Positions 1-64,000 of a stretch of 64,000 bases of DNA are shown piece after piece. Where the stretch lies: IMG/VR virus record IMGVR_UViG_3300043399_000509. One strand, written 5' to 3'. The first letter of the stretch is position 1, and the number at the start of each line of letters is the position of its first letter. The translations under genes were made by a program, and so were the position numbers. The notes beneath the pieces were generated by a model. That model was not told the origin of the DNA and searched no databases. It saw nothing but the letters and a program-made list of their open reading frames with translations. The stretch is from a virus.

Positions 1-575
1 CTGTGGTGTTGGTATATAGTGCTGCCTGACCAACTGCTGTGTTATTGGTGCCTATGGTGTTGGAGAGCAGTGCTGCATAACCAACTGCTGTGTTATTGGT
101 GCCTGTGGTGTTGGTATATAGTGCTGCCTGACCAACTGCTGTGTTATTGGTGCCTATGGTGTTGGAGAGCAGTGCTGCATAACCAACTGCTGTGTTATTG
201 GTGCCTGTGGTGTTGGTATATAGTGCTGCATAACCAACTGCTGTGTTATTGGTGCCTGTGGTGTTGTTGGCTAGTACATTTGTGCCAACTGCTGTGTTAT
301 TGGTGCCTGTGGTGTTGGTATATAGTGCTGCCTGACCAACTGCTGTGTTATTGGTGCCTATGGTGTTGGAGAGCAGTGCTGCATAACCAACTGCTGTGTT
401 ATTGACGCCTGTGGTGTTGAAGTATAGTGCATTTAGACCAACTGCTGTGTTACGACCGCCTATGGTATTAAATCGTAGTGCTTGAAGACCAACTGCTGTG
501 TTTTCGGTGCCAGTGGTGTTAGCATTTAGTGCTGCATAACCAACTGCTGTGTTATTGACGCCAGTTGTATTACTA
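1..575 (-). repeat. 51-bp (17-aa) coding tandem repeat, about 11 copies
   Basis: ccaactgctgtgttattg core recurs every 51 nt. Confidence 0.95.
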
Positions 576-664
576 AACAATGAACCATTACCAGCCGCAA
601 AGTTTGATGTACCTCCACCACCTCCATAACTAACAACTGTTGTACCCTGAATCTTCAGTGCCAT
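1..664 (-). CDS. Tail fibre / beta-solenoid repeat protein (5' part; runs off the window start)
   Basis: ATG at 664 gives MALKIQGTTVVSYGGGGGTSNFAAGNG, then repeated GTNNTAVGxxALxxNTT units; no stop in window, so absent from the ORF track. Confidence 0.8.
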   Translation of the reverse strand, partial: MALKIQGTTVVSYGGGGGTSNFAAGNGSLFSNTTGVNNTAVGYAALNANTTGTENTAVGLQALRFNTIGGRNTAVGLNALYFNTTGVNNTAVGYAALLSNTIGTNNTAVGQAALYTNTTGTNNTAVGTNVLANNTTGTNNTAVGYAALYTNTTGTNNTAVGYAALLSNTIGTNNTAVGQAALYTNTTGTNNTAVGYAALLSNTIGTNNTAVGQAALYTNTT

Positions 665-682
665 TTTTGACTTTCCCTACTC

Positions 683-1381
683 TTATAGAACTCTTTTTGT
701 CCAGTTATAGAAATCACCAATCCATCGCTTCACACCTGTATGCCCAACATTGATAGATGGATCAATAAACACCTTACCACCATGATGCCGCCATGCCTCA
801 CAAAAGAAAATATCTTCTGAGCACAACTGACCATCCAAAATACCAACATTGAATACCATTTTTATTGGTTCGCTCTTATGAGGTTCTGTGTATTGTTCCG
901 AGTATTCCCAGGCTTTTTCAATAGCATCTTTACGAATACGCAGAAATCCTGTGCCTACTGCTGCAACTTCGACCAGACAGTTATGCAAACTCAAAGAGGC
1001 CTCATTGATAATCAGCCCTTCAGGTAGCACTTTGACTGCATACTGTTCCATATCAGACTTCTTTGGAATCGCAGCACCAACAACTTCTGCATCATGTGAA
1101 AGCAACTTGAAAAAGTCTTGTGGACTCCAATCAACATCACAGTCGATAAACACAAGATCATCAACCTTGGCGTCATAAGCTATTTTGAAAATATCATTGC
1201 GTGCTCGTTGAATCAGGGCATCATAAGACATATACAGAGGTAGCACATTGATACCATTGACCAGACCTAACTTGCAGGTTTCAGCCAAGGCATTGGCGTG
1301 CCAAACATTGACTGTACCATCATAGGATGGTGCAGCCAATAGTACAGTTCTCATACGAGGTGTTTTTTCATTATTTTCCAT
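683..1381 (-). CDS. GT-A fold glycosyltransferase-like protein
   Basis: IQRARN, FIDCD (DxD), GTGFLRI, SEDIFFC, GHTG motifs. Confidence 0.75.
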   Translation of the reverse strand: MENNEKTPRMRTVLLAAPSYDGTVNVWHANALAETCKLGLVNGINVLPLYMSYDALIQRARNDIFKIAYDAKVDDLVFIDCDVDWSPQDFFKLLSHDAEVVGAAIPKKSDMEQYAVKVLPEGLIINEASLSLHNCLVEVAAVGTGFLRIRKDAIEKAWEYSEQYTEPHKSEPIKMVFNVGILDGQLCSEDIFFCEAWRHHGGKVFIDPSINVGHTGVKRWIGDFYNWTKRVL

Positions 1382-1400
1382 AATACATCATCTCCAAATA

Positions 1401-1709
1401 TTAGTCTTCAAGGTCATTTAGATTGAAATCACCAACACGTTCTTCTGTTGGAGGTGAGTTATGTGCTTCCCAGTGAGCATCCCAGACTGCATCTGGTAGA
1501 TTGGACATAGCCAAAAGTTCGCTCTTGGTATAACCAGAAACAGGCTTGTTTAGATATTCAACATCTTCACTATGAGGATATGTACGAGACCAACCGTTTG
1601 AGTCAGCCTTATAGATTACTTCAAGGTCCCACTTTTTTACTACGCCGTCTGCGAGTCTTAGGGTTGGTTGGGCTTTCTTTAGTGTCTTGGTATAGGAATG
1701 TTTTGCCAT
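1401..1709 (-). CDS. Hypothetical tail-fibre-associated protein
   Basis: 102-aa ORF with GGAG RBS in the fibre operon. Confidence 0.65.
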   Translation of the reverse strand: MAKHSYTKTLKKAQPTLRLADGVVKKWDLEVIYKADSNGWSRTYPHSEDVEYLNKPVSGYTKSELLAMSNLPDAVWDAHWEAHNSPPTEERVGDFNLNDLED

Positions 1710-2361
1710 CTTCGACTCCTTTTAGGTTACTAGGCAATGATTTTTTTAGTGTAATAACTTCTTTCTGTAGGCTATTGACAGAATCAATAAGCAATGCTAT
1801 TAGTTGTATATAGGAAACTGACTTGACACCCGAGCCATTTGTTGCTACGATTTCAGGTAAAATCTGTTCTATTTCTTGTGCAAGGACACCATACGACTTG
1901 GCTCCATTGGACTTCCAATAAAATGATACCGGATTTATTTTGGAAAGAATCTCTTGTGAGTTTGATATTGTGTCAATATTTTCCTTGAGTGATGCATCTG
2001 ATACAGAGTTGAAATCTGTGGCTGTGACTGTGCCAGATACTGAAATGGCTGCACCAAAAGAACCACCCAGAGAAGCAGACACAGTATCAGCAACCGAGAA
2101 GACACCATATGCTACAATCTCAATAATGTCATTGAGTTGGGCTGGAGAAGTTAGTGTCACTGATGTCTTGGTTGTGGCTGTATAATCTTCCTCATTTTGA
2201 AGTAGAGCACCATTGAGGTATACATCCACATACTTACCATCCTGGTACTTCAGGTTGATGCCTGTAATGTCAGCACCAGAAAAAACGGTTTGCCCTGCTG
2301 TGGCATTGTAGTAGTATCTTTGACGAATATTTTGTTGTGGACTATTACCTAAGTATGCCAT
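1621..2361 (-). CDS. Tail fibre protein with C-terminal peptidase S74 intramolecular chaperone domain
   Basis: SDASLKENI...GVLAQEIEQILPEIV...VSY motif; MAYLG N-terminus. Confidence 0.8.
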   Translation of the reverse strand: MAYLGNSPQQNIRQRYYYNATAGQTVFSGADITGINLKYQDGKYVDVYLNGALLQNEEDYTATTKTSVTLTSPAQLNDIIEIVAYGVFSVADTVSASLGGSFGAAISVSGTVTATDFNSVSDASLKENIDTISNSQEILSKINPVSFYWKSNGAKSYGVLAQEIEQILPEIVATNGSGVKSVSYIQLIALLIDSVNSLQKEVITLKKSLPSNLKGVEDGKTFLYQDTKESPTNPKTRRRRSKKVGP

Positions 2362-2380
2362 TCTTTATTGGTCCTGTTTG

Positions 2381-2815
2381 TTATCGTGTGGATGCATCTC
2401 TGAAGAACTGGTCAATATCATCAGATGTTGCACCAGATGCAGTCATAATCTGGTTTAGTAGTGGGTTAGAGCGGAGATAGGTATCAGCAGCAAAATCGGT
2501 CTCAGCGATGATTTTGTTGGTTTCAGTCATTGTAGAAAATATTTGTTGAACCATTGCTGGTGGTATTCCAGTACGAGTCATATCCAGTGCTTCTTGGGCT
2601 GCAATAAGGTTGCGTTCTCTTAGTTCAATAGCACATTGGCGTCTGGTGATTGACTGTGGTACAGGAGGTGGTGGCGGAACATAAGGTTCGGGTGTGTTAC
2701 CTTCAGCCAGCCATTGAAGGTATTCCTGATAGTCTCGGTTACCGCCATCAAAAGGAATAAAGGCATTGTCGATTGTACGATGTACTGTGGTTGGTGATTG
2801 TGTTAGTTTGTACAT
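2381..2815 (-). CDS. Tail fibre assembly-like protein
   Basis: IPFDGGNRDYQEYLQWLAEGNTPEP and ITRRQ motifs; position between fibre genes. Confidence 0.65.
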   Translation of the reverse strand: MYKLTQSPTTVHRTIDNAFIPFDGGNRDYQEYLQWLAEGNTPEPYVPPPPPVPQSITRRQCAIELRERNLIAAQEALDMTRTGIPPAMVQQIFSTMTETNKIIAETDFAADTYLRSNPLLNQIMTASGATSDDIDQFFRDASTR

Positions 2816-2828
2816 TGATTATTCCTTG

Positions 2829-4313
2829 TTATAGTTCCGCTGATGCCACAACATGAATGACAGGAGTAAGAGTTGTACCTGCTGTAGTAGCACTTGCTAA
2901 ATACATTGATGTATCTGATGCAGCGGGTGTTGATGGATCATAAACTGTATTAACACCGAAAGCATCTTTCCAAAATCCAGATGTTCCTGTGCCTACATTA
3001 TATAGTGTTATTGTCGGGGCTGCTCTCATTGCTACTGGATATTGCCATCGAGTGGACAATGCAGTACCGGTAGAAAATGTCCCTGTTCTTTCAATGATAC
3101 ATCCAGTTACTCCTCTATTATCACCCGGTGCTGTACTTAAAGGAAAAGTTTTACAAAAATATCGTTGACACAACTGCAACTCTGTTCCCAGTGGTCGCAC
3201 CTCAAATGGTGTTGCTACTGAACCAGCCTCAAGTTGAACCTGTGCAATATCAAAGGTGCCAGATTGTTGCCCCAATGAGTTTGTACGAGAGTTATAGGTA
3301 GACCCAGCATCAAACCATAAAAGTATAGTTAATATATCATTATTATCTGTACCTAATGTTTTACCAGAGATTGATGGAATATTGACCGGTATCGTAAACT
3401 TTTTCCAAGAGGTTGTAAGAGCACATGTCGTAACACCAATAGCATTTACGCCAGATGATGGTGAGCCACCTGTACCAAAAGACTGTTGAAACTCAACAGC
3501 AATATTTTTAGAGGCATCTGCTTTTGCCCAAAAAGATAATATTGCTGTTTGTCCTGCTAATGTTCGGACAGATTCGATATTTTGTCGCAAATCACATCTA
3601 TTTGAAGCACCAGCAGAAGACGTTACTATTGTCCGATGAAAGTAAGTTGGTTCATTTGGTACATCTGTTTGCCCAAGTGTAAATGCCTGACGAGACACAT
3701 TAGCGGTTGAACCGACACGAAAATGTAGCCATCTATCCGCAAGATACTGTCCAGTAGCAATACTTGTATTGCTCGTACCACGCTGCCAATAATCAAAGTT
3801 ACCATTGATGACTTTATTGCGGAAGGACTGGACTGGTGAAATATATCCACCATTGACTGAAATACTGTTGTCGTTGATGATTACAGTTCCTGTACCGACA
3901 GTAAGATTACCAGACACACTCACATTACCTGTGACTGTCAGTGCTTGTGAAGGTGATGTATTATTGATACCGATTCGGTTGTTTGTGCTGTCAATATATA
4001 GAGTACCAGAATCAAAGTTATAATGACCTTTGCTATCCTGCTCTGGTATAATAGACAATGTTCGTTCAGCTTTACTTTGATACACAACATAGAAACTATC
4101 ATTGGCTGTTACAACACCCGTCATATTCAGTGTGGTGCCAAATGTTGTGTACGCATTGCCCGGTTCCTGCCGAACATTATTGACATAGACTTCAATCTCT
4201 TGCTCATTGCCGACAGGATTATTCAGAGTATAGGTTGTGCCATCATTACCAGTTATGGTCTGCTTTTCAATCTTTGAGTAACCAACCGCTGGTGTTGTGC
4301 CTAAGTATGCCAT
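2829..4313 (-). CDS. Tail fibre protein
   Basis: RNKVINGNFDYWQRG...ADRW...VQLEAGSVATPFE...ELQLCQRYF fibre module. Confidence 0.8.
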   Translation of the reverse strand: MAYLGTTPAVGYSKIEKQTITGNDGTTYTLNNPVGNEQEIEVYVNNVRQEPGNAYTTFGTTLNMTGVVTANDSFYVVYQSKAERTLSIIPEQDSKGHYNFDSGTLYIDSTNNRIGINNTSPSQALTVTGNVSVSGNLTVGTGTVIINDNSISVNGGYISPVQSFRNKVINGNFDYWQRGTSNTSIATGQYLADRWLHFRVGSTANVSRQAFTLGQTDVPNEPTYFHRTIVTSSAGASNRCDLRQNIESVRTLAGQTAILSFWAKADASKNIAVEFQQSFGTGGSPSSGVNAIGVTTCALTTSWKKFTIPVNIPSISGKTLGTDNNDILTILLWFDAGSTYNSRTNSLGQQSGTFDIAQVQLEAGSVATPFEVRPLGTELQLCQRYFCKTFPLSTAPGDNRGVTGCIIERTGTFSTGTALSTRWQYPVAMRAAPTITLYNVGTGTSGFWKDAFGVNTVYDPSTPAASDTSMYLASATTAGTTLTPVIHVVASAEL

Positions 4314-4315
4314 GT

Positions 4316-4648
4316 TTAGGTAATCTCCAGTACGCTCATTACAACATCAGCAGAGTTTGCTGTGTCTGATTTTATCAATAGACGGTCAGTTGGTTCCATA
4401 ACAACCTTTTGATCACCACCAACCAACACAATCGATCCACCAGAAGGCACTGGTGCTTCTTTGACAAGGTGTGTATTACTTGTTCCTGCATTCAGGACCA
4501 CATCAACCAGAATCTGGGATGAAATCTTATTGGCTACAGTCAACCCAATGACTGTGACTTGTGTAGCCGCATTGACTGAATAGTTGCCCACCACACTAAA
4601 GGTGTTGCTGACATTCTGTGAAAGTTTTCTACTAAAACTATTTGGCAT
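4316..4648 (-). CDS. Small virion structural protein
   Basis: TVIGLTVAN...GGDQKVV...SVLEIT; tight operon packing. Confidence 0.6.
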   Translation of the reverse strand: MPNSFSRKLSQNVSNTFSVVGNYSVNAATQVTVIGLTVANKISSQILVDVVLNAGTSNTHLVKEAPVPSGGSIVLVGGDQKVVMEPTDRLLIKSDTANSADVVMSVLEIT

Positions 4649-4658
4649 GGTATTCCTT

Positions 4659-5345
4659 CTATCCTAAAGCAATGGCAAAAGCAAGGGCTTCTGATCTGGC
4701 GGTATTTGCTGTATCAAAAGCAGCATTTATTGGTGATGTAGCAATATAGTTATTTATAATAGATACAGCGACAGTATTTACAGTATTTGTAAACTCTGCA
4801 TTTGATGACAAAATATTTGCCACTTCCTGCGATACATTGGCTGTAAAAGTAATAATGTTCGATTCAGCATTTGATGCCTTATATAGTGCAATCGTAGCAT
4901 TTGATTCGGCATTGGCAGAGTTATAAATGGCAATAGTTGCATTAGATTCGGCATTTGCGGATCGTGAGACGGCTAAAAGCGAGTTGGCCAGTGCCAGAGT
5001 GGCATTAGATTGGGCATTGGCTGATTGTGATCGAGCAATCGTAGCATTAGATTCGGCATTAGCAGACTGAATGTTGGCAGTATTGGCAATATTATAAATG
5101 CCATTGACTGTGTTATAGACTTCACCAAGCAGAATGTTTGTTGAGTTGGCAATAGTCTCAATAACAAGTGTGTTTGAGGCTAAAACTCCAGCCGCCACAT
5201 TAGCAGCATCTTGTGTAACACTATTTGCTTTATTGAATGATGCAACAGCCAGTGTATTGGTTTCTTCATATACACCAATCAACTGGTTTGTGGTCGTTCG
5301 CCATTCATCAAATGTGTTGAGAAGTGTTACATTAGCAATAGCCAT
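4659..5345 (-). CDS. Coiled-coil fibre protein with 14-aa SANAESNAT repeats
   Basis: NTFDEWR N-terminus, ALAFAIALG C-terminus, internal repeats. Confidence 0.65.
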   Translation of the reverse strand: MAIANVTLLNTFDEWRTTTNQLIGVYEETNTLAVASFNKANSVTQDAANVAAGVLASNTLVIETIANSTNILLGEVYNTVNGIYNIANTANIQSANAESNATIARSQSANAQSNATLALANSLLAVSRSANAESNATIAIYNSANAESNATIALYKASNAESNIITFTANVSQEVANILSSNAEFTNTVNTVAVSIINNYIATSPINAAFDTANTARSEALAFAIALG

Positions 5346-5346
5346 A

Positions 5347-5583
5347 TTACTTTACCAGTCCTTTGAGAAGTTCTTTTATTTCGGCAATATCTTTTTTGAG
5401 TTCATCAACTTCCTGTAGTCTTGCCATTACTATATTTATTTCCTCTTTAGCTGCTCTCACAGATGAAAATGCAGCTTTTCTCGCTTTATATTCATCCAAT
5501 CCTCTTTTATTTACATTTATTATCGCTCCGGTTTCGGAGTCTTTCATAATATCATCTCGATCTTTTACTTTTATTAGACTCAT
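5347..5583 (-). CDS. Conserved hypothetical protein
   Basis: KDSETGAIIN...IAEIKELL, commonly downstream of DUF4815 genes. Confidence 0.6.
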   Translation of the reverse strand: MSLIKVKDRDDIMKDSETGAIINVNKRGLDEYKARKAAFSSVRAAKEEINIVMARLQEVDELKKDIAEIKELLKGLVK

Positions 5584-5584
5584 T

Positions 5585-8083
5585 TTAGAATATATCCGCT
5601 GGTAAGGCTATTGCTCTGATATCATACAAAAGTGGCACATCTTGGAATAGAGTGCTGGATGAAGCAAGAACAATCTTGACCTTGAACTGATTGAAAGTTT
5701 TATAAGTGGCATTGCTTGTGGTATAAGTAACTGCATTTGATGTTAGTGATGGTCTGAACTCATACTCAATGGTTTCGCTGTTTGTTGAAAACTTGAGTTC
5801 ATTACCTTTTTGAATCATTTTTACCCAGTTTTTATCATCAATAGAATCCGGGTCAAGTGAGTTCTTCACCTTGAAATATACTTGAACATTAGAACTTTGT
5901 GGTCTGACAGCAGTTACATAAACTCTCAAATCACCAGCATCAAAACCATCTTGCAAAGTGACTGTCTTGCCTACATATTTGGCAATACCAGGACCACCAG
6001 ATGGATCGGTTTCAGAAGAAACAAGAACTGAACCACCAACACCAGAGTTTGCAGTTAGTGTGGTGGTTACTCCACTAAAATAACCAGAACCTGGAGCATC
6101 AATAACAACTCTGATAATAGAACCATTAGCATCAGATACCACAAAACCATTGGCTGTTACTCCAGTATCAGAACTTGAGAATGTCAGAGACGTATTGGTA
6201 TTATAGTATCCAGTACCAGCATTAGCTACTGTAATCAGTGTATTGCTGATTTCCATATTGTTGATGATGTCTTTTACAACCACAAGATTTTGTCTATTAT
6301 AAAAAATGACAGGAGAAACGTCTGGATTTGTTGTGGATAGCTGTGTCTGCACATTGAATGATGGTGCATATTCAGGACCAAATAGTTCTTTTCTTTCATC
6401 CAACAAAGTATTCTTTTCTGGTACAAACTCACTATAAGTTACATCCATTGTCTTTGATGTATTTGATGTAGCCCTATACAAGAAGTTTACTTTAGTACCA
6501 GGAATCTCAACAAAATCAGACTGATAGTTGAAGAAATCAAAGTTGGCATTAGATGCATATGATGAGTTGGCTCCATAGGGAAGGCGACTATTTGCATCTT
6601 TACGATCACTAAAAACAATCTGACCTGAGTTTGTAAAGACACATTTATTTATCTTGAACATTACATCTTCATTCTGTAGAGCAGTGAATGTTCGACCAGA
6701 CTGAGACTTGAACATCGAACCAAGATATGGTTGTTCAGATACCCAACGATTAGTTCCAACCTGTGTCTGACCAACTTCAGATACCCATAAATCATAGCCA
6801 TAATCATTTGTAAGAATGACAAATGCATATTCTTGGTCGGGTGAAACATAGACTGGTGAAGGAAATGTGAATCGAGTAGCAGTCATGACATTATCTGTAT
6901 TAGGTAAAGTAGATACCTTGACTTGCTCTGGTAGTAATGTTGCTTCAGCATAAGGTAAAACTGTTTCGGAATCTGGATAACCTTCAACCATAGGTCTAAT
7001 CTGTACCTGAACTGGTAGGTTTTCACCTCTGTTTCTGAAATAAAGGTCAATAGAAGGAATAAAGAAACCTTCTTTGTAGGTGTTACCATCAACAAAGAAT
7101 GATTGGGCAATAGGGTCAAAAACAGTGGCTGAAACAGTCACAACATTTGTGGTTGTAACACGATTAATAATCTGTGTTTGTTCAACCAAAAGACCGTTTG
7201 TTGTATAACGATAATCAGCACGACAGGTATATGCTTTATCACCATCAGTTGTGACCAACTGATTGAGTGGGTTATCCAGTATTCTAAAGATTCTGTCACC
7301 TGTTCTAAATGCATATGTGGTGTTGGCATTTGGGTCTGGTAAATGAAGTGTACCAGAAATAAATCCACGGTCTGTTGTGTAATGTCTTGGTCTAATGCTT
7401 GAGGCATAGTTTCTTCTGATATCACCTATAGAATAGTTATCATTTCTGTTTGGTGATACAGTAAGAGCAGGACTCAATGTTGCTGCTCGGGTAGTACCGT
7501 TATAAGAAATAATATTTGCTGATTGACCAGCAGCGGGACCAGTAACAACAGTAATGACATTACCAGAATAATAGTTGTTTGTTGGGCTGGCATCTCTGGA
7601 CAAAGTAATACTTGTGGTGTTGGCGTTTGCAACCAGACCAGAAAAATGTTGATAAGATACGACGTTACCACGAAGATTGGTTAGAACACCAATAACACTA
7701 TTACCAACTCCAACGTTGGATGTTGGATTTCTCACATCACTGATGTAAAGACGTGTGTTTCCATTTGTAGGGTGAGTTTCATTCAACAGAACCTTGGCTC
7801 GTCCACCAGCAATACGCACATCTTCTCTTGGTGCATTGAATAACATGTCACCAAAGTTTTTCTGTGTATCCAAAATGATGATATTGGGTCTGGATATAAA
7901 CTGGTCCATATTTTTATCATCAAAGTAGTACCAAACTTCACGATTAGGTCTTAGATTGTAACCAACAAAGTCAACATCCGATTCTCTAATAAAAGGAATC
8001 ACAGAAACATCAGTTTCAAGTGGACCTACTTTGTCAACCGTATCTGTTGTGCTAAACTGATATGAAAGTGGTGATAATGCCAT
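5585..8083 (-). CDS. DUF4815/VrlC-like virion protein, C-terminal part
   Basis: DPIAQSF, QPYLGSMFKSQ, DIRAIAL motifs. Confidence 0.75.
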   Translation of the reverse strand: MALSPLSYQFSTTDTVDKVGPLETDVSVIPFIRESDVDFVGYNLRPNREVWYYFDDKNMDQFISRPNIIILDTQKNFGDMLFNAPREDVRIAGGRAKVLLNETHPTNGNTRLYISDVRNPTSNVGVGNSVIGVLTNLRGNVVSYQHFSGLVANANTTSITLSRDASPTNNYYSGNVITVVTGPAAGQSANIISYNGTTRAATLSPALTVSPNRNDNYSIGDIRRNYASSIRPRHYTTDRGFISGTLHLPDPNANTTYAFRTGDRIFRILDNPLNQLVTTDGDKAYTCRADYRYTTNGLLVEQTQIINRVTTTNVVTVSATVFDPIAQSFFVDGNTYKEGFFIPSIDLYFRNRGENLPVQVQIRPMVEGYPDSETVLPYAEATLLPEQVKVSTLPNTDNVMTATRFTFPSPVYVSPDQEYAFVILTNDYGYDLWVSEVGQTQVGTNRWVSEQPYLGSMFKSQSGRTFTALQNEDVMFKINKCVFTNSGQIVFSDRKDANSRLPYGANSSYASNANFDFFNYQSDFVEIPGTKVNFLYRATSNTSKTMDVTYSEFVPEKNTLLDERKELFGPEYAPSFNVQTQLSTTNPDVSPVIFYNRQNLVVVKDIINNMEISNTLITVANAGTGYYNTNTSLTFSSSDTGVTANGFVVSDANGSIIRVVIDAPGSGYFSGVTTTLTANSGVGGSVLVSSETDPSGGPGIAKYVGKTVTLQDGFDAGDLRVYVTAVRPQSSNVQVYFKVKNSLDPDSIDDKNWVKMIQKGNELKFSTNSETIEYEFRPSLTSNAVTYTTSNATYKTFNQFKVKIVLASSSTLFQDVPLLYDIRAIALPADIF

Positions 8084-8096
8084 GTTCTAACGTATC

Positions 8097-11000
8097 CTAC
8101 AATAATGCGTTCAAGTTATTTATCTGTCTTGTGTTGAGGAATCTTTCATCCCCACGAAGACCAAAAGTCTGAAGCCCTCTGTCATTCACCTGTTGGTTTG
8201 ATCCACCTACACCAGTACCAAATGTTCTTGCCCAGTTATTGAGAACATCAATAGGTGCCATACCACCATTTAGTTGTTTTTGTTCCAAGTCTCTTTGTGG
8301 TGGAGTAATAAATCTCCGAAGATTAACCTCATTGACAATATTGATTTGATTGATAACAATATTTCTTGTGGTTTCTTTCCAAATATCAGCATCAGGAACA
8401 GTTAGAATATTACCTTCGAATGATGCAAACAGAAGGTCTGCAACAGGAGTAAACTTTGTGGCTGTATTTTGTGTAATGGCTGGTGCAACAGTGTAGTTCA
8501 ATGTGACAATATCTGTGCCAAACTTGACACCAGTTGATCCTGCTATGTCTGGATCAACATATACACCCTTACAAGCAAACAGGTTTGTGGCCACCCCATC
8601 ACCAGACCAACGACCATTGATGTCAGTGGCAATGGCGTAATCGGGTGAATCAACATCACCCAAAGCATGACCAATGAAACTATCCACAAAAATACCATTT
8701 TTGGTTCTATCCAATCCATCAACATCTGTGATTTGTAGGTCAAGTGTGTTTTTTTCTAGGGTATTCAGGTTTGTATAATATTCAATATTCTCAATGCGTT
8801 TTTCAAGCAAACCAATATCACGCATGGTATATCTTTTATTTTCAACAAATCGCACCGACACATTTGCTGGATATGATGTATATGGTGGAATGTCCAACAC
8901 ATGTAGAACCATTGACCGAGTTGGTGCAGTTGGATTTTGAGGAAACTTATTAGGAATACCTTGAATATGTTCTATTGTTTTATTTGCAGAAACAGCAATC
9001 AAATCTCTACGACCAAGATAGTATTCATAATCAGTATTGAAGTCTGTGGCTGGAATAGGAATCTTTATTCCACCAAGAGTATATGTCAGAGCATTATTAG
9101 AAGCATTTCTTCTGACAGGTCGATAATCAATACAATCTCGAAGATTATTTTCTTTATAAGAAGGAATAATGGCATATCCTGTTCCAAGATTTACACCTTC
9201 CTCAGTAATATTTGTTGTAAGACTTGGATATGAATCTACTGAGAAGTAACCACTATCGGTTGTTGTCTTATAATATCGACAACAAACAACAAGAGGACCT
9301 ACTGGTGGTGCATTGCCAGGGATCAATCGAATACTGGCGTGGTCATAGTAAGCATCTTTTTGACCATTATCAAATGAATATCTGCCAGTTACATCAGTAT
9401 AAGATATCAGACTCATTCCTGCTGTTGGTTCTGTGCCATTGAGGTCATAAATCTTTTTTATAGCGAGTACATCGGAAAGAAAAAGACTTTCTCTTTGGTT
9501 GGCTCTCTTTGATGGGTTTCTGATAACAACCTGTCCTGCATCAACATAAACACTTGTGTTGGAACCTGTTGAGTTCAGGAATGTGTTAGCAGCAGATTCT
9601 GATGTAAAAATAGTTGTATTGGCTGGAACAAAAGTCTTTACTCGTGCTGTTGCTGCTGTACCAGAAACATCCATTTTAGCATAAACGGTGGCGGTTAAAG
9701 TATCACTTGAACTACCTGTATCCAAGGTTGCTTGTTCGGGTGGTCCAGCCGAGACTGAAGTTGTGACCTTGAGTTGTTCACCAACAGCACGACCTGATGC
9801 AGAAGGATTTGTAACAATAACCAAGAAGTTATCAGTTACTGTGGATGCAACATTTGATGATGAAGACGCACCTTCAAATCCTTCATCAGTGCCAGCAGTG
9901 ATAGTTGCACTACCGCTTGTAAATGATACAGAGGTGAAGGTTCTTCTATACATCCAGGATTGGTCGGCTAAACTATTTTCAACAATAAATGTTTCTGGTA
10001 TCTTGAAGACAAGAGAAGATAGTGAGGGTTCAAAGATAAATGTAGAGCCATTAGCCTGACCATTATCCTTGTTTAGAACAGTAATAGATGCGTTGGCGTT
10101 TGATGTGGCACCGGATGTAAACGCACTTCGTGTAAATGATTCTGCTTCAGCAAAATCAAAGTCTAATGAATAAACTGTATTACCTAATGGAGTTTTTGAA
10201 AATGGTGAAGAAACATTAGCTAGTCTTGTTGCACCATTATATGAAATGATTGTTCTTTGGTCACCAGCAGATGGTCCTGTTGTGATACGTATGGTAGCAC
10301 CAACATAGGCATCATTATTAGAAGATGTGGCAGTTGAGAATAGATTGATTGTTGAAGTTGTGCTACCTGTAGCATTAGCATTTCCTGTAATGGAAGAAAA
10401 GTTCACATCAAAAATATAAAACTCAAACTTACGATCAGGTACACTAGTATCACCAGAGAAAAACTCAATATCCCTAACTCTTGCGGTACCGATCTTTGTT
10501 GTATTATATGTTGTGCTACTTGTTCTGTTTACAAACTGTGCAGGAATACAGTGAATATCAACAAGACCCATAGTAGAAAGCGGGAAATCACCATTCAGAT
10601 TATCTACAATGACATAGTTACCAAAGTTTGTATTCAGATTATAGTTTGTAACATTAGCCTTTGTTCTGGCCTTTGGAATCTCAATGAATGTAGGTGCGAT
10701 AGACTCAAACTCAAAACCAAGAATATAGCCTTTACCTTCTGATATAACCGCTTGAAAGTTATTGGCTGTATCAACAGTACTATCTAAAAGAGCAAGTCTG
10801 AATGGACGTACTGTATAGTTACCAGACTCATCAAATGTTCGGCGGGCAAAGACTTCTTCAATCTCTGAATAAACAGGAACTATAACATTTTTTCTTTGTA
10901 CACCATTCTCAAACCGTGTAATCTCAATAAACTTTTCATCATCGATGGAGTCCAACTCACGACGGGCAAGAACCAAATCGGCTTTATATCGAGAAGCACC

Positions 11001-11711
11001 TGGAGCCTGATAGTTTGATGATTCAAGTGCAGGATCAAGCAATGATGAATCTGAGACTTCAGTAACAATAGAGTCATCAAGTTCAAGACCAATCTTACAG
11101 TTGGAAACTGGTGTATATTTGGAAGCCACAACAGATTGTTTTGGTACTTTGATGAAATAACCATCATAGAAGTAAATGGAATCTTCAATAAAGGCAAGAA
11201 CACCATTTGCTTTTACATTTGATGTCGAAACAAGATTTGCATATATTTCTTCACCGTCAACTTTGATTGTAGCACCAGGACCAAACTCTTCACCTGAAAC
11301 ATACTTGAGGAATAATGTTGGTGGATCAGTATCCGTTGCATTTGATGTCTGAATAACACGGGCAATAACTTCATTATTACCTGATGCATATTTGACTGTT
11401 TTATCTTTGAAACTTGATGGTGTTACTGTTGTATTGGCATAGGTTGTTGCAAGATTCAATCCCACAATAGGAGTATATTTTACCTCCCCACCAATAACAG
11501 AAGACCCATTCACAAAGATATGCTGACCAAAGCGTTCAATCTGATTCTGAAGAATAGTCTGAAGTTGTGTTAGTTCCCTGGCTTGAACTGCATATCCAGG
11601 GCGAAATAAAATACGATGAAATGACTTATCTTCATTGAAGTCATCATAGTAAGGAAAAACTTTTGTTTCTACTGGAACAACATTGGTGTTTACGACATTA
11701 GCCTTGGCCAT
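8097..11711 (-). CDS. DUF4815/VrlC-like virion protein, N-terminal part
   Basis: PYYDDF...LFRPGYAVQARELTQLQTILQNQ, RTFDESGNY, KRYTMRDIG motifs. Confidence 0.8.
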   Translation of the reverse strand: MAKANVVNTNVVPVETKVFPYYDDFNEDKSFHRILFRPGYAVQARELTQLQTILQNQIERFGQHIFVNGSSVIGGEVKYTPIVGLNLATTYANTTVTPSSFKDKTVKYASGNNEVIARVIQTSNATDTDPPTLFLKYVSGEEFGPGATIKVDGEEIYANLVSTSNVKANGVLAFIEDSIYFYDGYFIKVPKQSVVASKYTPVSNCKIGLELDDSIVTEVSDSSLLDPALESSNYQAPGASRYKADLVLARRELDSIDDEKFIEITRFENGVQRKNVIVPVYSEIEEVFARRTFDESGNYTVRPFRLALLDSTVDTANNFQAVISEGKGYILGFEFESIAPTFIEIPKARTKANVTNYNLNTNFGNYVIVDNLNGDFPLSTMGLVDIHCIPAQFVNRTSSTTYNTTKIGTARVRDIEFFSGDTSVPDRKFEFYIFDVNFSSITGNANATGSTTSTINLFSTATSSNNDAYVGATIRITTGPSAGDQRTIISYNGATRLANVSSPFSKTPLGNTVYSLDFDFAEAESFTRSAFTSGATSNANASITVLNKDNGQANGSTFIFEPSLSSLVFKIPETFIVENSLADQSWMYRRTFTSVSFTSGSATITAGTDEGFEGASSSSNVASTVTDNFLVIVTNPSASGRAVGEQLKVTTSVSAGPPEQATLDTGSSSDTLTATVYAKMDVSGTAATARVKTFVPANTTIFTSESAANTFLNSTGSNTSVYVDAGQVVIRNPSKRANQRESLFLSDVLAIKKIYDLNGTEPTAGMSLISYTDVTGRYSFDNGQKDAYYDHASIRLIPGNAPPVGPLVVCCRYYKTTTDSGYFSVDSYPSLTTNITEEGVNLGTGYAIIPSYKENNLRDCIDYRPVRRNASNNALTYTLGGIKIPIPATDFNTDYEYYLGRRDLIAVSANKTIEHIQGIPNKFPQNPTAPTRSMVLHVLDIPPYTSYPANVSVRFVENKRYTMRDIGLLEKRIENIEYYTNLNTLEKNTLDLQITDVDGLDRTKNGIFVDSFIGHALGDVDSPDYAIATDINGRWSGDGVATNLFACKGVYVDPDIAGSTGVKFGTDIVTLNYTVAPAITQNTATKFTPVADLLFASFEGNILTVPDADIWKETTRNIVINQINIVNEVNLRRFITPPQRDLEQKQLNGGMAPIDVLNNWARTFGTGVGGSNQQVNDRGLQTFGLRGDERFLNTRQINNLNALL

Positions 11712-11720
11712 TTCTTATCC

Positions 11721-13052
11721 TTAGAATGAAAATGTTATTTTATAATCTTCAGTTTGATCAGCATCACGAGAAATAGGTTTTATATTATCTATATATAAGA
11801 GTTCTCCTGAATACTTACGCATAGTTGGATTTGTGACAGAATCCACGAATCGAGCACCTGTTGAGTTAGCACCAATCAAAATATCAGTAGTTGGAATGCC
11901 AAGAGTATTTGTGAGTTTCACGACATTATTTGGAGAATCCCATTGATAGACCCTACCTCTAAATGTAGATGTTGATAGCGAAGCTCCTTGATAAACGATT
12001 TCATCTTCAATATACTCGGATGATGTGCCATTCAAAGTTAGTATGGTCAACTGAGACACAACTGTATTTGATTCTATATTTGCCGATTCGAAGACAAGTG
12101 GATCAGAGATCAAAGAAATCTGTCGGTATTCATTATTGACAGGCAACACACCATTTTCAGAACCACGAAGACGTGGATTTATCATTAGATATGAACCACC
12201 AAGTTCTCGTAGTGGATCAGACCCATGCCCACCAGGAGGTGAAATGATTGCTCTGGCTGCTGCACCAGAACCAGAGCCACTAACAGTAATATTTACTTCA
12301 GCATAGGTGTAATCTCTACCTGGATTTGTAACCGATATAGTGGAAACTGTGTTTGAGATTGTGTTTACATTCGCTGTTGCTGTAGCCCCTGTGCCATCAC
12401 CAGTTATTGTAATAGTTATGGTGGCTGCATTTGTGTAGTTATTACCACCATTTGTAACCCTGATGACATTGATTGCACCAGGAACAGAGTTTGCTTGAAC
12501 ATCCCATTGTAGAGAACCATCATCTTGTGATAAAGTTTTGACAGGAATGTAAGAATCTGTAGTAAACTTCATACGTTCATCAGCAGAAATGGTATACATA
12601 TATTTCCAAATATAGCCATCAGATGTTTCTGATGGGCTTGTTGTTGAAATGCTTGTTGGCATAACTGTTGAGTTAGCACCTGCATTATTGGCTAAGCACT
12701 TATACACGTTCCAATCAGTAGTAACAACATAAAAGGGTGTGTTTGGTGCAAAAAGTTGAAGTGAGCAGATGCAATGGTCATAAGCCGGATAAACAGTATT
12801 TGCTGACCAATCATATCGTAGAGTTACATGACGAATATCATTTCCTGTAATCAGTTTAGCACCGATCATATTATCCCAGACTTCATTGAATACTGTCACA
12901 GAAGAGTTGGCTTGTTGAGGTGCTGAATCATTTGCCCAGGAATAACCACGACCAAATGTAAAATATACTTTAGAACTTGCTGGTTCTGAAACAGATTCTT
13001 TGAACTGTTCAGCGTTGAATATGCGTAGATTTTCAGAGATTACCGCAACCAT
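11721..13052 (-). CDS. gp8: Baseplate wedge subunit
   Basis: VYKCL, DGYIWKYMYTI, GGHGSDP, YRQI, QTEDYK motifs. Confidence 0.85.
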   Translation of the reverse strand: MVAVISENLRIFNAEQFKESVSEPASSKVYFTFGRGYSWANDSAPQQANSSVTVFNEVWDNMIGAKLITGNDIRHVTLRYDWSANTVYPAYDHCICSLQLFAPNTPFYVVTTDWNVYKCLANNAGANSTVMPTSISTTSPSETSDGYIWKYMYTISADERMKFTTDSYIPVKTLSQDDGSLQWDVQANSVPGAINVIRVTNGGNNYTNAATITITITGDGTGATATANVNTISNTVSTISVTNPGRDYTYAEVNITVSGSGSGAAARAIISPPGGHGSDPLRELGGSYLMINPRLRGSENGVLPVNNEYRQISLISDPLVFESANIESNTVVSQLTILTLNGTSSEYIEDEIVYQGASLSTSTFRGRVYQWDSPNNVVKLTNTLGIPTTDILIGANSTGARFVDSVTNPTMRKYSGELLYIDNIKPISRDADQTEDYKITFSF

Positions 13053-13064
13053 TTACTTTCCTTG

Positions 13065-15221
13065 TTATATTATCAATCCTGCATAAACATTACCAGAACT
13101 ATTGGTTGTGTTTGCTGGGTGTGTTATTGAGAAATAATCAGTATTTGCTGTGTCAACTATAAAGATTCCATTTGTTATATTTATAGTATCACCAGATACG
13201 AACTCAAGATATATTGTATCATTGACAGACAGATTATTGTTTGCTGTATTTATAACAATATTACCGAGATTGGCTTTGTATGTGCTCTTTACAAACTTTA
13301 TTGTCTCTGATTCAGAGAATCTTGCTCGAACATTGACACCATTATATGAAGTATCTTCAAAGGTATACTCACCAAATAACTTCATACCAATGGGATGTGT
13401 AAGTTCAAGTAGGGCTTTTTTATATTTATCAATAGACTCATTTATTTTGACAACATATGAGAAGTTTTGATAATAATCACGGTCTTGTAAAAAGTTATAT
13501 GATGATACATGACCGTCATCGTTCAACCAACGACCAGGATAGGTATAAACACCTTGAACGATTGTAACCGAGACTTGTGCTGTGCCGTCCCCGAGGTTTG
13601 TCAAATCAAGAGTTGTATTAGCATCATAGTTGGAACCAGCAGATTCAATAGTCAGACCTAAAATACGTCCAATAGAAGTTGTGGTTGCAGCAAGTTGTTC
13701 ACCATCACCAAGTATTGCTGTGACTGCAATATTTGCTCCATAGGCATTAACATTAGATGATACGACATTTGCTAAGGGCAGTAAACTTTGTGTGTAACCT
13801 GTTCCTCCTGTGATATGCCCAGGAACAGGAATAAACTCAACTTGAGTGATAGACCCTGTGGTATTTACAGCGGCAACATTTCCTAATGCACCAGAACCAT
13901 AACCACCCAAAACATTGATAAAGTTGATTTTGTCATTGGCTTCATAACCAACACCACCATTTATGATTTCCATTCTACCAAGAATACCAAGAGAACGAAC
14001 ACGAGTATTAGCCAGAGCATCCAAGGTTGGTAGTGATGTATACCCTGAACCAGTAGAAAATATTGATACTGTGTTTACTGGACCTGTATTACTATAAACA
14101 AAAGATGCCAATGCATTGACTAAGGTGGTGTTTGCGTTTGATGAACTCAAGTTTGCAAAAATGCTATTACCAATAGGTGTATTTGCTTCATCCGAAATAA
14201 GAGAAATGATGATATTATATGAGTTGGGATGTACAGTGCCGTCTGTTATTACTGATGAAATCTGAGCATTAGCACCAGAACCTCCTCCTCCACCAGAAAT
14301 AAGAATACCATCATTGGCTAAAAATCCAGCACCAGGACGAACAATAACAATAGACCCAATATTACCAGAAGTAACAGATGAAATGATAATGCGACCATTT
14401 GATCCAGTATTACTTACTATTGGAACTTCTGTGCCAACTGAATAGGCATTACCACCAGCAATAATATTGGTTGACGCTATTGCACCACCAAAAACTGTTG
14501 CTGTCAAAGATTTTGTTACATTATTTTCAACAAATGTCGTGAAAAGAGTCTCACCATTCTCAAAGTTGCCTTTCTGAGATGAAATCTTTATTTCTTTGAC
14601 GGGTAAACCAGCCTCAAAATAAGATTCTACTCGTTCAACGACGGCATTTGCACCTGATGTATTACCAGTGATGATAGTATTGGCAAAATAGTTCAGAACG
14701 CTTGGGTTTGTATTTGGTATTCCATCGACTTGCCAATCAGAAACTTTGATACTTTTTTCAATAAACCACTTTCCATCAGAGGCTCGAAGAACATCTCGTT
14801 TTGGATAATAAAACTCAATCTGTTTATCTTCACCAAAAATAATGTTCAGTAGTAGTGAAGTTGCTTTTTCTGTTCCTCTTGCTCTATAAAAATCTTTGAT
14901 ATTTTTCAAAAGTAAGGCTTTGTCAACCTGAACATTTGCTGGTATTAGTTTCATAAAATGGGAATATAAATGTTCAGAAAACTGATTTATAGTTCTATCA
15001 ATATCATAGAATGAAGAAATATTTTTAGCCCGAGTGGTAACATTATATTGCTGATTATTAGCAATACCAGAAACAGAACCATCAGCCTGCTCCAACCATT
15101 CATAGTAGGCTTCAATAAACTTTACAAAGTTTTGATGATCGTTACGAACAAAAAACGGAACTTGTGAGTTGACAAGATTGCTTATTTTGTTGTTTGTAGA
15201 TGAAAATGTATTTGCTGTCAT
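13065..15221 (-). CDS. gp7: Baseplate wedge initiator (gp7-like)
   Basis: FIEAYYEW, IKDFYRARGT, LRASDGKW, LQDRDYYQNFSY, HPIGMKLFG; synteny. Confidence 0.7.
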   Translation of the reverse strand: MTANTFSSTNNKISNLVNSQVPFFVRNDHQNFVKFIEAYYEWLEQADGSVSGIANNQQYNVTTRAKNISSFYDIDRTINQFSEHLYSHFMKLIPANVQVDKALLLKNIKDFYRARGTEKATSLLLNIIFGEDKQIEFYYPKRDVLRASDGKWFIEKSIKVSDWQVDGIPNTNPSVLNYFANTIITGNTSGANAVVERVESYFEAGLPVKEIKISSQKGNFENGETLFTTFVENNVTKSLTATVFGGAIASTNIIAGGNAYSVGTEVPIVSNTGSNGRIIISSVTSGNIGSIVIVRPGAGFLANDGILISGGGGGSGANAQISSVITDGTVHPNSYNIIISLISDEANTPIGNSIFANLSSSNANTTLVNALASFVYSNTGPVNTVSIFSTGSGYTSLPTLDALANTRVRSLGILGRMEIINGGVGYEANDKINFINVLGGYGSGALGNVAAVNTTGSITQVEFIPVPGHITGGTGYTQSLLPLANVVSSNVNAYGANIAVTAILGDGEQLAATTTSIGRILGLTIESAGSNYDANTTLDLTNLGDGTAQVSVTIVQGVYTYPGRWLNDDGHVSSYNFLQDRDYYQNFSYVVKINESIDKYKKALLELTHPIGMKLFGEYTFEDTSYNGVNVRARFSESETIKFVKSTYKANLGNIVINTANNNLSVNDTIYLEFVSGDTINITNGIFIVDTANTDYFSITHPANTTNSSGNVYAGLII

Positions 15222-15222
15222 A

Positions 15223-17295
15223 TTATGATTCTGCTATTACCTCAATCTGAATGGAAGATGGATCAGATTCATCTATAGTTAGAATACGATTTCTCAAAGG
15301 ATATATTATTTGATCATCAATAGGAGCAGATACTGTAAAAACATTTTCATCATAGAAATCATTTTCCACTACAGATAAAGGTAAAAGACTCAAAATATCA
15401 ATACGACCGTTCGTATAGTCTATAGTGCCTGCATTTGGATTTACAATAACTTTTTCACCATTTGATCTGAAATAATATGTGCGAAGTTCACCATTATTTG
15501 TTTGAAGTATTGCTGATGCTGATGCTTCAGACCCACCACCGCCTGTTATAGAAACAGTGGCACGAGTATAGTTTGATCCTTTATTTGTAACAACAATACG
15601 ATCAATCCTACCATTGACAATAAAGGCTTCAGCCGTTGCTCCTATACCATCCCCTGTTATTGTGACAGTTGGTACTGATGCATATTCTCTTCCAGGATTG
15701 ACAATAGAAATAGAATCCACACCAGTAAAAGCTTGTGGTACTTCTTCAAAAAATACACTACGAGAAATACCCTCTGTATCTCTGACATTGATTTGTGGGA
15801 ATGATGTAATCTTTTCATCAAAATCACCTTTACGCAAAGGGGTATTGAAAAGAACTGAATAGTTTTTGGTTACATTTGTATCAAGAACTAATCTTTTCTG
15901 CATGTATACATCAATATCTGAACCAGTTATAGATGGATCAGCATTCTCCATAAAGTTTTGTAACTTTGATTTTCTAAATACAGAATCAAAAGTATTCAGT
16001 TCTTGTTCAGTATAATCAGATATCGTAGCCTTTACTAAACTTAGAATCTCATTTGCTGTACGTGATGTTTTATTTGGATTATAATATACTTTACCAGAAA
16101 GAGTTAGATATGAAAAGTTTGGGTCAACTATCTCTGGTGTTATTGTAAAAATATTTCTGGATTGAAGTTGCTTTTTGATATTTTCTTTTTCAAGGGCTGT
16201 AAACACAAAGTTTCCTTTTGGTTTGAGAGAAATGTAAATCTTACCATAAACAACAGGATCATTTTCTTCTCCACCCCAGACAGAAACAGATTCTATATTT
16301 GTGAAATCTTTGAGAATAAGTGTATTATAATCTTGTTTTGTGACAGCACGATTCTGGGTTGTATAAAAATAGGGTGCCCTAAATCTTGTTTGTTCGATAC
16401 TTTCTTTATCCACACCACCAGATGATGTCGAAACTGTTGTGATAACAACATTATCGTTATAGCCAGCAACTGGATCAACAAAAACAAACTTTGATATATT
16501 GTTTGATGCAGACCCAATATTATCAATATAAGTACAGATAATCACATTACCAACCTTTGGTTTTTTACCAATAACATCATCACCGAAATAGAAAGTATAG
16601 TTTAGGTTTTCATTTTCTTCAATAAAATATGCTGGTGTTGTAGACGACAGTTCGGTTATATCTGTTGATCTAGTATAAACTGTTGTATAGGTATTTGTAG
16701 TTGATTCCTGCACTGAAATAGATAAGGTGCTAATATCAACATTTGCTGATTGAATCTCAAATCGTCTGTTTATATTTGAAGGTTCCATAAGATATTGTAA
16801 TGTGACAACCTCACCTTGTTTGATAGAAATATTATTGAAATCAAAGGTTCCATTTGATTTCGACACTGTATTTGAATATAAAGTGATAAATGGATAGTTA
16901 ACACCATCAACATCTTGGGCGAGAAATCTAGTATACCTATCAAGTGTTGCTATTGATGTATTTGGTTCATTTGTTGATGGAGTGACCCTTATATTTACTT
17001 TTGCTTCTGAACCTTGACTACTACTTGGCACATAACCAATCATTTTGGCATGAGAAAGGACTGATGCTCTTAGTTGGGCAGTATCCAAAAACATTTCATT
17101 ACCAACCATATTGAGATAAAATGACATATAATGAGTATTGTATGCTAGAATATCGAGCAGAACTGACATACCCGAGCCTTCAAAATCAAAGTCTTGGAAC
17201 TCACTTTGATTGCGGAGATAGTTTTTAAGGTTTTCTTTTATTGACAAAAAGTCAAGTTCTGTGATACGAAGGGCTTGGTTATTTTGTGTGGTCAT
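15223..17295 (-). CDS. gp6: Baseplate wedge subunit
   Basis: ELDFLSIKENL, DFEGSGMSVLLDILAYNTHY, QNRAVTKQDY. Confidence 0.9.
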   Translation of the reverse strand: MTTQNNQALRITELDFLSIKENLKNYLRNQSEFQDFDFEGSGMSVLLDILAYNTHYMSFYLNMVGNEMFLDTAQLRASVLSHAKMIGYVPSSSQGSEAKVNIRVTPSTNEPNTSIATLDRYTRFLAQDVDGVNYPFITLYSNTVSKSNGTFDFNNISIKQGEVVTLQYLMEPSNINRRFEIQSANVDISTLSISVQESTTNTYTTVYTRSTDITELSSTTPAYFIEENENLNYTFYFGDDVIGKKPKVGNVIICTYIDNIGSASNNISKFVFVDPVAGYNDNVVITTVSTSSGGVDKESIEQTRFRAPYFYTTQNRAVTKQDYNTLILKDFTNIESVSVWGGEENDPVVYGKIYISLKPKGNFVFTALEKENIKKQLQSRNIFTITPEIVDPNFSYLTLSGKVYYNPNKTSRTANEILSLVKATISDYTEQELNTFDSVFRKSKLQNFMENADPSITGSDIDVYMQKRLVLDTNVTKNYSVLFNTPLRKGDFDEKITSFPQINVRDTEGISRSVFFEEVPQAFTGVDSISIVNPGREYASVPTVTITGDGIGATAEAFIVNGRIDRIVVTNKGSNYTRATVSITGGGGSEASASAILQTNNGELRTYYFRSNGEKVIVNPNAGTIDYTNGRIDILSLLPLSVVENDFYDENVFTVSAPIDDQIIYPLRNRILTIDESDPSSIQIEVIAES

Positions 17296-17302
17296 TGGTA
17301 CT

Positions 17303-17722
17303 TTATCTCAGCCTTTCTAAGAAAATAGATATTGTTGCTGGCTCGTTTCTGTTTAATATGATGAAAGATATTCTTACATTATACCCATTATTATCAGGAT
17401 CAACCTGGACCTTCACACCTCTGTCATTATCTTCTAATAAAGAAACCCTTGGCTCAAAGTTTTCTATAACCTCTGTTACAGCATTTTTGACAAACTGGGC
17501 TGTCAAAGGATTGATATTATCAAAGAGTATCTTTTGGGTATTAGAACCAATACCTGTTCTAAAAGGACGATCATAATAGTTAGTCAGTATAAGATTACGG
17601 ATTGATCTTTTGATTGCCTCAACACCAACCTTTTTTACCACATCCTTTGTGGTTGGATGTGGTAAAAAGTCTAGGTCTAGGTCTGTGTAATCTGGTCTTC
17701 TGTTTATTCTTTGAACTGTCAT
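17303..17722 (-). CDS. gp25: Baseplate wedge subunit
   Basis: DLDLDF, AIKRSIRNLILT, RPF, FEPRV motifs. Confidence 0.9.
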   Translation of the reverse strand: MTVQRINRRPDYTDLDLDFLPHPTTKDVVKKVGVEAIKRSIRNLILTNYYDRPFRTGIGSNTQKILFDNINPLTAQFVKNAVTEVIENFEPRVSLLEDNDRGVKVQVDPDNNGYNVRISFIILNRNEPATISIFLERLR

Positions 17723-17740
17723 GTGATTATTTATTATACC

Positions 17741-18544
17741 TTATGAGACAGCAGCGGTGCCAATAACTTGACTTGGTGTCTCGGCTGGACTATCAGAACA
17801 GTTTATGCATATTTTTGCTCCTGTAAGTCGTATTTCTTTATCAGAAGATGCTGATACATTTCCGCCAGTTGCTTGAAAAGAAACAGCACCACCACCTCCA
17901 CCACCTGTTCCTGCTGCAAATGTTACATTTTTTCCTGCACCTACTTGACAATTACCGGATTGTGAACCACAGGCAAAATCTTTGTTTGAAACAATACTCC
18001 CTGAGCCATCTGGAGATGATATAGCAAACCCTTTTTCAGCTTTCATATTCACATTATCACCCCCAATACCAATAGTTCCAGCAACTACACCGATATCACT
18101 GGAAGTAACATAAGCAACTGGACCATCACCAGACATTTTTGTTTTTTTAGTTGGTTTTGCCCCTGATAATTGACCTGATGTTGACGAAGAAACATGTTGA
18201 GATGATCCTGTTGATCGACCTGATGATGATCCACCACAAGAGCTTGTTTGATTCCCGTTGTTCATGGTTCGTATACCACCATAACCACTTGTGGTCATAC
18301 CATTATGCATTCTTGTTTCCATTTCACCGTTATCATAAGTCCATTGACCAGAACCAGTGTGTCCCATTTCAAAAGACTCAACATTTCCTCTTTGATAACT
18401 TATACCCTTAGCTTGACCAGCATGTGTTCGTGTAAATCTACAATCTTTGCTTCCTATTCTGTTGCTAGGTTTTGGAGAACTCATTTTTTTAGGAACGATA
18501 TCATTTGTATGTTTTTCAGGTACATATTTTGGAATGTTTACCAT
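17741..18544 (-). CDS. Baseplate spike, gp5 C-terminal beta-helix-like
   Basis: Gly/Ser-rich beta repeats ending GAKICIN; position upstream of gp25. Confidence 0.5.
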   Translation of the reverse strand: MVNIPKYVPEKHTNDIVPKKMSSPKPSNRIGSKDCRFTRTHAGQAKGISYQRGNVESFEMGHTGSGQWTYDNGEMETRMHNGMTTSGYGGIRTMNNGNQTSSCGGSSSGRSTGSSQHVSSSTSGQLSGAKPTKKTKMSGDGPVAYVTSSDIGVVAGTIGIGGDNVNMKAEKGFAISSPDGSGSIVSNKDFACGSQSGNCQVGAGKNVTFAAGTGGGGGGAVSFQATGGNVSASSDKEIRLTGAKICINCSDSPAETPSQVIGTAAVS

Positions 18545-18562
18545 TGTCTCTATATTCTCCTA

Positions 18563-20104
18563 TTATTTTGGAAATAGACCAGATAGTTTTTCCCAAACAT
18601 GGGTTACCTTTTGTAAGGCATGTTGTCCACTAACAATATTTGGTCCACCAGCTTGTTTTACCATATTTTCGAGTCTTTGTTTAATTTTAGCCTGACCTTT
18701 AGGATCAAGCACAGGAATAATTTCACCAATAAGCTTTGAGGCTTCACCAAAGAAATTTGAACCAGCAGACATTCCAGGGAATCCCCCACCACCATTTTGA
18801 GAACTACTCTCAGTTTGTGGTTGTTCTTGTTTGGATGAGATAGTCATTATTGTGTTTGGGGTGGTTCGTGTTGATGTATTTATAATGTATGTTCCAGTAT
18901 TACCTGTACCTGTCTCAAATCTGGCGATAAAAGTTGAGTCTGGTATATTATCTCCCGAGACAATATTATTTGCCCCAGATACCACATTACCATATATCAT
19001 TTTATTGACAGTAAGTACATTATTATCTATTGTTCCATAAAATTGTGCGGTGTCTTCAAATGCATTTTCTGGACCAACAAGAAAGTTGAAAAACTCTTGT
19101 TGAGCAGAAACAACTTCGCTGGATACATTTTCTCTATAATCACCTTCTGCGTCTATGATAATACCAACTTCACCGAAACCAGTATTTACTCTAAACTCAA
19201 CCTCTGGTAGATTTTCAAGACCATGTAGTGTTCTGTCATAATACATTCTTTGCTTCACTGCAACGATATCAGAATATGTAGTGCATTGACACAATAAATC
19301 AACAAGATTGTTTGCAAAAGTTTCTGCATGGATTCTGTTATTGAAGCCTTTATTATCTTCAATTTGATCATCAACATCAGTTGATAGATTTGCCTCTATC
19401 ATATTGTAAATGTCTGGCGGAACAGAACTTTGTATTTTTTGTTTTTGTTGTGATGACATTCCTTTGAATGCTGATGCAAATGACAAAATTTGCCCAGGCA
19501 ACTGAGAAAGCATATTTGAATTTATAATATTTGAGAATGGGGTCTCTGCGGTAGCAACATTTTTGAATTGTTCCCATCTTCTACCAATTTGATCAAATGT
19601 TTCTTGAAAATGTGGTTTGAAATTACCAAGAGATGGGATATGATCTCCTATATCTTTTGCAAGTAATACTTTTACTCCACCCTCATTTTTGGCCTCTAAT
19701 GGTCCTTTTCTTGGCACATTTTCCATCGGCTTTGACCAACCATTACCATCCAACGACATATCACCATCAGCATGAGCAGGAAAAAGTGACATATTACCGG
19801 GCATGGGTGTACCAGCTTTTGGAAAATTCCTTACTTGTCCTAAAACAGTACAAGTTGGACTTCCTGGATATGCTCGTTGAATCAGTACAGGTGTTGCAGG
19901 ATCGAGCATTCCACCATAAGAGTCTTTTTCTTGTTGAGTTGCTGCGGATAATCCTGTATTGAAATGTAAATCATCAGCATTTACATTTACTCCTTCTTCA
20001 CCTATCACTCTATATGCACACATTCCAATTTGATATGGGTCTTGTTTACTACCATGACCACCAACCTGAAATGCTAATAGTGGATGATTTTCATTTTTAC
20101 TCAT
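18563..20104 (-). CDS. Baseplate hub protein, gp5 N-terminal (OB-fold)-like
   Basis: DPYQIG..YRVIG...VLG resembles the gp5 N-terminal domain; synteny. Confidence 0.45.
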   Translation of the reverse strand: MSKNENHPLLAFQVGGHGSKQDPYQIGMCAYRVIGEEGVNVNADDLHFNTGLSAATQQEKDSYGGMLDPATPVLIQRAYPGSPTCTVLGQVRNFPKAGTPMPGNMSLFPAHADGDMSLDGNGWSKPMENVPRKGPLEAKNEGGVKVLLAKDIGDHIPSLGNFKPHFQETFDQIGRRWEQFKNVATAETPFSNIINSNMLSQLPGQILSFASAFKGMSSQQKQKIQSSVPPDIYNMIEANLSTDVDDQIEDNKGFNNRIHAETFANNLVDLLCQCTTYSDIVAVKQRMYYDRTLHGLENLPEVEFRVNTGFGEVGIIIDAEGDYRENVSSEVVSAQQEFFNFLVGPENAFEDTAQFYGTIDNNVLTVNKMIYGNVVSGANNIVSGDNIPDSTFIARFETGTGNTGTYIINTSTRTTPNTIMTISSKQEQPQTESSSQNGGGGFPGMSAGSNFFGEASKLIGEIIPVLDPKGQAKIKQRLENMVKQAGGPNIVSGQHALQKVTHVWEKLSGLFPK

Positions 20105-20107
20105 ATT

Positions 20108-21325
20108 CTATACAATTCCTCCTTGACCAACAGTTTTACTGACACAATCCATGGTAGTTGTAGAAAAGCCACCATTCTTTAGATTATGAGTCAAACTCAT
20201 TATTAGATAGTCACCTGATCCATAGTTTAGTTTTTTTGGATCATTTTTATTTTGAAGTTTGAGTGTTATAATCTTACCTACATTTAGTATTGGGTTCCAA
20301 GGGACAGTAAGTCTCAGTGCAATCTTATCCTGTTCCAATAGACCCATTCTTGCCTGTCTTTTTAGAGCAAAGAACTGTGAATAGTCTGGGCAGGCATGTT
20401 GTGCCTGTTCAGATGAAAAGTTTGACATGGCTGCTTTTAGTACAGAACTCCCACTTCCACATCCTTGGATTTGACTGCCCAAAAGACTGACAATAGAAGA
20501 CAATGGATTGAAAGATATAAGAGAAGACATATCAGCACCATCAGGACCAATACCATTTAGAATGTCAGACAACAAATCAAAATCACATGGAAATGAGTTG
20601 GACATGATAGCCCGTGGATTTGCATATCCAGAAAGAGATGCAGTCTCATCAAAGAAATATTCAATGATGGGACTGGCAGAACAAAGAGATTTTAGAGACC
20701 TAAAATGATGCGTTCCACCATTTTGGTATGTCATATAATGTAAAAATGAAGGGTCATTACCACCAGCCAAGGCAACATCGGCTTGTTCTGCAACTACCTT
20801 GAACGGATGAATATTTGTAGCAACATAATCTCTGGCAGGAGCACAGGATTCAATGTCGGTCGATCTTGCACCAGCACATCCAGGTAACACTTCACTGACT
20901 ACTGCTGATGGTGTTGTACATTTCCAGGACTTGCTCACAAGAGTTTCAGCATCAATCAATAGCGTTGGGTCACATGCCCGCAAGGTAAATGTCTCAACCA
21001 CATTGTTGAGCATTTTTCTATTTTCTAATCTGTATATTGTTTGTTGAACTTCCATGGTGGAAGGATATCCAAATTTCGCTAAAACTGGTCTGTTCAAAGA
21101 AATAGAGATAGTCTTTCCTTTGAAGTTATCCAACACCTTTATTGGTAGGTTATGATAATAACTTTGAACCGTGACAGTTGTTTGTAGACCTGGAGTAAGA
21201 AGACTTTCACCAAGTATAACTTCCTGGGGAGTTATTTCAAATACAGTTTCATCAGGAACATTGACATCCATCTTTATGGATGTTAGCTTGGACTGTTCTC
21301 CACGGAGTAGAGTATCATTAGCCAT
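20108..21325 (-). CDS. Baseplate hub protein (gp27-like)
   Basis: ESLLTPG, HHFRSL, SGDYLI..LTH motifs; between gp53 and gp5. Confidence 0.55.
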   Translation of the reverse strand: MANDTLLRGEQSKLTSIKMDVNVPDETVFEITPQEVILGESLLTPGLQTTVTVQSYYHNLPIKVLDNFKGKTISISLNRPVLAKFGYPSTMEVQQTIYRLENRKMLNNVVETFTLRACDPTLLIDAETLVSKSWKCTTPSAVVSEVLPGCAGARSTDIESCAPARDYVATNIHPFKVVAEQADVALAGGNDPSFLHYMTYQNGGTHHFRSLKSLCSASPIIEYFFDETASLSGYANPRAIMSNSFPCDFDLLSDILNGIGPDGADMSSLISFNPLSSIVSLLGSQIQGCGSGSSVLKAAMSNFSSEQAQHACPDYSQFFALKRQARMGLLEQDKIALRLTVPWNPILNVGKIITLKLQNKNDPKKLNYGSGDYLIMSLTHNLKNGGFSTTTMDCVSKTVGQGGIV

Positions 21326-21331
21326 TCTTTT

Positions 21332-22027
21332 TTACACCAATCTTCTCAAATATCTTGCGTTACCATTTTTTGTTAAAATGTTGAGTTCTTCAACAATTCT
21401 TGGATAGTATTCTGGTTTGATAATCTTTATTGAACGCTTACTTTCATTCAGTTCTAATTCATAATCATAGTTGGATACTGTATTTTTCTTGGTTATCTGT
21501 ACTACGGTTGTGCCATTACCCATATTGATAGTTTCTACATCCTGTGTATCTGTTGTATTTTCCCAAGTGTCATATGGAACATCCAAATCATTTGTTGTTA
21601 ACTGTTTTTTATCTACCCAAAATCTTTTTTCTGTGATTATTCCGGTCAGAGATTCTTCTCTTGTGATTATTCTTTCATAATGATGTATTGTTGTTTTTGC
21701 TGTTTCTATTGAGCCATATTTGTTTATGATATACTTTGTAAAATCTCGTGAGTTTAGAGGCCAATCATATTGAGGATCAATCATATCATTGGCAAAAAGA
21801 ATAACCCAATGTGCTTCGGATGATCCATAGATATTGAATGCCAGAATATCTGGTGTGTCAGACTCTTTTACCAGATACTCATAGTATGCTGAACTGTTTG
21901 TTATGACATCACGCACTATTCTTAATCTAAATAAAATGTTTGTTGGATAGTCATAGGTTGTTGGTTTTACCTTTCCACCAGAAATATCATAAAGAACTTT
22001 TGGAAATAGATCAAAAAACTCTGCCAT
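21332..22027 (-). CDS. gp53: Baseplate wedge subunit
   Basis: FPKVLY, TPDILA..YG...HWVILFAN...YDWPL, YELELNESKRSIK. Confidence 0.85.
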   Translation of the reverse strand: MAEFFDLFPKVLYDISGGKVKPTTYDYPTNILFRLRIVRDVITNSSAYYEYLVKESDTPDILAFNIYGSSEAHWVILFANDMIDPQYDWPLNSRDFTKYIINKYGSIETAKTTIHHYERIITREESLTGIITEKRFWVDKKQLTTNDLDVPYDTWENTTDTQDVETINMGNGTTVVQITKKNTVSNYDYELELNESKRSIKIIKPEYYPRIVEELNILTKNGNARYLRRLV

Positions 22028-22030
22028 GTA

Positions 22031-23062
22031 TTAGAATCCTTGTCTTACACGTTTCTTATGAATTGGCTCTATCTCTCTAAAACCAAGGCTCAATCTTACT
22101 GCAACTGGATGACCATTCCTAAATGTTGAATAAACACCACTTGGGGCATAATCAACTTCACATCTCTCCAGAACACAAGTGTTTATGCGTAGGATATTTG
22201 TGTTTTCCTGTCCCTTGTTCATAAAGGTAATATCAAACTCAGCAGGCGGAATCCAGTAGAACCCTCCAGCAACATTACCAAATAAAGGAACAGAGCCGGG
22301 AGCACTTAGTTCTGGTGCAGCATGAAATCTAAGTGTTTTGATTATCGCCTGTAATGATAATGACTCTTTTTCGTTACGAGGTGCAAGTAGAAACTCAAAT
22401 ACAAACTGTCTTTGTGGGGTGTTGGCAAATAGAATCTCAACAGCAGGATTGATTGGATAACCACCTAATCGAGCTACAGTTCCAATGGTGCTACCAGTTG
22501 CATCACTTATTGGTCTGGATTGTCCACCAATAACAGATTCCATTGCCTGTGTAGCGGACCTTGCAAGTGTTGATAAAAATCCTCCGGCATATCCAGCAGC
22601 ACCCATCAAGGCCTCTCCACCCAAGGCAGTAAGAGATACTTCCTGATACATATTTTGCCCATTATAGACAAGAGGTGTGGGCATATATAGAGCAATAGAT
22701 TCGGCTATTCTTCTGGTCTCACGTTCCAGAGCAAAGTTTGTGGGACCTATTTGTCCTGGAGAAATAAGACCATCTCGTAGTCTTAAGGTGTCAACCTTTG
22801 ATAGCTCATTACCTAGAACAGTTACTTCATTTTCTAATCCAGTTAGATTGGTTCTGTTCTGTCCGCTTGATACAGGGACATTGATATTGATAATCATATA
22901 ATGACCAATATCATCCATACCAACATTATCAGGAAACACCCTATATGAAAAATCATATCTTGACTGTGCCAAATCTCTTGTGAAATCATCACTTGGGTTT
23001 GGCGTTTGTGTATTATTTTGAGTATTTGTAGAAGTGAACGCTTCTCCTAAGATTCCTGGCAT
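22031..23062 (-). CDS. gp48: Baseplate tail-tube cap
   Basis: IALYMP, INPAVEILF, RQFVFEF..PRNEKE, CVL..CEVDY, LGFREIE. Confidence 0.8.
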   Translation of the reverse strand: MPGILGEAFTSTNTQNNTQTPNPSDDFTRDLAQSRYDFSYRVFPDNVGMDDIGHYMIININVPVSSGQNRTNLTGLENEVTVLGNELSKVDTLRLRDGLISPGQIGPTNFALERETRRIAESIALYMPTPLVYNGQNMYQEVSLTALGGEALMGAAGYAGGFLSTLARSATQAMESVIGGQSRPISDATGSTIGTVARLGGYPINPAVEILFANTPQRQFVFEFLLAPRNEKESLSLQAIIKTLRFHAAPELSAPGSVPLFGNVAGGFYWIPPAEFDITFMNKGQENTNILRINTCVLERCEVDYAPSGVYSTFRNGHPVAVRLSLGFREIEPIHKKRVRQGF

Positions 23063-23138
23063 GTATGAAGATTGTCCTTTTACGATATATAGCCGTTATC
23101 TATATATTTATACTGCATTACAAAAAATATATAGGTCC

Positions 23139-23582
23139 ATGGTAAAAACATATAAAGGTAAGTTCTCACCCAAAAATCCCAAGAAATACAAGGGAGACCC
23201 AACAAATATAATATATAGGTCATCCTGGGAAAGAAAGTTCTTTCAATATTGTGATGAGACCGAGGATATTGTATCCTGGGCATCAGAAGAAATGTCTGTT
23301 GGTTATTTATCTCCAAAGGATAATCGCTGGCATAGATACTTCCCGGATGTTATTATTCAGGCACGCCAAAAAGATGGTTCAATAAAAACTATCATGATAG
23401 AGATAAAACCACATAAAGAAACCGTGGAACCAAAAGTAAAGCGTAAAAAGAACCTACAATATATCACCGAAGTTGTCACCTGGGGTGTAAATCAGGCCAA
23501 ATGGAAGTATGCCGAAGAATATTGTAAGGATAGGGGCTGGGAGTTCAAGGTACTAACTGAGAAAGACTTATTTGGGAAATAA
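23139..23582 (+). CDS. gp4: Head completion nuclease
   Basis: YKGKFSPKNPKKYKGDPTNIIYRSSWE...YFPD...EIKP...NQAKW; start moved to ATG 23139. Confidence 0.9.
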   Translation: MVKTYKGKFSPKNPKKYKGDPTNIIYRSSWERKFFQYCDETEDIVSWASEEMSVGYLSPKDNRWHRYFPDVIIQARQKDGSIKTIMIEIKPHKETVEPKVKRKKNLQYITEVVTWGVNQAKWKYAEEYCKDRGWEFKVLTEKDLFGK

Positions 23583-23590
23583 ATAATAAT

Positions 23591-24094
23591 ATGGCAAAAA
23601 AGTATCAACCAAAACAACTACAAGACTGGTTTCGAGGTAAGGCCCGTTCAGCAGCCGGATATAGAAAAAATATCATGGGCAACACTGAACGGTTGCGTAA
23701 TACTATTGGCATTGGTAAGATGTATTTCTTTTTCTATGATGCCAAGCATAAGGACAAACTTCCTGTATGGGACAGATTCCCCATGGTATTTCCTATTGAG
23801 AGATACGGAGATGGATTTTTAGGAATCAACCTCCACTACCTGAGTGTGAATGAAAGAAAAGAACTACTCGATAAACTCATGGGGTTTGCCAATAATAAGA
23901 AGCTGACACCAAATACCAGATTGCAGTTGTCATATGACTTGCTTCAATCAACCAAGTCTCTGGCATCATTATCCAGACCATGCATCAAAAGATATCTATA
24001 TTCACAGATGAGAAGTAGATTTGTTGAAATCCATGCGAGCGAATGGGATAAAGTTGTGGAACTACCAACCGAAGAATTTGTAAGGAAACCATAA
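23591..24094 (+). CDS. gp2: DNA end protector
   Basis: YFFFYDAKHKDKLP.WDRFP...GINLHYL...CIKRYL. Confidence 0.9.
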   Translation: MAKKYQPKQLQDWFRGKARSAAGYRKNIMGNTERLRNTIGIGKMYFFFYDAKHKDKLPVWDRFPMVFPIERYGDGFLGINLHYLSVNERKELLDKLMGFANNKKLTPNTRLQLSYDLLQSTKSLASLSRPCIKRYLYSQMRSRFVEIHASEWDKVVELPTEEFVRKP

Positions 24095-24100
24095 CACAAA

Positions 24101-24751
24101 ATGGCATCATATCCAATAACAAACGCACCAACAAAACTATCACCAAATGACTTCAAGGCAGTCAATGATAAATATGATAGTTTGGCAAAAGCAGCAAGAT
24201 TTGCTGCCATCATAAGACCAGTTGGTGAATATCTCTTACCTTATAGTTCATTTTCACAGGACCTGACATATCTTTGTGAAATGGGTGAACTTCCAGGCCG
24301 TGGTATGATGAACATCGATGTTAGATACTATGGACCCAATCATAAACTTCCATTCCAGACTCAGTATGAAGATTTGAATCTAACTTTCCTGTGTAGAAAT
24401 AAATCTTTGGAAAGACAGTTCTTTGATGATTGGATGTTGATTATCAATCCTATAAACTCCTTTGACTTCAACTATCGAGACCAATACAGAGCAGAGATAG
24501 ATTTGTTTCAGTATAATGTTGTGGGACATCAACACACTGCTGAATATAAAATAACAGTGCATAATGCCTTTCCAGTGTTAATCAATCCACAACCCATGGC
24601 ATGGAGTGATGATCAGGTACAAAGATTGGTTGTATCTTTCACATATACTCATTGGAGCCGTAAGGGTTATGATCCAGAGCCAAGAGGCGGAGAGCCACCA
24701 AACTGGTCTTATAACTTGTTTGAAGGTAAAACAAATGTGCCACGACCATAG
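24101..24751 (+). CDS. gp54: Baseplate tail-tube initiator
   Basis: Tail-tube-like fold motifs LCE..ELPG, LTFL, FFDDW, AFP, VSFTY; synteny. Confidence 0.65.
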   Translation: MASYPITNAPTKLSPNDFKAVNDKYDSLAKAARFAAIIRPVGEYLLPYSSFSQDLTYLCEMGELPGRGMMNIDVRYYGPNHKLPFQTQYEDLNLTFLCRNKSLERQFFDDWMLIINPINSFDFNYRDQYRAEIDLFQYNVVGHQHTAEYKITVHNAFPVLINPQPMAWSDDQVQRLVVSFTYTHWSRKGYDPEPRGGEPPNWSYNLFEGKTNVPRP

Positions 24752-24776
24752 TAAATATAAAGGATGATTTTGATAC

Positions 24777-25505
24777 ATGATACCAAAAGTAGATTTACCG
24801 ATATACGAACTAACCTTACCGTCAAACGGTAGGAAGATTCGAATACGACCATTTATTGTCAAGGAAGAAAAACTTCTTCTTATGGCTGTTGAATCTAATG
24901 ACGAACAAACAATCATAGATACAACAAAACAAATCCTGAATAACTGTATTGTTGATGGACAGGATTTCAATATTGACAAACTACCTTTCTTTGATGTTGA
25001 TTATCTGTTCATATCACTGAGAGCAAAGTCAATAGGCGAATCTGTTGATATCAACTATACCTGTAATAATACTATTGCTGATAGAGGTAGATGTGGAAAT
25101 GTCTTTCCTGCAAAGATTGATGTTGGCAACTGCTCTGTTACAAAGGATGATACCATATCCAAGGATGTTAGACTGTCTGGTAGTATGACAGTTAAGATGA
25201 AGTATCCAAACTATACTACAATGAAAAAGATTCTTGATAATGATAATGTTATCAACAAGAAAATAAACATCATTGCAGGTTCAATAGAAATGATTCAGGA
25301 TGGAGATAATATCTACACATCCAAGGATTTCACAAAACAAGAACTTATTGAGTTTATTGAAAACTTGACACAAGAACAATACAGAAAACTAGAATACTTT
25401 GTCGATAACTTTCCGTCATTTGTGATAACCACAGAAGCAATGTGTCCTGCCTGTGGATATACACATAAACTCGAATATAAGGATTTCGCAAGTTTTTTCG
25501 TCTAA
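24777..25505 (+). CDS. gp26: Baseplate hub subunit
   Basis: YELTLPS...RPFIVKEEKLLL...LRAKSIGE...CPACG...SFF. Confidence 0.85.
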   Translation: MIPKVDLPIYELTLPSNGRKIRIRPFIVKEEKLLLMAVESNDEQTIIDTTKQILNNCIVDGQDFNIDKLPFFDVDYLFISLRAKSIGESVDINYTCNNTIADRGRCGNVFPAKIDVGNCSVTKDDTISKDVRLSGSMTVKMKYPNYTTMKKILDNDNVINKKINIIAGSIEMIQDGDNIYTSKDFTKQELIEFIENLTQEQYRKLEYFVDNFPSFVITTEAMCPACGYTHKLEYKDFASFFV

Positions 25506-25717
25506 TGCTTGGTTATGATACATTGATGAACCATTTTAAAACTAACTTTTCACTGATGCAGCACCACAAATACTCACTACACGATATAGAAAATATGATG
25601 CCCTGGGAAAAGTTTTTGTATGTAGATTTGTTGAAGCAATATATTAAAGAACAACAAGATTTACAGCGTGACCAAGCAGCAGCAAGACGAGCACAAGCAA
25701 ACATAGGTAAAAGATAA
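25505..25717 (+). CDS. gp51: Baseplate hub assembly catalyst
   Basis: NFSLMQHHKYSLHDIENMMPWE motif. Confidence 0.85.
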   Translation: MLGYDTLMNHFKTNFSLMQHHKYSLHDIENMMPWEKFLYVDLLKQYIKEQQDLQRDQAAARRAQANIGKR

Positions 25718-25719
25718 AG

Positions 25720-28700
25720 ATGGCCAGACCAGAAGACTTAACAGTAGACTATAAGAAACTATTAAAACTTTCTGTCACGGACAGAGTTCAAATGGCAAGA
25801 AGTCCTATTGGACAAAGTTATCTGGCATCTTTGACACCAAGTCAGTATAATTCATTATTTCCTTCATATTATAAAAACTCTGTTCCATCATATTCAGCAG
25901 TATCATCTGGTGGTGGTTCCGCTGCTGGTGGTGGTGCAGTAAGTGGTGGAGGTGGTGGGGGTGAAGCAACGACACCATCAACCACAACACCTTCTACATC
26001 CTCAAGCACAACAATATCTTCGGCAACTAAACCAGCATGGCTTCAAAGATTTGAGGCTTCTGTTTTAGCTAAGGTACAAGAAACTGCTGGACCTGTAACA
26101 GCAGATAATACAGGTAGGGTAAATGCAACATCTTTTAGAAATTCAATGATATCTAAGATTCAAAATTCAAGGTTGAATGGTTTTGTTCCTCCTGATGGTG
26201 AGAGATATGGAATTAAGAAAGGCACACCACAAGAATGGGCCAACTATTTTACTGGATTGGCAATGCATGAATCAGGTCTAAAAACAGGAACAGTTGGTGA
26301 TGTTGGTAGATTTGCAGGAAACTCAAATGGTTTGTTTCAATTATCACCTAATGATGCGACAACATATAAAATTCAAAACAAACCATTTACTATAGAACAA
26401 TTGAGAGACCCAAACTTTAATGCTGATGTTGCTCTAAAAATTCATGAACATTGGCTTGTCACAAAGAAAAAAGGCATTTTAGATGGTGCTGGAAAATATT
26501 GGGGTCCTATTAGTAGAGAAGGTTGGACACCAGGAAAAGGTAGAGATTCAGGTTTACCTTGGAGAGAGTGGGAAAAGGATAGTATATTTCCATCAGGGCC
26601 ACCATCAGCAGCAACAGATGTTCAAAAACAAAGACTACAAACAGACGATGCTGCCGAAACACGGTTGTCTCCTGAACAGGCAAATAAGACTGTGGCAAAT
26701 ATGGCCACAGGCAAAATTCCTCTTAATGAACAAATGCTTAAAAATGCCATGACAGTTTTAGGTAGAAATGAAAATAAAGATACCAAAGTCTTGATGGAAT
26801 ATTTTAGGAAAGGTGGAGTTAACTGGGACCCCCGTGGCAAAAATCATTGGTGTGGTGTTTTCGTACAATCATCCTTGGCACAAGCAGGTGTTAAAGGAAC
26901 AAAAGGTTATACTATAGCAAGTAATTGGTTAAATTGGGGACATGAGGTAAATGCACAGGATGTGAAGCCTGGGGATGTTCTAGCACTAACTGTTTATAGA
27001 GGTCGTGGTGGTGGAAAAATAACACCCGGAGCTACTGGTGGGCATGTTGGTATGGCCACTGGAAAAACCAAGGTAGAAAATGGTGTACTTTATGTTCAAA
27101 TGTATGGTGGAAACCAAAGCAATGCAGCAACACTTCAATGGTATCCAGCATCAAAATTATCTGTTAGGCGAGCACCTGAATTTATGGGTGATGCTGACTC
27201 AAGACAAAGAGCAACAGAACTTGAAAGTCTAGGATTAAATCCATTTGATGCAGAAAAAATGGGTAAACAAACAGCAGGGAATGTTTCTCCCGGTATCATA
27301 GATATGCCAGCCCCGGAAGGATATGAAAATTTACCTGAACCATTACGAAAAGAAATAGAAGCAATGCCTGTGGATCAAAGACATTATTTATATGGCCTTA
27401 TGTCAAAAGCACAAGAAGCTGGTATCGACCCAATCTCTGGTCTTAGCACAGCATTTCAGGCATCAAAAAATAATCCAACAGCGGTTGTTCAAACAATACA
27501 AGAAGCACCACCAGGAAAGATTCCTGAAATTTTGGCTGGGAATTTTGAAGTGTTGGATAGGAGTAGAGAACAACTTTCAAGGAAAGAAATTCAAAGTACA
27601 AAAGGAAACAGAGTAGTTTCCCTAGACTTTAATGCAACACCAGGGGCTAAGGGTGTAGAAATCGTCATTCCTGATGATGCAACAGATGAAGAAAAGGCAG
27701 CCGCACAAAACTATGTTGCGTCTGTAAAGAAATATTTCGAAGACAGAGGATATAAAAATTATCCAGTTAGAGGTGTAAGACAAACATCGACAAACAAAAG
27801 AGGTGTTCCTGGATTTTTTCACACAGAGCCATTTTTCTCGACAGATAAAGAGGCTGTTGATATTATATCAAAAGACCCAGGCGGATATGCATCCGTTGTT
27901 GCATCAACCCTTGGTTCTTTACCTGGAACAAAATTTATTCCACCCCATATGGAAGAATCTCAAGGTGCATCTATACCAAAAGGACCAAGTGAAAGGCAAT
28001 TTGCACTAGACAAACTTATTCCTGAATTGAGAAAAATAAAGGAAGCTGCAATGGATGATGCTAGTGAAAAACCATTAGTATCAACATCCGCTCCACAACA
28101 AACTGCTCCACAAGTACCAACACCAACACCAGAATCCCCTACTGCTACTCCTGTTGTTTCTGCGTCTGCACCACCATCAGTAAGATTTCAGGACATGGAT
28201 TTGGGTGGAGCAAAGAGACCCAACTTTACTGAGGCAGAGTTAGAAGCGATAAATCTTACTCCCGGTGCGGCTGAAAAGATTGCAAAGGGAATACGAGAGA
28301 ATCCAATGGCATCATCTATTTTTGCCAGCCCATCTGCTGTAAGAAGTGGAGTTCTCGCAAAATCACCTGAACTAAAAAAGTTTTCTGGCATGTCTCCAGA
28401 AGACCAACAAAAAAGGCTGCAAGAACTAAAACAGAAAGCAACTCCTGCACCTGCACCAGAACAACCAAAACAGGAACAGACTGCACCAACTGCAACTCCT
28501 GCTGAAGCCCCTGCACCAGAGGCAGCACCAAAGACAGAAGAAAAGCCAAAAGCATTAGCAACTGGTGGTTTGGTTGATATTCCTCCCGGTGAAGACATTG
28601 CTGGTGTGAATATGAAAACTGGTAAGACAGAGTTCTATGCCAATAATAGAGAAGCTGTTTCTGTTAAAAATGGTAAGCTTAAAGTTGATCCTGCGTCTCT

Positions 28701-28929
28701 GGTCAATAATGATCAGCCTTTATATGGAAATGTTCAGCAGGAACCACAACAGCAACAGCCACAAAACATGGCAAGTATGTCTAGTTCATCTGCACCAATG
28801 AGACCAAATATGTCGGGTGTTGTCAATAGGTTTATGAATATTCATCCTGATACACCATCAGCACAAAGACATGTTACTCAAACATATTATGATTCATACC
28901 GGCGAGGAACAAACTTCAATATGGGATAA
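25720..28929 (+). CDS. gp29-like hub/tape-measure protein with lytic transglycosylase, CHAP/NlpC-like and amidase-like domains
   Basis: HESG...GLFQ (SLT); HWCGVFV...W.NWG...GHVG...GGNQSN (TIGR02594-like); position after gp51. Confidence 0.65.
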   Translation: MARPEDLTVDYKKLLKLSVTDRVQMARSPIGQSYLASLTPSQYNSLFPSYYKNSVPSYSAVSSGGGSAAGGGAVSGGGGGGEATTPSTTTPSTSSSTTISSATKPAWLQRFEASVLAKVQETAGPVTADNTGRVNATSFRNSMISKIQNSRLNGFVPPDGERYGIKKGTPQEWANYFTGLAMHESGLKTGTVGDVGRFAGNSNGLFQLSPNDATTYKIQNKPFTIEQLRDPNFNADVALKIHEHWLVTKKKGILDGAGKYWGPISREGWTPGKGRDSGLPWREWEKDSIFPSGPPSAATDVQKQRLQTDDAAETRLSPEQANKTVANMATGKIPLNEQMLKNAMTVLGRNENKDTKVLMEYFRKGGVNWDPRGKNHWCGVFVQSSLAQAGVKGTKGYTIASNWLNWGHEVNAQDVKPGDVLALTVYRGRGGGKITPGATGGHVGMATGKTKVENGVLYVQMYGGNQSNAATLQWYPASKLSVRRAPEFMGDADSRQRATELESLGLNPFDAEKMGKQTAGNVSPGIIDMPAPEGYENLPEPLRKEIEAMPVDQRHYLYGLMSKAQEAGIDPISGLSTAFQASKNNPTAVVQTIQEAPPGKIPEILAGNFEVLDRSREQLSRKEIQSTKGNRVVSLDFNATPGAKGVEIVIPDDATDEEKAAAQNYVASVKKYFEDRGYKNYPVRGVRQTSTNKRGVPGFFHTEPFFSTDKEAVDIISKDPGGYASVVASTLGSLPGTKFIPPHMEESQGASIPKGPSERQFALDKLIPELRKIKEAAMDDASEKPLVSTSAPQQTAPQVPTPTPESPTATPVVSASAPPSVRFQDMDLGGAKRPNFTEAELEAINLTPGAAEKIAKGIRENPMASSIFASPSAVRSGVLAKSPELKKFSGMSPEDQQKRLQELKQKATPAPAPEQPKQEQTAPTATPAEAPAPEAAPKTEEKPKALATGGLVDIPPGEDIAGVNMKTGKTEFYANNREAVSVKNGKLKVDPASLVNNDQPLYGNVQQEPQQQQPQNMASMSSSSAPMRPNMSGVVNRFMNIHPDTPSAQRHVTQTYYDSYRRGTNFNMG

Positions 28930-28930
28930 T

Positions 28931-28961
28931 AAAAAAGAGGGGAATCAAATCCCCTCTTTTT
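28931..28961. terminator. Bidirectional intrinsic terminator between convergent genes
   Basis: aaaaaagagggga-atcaaa-tcccctctttttt. Confidence 0.85.
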
Positions 28962-28967
28962 CAACTC

Positions 28968-29879
28968 TTACTCAGCCAAGGCCCTAAATGCCTTTAGATC
29001 ATCATCCTCATCGTCTAGGAAAGGAATCTCATCATCAACAATAGGTGTCTTGCGTGTAGGTGGTGCGGCATTGGTTGCTGGTGCCTTTGCGGCAACAGGT
29101 GAACCTGCACCATTTAAATCAAGGACTTCATTGAGCCTACGCTTCAACTCATCATATGACTTGAACTTATCGGGTGAAACAAACTCAGCAAGAGAATACT
29201 CACTCTTGTAAATCCGTTCCAACTTTGAATCGTCTTCTGAGATTGGTGAAGGACTATCAAACACAGATTGCTCATAGTTTGGATAACCATCCACCATACG
29301 AATACGCAACTTGAAGTTCGCACCCTTCCACAAATCAAATACTGGAATAGGCTTCTCATCAGCAAACTCTGGCTTCCATGCAGCCATGATCTTATCAAAG
29401 ATTTTCTTTCCGTACTGGAATAGAAAAACCTTGCCGTTGTTTTCTGGGTGGGCAGGATCAGACACAACAAGGATATTGGAAATATACCGCAACCGACGCT
29501 TTTGTGCTCGTGCCTGCTTACGGGCAGGAGAGTTATCATCTGTTGTGGAGTTCCAAAGAACTGTATTGTATTCTGATACAGGGTCCTTATGACCTTTACC
29601 AAAGGTGGTTAGTGATTTCTCAATATACCACTTGCCTGTTGGTCCTTGAAATCCATGATCCCAGAACCGAACCCAGGGTAGAGCATCATCACCATCAGCT
29701 TCACATGGAGGCAGGAACCGAATAATAGCAGAGCCGTTACCGGCCTTGTCACGCTCAAGTTTCCAAAAGCGAGTGTCTTCTGTCTTTTCGGTTTCTGGGG
29801 ATGTGATGGCCTCAATTTCACGAGTAATGCGTTCGTTGAGTGCTTCTGATGACTTCTTTAGTTTAGCAAAATCTACCAT
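28968..29879 (-). CDS. gp32: Single-stranded DNA-binding protein
   Basis: DTRFWK, GNGSAIIRFLP, HGFQGPTGKWYIE, YGKKIFDKI, acidic tail. Confidence 0.95.
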   Translation of the reverse strand: MVDFAKLKKSSEALNERITREIEAITSPETEKTEDTRFWKLERDKAGNGSAIIRFLPPCEADGDDALPWVRFWDHGFQGPTGKWYIEKSLTTFGKGHKDPVSEYNTVLWNSTTDDNSPARKQARAQKRRLRYISNILVVSDPAHPENNGKVFLFQYGKKIFDKIMAAWKPEFADEKPIPVFDLWKGANFKLRIRMVDGYPNYEQSVFDSPSPISEDDSKLERIYKSEYSLAEFVSPDKFKSYDELKRRLNEVLDLNGAGSPVAAKAPATNAAPPTRKTPIVDDEIPFLDDEDDDLKAFRALAE

Positions 29880-29972
29880 TTTTGTATGTCTCCGTATGTT
29901 TTGTATGTCAATGTATAGCAGTGTATGGTCTTCTTAGTGTAATCGACTGGAGTTGCCCCCAATCTTCCCACC

Positions 29973-30001
29973 ATATTAGTATAGAAACTGTTCGTTGTCA
30001 A
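29973..30001 (-). promoter_or_regulatory. Sigma70-type promoter for gp32
   Basis: TTGACA-17-TAATAT. Confidence 0.6.
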
Positions 30002-30230
30002 TACCAAAACGGTGATATTCTTCGTGTAGTTCTTGTATTTCTTCTTGGCTCAGTGGTTCGATGATAACCTGTTGTGTCAAAACTCTATGCTCTAATTCCT
30101 CCACCTTAGGTAAGGTTTCAGCAAGGGTCTTACCCAATCCCATTAGATAATCATCATATGATGGAAGATTTGTGCCTATCAAATGTAGTCCAACAATAGT
30201 AGCCATAATCATTACCTCGATACCTTCCAC
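29976..30230 (-). CDS. Hypothetical protein
   Basis: ORF in operon context. Confidence 0.45.
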   Translation of the reverse strand: MEGIEVMIMATIVGLHLIGTNLPSYDDYLMGLGKTLAETLPKVEELEHRVLTQQVIIEPLSQEEIQELHEEYHRFGIDNEQFLY

Positions 30231-30802
30231 TTATTATATTCAGCCAACAGTATTGGATTGTTTGTAAGCGAATCCTTGGATGAATATCCCAACTCTTTTC
30301 TTCTTTGAGACCAGGAACCAGGATGATAATCCCTGACCTTTTTATTTGATACCTTTGTTTCGGGTAGTGGAGGTGGCATACTTTTTAGTTTTTTGGTGTC
30401 ATTTTTTGATGATGATTTCTTTACATCATCGGCTGTATATACAGCTTTTATGGCCCTTTTCGAATAGACGATTCGTCTTACCTCAGTTTCCACTGCCTTC
30501 TTTACTTCATCTGGCGTCTTTGGTGTTTCAACTTCAGGTAAAGGTGGTGGTGTTTCCGCCACAACAGGTGAAGTATCATTCAAGACTTCTGGTTGTGTTA
30601 ATAGGTTTGGAATCTTTACAGGCAATGGTAAAGGTGGTGGAGATATTTGCATATCCTCTTTTGGTGCATCAGGCTTTGGGTCATCTTTGTCGGGAGTGCC
30701 ACCATCTGTTGTTTTGGTGATGCTTTGGTATGAAGCAACACCAGCAACCAAGCCCATAAGACCTAATACTGCCACCTGTAACTTTTGTCTAATGTCTAAC
30801 AC
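30212..30802 (-). CDS. Hypothetical membrane-anchored Pro/Lys-rich protein
   Basis: N-terminal hydrophobic helix, low-complexity body. Confidence 0.55.
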   Translation of the reverse strand: MLDIRQKLQVAVLGLMGLVAGVASYQSITKTTDGGTPDKDDPKPDAPKEDMQISPPPLPLPVKIPNLLTQPEVLNDTSPVVAETPPPLPEVETPKTPDEVKKAVETEVRRIVYSKRAIKAVYTADDVKKSSSKNDTKKLKSMPPPLPETKVSNKKVRDYHPGSWSQRRKELGYSSKDSLTNNPILLAEYNKWKVSR

Positions 30803-31437
30803 AACACATTTTCTCCTGATTGAACCTTATTGGTATCAGGGCTATTTATGTGTTCTTTTAGAAGTCTCTTACATTTTTCTCGGTCATATGTCAAGAAAGG
30901 TGTTAGTTTCACAATCATGTTTCTTATGTTAGACCAAATGAAATCATCCTGCCCCAACTGCTTATCAAAGATATGTACGAAAGGAATGAATGAGTTCAAC
31001 ACACATAAGGTTTCAATATGAATGGTATTTGACATACACAGATCAATAAGAACAGGATAGGTTGAGTTCTTTTCTTTGAAGATATTTGTTGGTGAGGATA
31101 TGTTATCAAATATATGATTTAGTTCACTCTGGAATGTGTAGGTGAATGACTGTGTTCTTTTGATATATTTTATGTAGATGTCTTCGGCTTCCTCATCCAT
31201 AAGGTCACCAATCCACCTACGGCCAGCAATGATATTGGCCAGAATGAAATCCTGCATTTCAACTGCATCATATGTTTTTGCTAGTTTGGCATACTTGAAT
31301 CTATCCCTATTTGTCTCAAACTTTTCTTTGGAGGTTTTTACCTTGCCATGATACTTGAAAAAGGAATAGTTCTTTTGTGTGAAATGGTTTCTAATAGCCA
31401 TGAACAAACAATAAGTCTGGTATGCATCAAGTTTCAT
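30796..31437 (-). CDS. gp59: Helicase loader
   Basis: HFTQKNYSFFKYHGK...RDRF...IETL...PF; adjacent to gp33 and gp32. Confidence 0.85.
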   Translation of the reverse strand: MKLDAYQTYCLFMAIRNHFTQKNYSFFKYHGKVKTSKEKFETNRDRFKYAKLAKTYDAVEMQDFILANIIAGRRWIGDLMDEEAEDIYIKYIKRTQSFTYTFQSELNHIFDNISSPTNIFKEKNSTYPVLIDLCMSNTIHIETLCVLNSFIPFVHIFDKQLGQDDFIWSNIRNMIVKLTPFLTYDREKCKRLLKEHINSPDTNKVQSGENVLC

Positions 31438-31664
31438 ATAGGTAGCTTGGATGTATTGCTCTTTGGAAGGAAATGTAGATTCTCTGCTTCGATCTTGATC
31501 TTTGATTTGAGTGAGGATGATATAAGCTTTGCAGCAACCTCAATCTCAAACCCGGTCTGCTCGCAATATAGCAGAACAGCATCCATGTATGACACATCTT
31601 TGTCTTCCACAATCTCTTCTATCTTGAATGAAAAGGTTGTGATTTCTTCTCTGCTTATCATCAT
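31434..31664 (-). CDS. gp33: Late transcription coactivator
   Basis: IEEIV...SYMDAVL.YCE...LKSKIKIEAENLHFL...KLPI; start trimmed to ATG 31664. Confidence 0.85.
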   Translation of the reverse strand: MMISREEITTFSFKIEEIVEDKDVSYMDAVLLYCEQTGFEIEVAAKLISSSLKSKIKIEAENLHFLPKSNTSKLPI

Positions 31665-31783
31665 ATAAAAGTATTCCTTAAAAAAATATATCCCCACGCC
31701 CATTGATCAGATGGATCGGCATGTTAATTCATGCCTTGATGTTGCGGTCTTTTACGATCCCGTCCGGGGACTTGTTAAGAATT

Positions 31784-31824
31784 AGTGCCGGGTTTTCTGT
31801 TACGTGGAAGAACCCGGCGAACCC
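31784..31824 (-). repeat. Imperfect duplicate of the tmRNA coding-piece 3' end (original at 32049-32087)
   Basis: agtgccgggttttctgttacg...aacccggcgaaccc occurs twice. Confidence 0.9.
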
Positions 31825-31829
31825 ATTAC

Positions 31830-32021
31830 TCAAATTAGTTTCTCAAATTCTATGATATCTTTGTGAATACGTTTAAATTTATACCCATCAAGATTACTTT
31901 CTTCAAGAGCAGTTCTACGAACTAATTTAAATGCAAGTTCTTTTTCGTCATTTTCACTTGGTGGATTGTTAGGTAACATTATCCAATCAAACGACGAGTT
32001 TATAATTTCTTGATATGTCAT
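31830..32021 (-). CDS. Hypothetical protein between duplicated tmRNA ends
   Basis: 63-aa AT-rich ORF with GAGG RBS. Confidence 0.55.
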   Translation of the reverse strand: MTYQEIINSSFDWIMLPNNPPSENDEKELAFKLVRRTALEESNLDGYKFKRIHKDIIEFEKLI

Positions 32022-32048
32022 ATCTTCAATCCTCTCATGCTCATCAAA

Positions 32049-32410
32049 AGTGCCGGGTTTTCTGTTACGAGGAAACCCGGCGAACCCTATGAGACCTTAA
32101 GCCGCTAGGCGTGTCTCAAATGGAGCATTATCGTTTGCTGCCTTTACGTTTTTGACCCGATAACGGCGGAATCATGCCGGTCTTCTCCTCTTGTCCTTCA
32201 ACGCCTGTCGATCCTAGTTCTGGCCCATCAAAAGCACTACTGGCATCCTGATTGACTTCTCCAACTGAGCCACGACAGCCCAATCTGTCAACCACCGTAT
32301 CCCTTGCCAGTCGGGTTGGGAGTTACCCAGTTTCCTTTGGTAGTGCTTGTGGTGGACCAGTGCGGTACTGCCCCGCAGTCCAGTTCGTCTATCTCCAATT
32401 CTCATCAAAG
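32049..32410 (-). ncRNA. ssrA: Two-piece (circularly permuted) tmRNA, tag ANDNAPFETRLAA
   Basis: Acceptor piece TGCGG-GGCAGTA-CCGCA-CTGGTCCACCA (ends 32350); coding piece starts GGGCCAG-AACTAGGATCGAC (32226); G3:U70 pair; tag ORF 32138-32097. Confidence 0.92.
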
Positions 32411-32416
32411 ACAACT

Positions 32417-32447
32417 TATTTATAGCACAGACAATCTCATTTGTCAA
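32417..32447 (-). promoter_or_regulatory. Composite sigma70 and T4-late promoter for tmRNA
   Basis: TTGACA-17-TATAAA overlapping TATAAATA. Confidence 0.75.
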
Positions 32448-32479
32448 TATCTATAAAGCATATAAAGAGTAGGTATTAC

Positions 32480-32680
32480 TTAGTCTCCACGGTCAGCATA
32501 TTTGTTCACACAAACGGCATATACTGCTTTTAGTCCTCCATTAAAACTTTTCTCAACAGCAACTTTTGCTTTCTCACATGCTTCGAGGCTGGCAAAATCT
32601 GCTGTTGTGGTACCACCATTACTGTACCCAGAAATAAAGATAATCATAATCCAGTTCATCATAGTTCTCCTGCTTTCCAC
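32480..32680 (-). CDS. Small hypothetical protein
   Basis: Hydrophobic N-terminus, FASLEACEKA...AVCV. Confidence 0.55.
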   Translation of the reverse strand: MESRRTMMNWIMIIFISGYSNGGTTTADFASLEACEKAKVAVEKSFNGGLKAVYAVCVNKYADRGD

Positions 32681-33795
32681 TTGACCTTTATAATGTTACG
32701 AATAGAATCAACATCCTTTTGAGACGAACAGTTTTTCAGTACAAGAGCAATCACCTTATCTCGTATATGAACTTCGTTGTTGTCCCAGCACGCAAAAAGA
32801 ATAGACCGAGTAAAAGGATTTATCTTTGGTGCATACTCAGTGGCAAACTGCTTACGAGTTATACCATTTGCCTGAAAATGTATCAAGGTAGTTAGTACAG
32901 TCATTACCTCCAACTCAATATTCATCAACAGACCTTCCTTGAAATGAATGACTCGTTCCTTGTCGCTGTCTGGTAGATTGGGAAGAATATCATCGATCTT
33001 TTCTTCAAGGATAAGCTTGATAACATTCTTTTCAAATAGAATATTTTCTTTGGCCTTATGAATAGCAACATACCATTCGGTTTTGATCTTTATCATTTCT
33101 CCATTCTCAAACCGAACTACCACACCTTCCATATCAGTCTGGTTCTTCAGGTCATCCAATAAACCGTGATACTGATCTACAACAGGAATATTATACCGAT
33201 AGGCATTTACACGAACAGCCTCGGGTGGCAGATACTTACCAGATACATTCTCACGGATTGCCAGTATGATAAGCTTTGATTCTTTGTATGGTAGAACAAT
33301 ACGATTGTCTGGGCTGATGAACTCAAAGATTGGAGTCATATTGTGTTCATGGCACAGCAAGGCAAACTGCTCATATAAAATATCTGGCTTGCTGGCAATG
33401 AAATCTTCTGCCTGTATTGCCACATCAGTAATACCCATTTTGGTTGCCCAACGGACATTACCATCAATCACCAGTGGAGTGATCATGCTTCCATCAAGTT
33501 TCTCCAACACAACATGTGGTATATTCCAGTTGATATTATCTGGTAGGGTATGTTCCTTTTCACCCAGGTTGAAGAACTTATGAAAGCGACGAGATAAAAC
33601 ACAACCGTTCTCGTCAAAGACAAGACCACGGCACTCCCGGCGAATAGGACAATCAAAGGAATCTTCGTGGGCAACCATATAGTTGAATACAGTATAGCCT
33701 TCACGGGTAGCCTCTATAAACTCGGGGCGACCTTGAATAGCCACCCTGACTTCATCAATATGATTTATCTCTGGAAACATTTTCAACATTCTCAA
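32659..33795 (-). CDS. rnlA: RNA ligase 1 (T4 Rnl1 family)
   Basis: ECRGLVF, KFFN, EKLDGS (motif I), FEF, EGVV, KIKTEWY. Confidence 0.9.
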   Translation of the reverse strand: MRMLKMFPEINHIDEVRVAIQGRPEFIEATREGYTVFNYMVAHEDSFDCPIRRECRGLVFDENGCVLSRRFHKFFNLGEKEHTLPDNINWNIPHVVLEKLDGSMITPLVIDGNVRWATKMGITDVAIQAEDFIASKPDILYEQFALLCHEHNMTPIFEFISPDNRIVLPYKESKLIILAIRENVSGKYLPPEAVRVNAYRYNIPVVDQYHGLLDDLKNQTDMEGVVVRFENGEMIKIKTEWYVAIHKAKENILFEKNVIKLILEEKIDDILPNLPDSDKERVIHFKEGLLMNIELEVMTVLTTLIHFQANGITRKQFATEYAPKINPFTRSILFACWDNNEVHIRDKVIALVLKNCSSQKDVDSIRNIIKVKWKAGEL

Positions 33796-33956
33796 TACGT
33801 TTTGAATACTTTCATTTCACCACAGGTCTTACATTGTAAAGTAAACTTATTACCAATTCTTACGTCATCATCATCGACAATGATGGTCTCTTGGTATACT
33901 TCCCAATGATGATCGTGCCAAGCTCCCGTCCATAAAAATCTAAGTAACTTTTTCAT
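33792..33956 (-). CDS. Small hypothetical protein
   Basis: MKKLLRFLW...HHW...CKTCG; start approximate. Confidence 0.45.
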   Translation of the reverse strand: MKKLLRFLWTGAWHDHHWEVYQETIIVDDDDVRIGNKFTLQCKTCGEMKVFKTY

Positions 33957-34165
33957 ATCACAACTTTCCATGCTCGATTGTTTGAGCACCAGTCAGCAAT
34001 ACAGTTTTCAGCAGTGATCAATTCGCTATTCTCACCGTGAAGTTTTACCATTCGGACCTTCCACCACTCCCAATGATCATTCAAAACTTCTTCTCGGGTC
34101 TTGGTGATCACAAGTGGTTCTTCGCCCATATCAAGGATAGGAGTATAGAAAGCATACTTTTCCAT
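33953..34165 (-). CDS. Hypothetical protein
   Basis: ORF coupled within the operon. Confidence 0.5.
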   Translation of the reverse strand: MEKYAFYTPILDMGEEPLVITKTREEVLNDHWEWWKVRMVKLHGENSELITAENCIADWCSNNRAWKVVI

Positions 34166-34166
34166 A

Positions 34167-34616
34167 TTAGTAATCTCCCGGCTTTACCTGCATACACCGA
34201 ATACCGTTCTCACGCCACATATTTACTACGGTGTTCCGGTCATCAAACACCATATAGGGATTGTAGCCATCAAGACGCATCTGGTCAAGCATATCTTTCT
34301 TCACAAGAGCATCATCCCGGTAATCATCCTTTTCACGCATGTATATTACATCATAGGACACCTCGGCAACATTCTCAAGCCACCATACAGTATCTTCCCG
34401 CTGCCGTTCACTACGGCCAGTTGAAATAATAATGCGGCAACCCTTTGCTTGAAACATCTTTAGAAGCCAGACCACATCTTCATAAACAGTATCTTCCCGG
34501 ACACCCTTATGAAAACCTTTCCAGCCTTTTGGACGGTCGTGCAGATAGTGCAGCCGATGACCTAAGTTAGCCAGTGTGCCGTCAATATCAAATATAATGT
34601 CCTTGGTCATTCGCAT
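34167..34616 (-). CDS. HAD-family polynucleotide 3'-phosphatase (PseT phosphatase domain only)
   Basis: DIDGTLA, STGR, MR..DYRDD..VK, FDDR motifs. Confidence 0.85.
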   Translation of the reverse strand: MRMTKDIIFDIDGTLANLGHRLHYLHDRPKGWKGFHKGVREDTVYEDVVWLLKMFQAKGCRIIISTGRSERQREDTVWWLENVAEVSYDVIYMREKDDYRDDALVKKDMLDQMRLDGYNPYMVFDDRNTVVNMWRENGIRCMQVKPGDY

Positions 34617-34637
34617 TTTTCCTCATCATTACGTATA

Positions 34638-34666
34638 ACTATACCAGATCAGGACGGCAAAGTCAA
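34638..34666 (-). promoter_or_regulatory. Early sigma70-type promoter
   Basis: TTGACT-17-TATAGT. Confidence 0.75.
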
Positions 34667-34779
34667 GTTCTATTTTCCACACAAAACAGTGTTTAGTTGA
34701 GGCATATACAACCACTTAGTTGTATCTACGCCAAATGAGGCATAAAATATATGAAGGAAAATAAGTGGAGTGAAAAATA

Positions 34780-35217
34780 TCATTTTACGATTTCCCATTG
34801 ATAGTAATCTTCTGGTGGAGACTGAAAATCTACTTTTCTATCACTCATTGTCATAGAAAACATATAGACCTTTTGTTCAGAGTATATTGAATCAAACTTC
34901 CATCCAACGAATCCACCATCATCTTCATAACCAATAAGAACAGTGGATGCGGTTATATCATCACTTTTTTCCACAAAGACTGTGTAGTCCATATGTGAAT
35001 GTTTTGATGCAATCTCACCAAGTCTTTTTTCAAGGCCTGCTTTTATTTCATTCATATCCACAGTTTGTCTGGTTTCTTTAGCAACAGAAACCAACTCGTC
35101 CTTTACTTCATTTTTGATCATGTAGAACATAGAATGTTTATATTGTTGGGCATCGCTTTTACACGATCCCGCAACAATCAAAATGAGAGTAAGAACAATA
35201 ATAATATGTTTGATCAT
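34780..35217 (-). CDS. Hypothetical exported protein / possible lipoprotein
   Basis: Signal-like N-terminus ending VAGSC. Confidence 0.5.
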   Translation of the reverse strand: MIKHIIIVLTLILIVAGSCKSDAQQYKHSMFYMIKNEVKDELVSVAKETRQTVDMNEIKAGLEKRLGEIASKHSHMDYTVFVEKSDDITASTVLIGYEDDGGFVGWKFDSIYSEQKVYMFSMTMSDRKVDFQSPPEDYYQWEIVK

Positions 35218-35720
35218 CCACGTTCCTCTGAGACACTAAAATCTGTTCCAAAGGCATGGTTCATACCTTTGTGGTTGAGTATAGTGTCTTTGAGTTCTGG
35301 TGTCAACTTTTCATTTCCTGTATAGTGAAAGGTTGTCTTTCCTTTCACTATTTTGACGATACCAGGAATGGCGTGTCTTTCACCAGCAGCAACAGTTTTA
35401 TCCTTGACTGCACCATGAGAAACCTTGCCATGTTCAAAGAATGATGCATGGCCGTTTTTAGACAGCCACGCACCAGCACGAGAATCAGAGGTCATGGGGC
35501 TATCCTTAGAAACATAATTCATCATATGCTTCTTCAGTCTTTCATCAAACATGGTTCTTTCATCAGGTTTGATTTTATCCCGAACATGAATAATACCATA
35601 TTCAAGGCCACGATGATTCTTGCCTGTATCAACATCGGTATAATCATTCTTTGGTGTTCTGGGCTTTGGTTTTGCTCTTGGCTCTTTTGCTTCTGCCAGA
35701 AGTTCTCTAAGTGTTTTCAT
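35214..35720 (-). CDS. Hypothetical basic protein, possibly capsid-internal
   Basis: MKTLRELLAE N-terminus. Confidence 0.5.
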   Translation of the reverse strand: MKTLRELLAEAKEPRAKPKPRTPKNDYTDVDTGKNHRGLEYGIIHVRDKIKPDERTMFDERLKKHMMNYVSKDSPMTSDSRAGAWLSKNGHASFFEHGKVSHGAVKDKTVAAGERHAIPGIVKIVKGKTTFHYTGNEKLTPELKDTILNHKGMNHAFGTDFSVSEERG

Positions 35721-36448
35721 CCTACTATTCCAAGTTCTGTTCGTTTGATAATGTAATCTTTCACCAAGCCTGAGCGAACAATATCATTCTTCTCAAACTC
35801 AATGTAATCAAACTTGTTCATTCGTTTTGTTATATTTAGGAAATGCATAAGCCCACTTTTGTCTCTATCGTGGGTAAGGTCTGTCTGTCTAAAGTCACCA
35901 CAGAAAATAATGCGTGATTGATTGCCCATACGAGTCATCACAGTATCCAACTCTTGGAATGTCATGTTCTGTAGCTCATCAACAATAACGATGGCATTGT
36001 TGAATGTGAGGCCTCTCAAATATGATGTTGTGGTGAACTCAATTACGTTTCTTAGTTTGAGTATGTCATAGGCATCGCCTCTTTCAAATAGCTCATTACA
36101 TATTTCTCTGTATGGTTCTTCGTATACTTTGATCTTTTCTTTGATATTGCCTGGAAGAAAGCCCACATCCCTGGATGGAACAACCGATCTCACAATAACA
36201 ACCTTATCATATAGAGTCGAGCCTGATATGATTTCTTCCAATCCCAAATACATTGAAATGAACGATTTACCTGTTCCAGCAAAGCCGTGAAGAACTAAAT
36301 TCATTCCATTATTATAGGACGTGAATGTTTTCTGTTGGTTTGTTGTTAGGGGAGATATCTTTCTCAACTCAAATCTATTTTTGACGAGAGTATTATTGTT
36401 GTTATTGTTGTTGTTCTGGTTTGATTGTTTTTGCTTTCTTTTAGACAT
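35717..36448 (-). CDS. phoH: PhoH-family ATPase
   Basis: GFAGTGKS, GFLPG, LRGLTF, VDELQN, GDFRQTD, DIVRS; start trimmed to ATG after GGAG. Confidence 0.92.
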   Translation of the reverse strand: MSKRKQKQSNQNNNNNNNNTLVKNRFELRKISPLTTNQQKTFTSYNNGMNLVLHGFAGTGKSFISMYLGLEEIISGSTLYDKVVIVRSVVPSRDVGFLPGNIKEKIKVYEEPYREICNELFERGDAYDILKLRNVIEFTTTSYLRGLTFNNAIVIVDELQNMTFQELDTVMTRMGNQSRIIFCGDFRQTDLTHDRDKSGLMHFLNITKRMNKFDYIEFEKNDIVRSGLVKDYIIKRTELGIVG

Positions 36449-36551
36449 ATCGTCTCCTTTATGTGCAGAAAAGGCCCTTCTCATTTTTTGAGAAAGACCC
36501 TTTCTTATACTTCTGTCGGTAACTCTGTTTTTAGAACTATACAAGTTTTTG

Positions 36552-37115
36552 TTATACCTCTTTTGGAATGCCCCATCGCTTTGAAGCGACGGCTGATGCC
36601 CCTGGGACTTCTTTTACTTTACCCAGGACATATTTTTGAAAGTCCGCTGGTGGCTTTGTGACACCAATGCCAACAGGATCAACAATATTCATTGAATCGT
36701 ATACTCGTTCCATATGTGGATTATGGTTTTGGAACTTTTCCATTTCACTAATAGACATAAAGAGGTCTACGATCTCGTCTGTCTTTGTATTATGATATCT
36801 ATAAGTTGGCATTTTTCCCTCGCTCATTGGAACTGATTTCTTGGGTCTTACTGCTGGCTTTGGTTTGGGTGGCACGATCTTTGGTGCTGGTGTTGTCTTT
36901 GGGACTTCTGTTGTTCTTGGTCCAGGAAGAATATGATCAAAGTTGCCCTTTGGTAATGGTTCTATCTTCTCTGGTTTGTCAGTCTTACCCTGACTCATAA
37001 AGGACTCAACGTCATCCTTGTTCCAAACTCTTTTATCAATAACATTCTTACTTTCTTTATCACCGGGTTGGTATTCTAACTCTTTCAGGTATTGCTTGAA
37101 TGACTTTACTTTCAT
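36552..37115 (-). CDS. Late hypothetical protein fused to an MPTY (FmdB-like) domain
   Basis: MKVKSFKQYLKE start; internal MPTYRY...MSISE with its own GAGG RBS. Confidence 0.5.
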   Translation of the reverse strand: MKVKSFKQYLKELEYQPGDKESKNVIDKRVWNKDDVESFMSQGKTDKPEKIEPLPKGNFDHILPGPRTTEVPKTTPAPKIVPPKPKPAVRPKKSVPMSEGKMPTYRYHNTKTDEIVDLFMSISEMEKFQNHNPHMERVYDSMNIVDPVGIGVTKPPADFQKYVLGKVKEVPGASAVASKRWGIPKEV

Positions 37116-37141
37116 AACTTATCCTACAGTTGTTATGGATG

Positions 37142-37149
37142 TATTTATA
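37142..37149 (-). promoter_or_regulatory. T4-type late promoter TATAAATA (also at 23105, 32417, 42217, 56819 and 60531 on -, and 55894 on +)
   Basis: Exact TATAAATA upstream of gene starts; gp33 is present. Confidence 0.7.
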
Positions 37150-37690
37150 TAACTAACCACTTTGGAGGTTGTCTTTTTGTATATATGTGTAGATGTTTTT
37201 TACCGTGAATATAATAGTTACGATAGTTCTCCACGGAATCTTCACTGATTATATATTGCTTATCCATAGCAGGGGTTGGTTGTGTGAAAGGTGTGGTTGG
37301 AATATTCTGTGGTGGTGAACCAAGCACTCCCAAAAGATCACAACACTTGTGTCGTTTGCCATACCTGTATGTGTATTCTTTTGTAAGCTCTATTGTGTGA
37401 TTGAATAGCCAATAATAGTTATCCTGGCACTCCCGGCACCAGACAGAAGATGGATGATTGACATGTGTTGCCTGATATATCACATCATCCCGTTGATCAT
37501 CAAGTTTCCATCGTTTGACCTTGCGACCACCTGGAGATAGGGCAATGTACATTTTACCATCCACCATACGATGGGCCGTTGATAGTAATTGAGTTGATTC
37601 TAAAATCATCTTCACTACGTGACGGTCAACAAGAGACTGTGCTGCGACTATGGGGGACTGGTCTACATAGAATATGTTCATTTGTGGCAC
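37145..37690 (-). CDS. Pyrimidine-dimer glycosylase (DenV)-like protein
   Basis: MNIFY...DRHVVKMILESTQLLSTAH...THVNHPSSVW...EYTYRYGKRH. Confidence 0.7.
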   Translation of the reverse strand: MPQMNIFYVDQSPIVAAQSLVDRHVVKMILESTQLLSTAHRMVDGKMYIALSPGGRKVKRWKLDDQRDDVIYQATHVNHPSSVWCRECQDNYYWLFNHTIELTKEYTYRYGKRHKCCDLLGVLGSPPQNIPTTPFTQPTPAMDKQYIISEDSVENYRNYYIHGKKHLHIYTKRQPPKWLVI

Positions 37691-37705
37691 TCCGGCATAA
37701 CATAT

Positions 37706-37742
37706 AAAAAAAGAGGTTGGGACTATTCTATCCCAACCTCTT
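37706..37742 (-). terminator. Intrinsic terminator
   Basis: aagaggttggga...tcccaacctc followed by T7 on - strand. Confidence 0.8.
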
Positions 37743-37767
37743 CAGGCGATCAAGTCTCATTTGATGA

Positions 37768-38316
37768 TTACGCAACCAACTTTTCAAGAGGCTGGTCATA
37801 CTCATCAAAGGACTCGTCAATGGCATACTCACCAGTCGTGGCACTCTCGACTTCTTCATCAAGCTCCACTTCTTCGGCTTCCTTGGCAGCCTTAGCTTCG
37901 GCACGAGCCTTTGCCTTTTCTACCTTGGCAGCTTCCTTTTCTGCCTTTACCAGAGCCCGAGCCTTGGCCTTTTCTGCCTTTTCAAGTTCCTTGGCAGCCT
38001 TGGCTTCTTCACGGGCCTTAAGCTTCGCTGCCTTGATAAACTCTCGCTGAAACAACTTCTCATTCTTGTCGTGTTCCTTTTGAACACGGGCAGCCATCTT
38101 GTCTTCATATTCCTGGGCAGTGCCCACACCGTTGTAGGTGTATGAAGCGATAGAACGGCCATCCTTCTCAACAGAGATATCATAACCTAGCTTACGCAAC
38201 TGCCAAACATAACGAGTGGCAAACTCATCGCCAGTAGCACTGTTGATATCAGCCGGGGTAACAGAGTCATTGGTCTTCAGTAGAGCAAGAGCAGTTTCAT
38301 GGGGACGCTTAGCCAT
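37768..38316 (-). CDS. Early protein, winged-HTH-like N-terminus with Ala/Lys/Glu-rich helical tail
   Basis: YVWQLRKLGYDI motif; AKAAKE repeats; own promoter. Confidence 0.6.
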   Translation of the reverse strand: MAKRPHETALALLKTNDSVTPADINSATGDEFATRYVWQLRKLGYDISVEKDGRSIASYTYNGVGTAQEYEDKMAARVQKEHDKNEKLFQREFIKAAKLKAREEAKAAKELEKAEKAKARALVKAEKEAAKVEKAKARAEAKAAKEAEEVELDEEVESATTGEYAIDESFDEYDQPLEKLVA

Positions 38317-38364
38317 TAGTTTTTCCTCACAGGAGTTATATGTTCATTTCCAACTTACAAAACA

Positions 38365-38393
38365 AATATAGCATTTCTAAACTTATCTGTCAA
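38365..38393 (-). promoter_or_regulatory. Early sigma70-type promoter
   Basis: TTGACA-17-TATATT with extended TG. Confidence 0.8.
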
Positions 38394-38432
38394 GCGGTAT
38401 TTGATCACAACTTTGTGATTTGAGTTGTATGT

Positions 38433-38624
38433 CTAATCTAACAAATCATCATTCAGGATTTGACACTGAACTTGATATCCAACTTGGACCCTGATTTGAT
38501 CCAAGACTTGATATCCAACTTGATCCAATACTTGAGACCTGACTTGAAACCCGACTTGATTCCAAACTTGTTCCTCGACTTCAAACCTGACTTGATATTT
38601 ATTTTGTTCTTCTACATTTTTCAT
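38433..38624 (-). CDS. QV-repeat mini-protein, outlying copy
   Basis: QVRFEVEEQVWNQVGFQVRSQVLDQV repeat. Confidence 0.7.
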   Translation of the reverse strand: MKNVEEQNKYQVRFEVEEQVWNQVGFQVRSQVLDQVGYQVLDQIRVQVGYQVQCQILNDDLLD

Positions 38625-38820
38625 TTCTTCTCTTACCTACCTTTGTCTTCACCAAAGACTTGGGACGTTCACCAGCATAGGAAACACCTACACGGGCAGG
38701 ATAGAAAGATGTATTACTCTTGTCTCGCTTACCCTTCTTACAGACTGTGATTGTCTTACCAGAAGCGACAAACTCTGCTAACTGGTCAGCAATGAGCACT
38801 CTCGTTTCTGTCTTCTTCAT
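38599..38820 (-). CDS. Hypothetical protein
   Basis: MKKTETR...EFVASGKTITVC; GGAG RBS. Confidence 0.55.
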   Translation of the reverse strand: MKKTETRVLIADQLAEFVASGKTITVCKKGKRDKSNTSFYPARVGVSYAGERPKSLVKTKVGKRRNEKCRRTK

Positions 38821-38927
38821 AACGATCTCCATAAAATATATGGGGAAGAACTTTGGCATGGTATAAGAACTTTTTTGCTGACAAACTCTGCGAATGTCAA
38901 GTCTTATGGTTCTTCCCCACAAATCCA

Positions 38928-39335
38928 TTATTCCAAGACGTAGGGCTTATTCCACTTGCCGATATTCACGCTGACATACCAACCTTTGTCAAAGTAATCG
39001 GTTTGAATGTCGGAGTTATCCCAGTTACCAGTATTCAGGGCCTGCATCAACTCAGTAAGAAACGCCTTACAGTCACCATCAAAGTAGTTTCGAAAATGAT
39101 AGGGATTGATACTAATATGGTCCTTGGCTTCTTCCTTCTGCCAGGAACTATATTGACTGATGGTACTCACGGTATTGTTGAAGTTGTTGATGAAGTCCAG
39201 CTTACCAGACTTGATATTACACACCAGAGTGGAATGATTGTCTACAGCAAAGGTTGCCTTGACACCATACTTTTTGAGAATGGGCTTTGCGAGTTCAACC
39301 AACACTTTCTTGTTCGTTTGGTTCATGTAAGCCAT
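38928..39335 (-). CDS. Conserved phage early protein
   Basis: WDNSDIQTDYFDKGWYVSVNIGKWNKPY motif. Confidence 0.7.
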   Translation of the reverse strand: MAYMNQTNKKVLVELAKPILKKYGVKATFAVDNHSTLVCNIKSGKLDFINNFNNTVSTISQYSSWQKEEAKDHISINPYHFRNYFDGDCKAFLTELMQALNTGNWDNSDIQTDYFDKGWYVSVNIGKWNKPYVLE

Positions 39336-39366
39336 TGCTTGATTCCTATCTCATCATTACGAGAAT

Positions 39367-39395
39367 ATATTAGCAAATCACAGTGGCAATGTCAA
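39367..39395 (-). promoter_or_regulatory. Early sigma70-type promoter
   Basis: TTGACA-17-TAATAT, extended TG. Confidence 0.8.
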
Positions 39396-39685
39396 GCGGC
39401 CTTTTTGGTGTTGTAGAGACACAACTTTTTGATGGGCCACTTTTCAACGACAAGCTTACCGTCGTCGGTTTCATCCACAACCACATATGCCACAGTTTTG
39501 AGCACTCGGGCATATCGGGTTTCGTTGCCTTGAGGACCGACATACACCAACTGTGGAAAGGAATGAATCTTGTTATCCGTAACAACCTGGAACACATCCA
39601 GGGCATTTACAAATTCAAACGGACGGGCCGTTTCTTTGTGAATGAAGTATCCAGTCACACGCATATTAGAAGCAGCGAAAGCCAT
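39392..39685 (-). CDS. Hypothetical early protein
   Basis: RYARVLKTVAYVVVDE motif; promoter and RBS upstream. Confidence 0.65.
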   Translation of the reverse strand: MAFAASNMRVTGYFIHKETARPFEFVNALDVFQVVTDNKIHSFPQLVYVGPQGNETRYARVLKTVAYVVVDETDDGKLVVEKWPIKKLCLYNTKKAA

Positions 39686-39713
39686 ATCGTTCTCCTCTCA
39701 TCATCATGAAAGT

Positions 39714-39742
39714 ATAATAGCATGTGACTGGATAACTGTCAA
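39714..39742 (-). promoter_or_regulatory. Early sigma70-type promoter
   Basis: TTGACA-17-TATTAT, extended TG. Confidence 0.8.
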
Positions 39743-39762
39743 ACGAAAAGTTTTATGAGTTG

Positions 39763-40089
39763 TCAGTAAAAGTAAACGGTGAAGTCATCGATACCGGAGT
39801 TTTCCTTTACCATAAACAAATCACCATCTTCACCAGGAGACAAAACATACTTTACCTTTGTAATAGGATGAACAAAGGTTGCCTTGTTCAAAACAGCATC
39901 CCAGCACTCCCAATAAAACTCCTCATCCGGTCCTTTCAGTACAGTTTGATAATCAGGGTCGAAGTCTTCCATACCCCACATAAGATTATTAAACTGTTCA
40001 GCAAAGACCTGTGGCACATACTGGCCATGATGTCCATCAACAAGAAGTGTGGGATATTGTTCCATCATCTTTGGATCAAACTCATCCAT
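39763..40089 (-). CDS. Hypothetical early protein
   Basis: HGQYVPQVFA...GPDEEFYWECWD..L...DGDLF. Confidence 0.65.
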   Translation of the reverse strand: MDEFDPKMMEQYPTLLVDGHHGQYVPQVFAEQFNNLMWGMEDFDPDYQTVLKGPDEEFYWECWDAVLNKATFVHPITKVKYVLSPGEDGDLFMVKENSGIDDFTVYFY

Positions 40090-40482
40090 TCTTTGATTCC
40101 TTTCTAAGGTCTTTGTATTTCACATCCAGAACGACACTACCACTATTCAGCAGCACAGTATATCGTCCTTTTAGGTCAATGGAGAGGACTTTTCCTTCCT
40201 CTCCATTGATAACAACAGAATCATTTATCCAATACATTATTTTCTCTTACGAATCAAATCACCCAAACCTTTTAGTTTGGGAATGTTGCGTTCAATCTCA
40301 AGGACGGCACTCTCCAAATCATCACGGGAGAGATGTCATACCGCTTTTTCAAGGTGGCTATCTTTGTAGTACACGGTATAGCCACCCTGTTCCAAGTACT
40401 TGATGATTTCATCATCTGAAAACTCATCAAGGGCTACCTCAACTGGAACATCAACTGTTATGTATGACATGTAATGTGTCCT

Positions 40483-40836
40483 TTAGAGATAGGCCGCACC
40501 ATAATGACCGAGTGCCTTGCCAATAGAATAGTCAGGCTCAAACACCGTGCCTCGAATGTGCTTTGCCGGAGCCTTCCAACTTGCGGCCTTGTAGATGTTA
40601 CCGGCAAGATCGATAAAGCAATACACACTCTTGCTATCAGAAGCATCTGCCCGCTCACGAACCAGCTTGATATACTTACGACCAACCTGTGCCGTGATCA
40701 CATCATAGTTACCATCAGCATAAAGTGACGGAAAAGTTTTCTTTTGATATTCCTTAACATACTTGTTAAGGGCAACAAGAAAATCCTTAAGTGCGACTTC
40801 CTTACCATCAGCATTTTTCATCACGAGATCAGTCAT
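40483..40836 (-). CDS. Conserved phage protein
   Basis: GRKYIKL...SVYCFID...GNIYKAASWKAPAK..RG; start trimmed. Confidence 0.7.
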   Translation of the reverse strand: MTDLVMKNADGKEVALKDFLVALNKYVKEYQKKTFPSLYADGNYDVITAQVGRKYIKLVRERADASDSKSVYCFIDLAGNIYKAASWKAPAKHIRGTVFEPDYSIGKALGHYGAAYL

Positions 40837-40866
40837 CTTTGTTCCCTCTCTCATCATCATGTAAGC

Positions 40867-40895
40867 ATCATAGCACGGGCTGGAATGAATGTCAA
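40867..40895 (-). promoter_or_regulatory. Early sigma70-type promoter
   Basis: TTGACA-17-TATGAT, extended TG. Confidence 0.8.
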
Positions 40896-41132
40896 GCACA
40901 TATTTTGATTATTAACACCAGCCTCGTTTGGGTATAATCTTAGTTGAAATTTCAACTACACCCTCGAAGACTTCTCTGTCAAAGTCTGAAATTTCTCTAC
41001 TTCCGTTTGAAAAGTAAATGTCGAGAAATTCAGCCTCTTTTTCTTCACTAATAACAAAGAACTCACTCCAACTTTTATATACGATTAGCATTAATCGTCC
41101 TCCACATATTCCAAAGCTTTCTGTATATAAGC

Positions 41133-41161
41133 ATCTTAGCAAATCAGTCGGAACTTGTCAA
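41133..41161 (-). promoter_or_regulatory. Early sigma70-type promoter
   Basis: TTGACA-17-TAAGAT, extended TG. Confidence 0.7.
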
Positions 41162-41196
41162 ACTAAAAATACTATGGTTGTATATCATCAGTTGTA

Positions 41197-41271
41197 TGGT
41201 GAACCCGGCTGGGATCGAACCAGCGACACACGGATTAAAAGTCCGATGTTCTACCACTGAACTACGGGTCC
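41197..41271 (-). tRNA. tRNA-Lys(TTT)
   Basis: Cloverleaf, CT-TTT-AA loop, GGTTCGATCCC, encoded CCA. Confidence 0.92.
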
Positions 41272-41280
41272 AAAATAAAA

Positions 41281-41359
41281 TGGTCTGGGTGGATGGATTT
41301 GAACCACCGATCTTCTGCTCCCAAAGCAGACGGATTAGACCAGACTTTCCTACACCCAG
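41281..41359 (-). tRNA. tRNA-Pro(TGG)
   Basis: Cloverleaf, TT-TGG-GA loop, GGTTCAAATCC, CCA. Confidence 0.9.
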
Positions 41360-41482
41360 AAAAAATTCATCACTTTTTCAGATCAGACTTATATACTGTT
41401 TCAACGTTAAGCCATACATTATCAGTATCGCTGAAATACTGGAGCCGACGCTCACCATCATAATCAATAAACCATCTTAGTT

Positions 41483-41734
41483 TCATTGAAGCGTCATCCC
41501 TCGCTTTGGTAAATCTTCTTCATTGAGAAGTTCAATTATAGTATCTTTAAAATTTGGATTTATAATATCATTGATGGATAAAATGGCTTCACAATAAGCA
41601 GTAGCAATTATTGCAAACAATTTGGGATCGGAACCATGATTGTAACACATTTTTTTAGTCGCATCAAACAAATCCTTTACAAGATTGTTTATAGATTCAA
41701 TCTCTTTTTTGTTAGTCTGATTCATGTAATCCAT
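41483..41734 (-). CDS. Hypothetical early protein
   Basis: Own promoter and RBS; N-terminus shared with 38928-39335. Confidence 0.6.
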   Translation of the reverse strand: MDYMNQTNKKEIESINNLVKDLFDATKKMCYNHGSDPKLFAIIATAYCEAILSINDIINPNFKDTIIELLNEEDLPKRGMTLQ

Positions 41735-41765
41735 GTCTTTGTTCCTCTCTCATCATCATGTAAGC

Positions 41766-41794
41766 ATCATAGCAAATTTCATGGAACTTGTCAA
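41766..41794 (-). promoter_or_regulatory. Early sigma70-type promoter
   Basis: TTGACA-17-TATGAT, extended TG. Confidence 0.8.
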
Positions 41795-41798
41795 GAGG

Positions 41799-42188
41799 CT
41801 AAAAACTTAATCCACTTGCATAACGAACCCTTCTATAATGTCTTCCATTACCTTTATTCTTGTTCTTATAAGTATCCGTCTGTGAATGGCAGTTTGGACA
41901 AATCAAACATACATTTTCTAGACTATTATCAGTATGATTACCATTTTTATGTTCAAGTTCTAACACAATAGGTTTCCCATTCCAACTATTAATGCCACAA
42001 ACAGAACATTCATTTTTTTGCTCCGTTAAATATCGTTTAACAGTTTTATGTGATGCTGTATTATTTGATACAGCATGTAACATTTCATATTCTTTCTGGC
42101 ACTTATTTGAACAATACTTTCCGGCTGTGTTGTATGATATTTTATATATATGGCAGTTTAAACATTCAAACTCTATCTTTTTAGGCAT
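41799..42188 (-). CDS. HNH homing endonuclease within the tRNA cluster
   Basis: KYCSNKC, CSVCG, LELEHKNGNHTDN..EN...ICPNCH. Confidence 0.85.
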   Translation of the reverse strand: MPKKIEFECLNCHIYKISYNTAGKYCSNKCQKEYEMLHAVSNNTASHKTVKRYLTEQKNECSVCGINSWNGKPIVLELEHKNGNHTDNSLENVCLICPNCHSQTDTYKNKNKGNGRHYRRVRYASGLSF

Positions 42189-42232
42189 TTAGGTCTCCGA
42201 AGTAACTGGTAGACCTATTTATATTTTTACCA

Positions 42233-42257
42233 TGCACTACCGCTGTGCTATTGTGGC
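42233..42257 (-). pseudogene. Truncated tRNA 5' fragment
   Basis: GCCACAA-TA-GCAC-AGCGGTA-GTGC-A: acceptor 5' strand and D-arm only. Confidence 0.6.
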
Positions 42258-42261
42258 AATC

Positions 42262-42335
42262 TGGCACCTGTGGTGGGAATTGAACCCACTCTTGCGGTTT
42301 TGGAGACCGCCGTGCTACCGTAACACTTCACAGAT
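42262..42335 (-). tRNA. tRNA-Trp(CCA)
   Basis: Cloverleaf, CT-CCA-AA loop, GGTTCAATTCC, CCA. Confidence 0.9.
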
Positions 42336-42339
42336 ATTT

Positions 42340-42427
42340 TGGTGGGAAATATAGGATTCGAACCTACTAAGCACAAAGGCAACAGATTTACAGTCTGCCG
42401 TGACTCTCCAACGTCAACCGCTTTCCC
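42340..42427 (-). tRNA. tRNA-Tyr(GTA)
   Basis: CT-GTA-AA loop, long variable arm, GGTTCGAATCC, CCA. Confidence 0.9.
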
Positions 42428-42435
42428 ATAAAAGC

Positions 42436-42607
42436 GTTTTGAGAGACAGGTAGGAAGCCACTCCTACTTTACCGAACTTGCAAGATTCCACCAAATGAGA
42501 TGGTCGGTAAATGATCCACTACAACAATGGTAGTGGATCAATGTGCTTTTGAAGTGTCCCGTCTACGCAGTACACAGGCCGCTATGCACACTTCTGTCTC
42601 TCAAAAC
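42436..42607 (-). ncRNA. Candidate structured ncRNA (multi-way junction)
   Basis: 14-bp closing stem GTTTTGAGAGACAG/CTGTCTCTCAAAAC enclosing four hairpins; first in the tRNA operon. Confidence 0.65.
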
Positions 42608-42624
42608 TCTCTCACATTCAAATC

Positions 42625-42653
42625 ATAGTACCAAACTCAATACCGCTTGTCAA
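42625..42653 (-). promoter_or_regulatory. Sigma70-type promoter for the ncRNA/tRNA operon
   Basis: TTGACA-17-TACTAT. Confidence 0.75.
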
Positions 42654-42656
42654 GTG

Positions 42657-42977
42657 TTATCGCACATCGGTATTGAGTTTGGGCTTCAACTCACGAATAA
42701 GCTCACGTTCAACTTCGTGGGCGGCAGACTTGCCACGTACAACCTGAACAACTTCTACAACGAAAGCGTCAGGACCGTACTTGCGGATGGCATCACAAAG
42801 ACGCCATGAGCGATCTTCTGCAAGTGCTCGTTGCACATGCTTACGCCAGCGGCGAGCCAAGGATTTCTTGGGGCTGGCTTGTTCCACGAAAGTCACACCG
42901 ATATAAACAAGGTTTTTGACCTGGAGTTTATAGACAATGTGGTTTCGGTCAGTTCGCTTTTTCCGTTTCATCACCAT
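42657..42977 (-). CDS. Small GIY-YIG nuclease-family protein
   Basis: IVYKL...YIGVT...RRW..H...AIRKYG...E.ELI...LN. Confidence 0.75.
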   Translation of the reverse strand: MVMKRKKRTDRNHIVYKLQVKNLVYIGVTFVEQASPKKSLARRWRKHVQRALAEDRSWRLCDAIRKYGPDAFVVEVVQVVRGKSAAHEVERELIRELKPKLNTDVR

Positions 42978-43209
42978 GAATACATATTAGCATACCCATA
43001 CCCGGAAGCAACTACTATTTGTGCATGGCTGGTATGCAATAATGCATGGCTTATATACAACAAAACTTGGCGTTTTCAATGGGACTGATATACAACTAAA
43101 CGGTGTTTATTGAACCGTGTATAGTTGTATATCATATGTTGTATATGAGTACAACCTGGGGTTGTAACTATCATGAGCACAACCCCAGGTTAAATGTATT
43201 AGCAACTAA

Positions 43210-43383
43210 TCATTTTCCAAAAAACTCGTCGTGCTCATCATAATCTGTTTGGTGTTCGCCCCAAACCTTTTTCCAGTTTTTGACTTGCCGCCGTCGTGGG
43301 CTGTCCTTCTTTTTGGCTGGACGGAAGTCCTCGTCATCATAATCATCATTGATGTCAAACTTACGAGTCTTGGAGTTTTTCAT
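43210..43383 (-). CDS. Small charged hypothetical protein
   Basis: MKNSKTRKFD...EFFGK read by hand; below ORF-track cutoff. Confidence 0.45.
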   Translation of the reverse strand: MKNSKTRKFDINDDYDDEDFRPAKKKDSPRRRQVKNWKKVWGEHQTDYDEHDEFFGK

Positions 43384-43421
43384 GGCGTATTATTTTACTT
43401 ACCTCTTTCTATGTGGTTGCT

Positions 43422-43853
43422 TTATGGTAGTAGATCGGGGAAGGCTTCCTTGACAATCTTATATGTCAGTCCCTTCACTTTTTGGTTTTTGAGAAGCATG
43501 TTCATAAAGATTTCTGCTTCTCGCTTTTCCAGTGCTTCCAGGATTTGAATCAAAATCTGTTCCTTTCTATCATAGGAAAGATTTGGATCAACCCGTGGAT
43601 TGTTTTCTTCAAACAAGTATGCTCTGCTTAGTTCTTGAGCAATGGTTGTGTATCCCATACCAACAGGGGCATCAGAGACACCATAGTATGGCACCTTCTC
43701 AATAACAAACTTTACATTGGGGTCAAATGTACCTTTCAATACACTTCTTAGTGTATAAGTTCCATTTGATCGTAGGACATTGATCTTATCTTGTTTGGAT
43801 GGTGCCATTTCAAACATATCAAAGATTTCATACATCATTTTGGTTTTTGTCAT
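43422..43853 (-). CDS. Conserved T4-like hypothetical protein downstream of rnh
   Basis: FDPNVKF...PY...RKEQILIQILEAL...EA...KGLT...AFP. Confidence 0.7.
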   Translation of the reverse strand: MTKTKMMYEIFDMFEMAPSKQDKINVLRSNGTYTLRSVLKGTFDPNVKFVIEKVPYYGVSDAPVGMGYTTIAQELSRAYLFEENNPRVDPNLSYDRKEQILIQILEALEKREAEIFMNMLLKNQKVKGLTYKIVKEAFPDLLP

Positions 43854-43865
43854 TTCTCTCTCACT

Positions 43866-44717
43866 TTAGAACTCATCAACAACTGATGCAAGTTCGCTCA
43901 ATCTGTTTTCAATAAGGTAGTTTAGCATTTTCATTTTTGTGCCTGTCTTGGCAACATCATATTCCTCTAAAATCTTGGTTGTCATTTCTGTTGGAATAAA
44001 GTCCAAATCAACCAATACCTGATTTCTCTTATAGTTCCTCAACATAACATCATTAGAACAAAAGTCGGCAGGGTCTTTTGTAATCCATTCTGCCAGTTTC
44101 TTGCTATTTATAGGTTTCTGTCTTTCTCCAATAACAAAAACATTGTCAGAAGATAGGAAGTTTGGCACTCCATCACCCCGATCACCACGAATAATATGTT
44201 CCTTGGTAAAGGCAACAGGATCATCTGTTGTGATAAATCGCCTTAGAATAGGGCTATATTGAGATACATTTGGGTATTTCTGCAACTGAACAAAATCATT
44301 GTCTGATGACAAGATCAGCATGTTCTCTTGCTGAGAATACTTCTTCACCAGAACAGCAATGATGTCGTCTGCTTCTGCACCCTCAACTTCCACAACACGG
44401 TATGGAAAATGTTCTTTCAACTCATCCCGTATCTTGTTTAGTGCCTCAAAGATTGCCACCCAATCAAAATCTGATTTATCACGATCTTTCTTTCGATGTG
44501 CCTTATAGAAAGGAAATACGTCCCGTCTCCAATACTTTTTACTATCACAGGCAATAACAATCGTTCCATACTTTGTTTTGAACTGCTGAATATATGAGCG
44601 GAGGGTATTTAGAACAATATGTCTAATCAGTCCTTCTTCAATCTTCATTTTTGGGTTGGAGTTGATCTGCTGCATCACACTCGCAATACCAGTTTGACTA
44701 AAATCCACAATAATCAT
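43866..44717 (-). CDS. rnh: RNase H (5'-3' exonuclease, FEN family)
   Basis: YWRRDVFPFYKAHRK, EADDII, SSDNDFVQL, GDRGDGVPN. Confidence 0.92.
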   Translation of the reverse strand: MIIVDFSQTGIASVMQQINSNPKMKIEEGLIRHIVLNTLRSYIQQFKTKYGTIVIACDSKKYWRRDVFPFYKAHRKKDRDKSDFDWVAIFEALNKIRDELKEHFPYRVVEVEGAEADDIIAVLVKKYSQQENMLILSSDNDFVQLQKYPNVSQYSPILRRFITTDDPVAFTKEHIIRGDRGDGVPNFLSSDNVFVIGERQKPINSKKLAEWITKDPADFCSNDVMLRNYKRNQVLVDLDFIPTEMTTKILEEYDVAKTGTKMKMLNYLIENRLSELASVVDEF

Positions 44718-44731
44718 TTATGTAATCTTTC

Positions 44732-45100
44732 TCACTCGTCGTCTTCTGGGTTATCTGTATTTTTTACCTTGTCTGTGATTTCTTTGACTTCGGCCAGAGA
44801 TACATTTTCATCAATGAATTTATGAAAGTGATGTTCGACACCAACTGAACGATAGACCAGTGCAGATAGAATAGCACACATAAAGTAGAAGTCTTTGGTG
44901 AACTCGTCACTCTCGGTATCCACACCAAAGTTCTCTAACTCAAACAAAATAAGGTCAGACATTTCTGCTGTGATTGTGTCTGCAAAGTTTTGAATACTCT
45001 TTTCCTTCATCTTATTGACAGCATCAATATTCAGGGAAGTATCCCGTACAATCTTACTCTTTGGAAAGGCAACAACATTGGTTTCAGTATTGGATGTCAT
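44732..45100 (-). CDS. Hypothetical protein
   Basis: NVVAFPK motif; operon context. Confidence 0.6.
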   Translation of the reverse strand: MTSNTETNVVAFPKSKIVRDTSLNIDAVNKMKEKSIQNFADTITAEMSDLILFELENFGVDTESDEFTKDFYFMCAILSALVYRSVGVEHHFHKFIDENVSLAEVKEITDKVKNTDNPEDDE

Positions 45101-45101
45101 T

Positions 45102-46247
45102 TTATTTCACCACTTTGATTAGAACTGTGTCTGTATTTATTCGACCAGAGGCTTGCTTTTCCACGGCCTTGATGTCTTCCATGATCTTACGTAGTGCCAG
45201 CTTACCACCAGAGAGCACCTTTGGCAATACATCTTTTGGCTTGCGTAGCGTTTTGGTTATGGAAGTCTTTTCATCAAAGCCAATAATAGTTGTTCCCTTC
45301 ACGATTAAACCTGTAGGGCCAATAGCATTGAACACGCTAAGGCGGCGAGTGCTAACATTGAATACCCAGGCTTGTTGTGATCCAATGATAGTAGCAGGGC
45401 TAATAGAAGTAAGGTTATAGGTATCATCTTTTTCCTTGTACTTCAACTTCTCTACCAAAGCAGTAGCAGGCTTTTCTTTCTTCTTACGAGGCTTACGAGA
45501 TACCTTTGTGACAGTTGAAAATGTCTCTGATGTTGAAATGATACCCTTGACAAACTCCACATACTTTTTTAGGGCAGACTTTTTCCAACCCTTGTATGCT
45601 TCCTTTAGATCATCATCCTTGCCTGTGTAGGCATCATACAACTCAGAGTAAAGTGGACGATAGTATTCTGCAACCTTTTTTGCGATTGCGGGCTTGATAT
45701 TCTTGGCTCGCATCCAAGCAGATGCATCAAAGTCGGGCACTCCTGAAAGAATGAACTTATCAAGCTCCTCCTCCAAGGCAGAGATTACATCTGTTGCCTT
45801 GGATTCAACCCGACTTTGAATAGAGATTACAGGTGCAATCTCAACATCTTCTTCCTGCTTTTGTTCAGGTGCAGCCACACACAAAGCATCAAGAGTAGAC
45901 CACATCTTGGTCTCAATCTGCTCTGGTAGTGTGCCACCACGAGTAAGATTGCGAAAACCCCAACCAGTGGTACGAAGCTTGTTAGCATCGACCTGTGGAA
46001 GTGCTTTCAAATATGCCTTGAACTTTTTGGTTGTGGCTGGGTCTGTACTGCTATCCTTTACTTTGGACTTGAGATATTCGATGACATATCTCTTGGCATC
46101 TTCGGAGTCGTTATTATAGTTATACCAGTTATAAAACCGAATGATGTCAAGATTAGAAGAGTTGGTACTAATCGTTGGTTCAGAGCCAAAATGCTTCTCA
46201 TTGATAAGCGAGTCCTTAGCCCGACTTAGATTTTTTGATCTCTTCAT
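45102..46247 (-). CDS. Conserved hypothetical protein
   Basis: NWYNY, DLKEAY, VFN..TRRL, VKGTTI, KTLRKP, GRIN motifs; start trimmed. Confidence 0.7.
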   Translation of the reverse strand: MKRSKNLSRAKDSLINEKHFGSEPTISTNSSNLDIIRFYNWYNYNNDSEDAKRYVIEYLKSKVKDSSTDPATTKKFKAYLKALPQVDANKLRTTGWGFRNLTRGGTLPEQIETKMWSTLDALCVAAPEQKQEEDVEIAPVISIQSRVESKATDVISALEEELDKFILSGVPDFDASAWMRAKNIKPAIAKKVAEYYRPLYSELYDAYTGKDDDLKEAYKGWKKSALKKYVEFVKGIISTSETFSTVTKVSRKPRKKKEKPATALVEKLKYKEKDDTYNLTSISPATIIGSQQAWVFNVSTRRLSVFNAIGPTGLIVKGTTIIGFDEKTSITKTLRKPKDVLPKVLSGGKLALRKIMEDIKAVEKQASGRINTDTVLIKVVK

Positions 46248-46539
46248 ATTCTTTCTCAAAGTCCGAGAAACTATATTCCTTGAAGTCTGTGATAAGGTTT
46301 GTGCCATATTCTGTCCAGCCTATATCATCTTCCATATTGGATGCAGCATCCCATGCCTCATCCAGCGATTCATACACAACACTTGTAGCATAGACTTCCA
46401 CGATTGTCAATATGTTTGGTGTCCAGGTTTTATCTGCAACATTATATTCTTCAAAGATAGCAGTCACATTTTGCATATGTGCTATGCGAAATTGTGGACC
46501 CTTGGTTTGTAAAACATAAACACCATTATCTGCCGACAT
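46216..46539 (-). CDS. Hypothetical protein
   Basis: MSADNGVYVL...TEYG motif. Confidence 0.6.
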   Translation of the reverse strand: MSADNGVYVLQTKGPQFRIAHMQNVTAIFEEYNVADKTWTPNILTIVEVYATSVVYESLDEAWDAASNMEDDIGWTEYGTNLITDFKEYSFSDFEKEYEEIKKSKSG

Positions 46540-46671
46540 ATTTCTTTTCCTCTTACTGTTTATTATCTGCTGCTTGCATATCTTTCAACCAAGACTTCCA
46601 CACATCTTTTCCCTTTGCCTTACCGAACTTATTTTGAAGGCGAATCTTTTGACGGTTTGAATCCAACTTTG

Positions 46672-46923
46672 TCATTTATCATTATCTCCTACTCTTGATT
46701 TTAGTGCCTTTAGAATAAAATCTTTCTTGTCTACTCCATCAGGTATTTCCAGGCAATCACCCAAAACAACATCAGTTGATGTTGCTACTTGTGTTAGTTC
46801 ATTATATAGTGTTGTGCCCTTTGCTCGGCACTCGTGAAAATTCTGGTATGCACTTGGATCAACATATACTTCACAAGTAAAGTTCAAGGTGCTACATAGA
46901 ATAAAACCTGCTGTAAAACTCAT
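46672..46923 (-). CDS. Hypothetical protein
   Basis: ORF in operon context. Confidence 0.5.
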   Translation of the reverse strand: MSFTAGFILCSTLNFTCEVYVDPSAYQNFHECRAKGTTLYNELTQVATSTDVVLGDCLEIPDGVDKKDFILKALKSRVGDNDK

Positions 46924-46934
46924 ATTTCTAATCC

Positions 46935-47186
46935 CTATGAATAACTGATACTCCTGATTGAGTCCAGCCTAAATGATCGCCAATTATTATTATCTATATC
47001 CCATACAACAAGCACATCCTCATTTTCCTTTTTGGATGATTCTGTGATGTATTCTGGTAGATAATCTTCCAGTAGCGTGCATCGCATCTGTCTTAGGCTA
47101 CCATCAGATTTCTCAAACACAACAGTCATAATATGGCTTTGAAGATTGCTCTTTAGACTTTCTTGTTCTAACATAACTTCAGTCAT
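46935..47186 (-). CDS. WYL-like/Sm-like SH3 beta-barrel protein
   Basis: VVFEKSDGSLRQMRCTL...VWD....WRSFRLD. Confidence 0.75.
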   Translation of the reverse strand: MTEVMLEQESLKSNLQSHIMTVVFEKSDGSLRQMRCTLLEDYLPEYITESSKKENEDVLVVWDIDNNNWRSFRLDSIRSISYS

Positions 47187-47189
47187 TTT

Positions 47190-47450
47190 TTATCGTCCCC
47201 TGTTATTTTCTAGGATAGCCTCAATAACATCTTTGTGTTGGTCTATTATATGGAAAGTGTAATCTTCCATTAGATACGCACAACATAATCCAATAATCAA
47301 AATATTTATGTCAGTGATTACTCCCAAGGCATAAAAAAGTGTGCCAATAACTCCAAGTATATACACGAAGTTTATTGTAAAGAATATTGTTGCCATTAGA
47401 TATATAATGGTTTTGCCATTTTCTTCAATGAACTTTTTCATTTTAGGCAA
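47190..47450 (-). CDS. Small membrane protein
   Basis: Two hydrophobic segments. Confidence 0.55.
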   Translation of the reverse strand: MPKMKKFIEENGKTIIYLMATIFFTINFVYILGVIGTLFYALGVITDINILIIGLCCAYLMEDYTFHIIDQHKDVIEAILENNRGR

Positions 47451-47688
47451 TCTCCAAATATACTCTTAGGTCTTCATATCCACCAATACGAATACCATCA
47501 AATCTAAAAATCTGTGGTACTGTTGGTTTGATATCTGGTCCTAATATAGCACAAAGGTCTTCCTTTGTAAAGTCCTCATTGAATATTTTTTCTACATATT
47601 GAATATGTAGGTTTTCAAGGATTGCCTTGGCTTTATCACACCAAGGGCAATCTGGTTTAGAGTATATTATCATTTTCATACTATTCAT
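47443..47688 (-). CDS. nrdC: Glutaredoxin
   Basis: CPWC, TVPQIF, IGGYED. Confidence 0.9.
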   Translation of the reverse strand: MNSMKMIIYSKPDCPWCDKAKAILENLHIQYVEKIFNEDFTKEDLCAILGPDIKPTVPQIFRFDGIRIGGYEDLRVYLEIA

Positions 47689-48578
47689 TCATTTGATCCC
47701 TAACTTCATCCCTAGCTTTATGGTAGACTTGATCCCTGACTTGATCCTCGACTTGAGACATGACTTGATCCAAGACTCGATCCCAGACTTGAATCCCAAC
47801 ACGATCCCAGGTTTGATTACAGAGTTGATCCCTGATTTGGTCCCATAATTGAAACCTGACTTGATCCCTGATTTGGTCCCATAATTGAAACCTGACTTGA
47901 TCCCAGACTTCACCTTCAACTTGGCTTTCAACTTGAAACCTGACTTGACCATCGGCTTCATTCCAGACTCGATCAAAGACTTGATCAAAAACTTTAGGTG
48001 CAACTTGATCTTTCATACTATTCATTTATTTGGTACCTGACTTGATTTCTGACACAATCATAGATTTGATCGTGGATTCGATTCCTAACTTGAATACTAA
48101 TTTCAGTATTGACTTGTTGATGGACCTGATCCCAGGCTTGATCACTAACTTTATCCCCAACTTGATCCCAGACTTGATTATAGACTTGAGTGTCTATTCG
48201 TTTTTTCATACTATTCATTTAGTTTCATCCCGAACTTGATCTTGGACTGGAACTAAGGCTTGAGGACATATTTGATTTCTCACTTGAACAGTGAGTTCCC
48301 AACCTTGATCCAAGACTCGATCCCAGACTTGAATCCCAACACGATCCCAGGTTTGATTACAGAGTTGATCCCTGACTTTGTGTTTCACACTATTCATTTA
48401 GTTGATCCTTCATTTGAGACCTAACTTGATCTCCAACTTGAACCCATACCTGATCATCAACTGGAGTCCAGATATATGTATCAACCTGAGACATTACACG
48501 AAGATAAACATGATCTCTGATTTGATCCTCAATCTCATTCCAGATGTCAGCATCAATTCGTCTATCCACACTATTCAT
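47681..48578 (-). repeat. QV-repeat mini-gene block A: 48390-48578, 48215-48397, 48018-48218, 47681-48025
   Basis: Four coupled ORFs, each starting MNS, with Q-V-X-Z periodicity. Confidence 0.85.
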
Positions 48579-48582
48579 TTTA

Positions 48583-49398
48583 TCAAACCTCAAAATAAGT
48601 ATCAGGGTTGAAGTGCGTTGCTATGCTTTCATACCCTTCATAACCACGAGCATTAGATACAAGTGTGGTTTCACCAATCTCAAACTTTGACTGAATGTGA
48701 GTATGACCAAACACCCAATACTTTACCTGTGGTCTATCCATAATGAACTCATCAAGGGCACTCGCATAACCAGCATCAAGGTGATTACCACCGTGATAAG
48801 GATTGATTCCTTTGTATGTGGGTGAATGATGTGTTACCACCACACAGTTCTTGTGCTTGTTTGCTTCCAGTTCTGTTGTTAGAAACTCCATTGTCTTTGT
48901 GTGCTTTTCATAGGCGTGCTTTGTAAAAAACCTATCCTTGCCGATTTCAATGTAATGAAAATCATTCATACCAGCACCAACAGCCCGATGTGCCAATGGA
49001 TCGTCTTTATTCATATCAGTCCATAGAGTGCCACCAAGCACAACTGTACTATCATCCAAATGATATGACGAATCATTCAGGTGAATTACACCCGGCAGAT
49101 ACTTCTCAATATACTCTGCTTCAAGGTTGATGTCAAACCCATATGACTCGTGGTTGCCAGTCACATAGAACACTCGCTTGAAGTTTTCACGGACGATATT
49201 GAAAAATGTTAGGGTGCGATCCCGTAGTTTTCTGTTCCGGGCATCAGTCATCCTTGGATTTAGTGCCCTCAACAAAGTGATGTCGCCAGCCAAAATGAGA
49301 TTGTCACCAGAGATTGCCATAAATCTTGGTGAAGCAAAAAATCTTGGTGAAGCAAACTCAATGTGTAGGTCAGACATATAATAGAACTTGTGTGTCAT
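48583..49398 (-). CDS. Calcineurin-like metallophosphoesterase
   Basis: SDLH, AGD, GNHE, THHSP, GHTH motifs; 18-bp tandem duplication at 49321-49356. Confidence 0.9.
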   Translation of the reverse strand: MTHKFYYMSDLHIEFASPRFFASPRFMAISGDNLILAGDITLLRALNPRMTDARNRKLRDRTLTFFNIVRENFKRVFYVTGNHESYGFDINLEAEYIEKYLPGVIHLNDSSYHLDDSTVVLGGTLWTDMNKDDPLAHRAVGAGMNDFHYIEIGKDRFFTKHAYEKHTKTMEFLTTELEANKHKNCVVVTHHSPTYKGINPYHGGNHLDAGYASALDEFIMDRPQVKYWVFGHTHIQSKFEIGETTLVSNARGYEGYESIATHFNPDTYFEV

Positions 49399-50302
49399 TT
49401 TGTTTCATCCCAGACTTGAATATAGACTTGATCATGGACTTGATCGCTGACTTGATCCCAGACTCGACCCATGATTTGATCCCTGACTTGTTCATGGACT
49501 TGATCACTGACTTGATTCCAGACTTGTTCATGGACTTGACGCCGGACTTGATCACTGACTTGTTTTTTCACACTATTCATTTAGTTGATCCCATACTTGA
49601 TTTCTAACTTGAGCCCAAACATGATCCCTGACTTGAACCTCGACTTGATCGCTGATTTGGTCCCAGATTTGATTTCTAATTTGTTCCCAGTCTTGAGACC
49701 AGACTTGATGATAAACACGAGAGGTTCTCAGTTCAGCCCAAGGTTGATCCCAGATATGTTGTTTCAAACTATTCATCTATTTGATCCCAACCTTGATCTC
49801 TAACTTGAAACCAAACCTGTTGATAAACTTGATTACTGGCTTGATTGCTGGTTTGAACCATAACTTGAATACAGACTTGAGATTTGATTTGTTCATAAAC
49901 GTGATCCCAAATCTTAGTTTTAGCTATCTGTCTCACACTATTCATTTCATTTCATCCCAGAGTTGATCATCCAATTGTTCCCAGAATAGAAACCTGACTT
50001 GAGCCCAAACATGATCCCTGACTTGATCAAGGGCTTGATCCCTGACTTGATTCCAGACTTGTTCATGGACTTGATCACTGACTTGAGACCAGACTTGTTT
50101 TTTCACACTATTCATCAATTTGATTCTCGACTTGAGTCCTGACTTGAGTCCTGACTTGAGCACAAACTTGTTTATCAACTTGGGTCCAGACTTGAAACCG
50201 GACTTGATCGTAGACTTGATTACTGACTTGATTATAGACTTGACTATCAACATTAGGCCAGACGTTACTTTTGACTTTGTATTTCACACTATTCATCATC
50301 AT
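49395..50302 (-). repeat. QV-repeat mini-gene block B: 50108-50302, 49942-50115, 49769-49945, 49573-49776, 49395-49580
   Basis: Five coupled MNS ORFs with Q-V-X-Z repeats. Confidence 0.85.
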
Positions 50303-50314
50303 ATCTCCATAATG

Positions 50315-50347
50315 AAGAAGGGGTCCAGTTAGACCAGACCCCCTTTA
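50315..50347 (-). terminator. Hairpin (weak terminator/attenuator) ahead of block B
   Basis: aagggggtctgg-tctaa-ctggacccctt with a short pyrimidine tail. Confidence 0.6.
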
Positions 50348-50351
50348 TGGT

Positions 50352-50690
50352 TTAGTCCTGCACTCGACGGAACCCCTCCGGGGTATACTCACGCTGACGC
50401 CGAACATGATAAGTTCCCTTATCAAACATAATAGGCTCGTGGGTATCGTAACTACGAAGGTGCTCAAGTGCCGTGGGATCATTCACAACGAGGAAGCAAT
50501 CCATAATGGAATCAGGCAGTGAATACATCTTCACCTTCTCTGCTTCCATAACATGGTTGTGACCCGTTTCTGAGTGAGTAACAATCAACTTACCATTTTC
50601 GGGCTTTACTTCCACAACATTTGCAGGAAGTGAGTCAACACGACGAATATACACATCGCCCTGAGCACAAGTATTTTTGAATGTTCGCAT
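50352..50690 (-). CDS. His-rich conserved protein, typical partner of DUF6745 genes
   Basis: QGDV, ETGHNH, EH...THEPI, GTYHVRRQREY...RRVQD. Confidence 0.75.
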   Translation of the reverse strand: MRTFKNTCAQGDVYIRRVDSLPANVVEVKPENGKLIVTHSETGHNHVMEAEKVKMYSLPDSIMDCFLVVNDPTALEHLRSYDTHEPIMFDKGTYHVRRQREYTPEGFRRVQD

Positions 50691-50723
50691 TGTATAGTCT
50701 CCTTTGGTTTTCCATTATGTCTT

Positions 50724-50752
50724 ATAGTAGCATACTATTTAGTGGAAGTCAA
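50724..50752 (-). promoter_or_regulatory. Early sigma70-type promoter
   Basis: TTGACT-17-TACTAT, extended TG. Confidence 0.75.
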
Positions 50753-50904
50753 GTATAAAGTTTCATATAGTTCATTCAAACTTTGAACCCTAACATTATA
50801 AACAAGTTGTGCTGTATCTTCTAACATCCAATGATCAAATTTTGCTTCAATATCAACATGTTCATCAAATTCTGAATGAAATTTTGGAGTAAGATATACC
50901 TTAT

Positions 50905-52379
50905 TCAATCTTCCAGCCATCGTATATCTTCCTGTAGTTGAAATTCTACTGCGGAACGAACTTGTTCGCCCACCATTATATAGACAGGGCGTGGCACACC
51001 ACCACCTACTTGATCGGCAACTTCCTCACATACTACTTCTCCAAAAAAACCGTACAAAGTTGTATAAACCTTTTTTCTCACACTATTCATTGATTTGATC
51101 CCAAACTTCATCCCAGATTTGATCACCAACTTGATCATAGACTTGATCCCAGACATGAATAGTGACTCTATTCCCGATTTGATCCCAGACATGAAACCTG
51201 ACCTGATCCCTAACTTGAACCATGACTTGATCCCTAATTTGAACCTCGACCTGATACCTGACTTGATCATAGACTTGATCGAACACACTATTCATTGATT
51301 TGATTCCTGACTTGATGCCAGACTCGATGTACGATATGACCCCGGACATGATCACTGACCTGATTATCAACTTGAATACTGACTTGTTTCCAGAGTTGGT
51401 CTGTAACTTGAATCCAGTTTTCAGTTTGGATTTGTTCTCTCACACTATTCATGTAACTGATTCCAGATGTGATTTCTGACTTGATTATTGACTTGATCTC
51501 GGACTTGACCCTTGACTTGAGTCCTGACTTGATCATAAATTTGAATACAGGCTTGATGTCTGGTTTGATTCCAAACTTGAATATAAGGTTGCTCCCAAAC
51601 TTGACCTTTCACACTATTCATCAATTTGATTCCAAACTTTATCCCAAGCTTGATCCTCGACTTGATCATAAACTTGATCTTGGACTTGATATATAACTTG
51701 AATCTTAACTTGACTCCTAACTTGATTCTCGACTTTATCCCAGACTTGTTTACCAACTTGATTCTTGATTTGCATCTCAACTTGATCGTTGACTTGGCCG
51801 ACTGGAGTATATATTTGATTCCAAATTTGTTTTTTCACACTATTCATTTGATCTGATTCCATACTTCATCCCAAACTTGATTCCAGACTTGATTCTTGAC
51901 TTGATAACTGTTTTTATTTTCCCAACGCTGCATGATAACGGCTTGATCCCAAGCTTCATTACTTGTTTGATTTTTGACTTGATCCCTGACCTGAATATAG
52001 AGTTGAGACCCAATTTGTTTTGCCATACTATTCATCGATTTGTTCTTTGATTTGAACCATTGTTTTATGTCTAATTTGTTCCCAGAATGGATCACCAACT
52101 TTAATCCAGACTTGAGCCCTGACTTGAACCAAGATTTGATTCTCGACTTGATCCCAAACTTGATCGATGACTTGATACCTGACTTGATTTTTCACACTAT
52201 TCATCGATTTGATCCAAAATTTGAGCCGTAGTTTGATATCTGGCTTGTTCACAAAATTGATCACCGAATTGAGACCAGACTTGAGACCTGATTTGAATAC
52301 ATATTTCATGTCCGGTTTGATTGCAAACTTGAACAAAGATTTGATTCCAGATTTGTTTTCTCACACTATTCATAATCAT
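50905..52379 (-). repeat. QV-repeat mini-gene block C: 52197-52379, 52028-52204, 51844-52035, 51614-51847, 51445-51621, 51288-51452, 51083-51295, 50905-51090
   Basis: Eight consecutive coupled MNS ORFs; the last is degenerate. Confidence 0.85.
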
Positions 52380-52387
52380 ATCTCCAT

Positions 52388-52418
52388 AAAAGTAGAGGGG
52401 GTTTATGCCCCCTCTACC
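52388..52418 (-). terminator. Hairpin terminator ahead of block C
   Basis: gtagagggggc-ataa-accccctctac-tttt. Confidence 0.7.
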
Positions 52419-52431
52419 GGCACTCCCAAGA

Positions 52432-53304
52432 TTAGGTTCGGATTTCAGGTTTCAGGAAACTATCCTTATCAAACCCAAAAGTCCAAGCATTGGCATCCAG
52501 AGCAGTCTTCATATCAGGCGGAACAGGCAACGCAAACTCTCGACCCGTACCACACATAACACGCAGGAACTTCTCCTTACCAATCTCAGGAATTTCTACC
52601 TCAAGCAGTGTACCAATTTCAGGGTCTTCATCTTCATCAAGAACCTGAGCATCAAGGGCCTTGAGAATCTTGTTCCAACCAAGGATTTCACAGGCACAAC
52701 GACGCTGTTCAATGTTTTCCCAAGTTAGAGCAATCTCAGGATTCAACTTTTCCTTGTTCTCAATCCACTCGGCAGGAATGCGAGTACCGTGCCAAGCATA
52801 GACGCAGAAGCCATCACGGTAACGAATCGCTGGACCATCTTCACAGTGAAGTCGGTTCTGATCATCAAACTTGATGCGTTCTGGCCGATCCTGAAACACA
52901 ACCAGATCATCATAGACATTGAGCCAACCACAATGTTTGGCCAGTTCAATGAGACCATTCAACTTATTGCAGCATTCCAGACCGACCACATCACGGAAGT
53001 AGGCATAGAAGGCCAGCCAATAGGCATCGTGAGCACCATAAATCATTTCATTATAGATTTCACGCTTGGTTCGCTTTGGATCAATCTCCTGAATGATACG
53101 AATAGCATCCATAGGACCCTTGGCCGTGAGGAACTTTGTGGGTAGAGGCAAACCAACAAGTTCATATGCCATACACACAGCATCCTTGGCCTTTTCAAAA
53201 TCAACAGGTTCGGTGGATAGACCGATATCAATCCAAGTATCACGGTATTCACCAAACTTGGCCTTCTGTTCTTCAGTGAGTGCTTCAATCTTCTTAGTCG
53301 TCAT
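52432..53304 (-). CDS. DUF6745-like protein
   Basis: GAHDAYWLAFY, CGW, RLHCEDGPAIRYRDG..VYAWHG, NIEQRR, CGTGREFALPVPP. Confidence 0.8.
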   Translation of the reverse strand: MTTKKIEALTEEQKAKFGEYRDTWIDIGLSTEPVDFEKAKDAVCMAYELVGLPLPTKFLTAKGPMDAIRIIQEIDPKRTKREIYNEMIYGAHDAYWLAFYAYFRDVVGLECCNKLNGLIELAKHCGWLNVYDDLVVFQDRPERIKFDDQNRLHCEDGPAIRYRDGFCVYAWHGTRIPAEWIENKEKLNPEIALTWENIEQRRCACEILGWNKILKALDAQVLDEDEDPEIGTLLEVEIPEIGKEKFLRVMCGTGREFALPVPPDMKTALDANAWTFGFDKDSFLKPEIRT

Positions 53305-53339
53305 TGTATAAGTCCTCATTGGTTTCGCATTATGTTTCT

Positions 53340-53368
53340 ACTATAGCATAGGTAAAAAGGAAAGTCAA
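53340..53368 (-). promoter_or_regulatory. Early sigma70-type promoter
   Basis: TTGACT-17-TATAGT, extended TG. Confidence 0.8.
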
Positions 53369-53377
53369 GCGTGATTT

Positions 53378-53903
53378 TTAGTCATAGATTTCATCTACAA
53401 GTCTATCTACAATTTTGTCGTGAACTTCAAAAATTTTATTTTCCAGTGGGCGTTCAATATCTCTCCACACAATATTATTAATCTTTATATCCACTTGAGA
53501 TTCAATTTTAGATGCAACTTCAGCATGACCTTTATGATATATTTGTCTATCAACAGATTTCATTTGGTTTCATCCCAGATTTGATCTTGGGTCAATCCGT
53601 TAACTTGAATAGCCATTTGACCCCAGACTTGATTCTGGCATTCAGCCTGAACTTGAAATGTGGTTTGATATTCAGTTTGATCGGTGACTTGAACCATAGG
53701 TTCACTTCTGATTTGTTTTCTCACACTATTCATTTAGTTTCATCCCAGACTTGATTACTGACTTGAGTAATGGCTTGAGCCAAGTTTTGATCCCTGATTT
53801 GGTCCCATAATTGATCCCAGACTTGATCGCTGACTTTATCCCAAACTTGGTCACTGACTTGAATATAAACTTTATTCCAGATGTGTTTTCTCACACTATT
53901 CAT
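53378..53903 (-). repeat. QV-repeat mini-gene block D: 53730-53903, 53560-53733, 53378-53563 (degenerate)
   Basis: Coupled MNSV/MKSV ORFs, DETK* junctions. Confidence 0.8.
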
Positions 53904-54111
53904 TTTTGTATCCAACAACATCACAAATATCCTCAATAAGATCATAGGCATTTTCAATAACCCGATCACATTGGCCTATTGTTTCAGGGCAAGATATACG
54001 CTGATTCTCAATAAACTTTTCACAAACAACCCAAAGTTTTTTGAGCCGTTCTATATCAATCTCCTGATGTGCCATTCCATCCTCCGTCCTTATATACTTT
54101 ATTTCGCTCAC
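53896..54111 (-). CDS. Hypothetical protein
   Basis: ISCPETI.Q.DRVIENAY...VVGY motif. Confidence 0.6.
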   Translation of the reverse strand: MSEIKYIRTEDGMAHQEIDIERLKKLWVVCEKFIENQRISCPETIGQCDRVIENAYDLIEDICDVVGYKNE

Positions 54112-54253
54112 AGGAAATCTTCATTAGTTCGTCTGCCAGAGCATCCAAGGCATTACGAACACAAAGTTCCATCTCTGTTATTTTTTCTGGCTTCAAATCC
54201 ATCCTACCGACGACACGACGAATGGCAAGTTCAACTACTTCAAAATCATTCAT
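54056..54253 (-). CDS. Hypothetical protein
   Basis: Coupled to the preceding QV gene by ATGA overlap. Confidence 0.5.
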   Translation of the reverse strand: MNDFEVVELAIRRVVGRMDLKPEKITEMELCVRNALDALADELMKISCERNKVYKDGGWNGTSGD

Positions 54254-54435
54254 TTGGTTTCATCCAAAAGTTGGTTACTGACTTGATTTCTGATTTGAAC
54301 CCAGACTTGATCACAGACTTGAACCCAGACTTGATCCATAACTTGTTCATAGATTTGATTACTGGCTTGATTATAGACTTGATCACAGACTTGATCCCGG
54401 ACTTGATCACAGACTTGTTTGCTCAAACTATTCAT
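54250..54435 (-). CDS. QV-repeat mini-protein
   Basis: MNSLSKQVCDQVRDQVCDQVYNQ...DETK. Confidence 0.8.
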   Translation of the reverse strand: MNSLSKQVCDQVRDQVCDQVYNQASNQIYEQVMDQVWVQVCDQVWVQIRNQVSNQLLDETK

Positions 54436-54703
54436 TTGACTTGATCCTGTTATACAAGCGTTTCAACTTATTCAACTCTGGGTGTTTATGTATCCACATA
54501 CCTGTATCTGTTTCAAACTTGGTTTGAAAAAACTTATCCAGTTTTGGATTGTCTGTTTTGATATCTGGTCTAATCTTACGAGACATTTCATCATATTTGG
54601 CATCACTGATTATAGAATCATTCTCAAACTCATATGAGTATGCCGCAACAGAAAGAATGATCCTGTTGCGGCGTTCTATCTCTATTTCGCTTCCCCAAGA
54701 CAT
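54428..54703 (-). CDS. Stand-alone NAD-ligase (LigA) domain Ia-like protein
   Basis: AAYSYE....IISDAKYD motif. Confidence 0.55.
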   Translation of the reverse strand: MSWGSEIEIERRNRIILSVAAYSYEFENDSIISDAKYDEMSRKIRPDIKTDNPKLDKFFQTKFETDTGMWIHKHPELNKLKRLYNRIKSNE

Positions 54704-54975
54704 TAGAAGTCATCATCCAATGGTTTTGGTTCTACTGTTTCGCCCTTATATGATTCAGCAAGTGCCTTTTTTGCCATCTTCATATGATCGTCTCGCTGCC
54801 ACTGAACCTTATCGTGGGATAGTTCAACATAATCATTTGCGATGTAGCGAAGTGTTGCCCGAAGTCGTTCAATCTCATCATTGGCTGATTCAAGTTCCAT
54901 TTTTTTATCACAATATGCTTGCCACAGCATAAGTTGTGATTCTTGGGCAATATCTTCTATTGATTTGTTAGTCAT
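54703..54975 (-). CDS. Hypothetical coiled-coil protein
   Basis: DEIERLRA motif; start trimmed to MTNK. Confidence 0.5.
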   Translation of the reverse strand: MTNKSIEDIAQESQLMLWQAYCDKKMELESANDEIERLRATLRYIANDYVELSHDKVQWQRDDHMKMAKKALAESYKGETVEPKPLDDDF

Positions 54976-55217
54976 TGTCCCATCCTTTCGGGGGAAGAAA
55001 TCCAACCAAGTTCTGTTATGCGTTCTTTTAGTTTTTCATTTTCAGCACGCAAGCGTTCAATCTCATCAATGGCATCATAGACACATTTTGCTTCTGTATA
55101 GGCACCCGTTATATCGCTGCACTCTGCGTATGCTTTCAGCCGTTCAACAACATCAGTCACTATAGACCTACCTACATTTGTGCCGGACATAATAAGATTC
55201 AATGGACCTTTTTTCAT
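54972..55217 (-). CDS. Hypothetical coiled-coil protein
   Basis: DVVERLK...DEIERLRA. Confidence 0.5.
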   Translation of the reverse strand: MKKGPLNLIMSGTNVGRSIVTDVVERLKAYAECSDITGAYTEAKCVYDAIDEIERLRAENEKLKERITELGWISSPERMGQ

Positions 55218-55438
55218 ATCACACTTTCCTTTGAGCCGTAAGCCTCATTGATATTTGCTAATATATCATTGATTTGCTGCTTTGTCAAGCCCGTATATTT
55301 TTTACCATCATACCCATTTTTGTAAAGGGTGTATGTACCATAATCTTCCTTGATGATCAAAAAGTCCATCAAATAGATGGTACTTGAATGAAGTTCTTCA
55401 AAACGATCTCGGTCAATGATCATCATATTATTCAACAT
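55214..55438 (-). CDS. Hypothetical protein
   Basis: Operon context. Confidence 0.45.
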   Translation of the reverse strand: MLNNMMIIDRDRFEELHSSTIYLMDFLIIKEDYGTYTLYKNGYDGKKYTGLTKQQINDILANINEAYGSKESVI

Positions 55439-55439
55439 A

Positions 55440-55820
55440 TCACACTTTCCTTCCCAGGGATTCTACATCAGCACCATCGGTTATGTATTGGTAACTGCCC
55501 TTGTTGCAAATTGGGGCAATCTTTTTCTTCTTGCGTTCTGTCTCGGCAATCACTTCTTCACTTTCATTGCGACCAGACTTCCACTTGTAGTCATCAATAC
55601 TACGCTTGAAGCCATTACCAGGGATGCTGTTAGAAATAGGGGCAACATTTTTGTTCTCCACTTTTAATGATTGAAACTCAACACAAGACTTTTTGTTAGG
55701 TCCAGTATAGCCCACTGACCGTAGAAAAGCAAGATGTTTCTTTTGTGCTTCTGTTTGTACTTTAGTCTTAGGCTGCTTTTTTTTCTTGGGTGGGCGGTTG
55801 CTTACATAAAATATGGCCAT
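55440..55820 (-). CDS. Conserved basic phage protein
   Basis: IAPICNKGSYQYIT...LGRK motif; promoter TTGACT-17-TACTAT at 55853-55881. Confidence 0.65.
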   Translation of the reverse strand: MAIFYVSNRPPKKKKQPKTKVQTEAQKKHLAFLRSVGYTGPNKKSCVEFQSLKVENKNVAPISNSIPGNGFKRSIDDYKWKSGRNESEEVIAETERKKKKIAPICNKGSYQYITDGADVESLGRKV

Positions 55821-55965
55821 AACGGCACTCCCATTTTTGGGTCACTAAATTTATAGTACTACAATATACCGCAGAAGTCAAGCTCGTATGTTATATAAAT
55901 AACAATGTGGTTCACGAGATTGCCGTCTCCAACCACTCTAACACCTTACGAGGAGGTACCAGCAT

Positions 55966-56559
55966 ATGTCTATTTATACCCCATCATTAGAATATTATGT
56001 TTATGCTTATCTAGGAATAGATGGCAAGCCTTATTATATTGGCAAAGGTAAAGGTTATAGGGCTTGGAGCAAACATAAGAAAATTATAGTTCCCGAGGAC
56101 AGGAAAAGGATTGTCATTTGCGAATCTAATCTAACGGAAGTTGGTGCGTTTGCTTTGGAAAGAAGGCTTATTCGTTGGTATGGTAGAAAAAATAATGGCA
56201 CAGGAATATTGAGAAATATGACTGATGGTGGAGAGGGTTTATCTGGTTTAGTATTTACTGAAGAATTAAGAATAAAAATTAGTGAAAGAACATCTGGTGA
56301 AAACCATCATCTCTTTGGTAAGAAGCATAGCGAAGAAACAAAAGAGAAAATAAGACAATCCAGACTAGGTAAAAAACATAGCGAAGAATCTAAACAAAAA
56401 ATGAGTGAAGAAAGAAAAGGTATAAATAACCCCTTCTTTGGTAAGAAACATAGTGATGAAGTTAAACAAATAGTAAGTCTAACAAATAAGAACAAAGTTA
56501 GAACAGAAGAAACAAAAAGAAAAATCAGTATGACAAAAAAGGCTATGCGGCAATTTTAG
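55966..56559 (+). CDS. GIY-YIG-type homing endonuclease with NUMOD3 repeats
   Basis: YVYAY...PYYIGKG, E..LI..YGR, RN.TDGGEG, repeated GKKHSEE. Confidence 0.85.
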   Translation: MSIYTPSLEYYVYAYLGIDGKPYYIGKGKGYRAWSKHKKIIVPEDRKRIVICESNLTEVGAFALERRLIRWYGRKNNGTGILRNMTDGGEGLSGLVFTEELRIKISERTSGENHHLFGKKHSEETKEKIRQSRLGKKHSEESKQKMSEERKGINNPFFGKKHSDEVKQIVSLTNKNKVRTEETKRKISMTKKAMRQF

Positions 56560-56785
56560 ATTGCTCTTGCAATATGCATTTCCAAGTTTGGGTTTTTTCA
56601 TCCCATCTATAATTCAACTGTATCCATTCTACAAGTTGCTTATTATTAAGATTTCTAAAATCATAATTATTATCTCTTTTTATATTGAGATAAAAGGAAA
56701 TACAGATGCCTAACAACTTCTGTTGGTCAAGTAACAAAAATCTATGGATGGCTTCATCCATAGATACAGCATTCGTGTTTTCCAA
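56543..56785 (-). CDS. Hypothetical protein
   Basis: ORF after late promoter 56819-56826. Confidence 0.4.
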   Translation of the reverse strand: MENTNAVSMDEAIHRFLLLDQQKLLGICISFYLNIKRDNNYDFRNLNNKQLVEWIQLNYRWDEKTQTWKCILQEQSKIAA

Positions 56786-56956
56786 TTCAAGTAGACCCCC
56801 AATGAGTTGTTGAGAATGTATTTATAATACTTACCCGTTATAGGTTCCTAATGAAATTGTGCCGATGTATTTCCACTCACCATCAATATATTGCTCAAGT
56901 ATCGTTCCACCAAAATAATCTGTGTTGATTCTTACTTCCATTTCTTTTGGCATATT

Positions 56957-57295
56957 TCATCTTTCAAACTTCTTTTTCAGCCGTTCGTATTCAGCCCGTT
57001 CTTTTTCTTCAGCAATTTTCTTATCTGCTTTTTTCTTGGACATTTCTTCATTCAGCATCTTCAATCTTTTATTATATTCCTTATCAGTCTCAATCCTATC
57101 ACCTAACAAATAAAGCCGTTCTACATCTTCATATCGTAATAGAATCATATCCAATCGTAAATTTTTATAACCGTTTTCAGTATAAATTTTGGAAAGATTT
57201 GATAACATTTCTATTGCTTCATTCAAAGCATAACTATGCAAGTCTATATGAATAAGTTGATCTGTCACATAAATTTTTTCTATTGTTTTCATCAT
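56957..57295 (-). CDS. Hypothetical protein
   Basis: R.ETDKEY...ERAEYERLKKKF motif. Confidence 0.6.
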   Translation of the reverse strand: MMKTIEKIYVTDQLIHIDLHSYALNEAIEMLSNLSKIYTENGYKNLRLDMILLRYEDVERLYLLGDRIETDKEYNKRLKMLNEEMSKKKADKKIAEEKERAEYERLKKKFER

Positions 57296-57425
57296 CTACA
57301 AATCTCACCCACAAACTTGTTGTCTTCACACACAAGACCATCTTCTATGTTATAGACTGAATATAGCATACAGCCGATAACAAGGCAAGAGATAATCGCC
57401 ATATAGATTGTGAAAAATTTCTGTG

Positions 57426-57740
57426 TCATGCCTTGAACCATACATCATTTGTATATGTGACTACATTTTCACTACCATCGTATTCTTCAATACGGAACAT
57501 TGTGCTTTCTGGCAACCATTCAATAGTAATTTGTTCAATACCCCCAACATATGTATCTGGGTATCGTTCTTCTGCCAGAGCATATAGATCACGTTCATTC
57601 ATACCATTCAATACTGCCTCAACAATCACAGGATCAAAAAGCATTTCTGGTTGTGCGGTATTCCAAGAATACCAACCAGCACCATATCCGGGTGAATAGA
57701 GCACTGCCACCATTCCGTCTTTACGATATTTGGGATACAT
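57426..57740 (-). CDS. Conserved phage protein
   Basis: VAVLYSPGYGAGWYSWN...FRIEEYDGSE. Confidence 0.7.
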   Translation of the reverse strand: MYPKYRKDGMVAVLYSPGYGAGWYSWNTAQPEMLFDPVIVEAVLNGMNERDLYALAEERYPDTYVGGIEQITIEWLPESTMFRIEEYDGSENVVTYTNDVWFKA

Positions 57741-57968
57741 TTTTGTCTCCTTAGTTGAAAGCATGTTTACCATTTGCTCTTTTCAAGTACAGCACTTCCA
57801 TCACAATAACCACACCGAACGGCTTTTGGTCCCGAAGATGCTTCAAAAAACATATCTTGTCTCCTTGGAACGTAACCATAGCCGTAACAGAACGGACATG
57901 ATACTTGATTGTCTTTGGGCACTCGTGGTGAACCTGAAAGTAGATAATGGCTGTTCGTCATATTGTTA

Positions 57969-58172
57969 TCACCCGAAAGCATTGTAGTAGGAACTCTCAT
58001 CTTCATATTGTGAATACTTGTGATCTATCACAAGTCGTCCAGTGATTTCTTCAATCTCGGTTTGAAAATCCACAACAGTCATACGAGAACAATCACAGAT
58101 AGGCAAAGCACCATATGCAAGACGATATGTTTCAAGGTAAAGAGCCATCCAAAGATCACGCTTGCTGTTCAT
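57969..58172 (-). CDS. Hypothetical protein with MNS start
   Basis: Coupled to the upstream QV gene by ATGA overlap. Confidence 0.5.
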   Translation of the reverse strand: MNSKRDLWMALYLETYRLAYGALPICDCSRMTVVDFQTEIEEITGRLVIDHKYSQYEDESSYYNAFG

Positions 58173-58529
58173 TTGATTTCCTCCCATACTTGAGCATAGA
58201 TTTGTCTCCAAACCTCATCATAAACCTCATCCACGATTTGAGACCTGACTTGATTATTGACTTGATTGTTGACTTGAGACCAGCCTTGAGCCCAGACTTG
58301 ATCCCTGACTTGTTCCATAACTTGGTCCCAGACTTGATTGCTCACACTATTCATTTTCAATATCCAGGTTATCATAGATTTGATCAAGTATCACACCGTG
58401 GAGATTATCATAGTCAATGGGTGATTCAAAGCACAAAGAAGTCCATAGATTAGCACTAACATATTTTATCAAATGATCAAATGTATCTTGTGTGGCTTTA
58501 TTAGAGACTTTACGATTCAGGCTTTTCAT
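58169..58529 (-). repeat. QV-repeat mini-gene block E: 58347-58529 (degenerate), 58169-58354
   Basis: MNSVSNQVWDQVMEQVRDQV; NE*/MNS junction. Confidence 0.75.
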
Positions 58530-58542
58530 ATCATCACCAAAA

Positions 58543-58583
58543 AAGAACAAAAGAGAGTGGGAATAATGACACTCCCACTCTCT
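58543..58583 (-). terminator. Intrinsic terminator ahead of block E
   Basis: agagagtggga...tcccactctct followed by T-rich tail. Confidence 0.75.
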
Positions 58584-58590
58584 ACTTCCA

Positions 58591-58860
58591 TTAGGCTACC
58601 ATAGCAAGATCATAGTAGCTAATGGACTTCACGCTGTCAAGCCGGAACGAACGCCACTCGCTCTTGTCAAGGTCATAGGCTGCCACAACCTCTTCGTCGA
58701 TTTCACGAGTCTTCTTTGCGGAAGACTTCTTTGTCTTGGGCAGCATATCCTTGGCAAGTGTACAACGCATCGTTCGTTCTGTACCATCTGCCTTCTCAAA
58801 GGTTACCATAGCAATGGCAGACTTCAGGCCAGCAACAACTTCATCACGAATGAGTTCCAT
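58591..58860 (-). CDS. WYL-like/Sm-like SH3 beta-barrel protein (paralogue of 46935-47186)
   Basis: VTFEKADGTERTMRCTL...YDL....WRSFRLD. Confidence 0.75.
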   Translation of the reverse strand: MELIRDEVVAGLKSAIAMVTFEKADGTERTMRCTLAKDMLPKTKKSSAKKTREIDEEVVAAYDLDKSEWRSFRLDSVKSISYYDLAMVA

Positions 58861-58891
58861 AGAGGTCTCCTTTATTACTCATTATGGTAGT

Positions 58892-58920
58892 ATAATAGCA
58901 TAGGTAAAAAGCAAAGTCAA
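58892..58920 (-). promoter_or_regulatory. Early sigma70-type promoter
   Basis: TTGACT-17-TATTAT, extended TG; spacer nearly identical to 53340-53368. Confidence 0.8.
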
Positions 58921-58930
58921 GCACTATTTT

Positions 58931-59194
58931 TTAGACAGGTTGCTTGTACGACTCATAGGAACGAATAGGTGAATGATTCTTTTGCTTTAGAGCTTTGATT
59001 GTATATTCAATGTTCTTGGCTTTGAGTGTATCAACAAGAAGTACCGCATCACAATCTTCTTCAAGGTATGCGGACTTACCACGCTGATATGAGCATTGAG
59101 AAATCTTATCGGCAATACCTAGATCAGCCAGAAGGGTAATCTTTACTGCTACCCAACCGTGACCAGCATCACTGTGATAGTTTAGAGTAAGCAT
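58931..59194 (-). CDS. Conserved phage protein
   Basis: HSDAGHGWVAV...IS..SY.....YLEEDCDA. Confidence 0.7.
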   Translation of the reverse strand: MLTLNYHSDAGHGWVAVKITLLADLGIADKISQCSYQRGKSAYLEEDCDAVLLVDTLKAKNIEYTIKALKQKNHSPIRSYESYKQPV

Positions 59195-59457
59195 TGTGTA
59201 GCTCCACAATCCAAGATTGAATGTACCGAATGGCCCCCAACCCGCCTTCGATCCGACCTATCCATTTGACCACTAACATAGGCTTTTGATGTGTAAGGTC
59301 TTGCCTTGATTACTTTATCGCAGATTATCTTTCTGCCACTGCCATAGATCACTGATATTATTGAATGTGGGTCCAAATCCATACTGGACATGTACACCAT
59401 CTATAGCAGAACGCCAACCACCAATAACACTAATACAGCAAATCTTTGTCATTTGGT

Positions 59458-59574
59458 TTACCCCATCAGGATTCGCTTGAGTTGAGCAATCGACATACCA
59501 GTCATACGAGACAACTGACCCAAAGTCAAGTTGGGATTGCTGTCATATAGATCACGAATCTTTTGAGCAGTCAT
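59458..59574 (-). CDS. 38-aa HTH-like protein
   Basis: MTAQKIRDLYDSNPNLTLGQLSRMTGMSIAQLKRILMG; GAGGAG RBS; first gene after promoter. Confidence 0.6.
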   Translation of the reverse strand: MTAQKIRDLYDSNPNLTLGQLSRMTGMSIAQLKRILMG

Positions 59575-59598
59575 ATCTGTTCTCCTCATTACGCAACC

Positions 59599-59627
59599 AA
59601 TATAGCACGGTCAAATGGGGAAGTCAA
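59599..59627 (-). promoter_or_regulatory. Early sigma70-type promoter
   Basis: TTGACT-17-TATATT, extended TG. Confidence 0.8.
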
Positions 59628-59712
59628 ATACTATTTTTGCATAGCTGCTATGCATTTTTTGATGGGTTGTATAGCGGTCATAAACACTGTTTATGATGGT
59701 TATGGCAGTCAT

Positions 59713-60114
59713 TTAGAGTTTTATATGCGACCTATGTATTCTCACATAGATTTGATCGTTGTAAAAGTTTTCTGATTCAAGGGCATTGTGAAGTATTTGT
59801 TCTTTCAACTCCAGATAACTACAAGTTCCTTTGGTCTTACACAAGTGTAGAATCTCACGACGAAAGCAAGTCACACCAAACTGTTTTACATCTTCTTTGA
59901 GAAGATTGTTTGAACCATAGTAGTTCTGCCAATCGGATTGCTTTGTCACTTTCTTACGGCGTGTCTTACCCTTGACCTTTTTGGTTCTGGTAAAAGAGAA
60001 TAGTTTCTTACCTATGTATTTCTTTTTTGTGAAGATGTTTTCTATGAGATAGACAAAGCCGACATAACCTTCAGCCTGTTCTTCCTTGAACTCCTCACCC
60101 TGATACATCCACAT
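59713..60114 (-). CDS. GIY-YIG-like conserved nuclease
   Basis: GFVYLIEN...KYIGKK...SDWQNYYGS...REILHLC...FYN. Confidence 0.7.
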   Translation of the reverse strand: MWMYQGEEFKEEQAEGYVGFVYLIENIFTKKKYIGKKLFSFTRTKKVKGKTRRKKVTKQSDWQNYYGSNNLLKEDVKQFGVTCFRREILHLCKTKGTCSYLELKEQILHNALESENFYNDQIYVRIHRSHIKL

Positions 60115-60117
60115 TTA

Positions 60118-60318
60118 TTATAAACAGGTTACCTGAAAGTTTGGACAATCCGAGCGAACACATACATATCCCATAGGACCTTTGAAAGAGATATTACATT
60201 TAGGACAAGTAGATACTATATCTGTTATTTGTGTTGGTATAACAGGATTATGTTTCTTGGCTGCCTCAAATCCATCCTTGAATCCATCACGGTATCCTTT
60301 CTTATAATCATCACTCAT
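60118..60318 (-). CDS. Small Cys-rich hypothetical protein
   Basis: GYRDGFKDGF, CPKC, GYVC..DCP; start approximate. Confidence 0.5.
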   Translation of the reverse strand: MSDDYKKGYRDGFKDGFEAAKKHNPVIPTQITDIVSTCPKCNISFKGPMGYVCVRSDCPNFQVTCL

Positions 60319-60475
60319 CTTCGTTTTCCTCATCATATTTTACATCATCATCGTAGGTTTCTTCAGCACAAAATGGACAGAATCTTGGATAGCCAGTAGT
60401 CATAGACATATCAAACAATAACTTGTATGAAGACTCGCAGTGAGGGCAGGTGTGCTTTTCTACTTCTTTGGTCAT
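60311..60475 (-). CDS. Small zinc-ribbon protein
   Basis: CPHC...FCPFC with acidic tail, read by hand. Confidence 0.6.
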   Translation of the reverse strand: MTKEVEKHTCPHCESSYKLLFDMSMTTGYPRFCPFCAEETYDDDVKYDEENEDE

Positions 60476-60533
60476 TAGCATTTCCGTATTTTAGAAAGGG
60501 ATGGGTATTATACCCATCCCTATTTTCGTGTAT

Positions 60534-62462
60534 TTATAGCTCACAGGAACCGCTAACGCAGGCTAATTCTTGAGTACCTGTTGTAGTATCGACCTTTTCA
60601 TAATCAGCAAGTTTAGACCAGTCAACATTTTTAGGCATTTTAGCCAGCAAAGCTTCATATTCTTCTTTAGTACAATCCTGATATGGCATTTGTTTATATG
60701 TTGTATCACTATATGGCAAGAATGATACACCAGACATTTCATCAAAATTCTGCCAGACCCATGCACCAACTTCTGGCCATTCATCTTCCTTTACAGTTAC
60801 TGTGATAGAAGGTTTATGTTCACAGAAATGACGCTGATATGTCAGCCATAGTTCAAGTTGTTCAATGGCAGTCATATCTTTACGGAACACAGCATTTTCT
60901 GGTGCCTTCATTGGGAATGAGAAGACATAGGTATGCTGTGGTTTTGTCACATCATCTTCAACAGGGAAGCCCATATCAAGCATCATCTTTGCCAATGGGT
61001 CTTTCTTGTCTGCCCGTACTGTACGAATGTAGTAAGGGTTATGACGAGCATGAATGCCAGAAGCAGAGTCAACAAGAGCAGAAACTGTGCCTGATGGTTT
61101 TACGCAAGTAATAGCAGCAGACTGAGGAATACCAATCTTATCTGCCCATTCCTTGTTTGTATCAACAGCAGCAACACGCAGACCACTTAGTACATCTTCT
61201 AATGAAGTACCGGCAGCATTACATAGTTTTCCATTAGTATAACCATTATCAAGGATACCAGTCAAGGACACACCAAGTAGTCTTTCTTCCTTGCAGTTTT
61301 CTTCCCACTTCTTTGATATGTACTTGAAGTTTGTTAGGGTAGACTGGATAGTTCCAAGGATTGTGGCCAGACGAACCTTGTTAGCCAATGTCTCTGGTGT
61401 ATCTGTTTCACGCACCACAACTTCTGTAAGATTACAGAACTCACGGGAACGCAGAATGATTTCAGAGCAAGGATTAGTTCCAAAGTCGTGGTTAGGATCA
61501 CGGCGGCCATACTTTTCAGCCTGATCCTTGGATGCTGTACGAGAGAAGATACCACGCTCACCAGACTTTGACTGATAAAGAGATAGCCATTCACGCATAA
61601 ACACACCAACATCAGGCTTTTCCTTTGCCACGAATGAGTTATTGGCTAGAGCACGCTGAACACTATCTTCCCACCAAGCACCAGACTTGGCAGTTCTCAT
61701 CCGATCATCAGAAAGATCAGAGAGAGAAATGAGAGCAGAACGGCGAACACCACCGACAACCACGATCTCCGCAATCTTACATACAATGTCATGGCACTCC
61801 AATGTGTTAAGTCTACGACCAGCAGCACCCTTGAATGTCTTTACAACAAACTCAAAGAGTGAAACAAGTGGTTCTGGGCCAGAGGCACGACCACCAAAAA
61901 CCTTGAGTGGAGCACCAGCAGGACGAACCTTTGACACATCCCAACCAGGAACCTGACCTGAATATAGAAGATGAATGAGTTCCTTCAATGCCTTGGCCCA
62001 ACCAAGCTTACTATCAGCAACAGCAATGGTTGTGTCTGTTGAATGAAACTCCTCAGCAACCATAGGTAGTTGCTCAACAAACTTTGACTCAACAGAGAAG
62101 CCAACGCCTGTGCCATTCATAAGAATGTAAAGGATTTCATCAAAGGCACGGGGACTATCAACAGCAACATAGGAGCAATTATAACCAGCAACATTCTCAC
62201 GCTTCAGTGCTTCACCAGCAGTCATAAGACAACGCATTGATGGCATGATTTCAAGGTTCATCACAGCATCCTTTAGTTCCTGACGAGTCTTTGTGTCAAT
62301 AGTAAAGTTATGCATATCCTTTAGGTGTTCGTCAAAGAAGTTGAAATACCGATCAACAGTCTCACCCCAGTTTTCACGACGATTCTTTTCTGGTAGCCAT
62401 CGTGAATAACGGGAAAGGTGGATGTATTCTTGGTATAAGGTGGGGAAAAAATTGGTAGTCAT
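60534..62462 (-). CDS. nrdJ: Class II (B12-dependent) ribonucleotide reductase, monomeric RTPR type
   Basis: YNCS, VVVGGVRRSA, TNPCSEI, TCVKPSGTVS, HKPSITV, C-terminal CVSGSC. Confidence 0.92.
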   Translation of the reverse strand: MTTNFFPTLYQEYIHLSRYSRWLPEKNRRENWGETVDRYFNFFDEHLKDMHNFTIDTKTRQELKDAVMNLEIMPSMRCLMTAGEALKRENVAGYNCSYVAVDSPRAFDEILYILMNGTGVGFSVESKFVEQLPMVAEEFHSTDTTIAVADSKLGWAKALKELIHLLYSGQVPGWDVSKVRPAGAPLKVFGGRASGPEPLVSLFEFVVKTFKGAAGRRLNTLECHDIVCKIAEIVVVGGVRRSALISLSDLSDDRMRTAKSGAWWEDSVQRALANNSFVAKEKPDVGVFMREWLSLYQSKSGERGIFSRTASKDQAEKYGRRDPNHDFGTNPCSEIILRSREFCNLTEVVVRETDTPETLANKVRLATILGTIQSTLTNFKYISKKWEENCKEERLLGVSLTGILDNGYTNGKLCNAAGTSLEDVLSGLRVAAVDTNKEWADKIGIPQSAAITCVKPSGTVSALVDSASGIHARHNPYYIRTVRADKKDPLAKMMLDMGFPVEDDVTKPQHTYVFSFPMKAPENAVFRKDMTAIEQLELWLTYQRHFCEHKPSITVTVKEDEWPEVGAWVWQNFDEMSGVSFLPYSDTTYKQMPYQDCTKEEYEALLAKMPKNVDWSKLADYEKVDTTTGTQELACVSGSCEL

Positions 62463-62465
62463 ATA

Positions 62466-62816
62466 TTACTCCTTATTGAGTCTTTTATCGATTACTGGCT
62501 TATCACATGCAACAATCAGTTCATCTAAATCATTTCGCATAATCAATAATTGTTTTTTAAGTTCTTTGGTAATGTTATCAATATCATCCTGTAAAACAAA
62601 ATTACACATCAGTTTTATTTTTTGTATTTTATCTTCAATTTGTTCCAAAATATTTTGAGAGTTAATTATAGCAAAATCTGATTCTAACTCTTTTGAAACT
62701 TTATTGAAAGCAAGGTGTGATGCTCCACTTTTATTAATAAAAGTGTTCATCAAGTTTTCATTATTGGTATTATGTTCGCTTAGAACAAGTCTTGGTTCTG
62801 TTGTATGCTTAATCAT
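62466..62816 (-). CDS. Hypothetical protein
   Basis: AT-rich ORF coupled to the HNH gene. Confidence 0.5.
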   Translation of the reverse strand: MIKHTTEPRLVLSEHNTNNENLMNTFINKSGASHLAFNKVSKELESDFAIINSQNILEQIEDKIQKIKLMCNFVLQDDIDNITKELKKQLLIMRNDLDELIVACDKPVIDKRLNKE

Positions 62817-63402
62817 TAATTACTCCTGTATCTTTATTTAAACTATGTTCGTATATTTCTTTTATTTTTTTCAAAAATAAATCTTTTGGTTCACTCATTT
62901 TCATAGAATTACATCTACTACAACATGGTACAGAATTGTCAATAGAATATCCTTTTGAACTATCTATTCTATCAATTCCATTTATAGGAATTTTAATCCC
63001 TACTTGGTTGTGTGATACTCCTTCATGAAGTTTAGGATTGTCTCCACAATAGTGACATTCTTTTTGAACCAAAGATGAAAATTCATCAAAAGTTATTTCA
63101 TAATTTAAATTTTTGAATTTAGCATATCGCTTTTTTTCACCATAAAGAAAATTCAAATAACTATCTTCTGTCCTTTGATTTTTTCCTTTTTCTATTGCTA
63201 AATCTTTTCTTAAACATCCACAACTTTGTGTTTTTCCATTATAGATATAATCTTTTCTTATCCATTTTTCATTTCCACATTCACAACAACATTTTAAAAA
63301 AACCCGTGATACTTTATTTTTACCTACTTTTTTTCTTTTTTCTGGCACATCTAAAATTGTTAATCTTCCTATCTTACTAAATGTTGGTGTGATATATTTC
63401 AT
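62809..63402 (-). CDS. HNH homing endonuclease between thyX and nrdJ
   Basis: GRLT, CECG, SCGC, CHYCG, NGIDRIDSSKGY..DN.VPCC..CN.MK. Confidence 0.85.
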   Translation of the reverse strand: MKYITPTFSKIGRLTILDVPEKRKKVGKNKVSRVFLKCCCECGNEKWIRKDYIYNGKTQSCGCLRKDLAIEKGKNQRTEDSYLNFLYGEKKRYAKFKNLNYEITFDEFSSLVQKECHYCGDNPKLHEGVSHNQVGIKIPINGIDRIDSSKGYSIDNSVPCCSRCNSMKMSEPKDLFLKKIKEIYEHSLNKDTGVIND

Positions 63403-63450
63403 GTACTATTTCTCCAATATTGATATTTGGTAATGCTATTTAGTACATTA

Positions 63451-64000
63451 TTACCAAGGAGAATCATATCCACCTAAAGCATCCCCAATTTTAGGAAACT
63501 TTAAACAAATAATTTTTTTACATTCCAATGCAATATCTCTATGCTCTTTTTGTGTTCCATTTTTTTCTCTTAAAGATATGAAGGTAATCCATGATCTTAG
63601 CGTACCATTCATATAAAGTCTACTGTTAGTTATACCCTCGGGCAAAATGGCACGGGCTTGCTCTTTGGCAATACCATTTTCGATGGCCCATTTGTATGCC
63701 AATGTAATTTCGTGTATGAGTTGTTCCTGTTTTATAACCCAGGTCTTTTGTAGGTCCTCATCTGTAGTTTCGATTGAGTTCTGTCTGTTCTTTGAGTCCT
63801 GTAGACGGGCTTCTCTTATAGTGAAGCCGAGCTGTGTTGGATCAGCATATCTTTGAGAAAACTCTTGGAATGTGAAGCTTCTGTGTCGCAGTATTTGTCT
63901 GGCAATATCTCTGGTGGTATTGATCTCCATAACAACATTTACCATTTCAAAGATAGACCAATGCTTGTTGTCTATACAATACTTGAGAAGTTTTGATGAA
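63451..64000 (-). CDS. thyX: FAD-dependent thymidylate synthase (5' end outside window)
   Basis: HWSIFE, QILRHRSFTFQEFSQRYA, AKEQAR, GTLRSW, TQKEH. Confidence 0.95.
   Translation of the reverse strand, partial: SSKLLKYCIDNKHWSIFEMVNVVMEINTTRDIARQILRHRSFTFQEFSQRYADPTQLGFTIREARLQDSKNRQNSIETTDEDLQKTWVIKQEQLIHEITLAYKWAIENGIAKEQARAILPEGITNSRLYMNGTLRSWITFISLREKNGTQKEHRDIALECKKIICLKFPKIGDALGGYDSPW

Follow-up and report, generated by a model that had tools for sequence, protein, structure and literature searches.

An array of diverse four-residue-repeat mini-genes around a repeat-less DUF6745 gene in a virus genome: candidate interchangeable subunits of an early phage complex

Introduction

Mycobacteriophage Tweety gp54 (Che8 gp57, PMC gp51) carries a four-residue repeat encoded by a 12-bp unit. 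Two residues of the repeat are fixed and two vary, third codon positions do not change, and the copy number is variable (PMC2884959). As reviewed in PMC9262239 and PMC8549241, changes in this tetrapeptide repeat tune counter-defence. VR2 of bbp36 in Bordetella phage BMP-1 is a variable short tandem repeat in a non-essential gene (cited in PMC2884959). VR2 has a 24-bp unit, lies in cis, and is set beside the present genes by description only. The T-even IPI locus comprises small phage genes that vary but have an N-terminal tag in common, and it counters host defence; IPI proteins are non-repeat, and a capsid-targeting sequence directs their packaging. Rhs/CDI orphans, pilS, vlsE and diversity-generating retroelements keep a stored variant repertoire near one conserved gene.

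Closer to the present locus are DUF6745 proteins with an internal repeat tract (e.g. prophiGD102-1 gp38), which have the same 'GDV' neighbour and insertion site; the fused tracts L068, L085 and L066 are built from units QV-W/R/G-D/A, the same as those described below. Microcystis phage Ma-LMM01 gp174 (neighbour gp175) is a DUF6745 protein with a non-repetitive insert. Our literature search found no paper on DUF6745, PF20530 or the repeat strings, nor on Ma-LMM01 gp174/gp175; further queries yielded Tweety papers or unrelated reviews only. The uncharacterised family concerned is large, with at least 2,049 DUF6745 relatives at 90% clustering, and the repeat profile is matched by 4,182 representatives.

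We analysed a stretch of 64,000 nucleotides (the window) of the virus record IMGVR_UViG_3300043399_000509, a large uncultured phage. In contrast to fused DUF6745, the repeat here sits outside the protein, in 24 separate and more diverse genes with a conserved start of their own (mini-genes, or minis). Like Tweety gp54, the minis keep two residues of the repeat and its synonymous sites fixed while the other two residues vary. However, gp54 has an A-A-X-X alphabet in a single fused gene, with no GDV-like partner reported, and is tuned by mutation, whereas the minis would form a standing library; hhalign against gp54 showed no homology of the flanking N- and C-terminal domains (probability 0.1%, E=0.7). 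Unlike the IPI tag, the start of the minis is predicted to contact DUF6745.

Results

All 24 mini-genes are coupled and on the minus strand (Table 1); 23 are clear and one is marginal, and together they take up 4,650 bp and encode proteins of 54–114 aa. Within 47681–54435 the blocks hold 1, 3, 8, 5 and 4 minis, and outside it lie two at 58169–58529 and one at 38433. The start MNS(V/L/M) is present in 21 of the 24, the others being 38433 (MKNV), 53378 (MKSV) and 58347 (MKSL), and adjacent minis overlap by 4 or 8 nt via ATGA or ATGAATAG junctions. This recount of 24 ORFs agrees with the first-pass annotation, which had described about 24 paralogous QVXZ mini-genes, 21 starting with MNS plus three variants, in blocks of up to eight. 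Of its size range, 57–114 aa, the upper limit stood and the lower did not; of its three degenerate copies, 53378 and 58347 are truly degenerate, 38433 has a regular repeat behind a variant start, and 50905 has to be added to the degenerate ones. Most Q residues are gone from 53378, which keeps a 4-periodic hydrophobic stripe (p=0.0006), and 58347 is the marginal member, scoring E=0.41 when degenerate copies were kept out of the profile (lag-4 hydrophobic p=0.014). The window held 21 such ORFs, compared with 0–2 in 20 triplet shuffles. No further copies were found across the whole 156-kb genome, and 2,429 bp of the array recur unchanged in a second public assembly, possibly from the same sample.

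Table 1. Positions of the mini-gene blocks and associated features in the window
Feature	Position	Strand	Remarks
QVXZ mini-gene, 61 aa	54250..54435	-	
Three-mini block upstream of DUF6745 (53730, 53560, degenerate 53378)	53378..53903	-	
Extended -10 sigma70-type promoter-like site before DUF6745	53340..53368	-	consensus match only
DUF6745 gene without internal repeat, 290 aa, proposed scaffold	52432..53304	-	PF20530, phrog_31813
Hairpin then GGAGA ribosome-binding site, between DUF6745 and eight-gene block	52390..52417	-	z=-2.85
Eight coupled minis downstream of DUF6745; last, 50905, degenerate	50905..52373	-	
Promoter-like site before GDV, resembling that of DUF6745	50724..50752	-	
'GDV' partner gene, 112 aa, all-beta	50352..50690	-	phrog_27831; AF2 pLDDT 89
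Hairpin then GGAGA, between GDV and five-gene block	50318..50344	-	z=-3.53
Five coupled minis downstream of GDV; 49395-49580 is the mini in the complex model	49395..50296	-	
Metallophosphoesterase gene inside array	48583..49398	-	PF00149
Four-mini block including the 114-aa double-length one	47681..48578	-	
Hairpin ahead of outlying pair	58552..58583	-	z=-4.7
Outlying pair: clear mini 58169-58354 and marginal 58347-58529	58169..58529	-	
Outlying mini, 63 aa	38433..38624	-	E=1.3e-14

Q-to-Q spacing was four residues in 165 of 227 steps and eight in 27. Across 261 mini units, position 1 was Q in 88%, position 2 was V in 62% and V or I in 80%, and the variable positions X and Z had entropies of 3.6 and 3.2 bits. 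All 24 proteins are distinct, as first noted, with a median pairwise identity of 37% and a maximum of 63%. The 57-aa ORF at 50735–50908 was rejected as a 25th mini, as were 57969 and the glutaredoxin gene at 47443, whose common feature with the minis is the junction only.

At the level of sequence comparison, the minis were shown to be protein-coding genes under selection. In-register TAA was absent from the window minis (GAA 8, AAA 4), and pooled arrays had no TAG or TGA compared with 588 TGG. Synonymous Q and V codons are fixed genome by genome, and X and Z change amino acid. Distinct XZ pairs per 15 units numbered 10.4 in free arrays, 4.95 in fused repeats and 13.2 in the window, though relaxed selection could be an alternative cause of this diversity. 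In a relative whose phosphoesterase is about 96% DNA-identical, the flanking minis are only 26–60% identical and all open. Stop-codon avoidance, intact frames in relatives and diversified X/Z support the maintained variant library proposed in the first-pass annotation.

Two conserved genes lie within the array, a repeat-less DUF6745 gene and the small His-rich partner GDV. The DUF6745 ORF reaches 53319, with the likely start at 53304, and matches PF20530 at E=1.5e-35 (122.8 bits; gathering cut-off 27). Its insertion site, before the GxHDAxW motif, holds 25 non-repetitive residues and no tetrapeptide tract, and the window is of the split, not the fused, type. DUF6745 is single copy in the genome (AF2 pLDDT 91.7). 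GDV, 1.7 kb downstream, shows the conserved motifs QGD, HSETGHxH, HxRxxDTH and RRQREY in the alignment, and possibly carries a metal site; GDV is present in 124 of 130 DUF6745 loci and at most 100 bp away in 106. Comparison of DUF6745 with the PDB gave no clear match (best Z 4.4), an absence that does not show a new fold; its C-terminus aligned to the PARP1 WGR domain over 73 residues at Z=3.6 and rmsd 4.4, a score that many unrelated entries equalled. Neither a cupin, a deaminase nor another metallo-fold stood out in the PDB for GDV (best Z 3.4), which does not exclude such a fold. Structure searches of viral and Atlas sets returned family members only, NCBIfam and PADLOC gave no match above cut-off, and GvpQ, Cas2 and FliH matches were dismissed as compositional. 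Matches to the promoter-like consensus were no commoner than in shuffles. The metallophosphoesterase was rejected as part of the core module, close homologues being found in only six locus clusters, and the 'fusions' of GDV to HNH domains seem to stem from starts mis-called in upstream genes. The first-pass annotation had omitted both DUF6745 and GDV.

Among 145 DUF6745 clusters, free minis were nearby in 0 of 63 fused and 59 of 73 repeat-less clusters; Fisher's test (2e-25) overstates this exclusion because only three independent fused/split pairs are well supported, none contrary (sign test p=0.25). The repeat was confined to DUF6745 in four complete fused-type genomes. No minis were in view in 14 repeat-less clusters, and of four records checked three were 10–20% complete and one 73%. 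The tree implied at least eight fused/split changes and rejected repeat-less forms as one clade (AU p=0.00015). The minis of repeat-less forms mostly share the repeat alphabet of fused relatives: AT minis fall among the AT-fused proteins (support 99), QL minis cluster with the QL-fused ones (support 97), and QV minis are sister to QV-fused proteins (support 95, 96). Among the best 150 matches of the mini profile, 143 were DUF6745 proteins with the same internal repeat, and the earlier view that no family describes the minis was set aside to that extent, although it holds in that DUF6745 is itself uncharacterised. hhalign of the minis against L085 gave 98.7%; the similarity between minis and tracts is of low complexity, and the weight therefore rests on gene context. 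Pattern matches with real arrays on longer contigs were mostly beside DUF6745/GDV.

A complex of one mini of the 24 with DUF6745 was predicted at 0.87 in three runs, compared with 0.01 for the best of three controls. The mark was reached in calibration by 58 of the 80 solved pairs and by 2 of the 110 mismatched ones, and the complex run, with custom alignments and three chains, lies outside that calibration; the score may reflect likeness to a split gene, because the model probably saw fused sequences. Contact agreement between the runs was 94% or more, with a partner pLDDT of 90, and mini confidence fell from 90 to 46 upon replacing DUF6745. Predicted contacts involved Q in 14 of 14 units, V in 14 of 14, X in 10 of 14 and Z in 3 of 13. 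The predicted contact surface was 69% hydrophobic, and conservation of the DUF6745 contact residues did not exceed that of its other residues (p=0.23). The model showed no confident contact between the mini and GDV. In split forms, DUF6745 residue 135 changes from Pro to Val/Met, in agreement with the predicted contact; this change occurs mainly in one clade and was hence not used.

Discussion

Considering these results, we propose the following scenario. By the genomic comparison, DUF6745, GDV and the repeat constitute one module, the repeat being either internal to DUF6745 or free as minis, and by their sequences the minis are reshuffled via recombination between 12-nt units. Each mini probably folds, as modelled for one of them, onto the N-terminal domain of the genome's only DUF6745, which is repeat-less; Q and V would touch it, X would do so in part and Z would stay mostly exposed, and residues 3–5 of the conserved mini start are predicted to lie against DUF6745 residues 135–136. 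If so, it is fairly probable that one scaffold and about 24 alternative minis yield about 24 complexes with different surfaces during early infection, through which the DUF6745/GDV machine may act on a changing set of host or defence proteins. The whole reading, in which the minis are the detached, multiplied form of the repeat that others carry inside DUF6745 and serve as interchangeable parts that lend a single early complex many surfaces, has in our view slightly better than an even chance. Interchangeable specificity subunits were among the functions first suggested, and are now the favoured one, with the DUF6745 in the array as predicted partner. The mode of action would be like that of the tunable repeat of Tweety gp54, yet with all settings simultaneously present. 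The complex surfaces probably serve host or defence interaction, a role drawn from analogy because Tweety gp54 is not homologous. The minis look expressed rather than like silent cassettes, because their starts are coupled and DUF6745 has no repeat for recombination.

The hydrophobic character of the predicted contact surface would also suit a structural cover, chaperone or antitoxin-like inhibitor of DUF6745, with copies for dosage and X/Z as 12-nt minisatellite drift. DUF6745 has its own promoter-like site and the minis stand behind hairpins, and many copies might balance it; furthermore, mini copy number and length differ among strains with the same DUF6745 (short-read assembly may contribute), and the common X codons TGG, AGG and GGG differ by one base. 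We consider such a role unlikely, though with appreciable weight: homogenisation and drift alone should erode Q/V and X/Z sites alike, yet Q/V synonymous sites are near fixed and X/Z change; diversity in free arrays is about double that in fused ones; and a need for dosage would be met by identical tandem copies, yet 0 of 24 are identical. Drawing on the same genomic and structural evidence as the preferred reading, the minis might instead be a variable coat that keeps host immune sensors off a conserved surface of DUF6745, diversity serving evasion and not binding. Z, mostly contact-free in the model, would then be the free face, and mini turnover is far faster than that of the neighbours; however, 24 coats expressed together would raise the chance of being sensed, and X often holds W, R or Y, as binding surfaces typically do, making a coat decidedly unlikely.

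The free decoys or co-polymer considered in the first-pass annotation became less likely once mini confidence was seen to depend on DUF6745 in the model. Action without DUF6745, as decoys or homo-/hetero-polymers, would accord with 24 mini genes facing one scaffold gene, with outlying minis 5 and 14 kb off and with clusters of such small proteins in the Atlas; it is nevertheless very unlikely, given that free minis are absent beside fused DUF6745 and that real arrays mostly accompany DUF6745/GDV. Finally, the functional unit might be DNA or RNA (a GATC-rich sponge, recombination motif or selfish minisatellite), open frames merely keeping translation coupled. GATC occurs at 13.3 per kb in the array and 3.4 in the genome, 96% of Q codons are CAA and GTC is the leading V codon even where phage GC is low, for which we found no explanation, and the last TGG-GAT unit doubles as a GGGA site ahead of the next mini start. 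But other arrays are nearly GATC-free (L064 0.3 per kb, AT arrays 0), DNA motifs vary by lineage as the protein pattern stays, degenerate copies keep the hydrophobic period after losing the DNA motif, mRNA structure is not in excess (mean z=0.1), and in other phages DUF6745 itself contains the repeat as translated, in-frame sequence; we regard a nucleic-acid unit as very improbable.

If the interchangeable-subunit reading is true, phages can hold many binding specificities ready at once without resorting to retroelements or shufflons. The split form breaks an opaque repeat up into single genes of 60 residues, each open to testing on one scaffold, and would offer a tractable model of four-residue repeat tuning, which is still obscure for Tweety gp54 (PMC8549241). 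Somewhat less than an even chance is given to the broader proposal of a widespread, undescribed phage diversification in which DUF6745 and GDV are completed in trans by exchangeable four-periodic minis, each lending a different binding surface towards host or defence proteins, the split design having arisen several times from fused ancestors. Variation in the mini units is not limited to adenines, and the double-length mini of 114 aa has 72 identical bp in common with 48215.

The mini-gene array and its genomic setting

The first-pass annotation had described about 24 paralogous short genes (minis) built from a unit of near-fixed Q and V and variable X and Z; all 24 were present on the minus strand (54–114 aa; 4,650 bp in total), with a strong four-residue period (165 of 227 Q-to-Q steps). 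In triplet-shuffled versions of the window 0–2 such ORFs arose, compared with the 21 observed, and a profile made without the degenerate copies detected 23 minis at E < 1e-6, the copy at 58347 being marginal. Neighbouring minis overlap by 4 or 8 nt, and most internal minis start within an overlap with the preceding stop, with GGA or GGGA drawn from the last unit of the preceding gene. The MNS overlap sequence may be a recombination point for inserting other genes. In a second public assembly, possibly of the same sample, 2.4 kb of the array is identical.

The first-pass annotation overlooked two genes within the array, DUF6745 (PF20530) and a small partner, GDV, whose product is a His-rich protein of 112 aa, each present in one copy in the genome. 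A similar promoter-like site lies upstream of both, and downstream of either gene come a hairpin, a GGAGA site and then a mini block; we infer that read-through yields minis at lower levels. DUF6745 and GDV are tied together by the existence of GDV–DUF6745 fusions, one natural-looking with eroded His motifs (protein P0129) and another known from an Atlas cluster; further fusions at locus L016 and in protein P0288 may have arisen by deletion or by faulty assembly.

The window belongs to a 156,381-bp T4-like phage genome (G000). Its RNase H is only ~52–54% identical to that of cultured cyanophages and Methylophilales phages, so the search yielded no close relative in culture. The PqqA-like ORF could be a hint of a proteobacterial host that uses PQQ, and the 102-bp tandem repeats are probably the reason why the contig self-overlaps.

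Table. Features of the window, the phage genome (G000) and compared DUF6745 loci (L-numbers)
Location	Strand	Feature	Remark
1–400		102-bp tandem repeats	probable tail-fibre gene, contig end
47443–47688		glutaredoxin	same MNS junction start as minis
49326–49370		18-nt tandem duplication	near phosphoesterase start; absent from relative L098
50352–50690	-	GDV	
50735–50908		57-aa ORF, TTG start	rejected candidate; mini-like size and position, coupled to last mini of 8-gene block; similarity undetectable
52432–53304	-	DUF6745	
54428–54703		stand-alone N-terminal NAD-binding domain of DNA ligase (PF22745)	directly coupled to first mini
57969–58172		unrelated ORF	same MNS junction start as minis
G000 ~75917	+	PqqA-like peptide ORF, 29 codons	outside window
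L007:1836–3808		GDV and part of mini array	closest relative; strand opposite to DUF6745
L016:5734–6852		GDV–DUF6745 fusion	
L107:1270–1647		separate A-A-x-x repeat gene, like Tweety gp54	few kb from fused DUF6745
L109:5401–5916		separate A-A-x-x repeat gene, like Tweety gp54	few kb from fused DUF6745

Fused and split loci

A profile of the minis, run against 1.84 billion representatives, returned DUF6745 proteins in 143 of the best 150 places. Clustering at 90% identity collapsed about 270 loci with DUF6745 relatives into 145 clusters. Of these, 63 have the repeat fused within DUF6745 at a single site, and free minis were found near none of the 63, nor anywhere in four complete fused-type genomes; minis accompany 59 of the 73 repeat-less clusters, and GDV is present in 124 of the 130 loci having enough flank. 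DUF6745, GDV and the repeat thus form a three-part module in which fused and split forms alternate.

The split layout occurs with the QV, QL, AT, AV and RV repeat alphabets. In the tree, AT minis are nested among AT-fused proteins, QL minis cluster with QL-fused proteins, and two QV split loci are sister to QV-fused loci; at least eight changes of state were counted, and a single clade of repeat-less forms was rejected (p = 0.00015). Strong branch support is limited to three independent pairs, and no pair among them is contrary (p = 0.25). The tree is unrooted, and its nesting suggests fission rather than fusion. In several DUF6745 proteins (L104, L111, L116, L195, L004, P0125 and P0127) the insertion site of the repeat is taken up by a long non-repetitive insert, in some of them with traces of the period; these inserts are possibly old, eroded repeats.

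Selection and turnover of repeat units

CAA and TGG are each one step from a stop, and in-register stops are nearly absent: the window contains no TAA against eight GAA and four AAA, and the pooled arrays contain two TAA in 2,154 sites and no TAG or TGA against 588 TGG. The degenerate copies have lost Q and the DNA motif and have kept a hydrophobic residue at every fourth position. Neutral decay of frames, which would have spoken against the first-pass reading, was not seen in the relative L098, where all six minis flanking the phosphoesterase are open; they are 26–60% identical to those of the window in protein, compared with ~96% for the phosphoesterase DNA. Coding selection thus acts on minis with diversified X and Z.

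Synonymous Q and V codons are fixed genome by genome and X and Z vary in amino acid; in Tweety gene 54 this pattern has been read as a sign that variation is selected for (PMC2884959). The fixed QV therefore comes partly from DNA homogenisation and by itself is no proof of protein constraint. Two minis have 72 bp exactly in common and strain series differ in mini copy number, which point to recombination between units. Free arrays have about twice as many XZ pairs per 15 units as fused repeats (10.4 vs 4.95; raw counts, uncorrected for kinship), and the window, at 13.2, is among the highest. GTC is the main Val codon of QV arrays even in phages of 35–40% GC (51% in the window minis, 9% in neighbouring genes), and, since GTC and the Asp codon GAC are reverse complements, the units are quasi-palindromic.

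Predicted complex and role of the minis

DUF6745 and the all-beta GDV both gave confidently folded models (pLDDT 91.7 and 89.2). In a three-chain model, with one mini only and author-built alignments, the mini scored 0.87 in three runs and the best of three controls 0.01. Among 80 solved complexes 58 attained the score mark, as did 2 among 110 mismatched pairs, but the two halves of a family known in fused form tend to pass. Contacts agreed by at least 94% between runs, and the pLDDT of the mini fell from 90 to 46 when DUF6745 was replaced. Fold searches gave no clear match for DUF6745 or GDV and turned up no solved relative, and it is therefore unlikely that the model remembered a structure. 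The mini's confident contacts fall exclusively on DUF6745 residues 10–180 and involve every Q and V, 10 of the 14 X residues and 3 of the 13 Z residues, and this contact list would place the mini as a helix wrapped round the domain. Mini residues 3–5 contact DUF6745 residues 135–136 in the model, which would explain the conserved mini start.

Considering these predictions, we propose that the minis probably complete DUF6745 in trans. Given binding, the purpose would rather probably be a set of differing surfaces that meet host or defence proteins. This reading draws on an analogy with Tweety gp54, a mycobacteriophage protein that is not homologous to DUF6745; changes in the gp54 repeat tune how the phage escapes two defences encoded by prophages. 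The main rival takes the minis as a structural cover or inhibitor, with the diversity of X and Z being neutral. Masking is less likely, as are free decoys, minis acting apart from the partner on which the model places them. A DNA-level role is also less likely, and excess mRNA folding was sought in QV arrays and not found.

The minis and DUF6745 belong with the variable tetrapeptide-repeat phage proteins, and the DUF6745 family was already known, though no publication in the literature searched names it; a distinct swappable-subunit system is put forward tentatively. The present analysis contributes a count of the mutual exclusion between fused repeats and free minis, a tree test in which alphabets match, and a complex model run with controls. 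QV-type repeats also occur in two non-DUF6745 proteins with apparent signal peptides (P0264 and P0270).

Follow-up and report, generated by a model that had tools for sequence, protein, structure and literature searches.

The window analyzed here, the whole stretch of 64,000 nucleotides of viral DNA, appears to hold a split and amplified form of a phage module made of a DUF6745 protein (the core) and a His-rich partner. In the fused form of this module, a period-4 helical tract in the N-terminal domain would fold back onto its own protein; here the tract would be made as 23 separate proteins of about 60 residues, encoded by genes that we call QV mini-genes. From the anatomy of the locus and the comparative pattern among relatives, both observed directly, together with a structure model, we think it probable that the mini-proteins complement the core in trans, gripping it with a conserved Q-V face, leaving a variable face exposed, and forming many variants of the core, with the partner as effector.

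Layout of the locus

The window comes from a 156-kb virus record with T4-like genes, whose gp32 has <60% identity to that of any cultured phage. The core, partner, and mini-genes are located among short minus-strand accessory genes. A profile search of the whole 156-kb genome found one DUF6745 core, one partner, and 23 QV mini-genes; because the QV profile was built from these same mini-genes, the tally of 23 is not an independent test of them. Twenty-one of the 23 lie within 47681-54435, and all 23 frames are intact, with products of 54-114 aa. Eight mini-genes follow the core, five follow the partner, four lie upstream of the core, and six are elsewhere. Within a block, adjacent mini-genes share 4 or 8 nt, a pattern of overlap typical of translational coupling.

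The partner lies 1.7 kb downstream of the core. Core and partner alike have a look-alike promoter-type site on the 5' side and, on the 3' side, a hairpin followed by an identical ribosome-binding sequence, which opens the mini-gene block (8 and 5 genes, respectively). Thus, the view in the preliminary description that core and partner each head a block was upheld, though 10 other mini-genes are not so headed. The promoter scan as a whole gave no excess of sites (22, vs. 24.3 in shuffled sequences), so the two promoter-type sites rest on their mutual likeness and their position. The features are as follows:

52432-53304 (−): DUF6745 core, repeat-less, 290 aa; residues 5-175 are the predicted mini-protein binding surface
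50352-50690 (−): His-rich all-beta partner, 112 aa, phrog_27831; near-invariant H39, E41, H44, H46, H77, H84, and D112
53340-53368 (−): sigma70-like promoter-type site 5' of the core, called by consensus match alone; 10/12 with extended TG
50724-50752 (−): look-alike promoter-type site 5' of the partner, called by consensus match alone; 9/12 with extended TG
52391-52418 (−): 11-bp hairpin at the junction of core and first mini-gene block; z −2.9
50318-50344 (−): 12-bp hairpin at the junction of partner and second mini-gene block; z −3.2
52197-52373 (−): QV mini-gene, 58 aa, used for the complex model
52028-52204 (−): QV mini-gene, 58 aa
51844-52035 (−): QV mini-gene, 63 aa
51614-51847 (−): QV mini-gene, 77 aa
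51445-51621 (−): QV mini-gene, 58 aa
51288-51452 (−): QV mini-gene, 54 aa
51083-51295 (−): QV mini-gene, 70 aa
50905-51090 (−): diverged QV mini-gene, 61 aa
50108-50296 (−): QV mini-gene, 62 aa, first behind the partner
49942-50115 (−): QV mini-gene, 57 aa
49769-49945 (−): QV mini-gene, 58 aa
49573-49776 (−): QV mini-gene, 67 aa
49395-49580 (−): QV mini-gene, 61 aa
48390-48578 (−): QV mini-gene, 62 aa
48215-48397 (−): QV mini-gene, 60 aa
48018-48218 (−): QV mini-gene, 66 aa
47681-48025 (−): long QV gene, 114 aa; 72 identical nt in common with 48215-48397
53378-53563 (−): diverged mini-gene, 61 aa, upstream of the core
53560-53733 (−): QV mini-gene, 57 aa, upstream of the core
53730-53903 (−): QV mini-gene, 57 aa, upstream of the core
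54250-54435 (−): QV mini-gene, 61 aa, upstream of the core
58169-58354 (−): outlying QV mini-gene, 61 aa
38433-38624 (−): outlying QV mini-gene, 63 aa

The core protein and its missing tract

Residues 85-283 of the core matched PF20530 (DUF6745) with an E value of 1.4e-35 and 122.9 bits (curated cut-off, 27), in agreement with the preliminary recognition of a DUF6745-like gene at 52432-53304. The protein was also assigned to phrog_31813. Between its KGP and YGAH motifs is a non-repetitive spacer of 24 residues, close to the 20 or so non-repetitive residues after KGP that had been estimated. In about 40 fused homologues, 60-250 residues of period-4 units, of the type Q-V, Q-L, S-V, or A-V, lie exactly between the same two anchors; homologues with a QV tract at this place, as stated in the preliminary description, therefore do exist, and the alternative that homologues would have no internal repeats was not borne out. 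Measured against an internal period-4 tract of 50-250 residues, the core in the window falls outside the fused form, having the 24-residue spacer instead. An array of tetrapeptides with two fixed and two variable positions is present both in the fused relatives and in the free genes. Repeat-less cores are a large group: the best 120 matches to this core are all 286-306 aa long, with 61-76% identity. In a third state, a long non-repetitive or degenerate insert replaces the tract (L240:4599-5735; L062:2791-3744; L255; L260; Ma-LMM01 gp174).

The core was predicted to fold confidently alone (pLDDT 90), so that a mini-protein is not obviously needed by it. A fold search against solved structures gave a best Z of 4.4 (rmsd 2.9, 54 residues aligned) and no Foldseek match at E 0.001; the lack of fold matches for the core, and likewise for the partner (below), does not make either fold new. 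Searches of BFVD and the Atlas returned uncharacterized relatives only, NCBIfam yielded no family, and the PADLOC profiles gave no family at E 0.1 for core, partner, or mini-protein. No relevant paper was found in the literature searched for DUF6745, the repeat motif, or Ma-LMM01 gp174.

Free repeat genes and core type among relatives

The preliminary description had proposed that loss of the internal repeat be compared with the presence of adjacent free QV genes. For this comparison the relatives were de-duplicated by clustering at 80% identity, and a free repeat gene was scored when it lay within 3 kb of the core. In the first set, a free repeat gene was present beside 28 of 35 short cores vs. 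0 of 40 long cores. After enlargement with loci from genomes and metagenomes, such a gene was present beside 42 of the 51 short cores, beside none of the 50 repeat-bearing ones, and beside 2 of 13 cores with intermediate or other-dialect inserts. The repeats near short cores have a strong strand bias.

Two further searches reached beyond the 3-kb limit; the whole-record, locus, and repeat-first sets partly overlap. When the whole record was searched for 10 repeat-bearing records (7 judged complete), QV matches were found inside the core only, and 3 of 5 short-core records without nearby mini-genes carried free genes farther off. A DNA pattern search that started from the repeat found 58 stretches, of which 26 belonged to or adjoined fused cores, 31 fell within free genes, and 1 was unassigned. 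For 22 of the 31 free-gene stretches a core was present in the same record, repeat-less wherever it could be read, and the remaining 9 were on fragments; QV arrays independent of DUF6745, which would have spoken against the original proposal, were thus not found. One record (G008) with QV genes and no core was rejected as a counter-example because its QV genes lie at the contig end. Apparent free genes at five repeat-bearing loci (L123, L128, L190, L191, and L210) turned out to be chance matches or the internal tract read in another frame. No mini-gene match was found for one short core across its whole incomplete MAG (L270), nor for four others on the fragments or flanks searched (L026, L064, L376, and L397).

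Several individual loci deserve mention. A complete 63-kb phage (L228/L232/L235; G012, ~45100-51300), one of the three short-core records with free genes farther off, has 9 matches; its mini-genes occupy both strands at a distance of 8-14 kb from the core. At L082:1157-4046, two short cores, one with a spacer of just 8 residues, occur at one locus with Q-V and R-V mini-genes between them. The largest array among the loci examined, with ~26 free mini-genes behind one short core plus partner, is at L091:6362-10807. On another large phage contig, amoC (PF04896; L008:10284-11045) is ~2.4 kb from a split module.

Recurrence of the split layout among lineages

Most short cores, including that of the window, form one supported clade, so Fisher or contingency p values overstate the support for the association. 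In a careful tree, which was built with the tract left out and is unrooted, there are 7 changes of the long state, and at least four lineages show the split layout (the main clade, L080/L081, L002, and L089); a quicker and less reliable tree adds L249, L316, and L332, for a total of about seven. The L080/L081 lineage has Q-L mini-genes and is placed among Q-L fused cores, as expected if free genes derive from the local tract. In a test of independent pairs, about 4 pairs agreed and 0 disagreed (p 0.125); this under-powered result is consistent with the association and not significant. Judged from nesting on the unrooted tree, the direction of change was likely from fused to split.

Model of the core–mini-protein complex

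Modeling of the core, the partner, and a QV peptide together had been suggested in the preliminary description. In a three-chain model with the product of 52197-52373 as the scored chain, docking of the mini-protein to the core scored 0.76, vs. 0.01 for the best control. This score is for 1 of the 23 mini-proteins, with unrelated proteins rather than scrambled repeats as controls and with own alignments. In the calibration, the 0.76 mark was reached by 58 of 80 solved pairs vs. 2 of 110 mismatched pairs. Model runs agreed in at least 66% of contacts, the pLDDT of the mini-protein was at least 74, and the score was lost when the core was swapped for another protein. The model supports core–mini-protein binding, and it may recall contacts of the fused form.

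All confident contacts fell on core residues 5-175, around the place where the tract is missing. The C-terminal domain was free in the model, and the contacts listed included no confident one joining partner and mini-protein. The best-resolved contacts were those of mini-protein residues 2-5 with core residues 129-132. Starts of the M-K/N-S-V type predominate among 370 free genes from many lineages, and the modeled contacts of residues 2-5 would explain this dominance. Core contacts per unit position were 13/13 for Q, 13/13 for V, 9/13 for the third position, and 4/14 for the fourth; in the model the conserved Q-V face points inward and the variable face mostly outward. Docking would involve a short N-terminal M-N/K-S-V strand and the Q and V of every unit, wrapped around the core, with the variable third and fourth positions left more exposed. 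One core gene could in this way give many core–mini-protein variants at once, where fused relatives have one tract per genome.

The earlier proposal that this phage has externalized the repeat and supplies it in trans is partly supported: the tracts of the homologues, the contrast between 42/51 and 0/50, and the predicted docking speak for it, and supply in trans stays an interpretation of them.

The partner protein

The gene at 50352-50690 encodes the partner with the QGDV, GHNH, and RQREY motifs, as previously described. The statement that DUF6745 proteins are encoded beside such a partner also proved right: it is present at 158 of 165 related loci, of fused or split form. The partner family comprises ~8,000 clusters at 50% identity. 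Among 150 representatives picked by the same profile, H39, E41, H44, H46, H77, H84, and the terminal D112 are conserved at 98-100%.

The partner was predicted to be all-beta (pLDDT 91). A search against solved structures gave a best Z of 4.2 (rmsd 2.8, 54 residues aligned) and no Foldseek match at E 0.001, and its profile against the sequences of solved structures gave a best E of 0.025. A cupin or double-stranded beta-helix fold was considered; what was found is a confident all-beta model whose best structural match has the above Z over those 54 residues. One Atlas cluster of 50 DUF6745 proteins includes the partner fold (TM 0.76), a hint of a natural core-partner fusion. Three partial core-partner joins may be assembly artifacts; a truncated join at L023 was left out as evidence. 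Longer partner proteins were mostly read-through from upstream HNH frames. At many alphaproteobacterial-type loci (P0123-P0145), the reading frame of an HNH endonuclease is continuous with that of the partner gene, which suggests that an endonuclease was inserted there between the core and partner genes.

We infer a metal site and an enzymatic role for the partner, which would probably serve as the effector subunit, dependent on metal, and may contact the C-terminal domain that is left free in the core.

Variation, turnover, and alternative explanations

The 204 repeat units of the mini-genes comprise 106 different ones, and median pairwise identity is 42%, yet 94% of Q codons are CAA. In the nearest relative (L013; core 76% identical), the block is partly inverted and the mini-gene set is its own, with different ends. 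By such comparisons, the mini-gene set is turning over fast. We consider that the most likely purpose of the module would be early, host-directed recognition, e.g., counter-defense, given its position among accessory genes, the host-type promoter sites, the fast turnover, and a design like that of gp54 (below); this purpose is the least secure part of the explanation, and counter-defense taken alone is offered tentatively, by analogy. A more specific reading also assumes that the mini-proteins differ in function. The cut-out hypervariable repeat would be maintained as dozens of co-expressed subunits, a library whose interchangeable members would each retarget one core-plus-metalloenzyme complex. 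With such a library a lytic phage could counter many defenses or host variants at once, and the arrangement would have arisen repeatedly from a fused, length-tunable ancestor. We regard this reading as possible, though rather doubtful.

The mini-proteins might bind the core and yet be redundant, whether as a stabilizing or inhibiting subunit, as an antidote to harmful core-partner activity, or as a dosage device, with copy number drifting by 12-bp slippage and unequal recombination and diversity tolerated, not selected. Such redundancy fits the binding model equally well. It would also fit the homogenization of gene ends within a genome (by gene termini, the closest match was in the same genome in 39 of 40 cases; chance, ~17) and the 72-nt exact copy shared by mini-genes 47681-48025 and 48215-48397. 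Identical cores at L008 and L009 are accompanied by 6 and 1 mini-gene copies, respectively, a difference that is either real or an assembly collapse; it fits redundancy as well as it fits a library. The diversity of the units in the face of uniform Q codons, the outward direction of the variable positions in the model, and the retention of up to 26 intact copies all argue against redundancy, and we judge it unlikely.

Less likely still is independent action, in which mini-genes derived from the tract would encode free amphipathic helices that serve as decoys or inhibitors of host proteins, the linkage to the core being a record of origin. Mini-genes as far as 8-14 kb away and on both strands, short cores without detected mini-genes, and a core that folds alone are what this explanation would lead one to expect. 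Against it, free genes were never found with repeat-bearing cores, complete records with free genes contain a core, and the conserved start motif is accounted for by the modeled core contacts. Non-functional repeat DNA produced by slippage, open because the 12-bp unit is stop-free in one frame, is very improbable: the unit is a low-complexity 12-mer whose other frames are often open too, but all 23 frames are intact with start-stop overlaps of 4 or 8 nt, a dedicated ribosome-binding sequence stands behind each hairpin, free mini-proteins from distant lineages agree in size (median 65 aa) and in start motif, and the repeats near short cores keep their strand bias.

Comparison with known systems

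Complementation of the core in trans, the explanation we prefer, can be compared with several systems. Mycobacterium prophage prophiGD102-1 (gp38/gp37) and Microcystis phage Ma-LMM01 (gp174/gp175) have the same core domains and partner as here. The prophage gp38 keeps a Q-L-x-x tract inside the protein, at the site where it is missing here. Free QV genes are absent from Ma-LMM01, whose gp174 carries a long insert that is not repetitive, whereas the present locus has the 24-residue spacer and 23 free genes.

One catalytic or scaffold core is combined with many alternative recognition subunits in type I restriction-modification systems, with their HsdS alleles, and in eukaryotic F-box proteins on Skp1. 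The subunit here differs in being a bare repeat helix from the core's own ancestor; its recognition role is putative, and no kinship with those systems is expected.

In overall design the fused DUF6745 form resembles gp54 of mycobacteriophage Tweety, the best analogy, although the proteins are unrelated. According to a published account, unique N- and C-terminal regions of gp54 flank an array of 40-48 tetrapeptides, each with two of its positions fixed and two variable, and altered repeat number tunes activity against the Phrann gp29/gp30 defense (PMC9262239). For the unique N- and C-terminal regions, comparison with gp54 gave no homology (hhalign probability 0.2%, E 0.39), an HMM search of the Tweety region gave no match, and no His-rich partner was found near gene 54. 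The gp54 unit is A-A-x-x in a single cis tract tuned by mutation, in contrast to the separate subunits and different unit here. We take the locus as a split form of a catalogued but uncharacterized family, perhaps working like gp54 without belonging to the gp54 type.

For neither the core family nor the partner family has a function been described or a fold solved. The split form opens the family to experiment: its variable part is encoded as a small protein of its own, variants can be exchanged singly, and binding, targets, and phenotype could be read variant by variant. If the mini-proteins differ in target, diversification would proceed here in a way that differs from diversity-generating retroelements, from invertible segments, and from the tuning of repeat length.

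Neighboring genes

The array is closed by a glutaredoxin-like gene with a CPWC motif (47443-47688, −), which has an M-N-S-M-K start as in the mini-genes and overlaps the last mini-gene by 8 nt. A metallophosphoesterase gene (PF00149; 48583-49398, −) is coupled within the array, and L013 likewise has one beside its mini-genes. The last gene of the first block (50735-50920, −) encodes 61 aa with no family match, and its 3' end contains the partner's promoter-type site. Coupled to mini-gene 54250-54435 is a stand-alone Nlig-Ia, the NAD+-binding ligase N-terminal domain (PF22745; 54428-54703, −). By inspection, 55966-56559 (+), on the strand opposite to its neighbors, encodes a GIY-YIG-like endonuclease with NUMOD3-like repeats. 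A promoter-type site nearly identical to that of the core (58870-58920, −) lies upstream of 58591-58860 and the outlying mini-gene at 58169. Overlapping this mini-gene is a 60-aa frame (58347-58529, −) with an M-K-S-L start and a mini-gene-like end; it has no QV profile match and is possibly a degenerate member of the mini-gene family.
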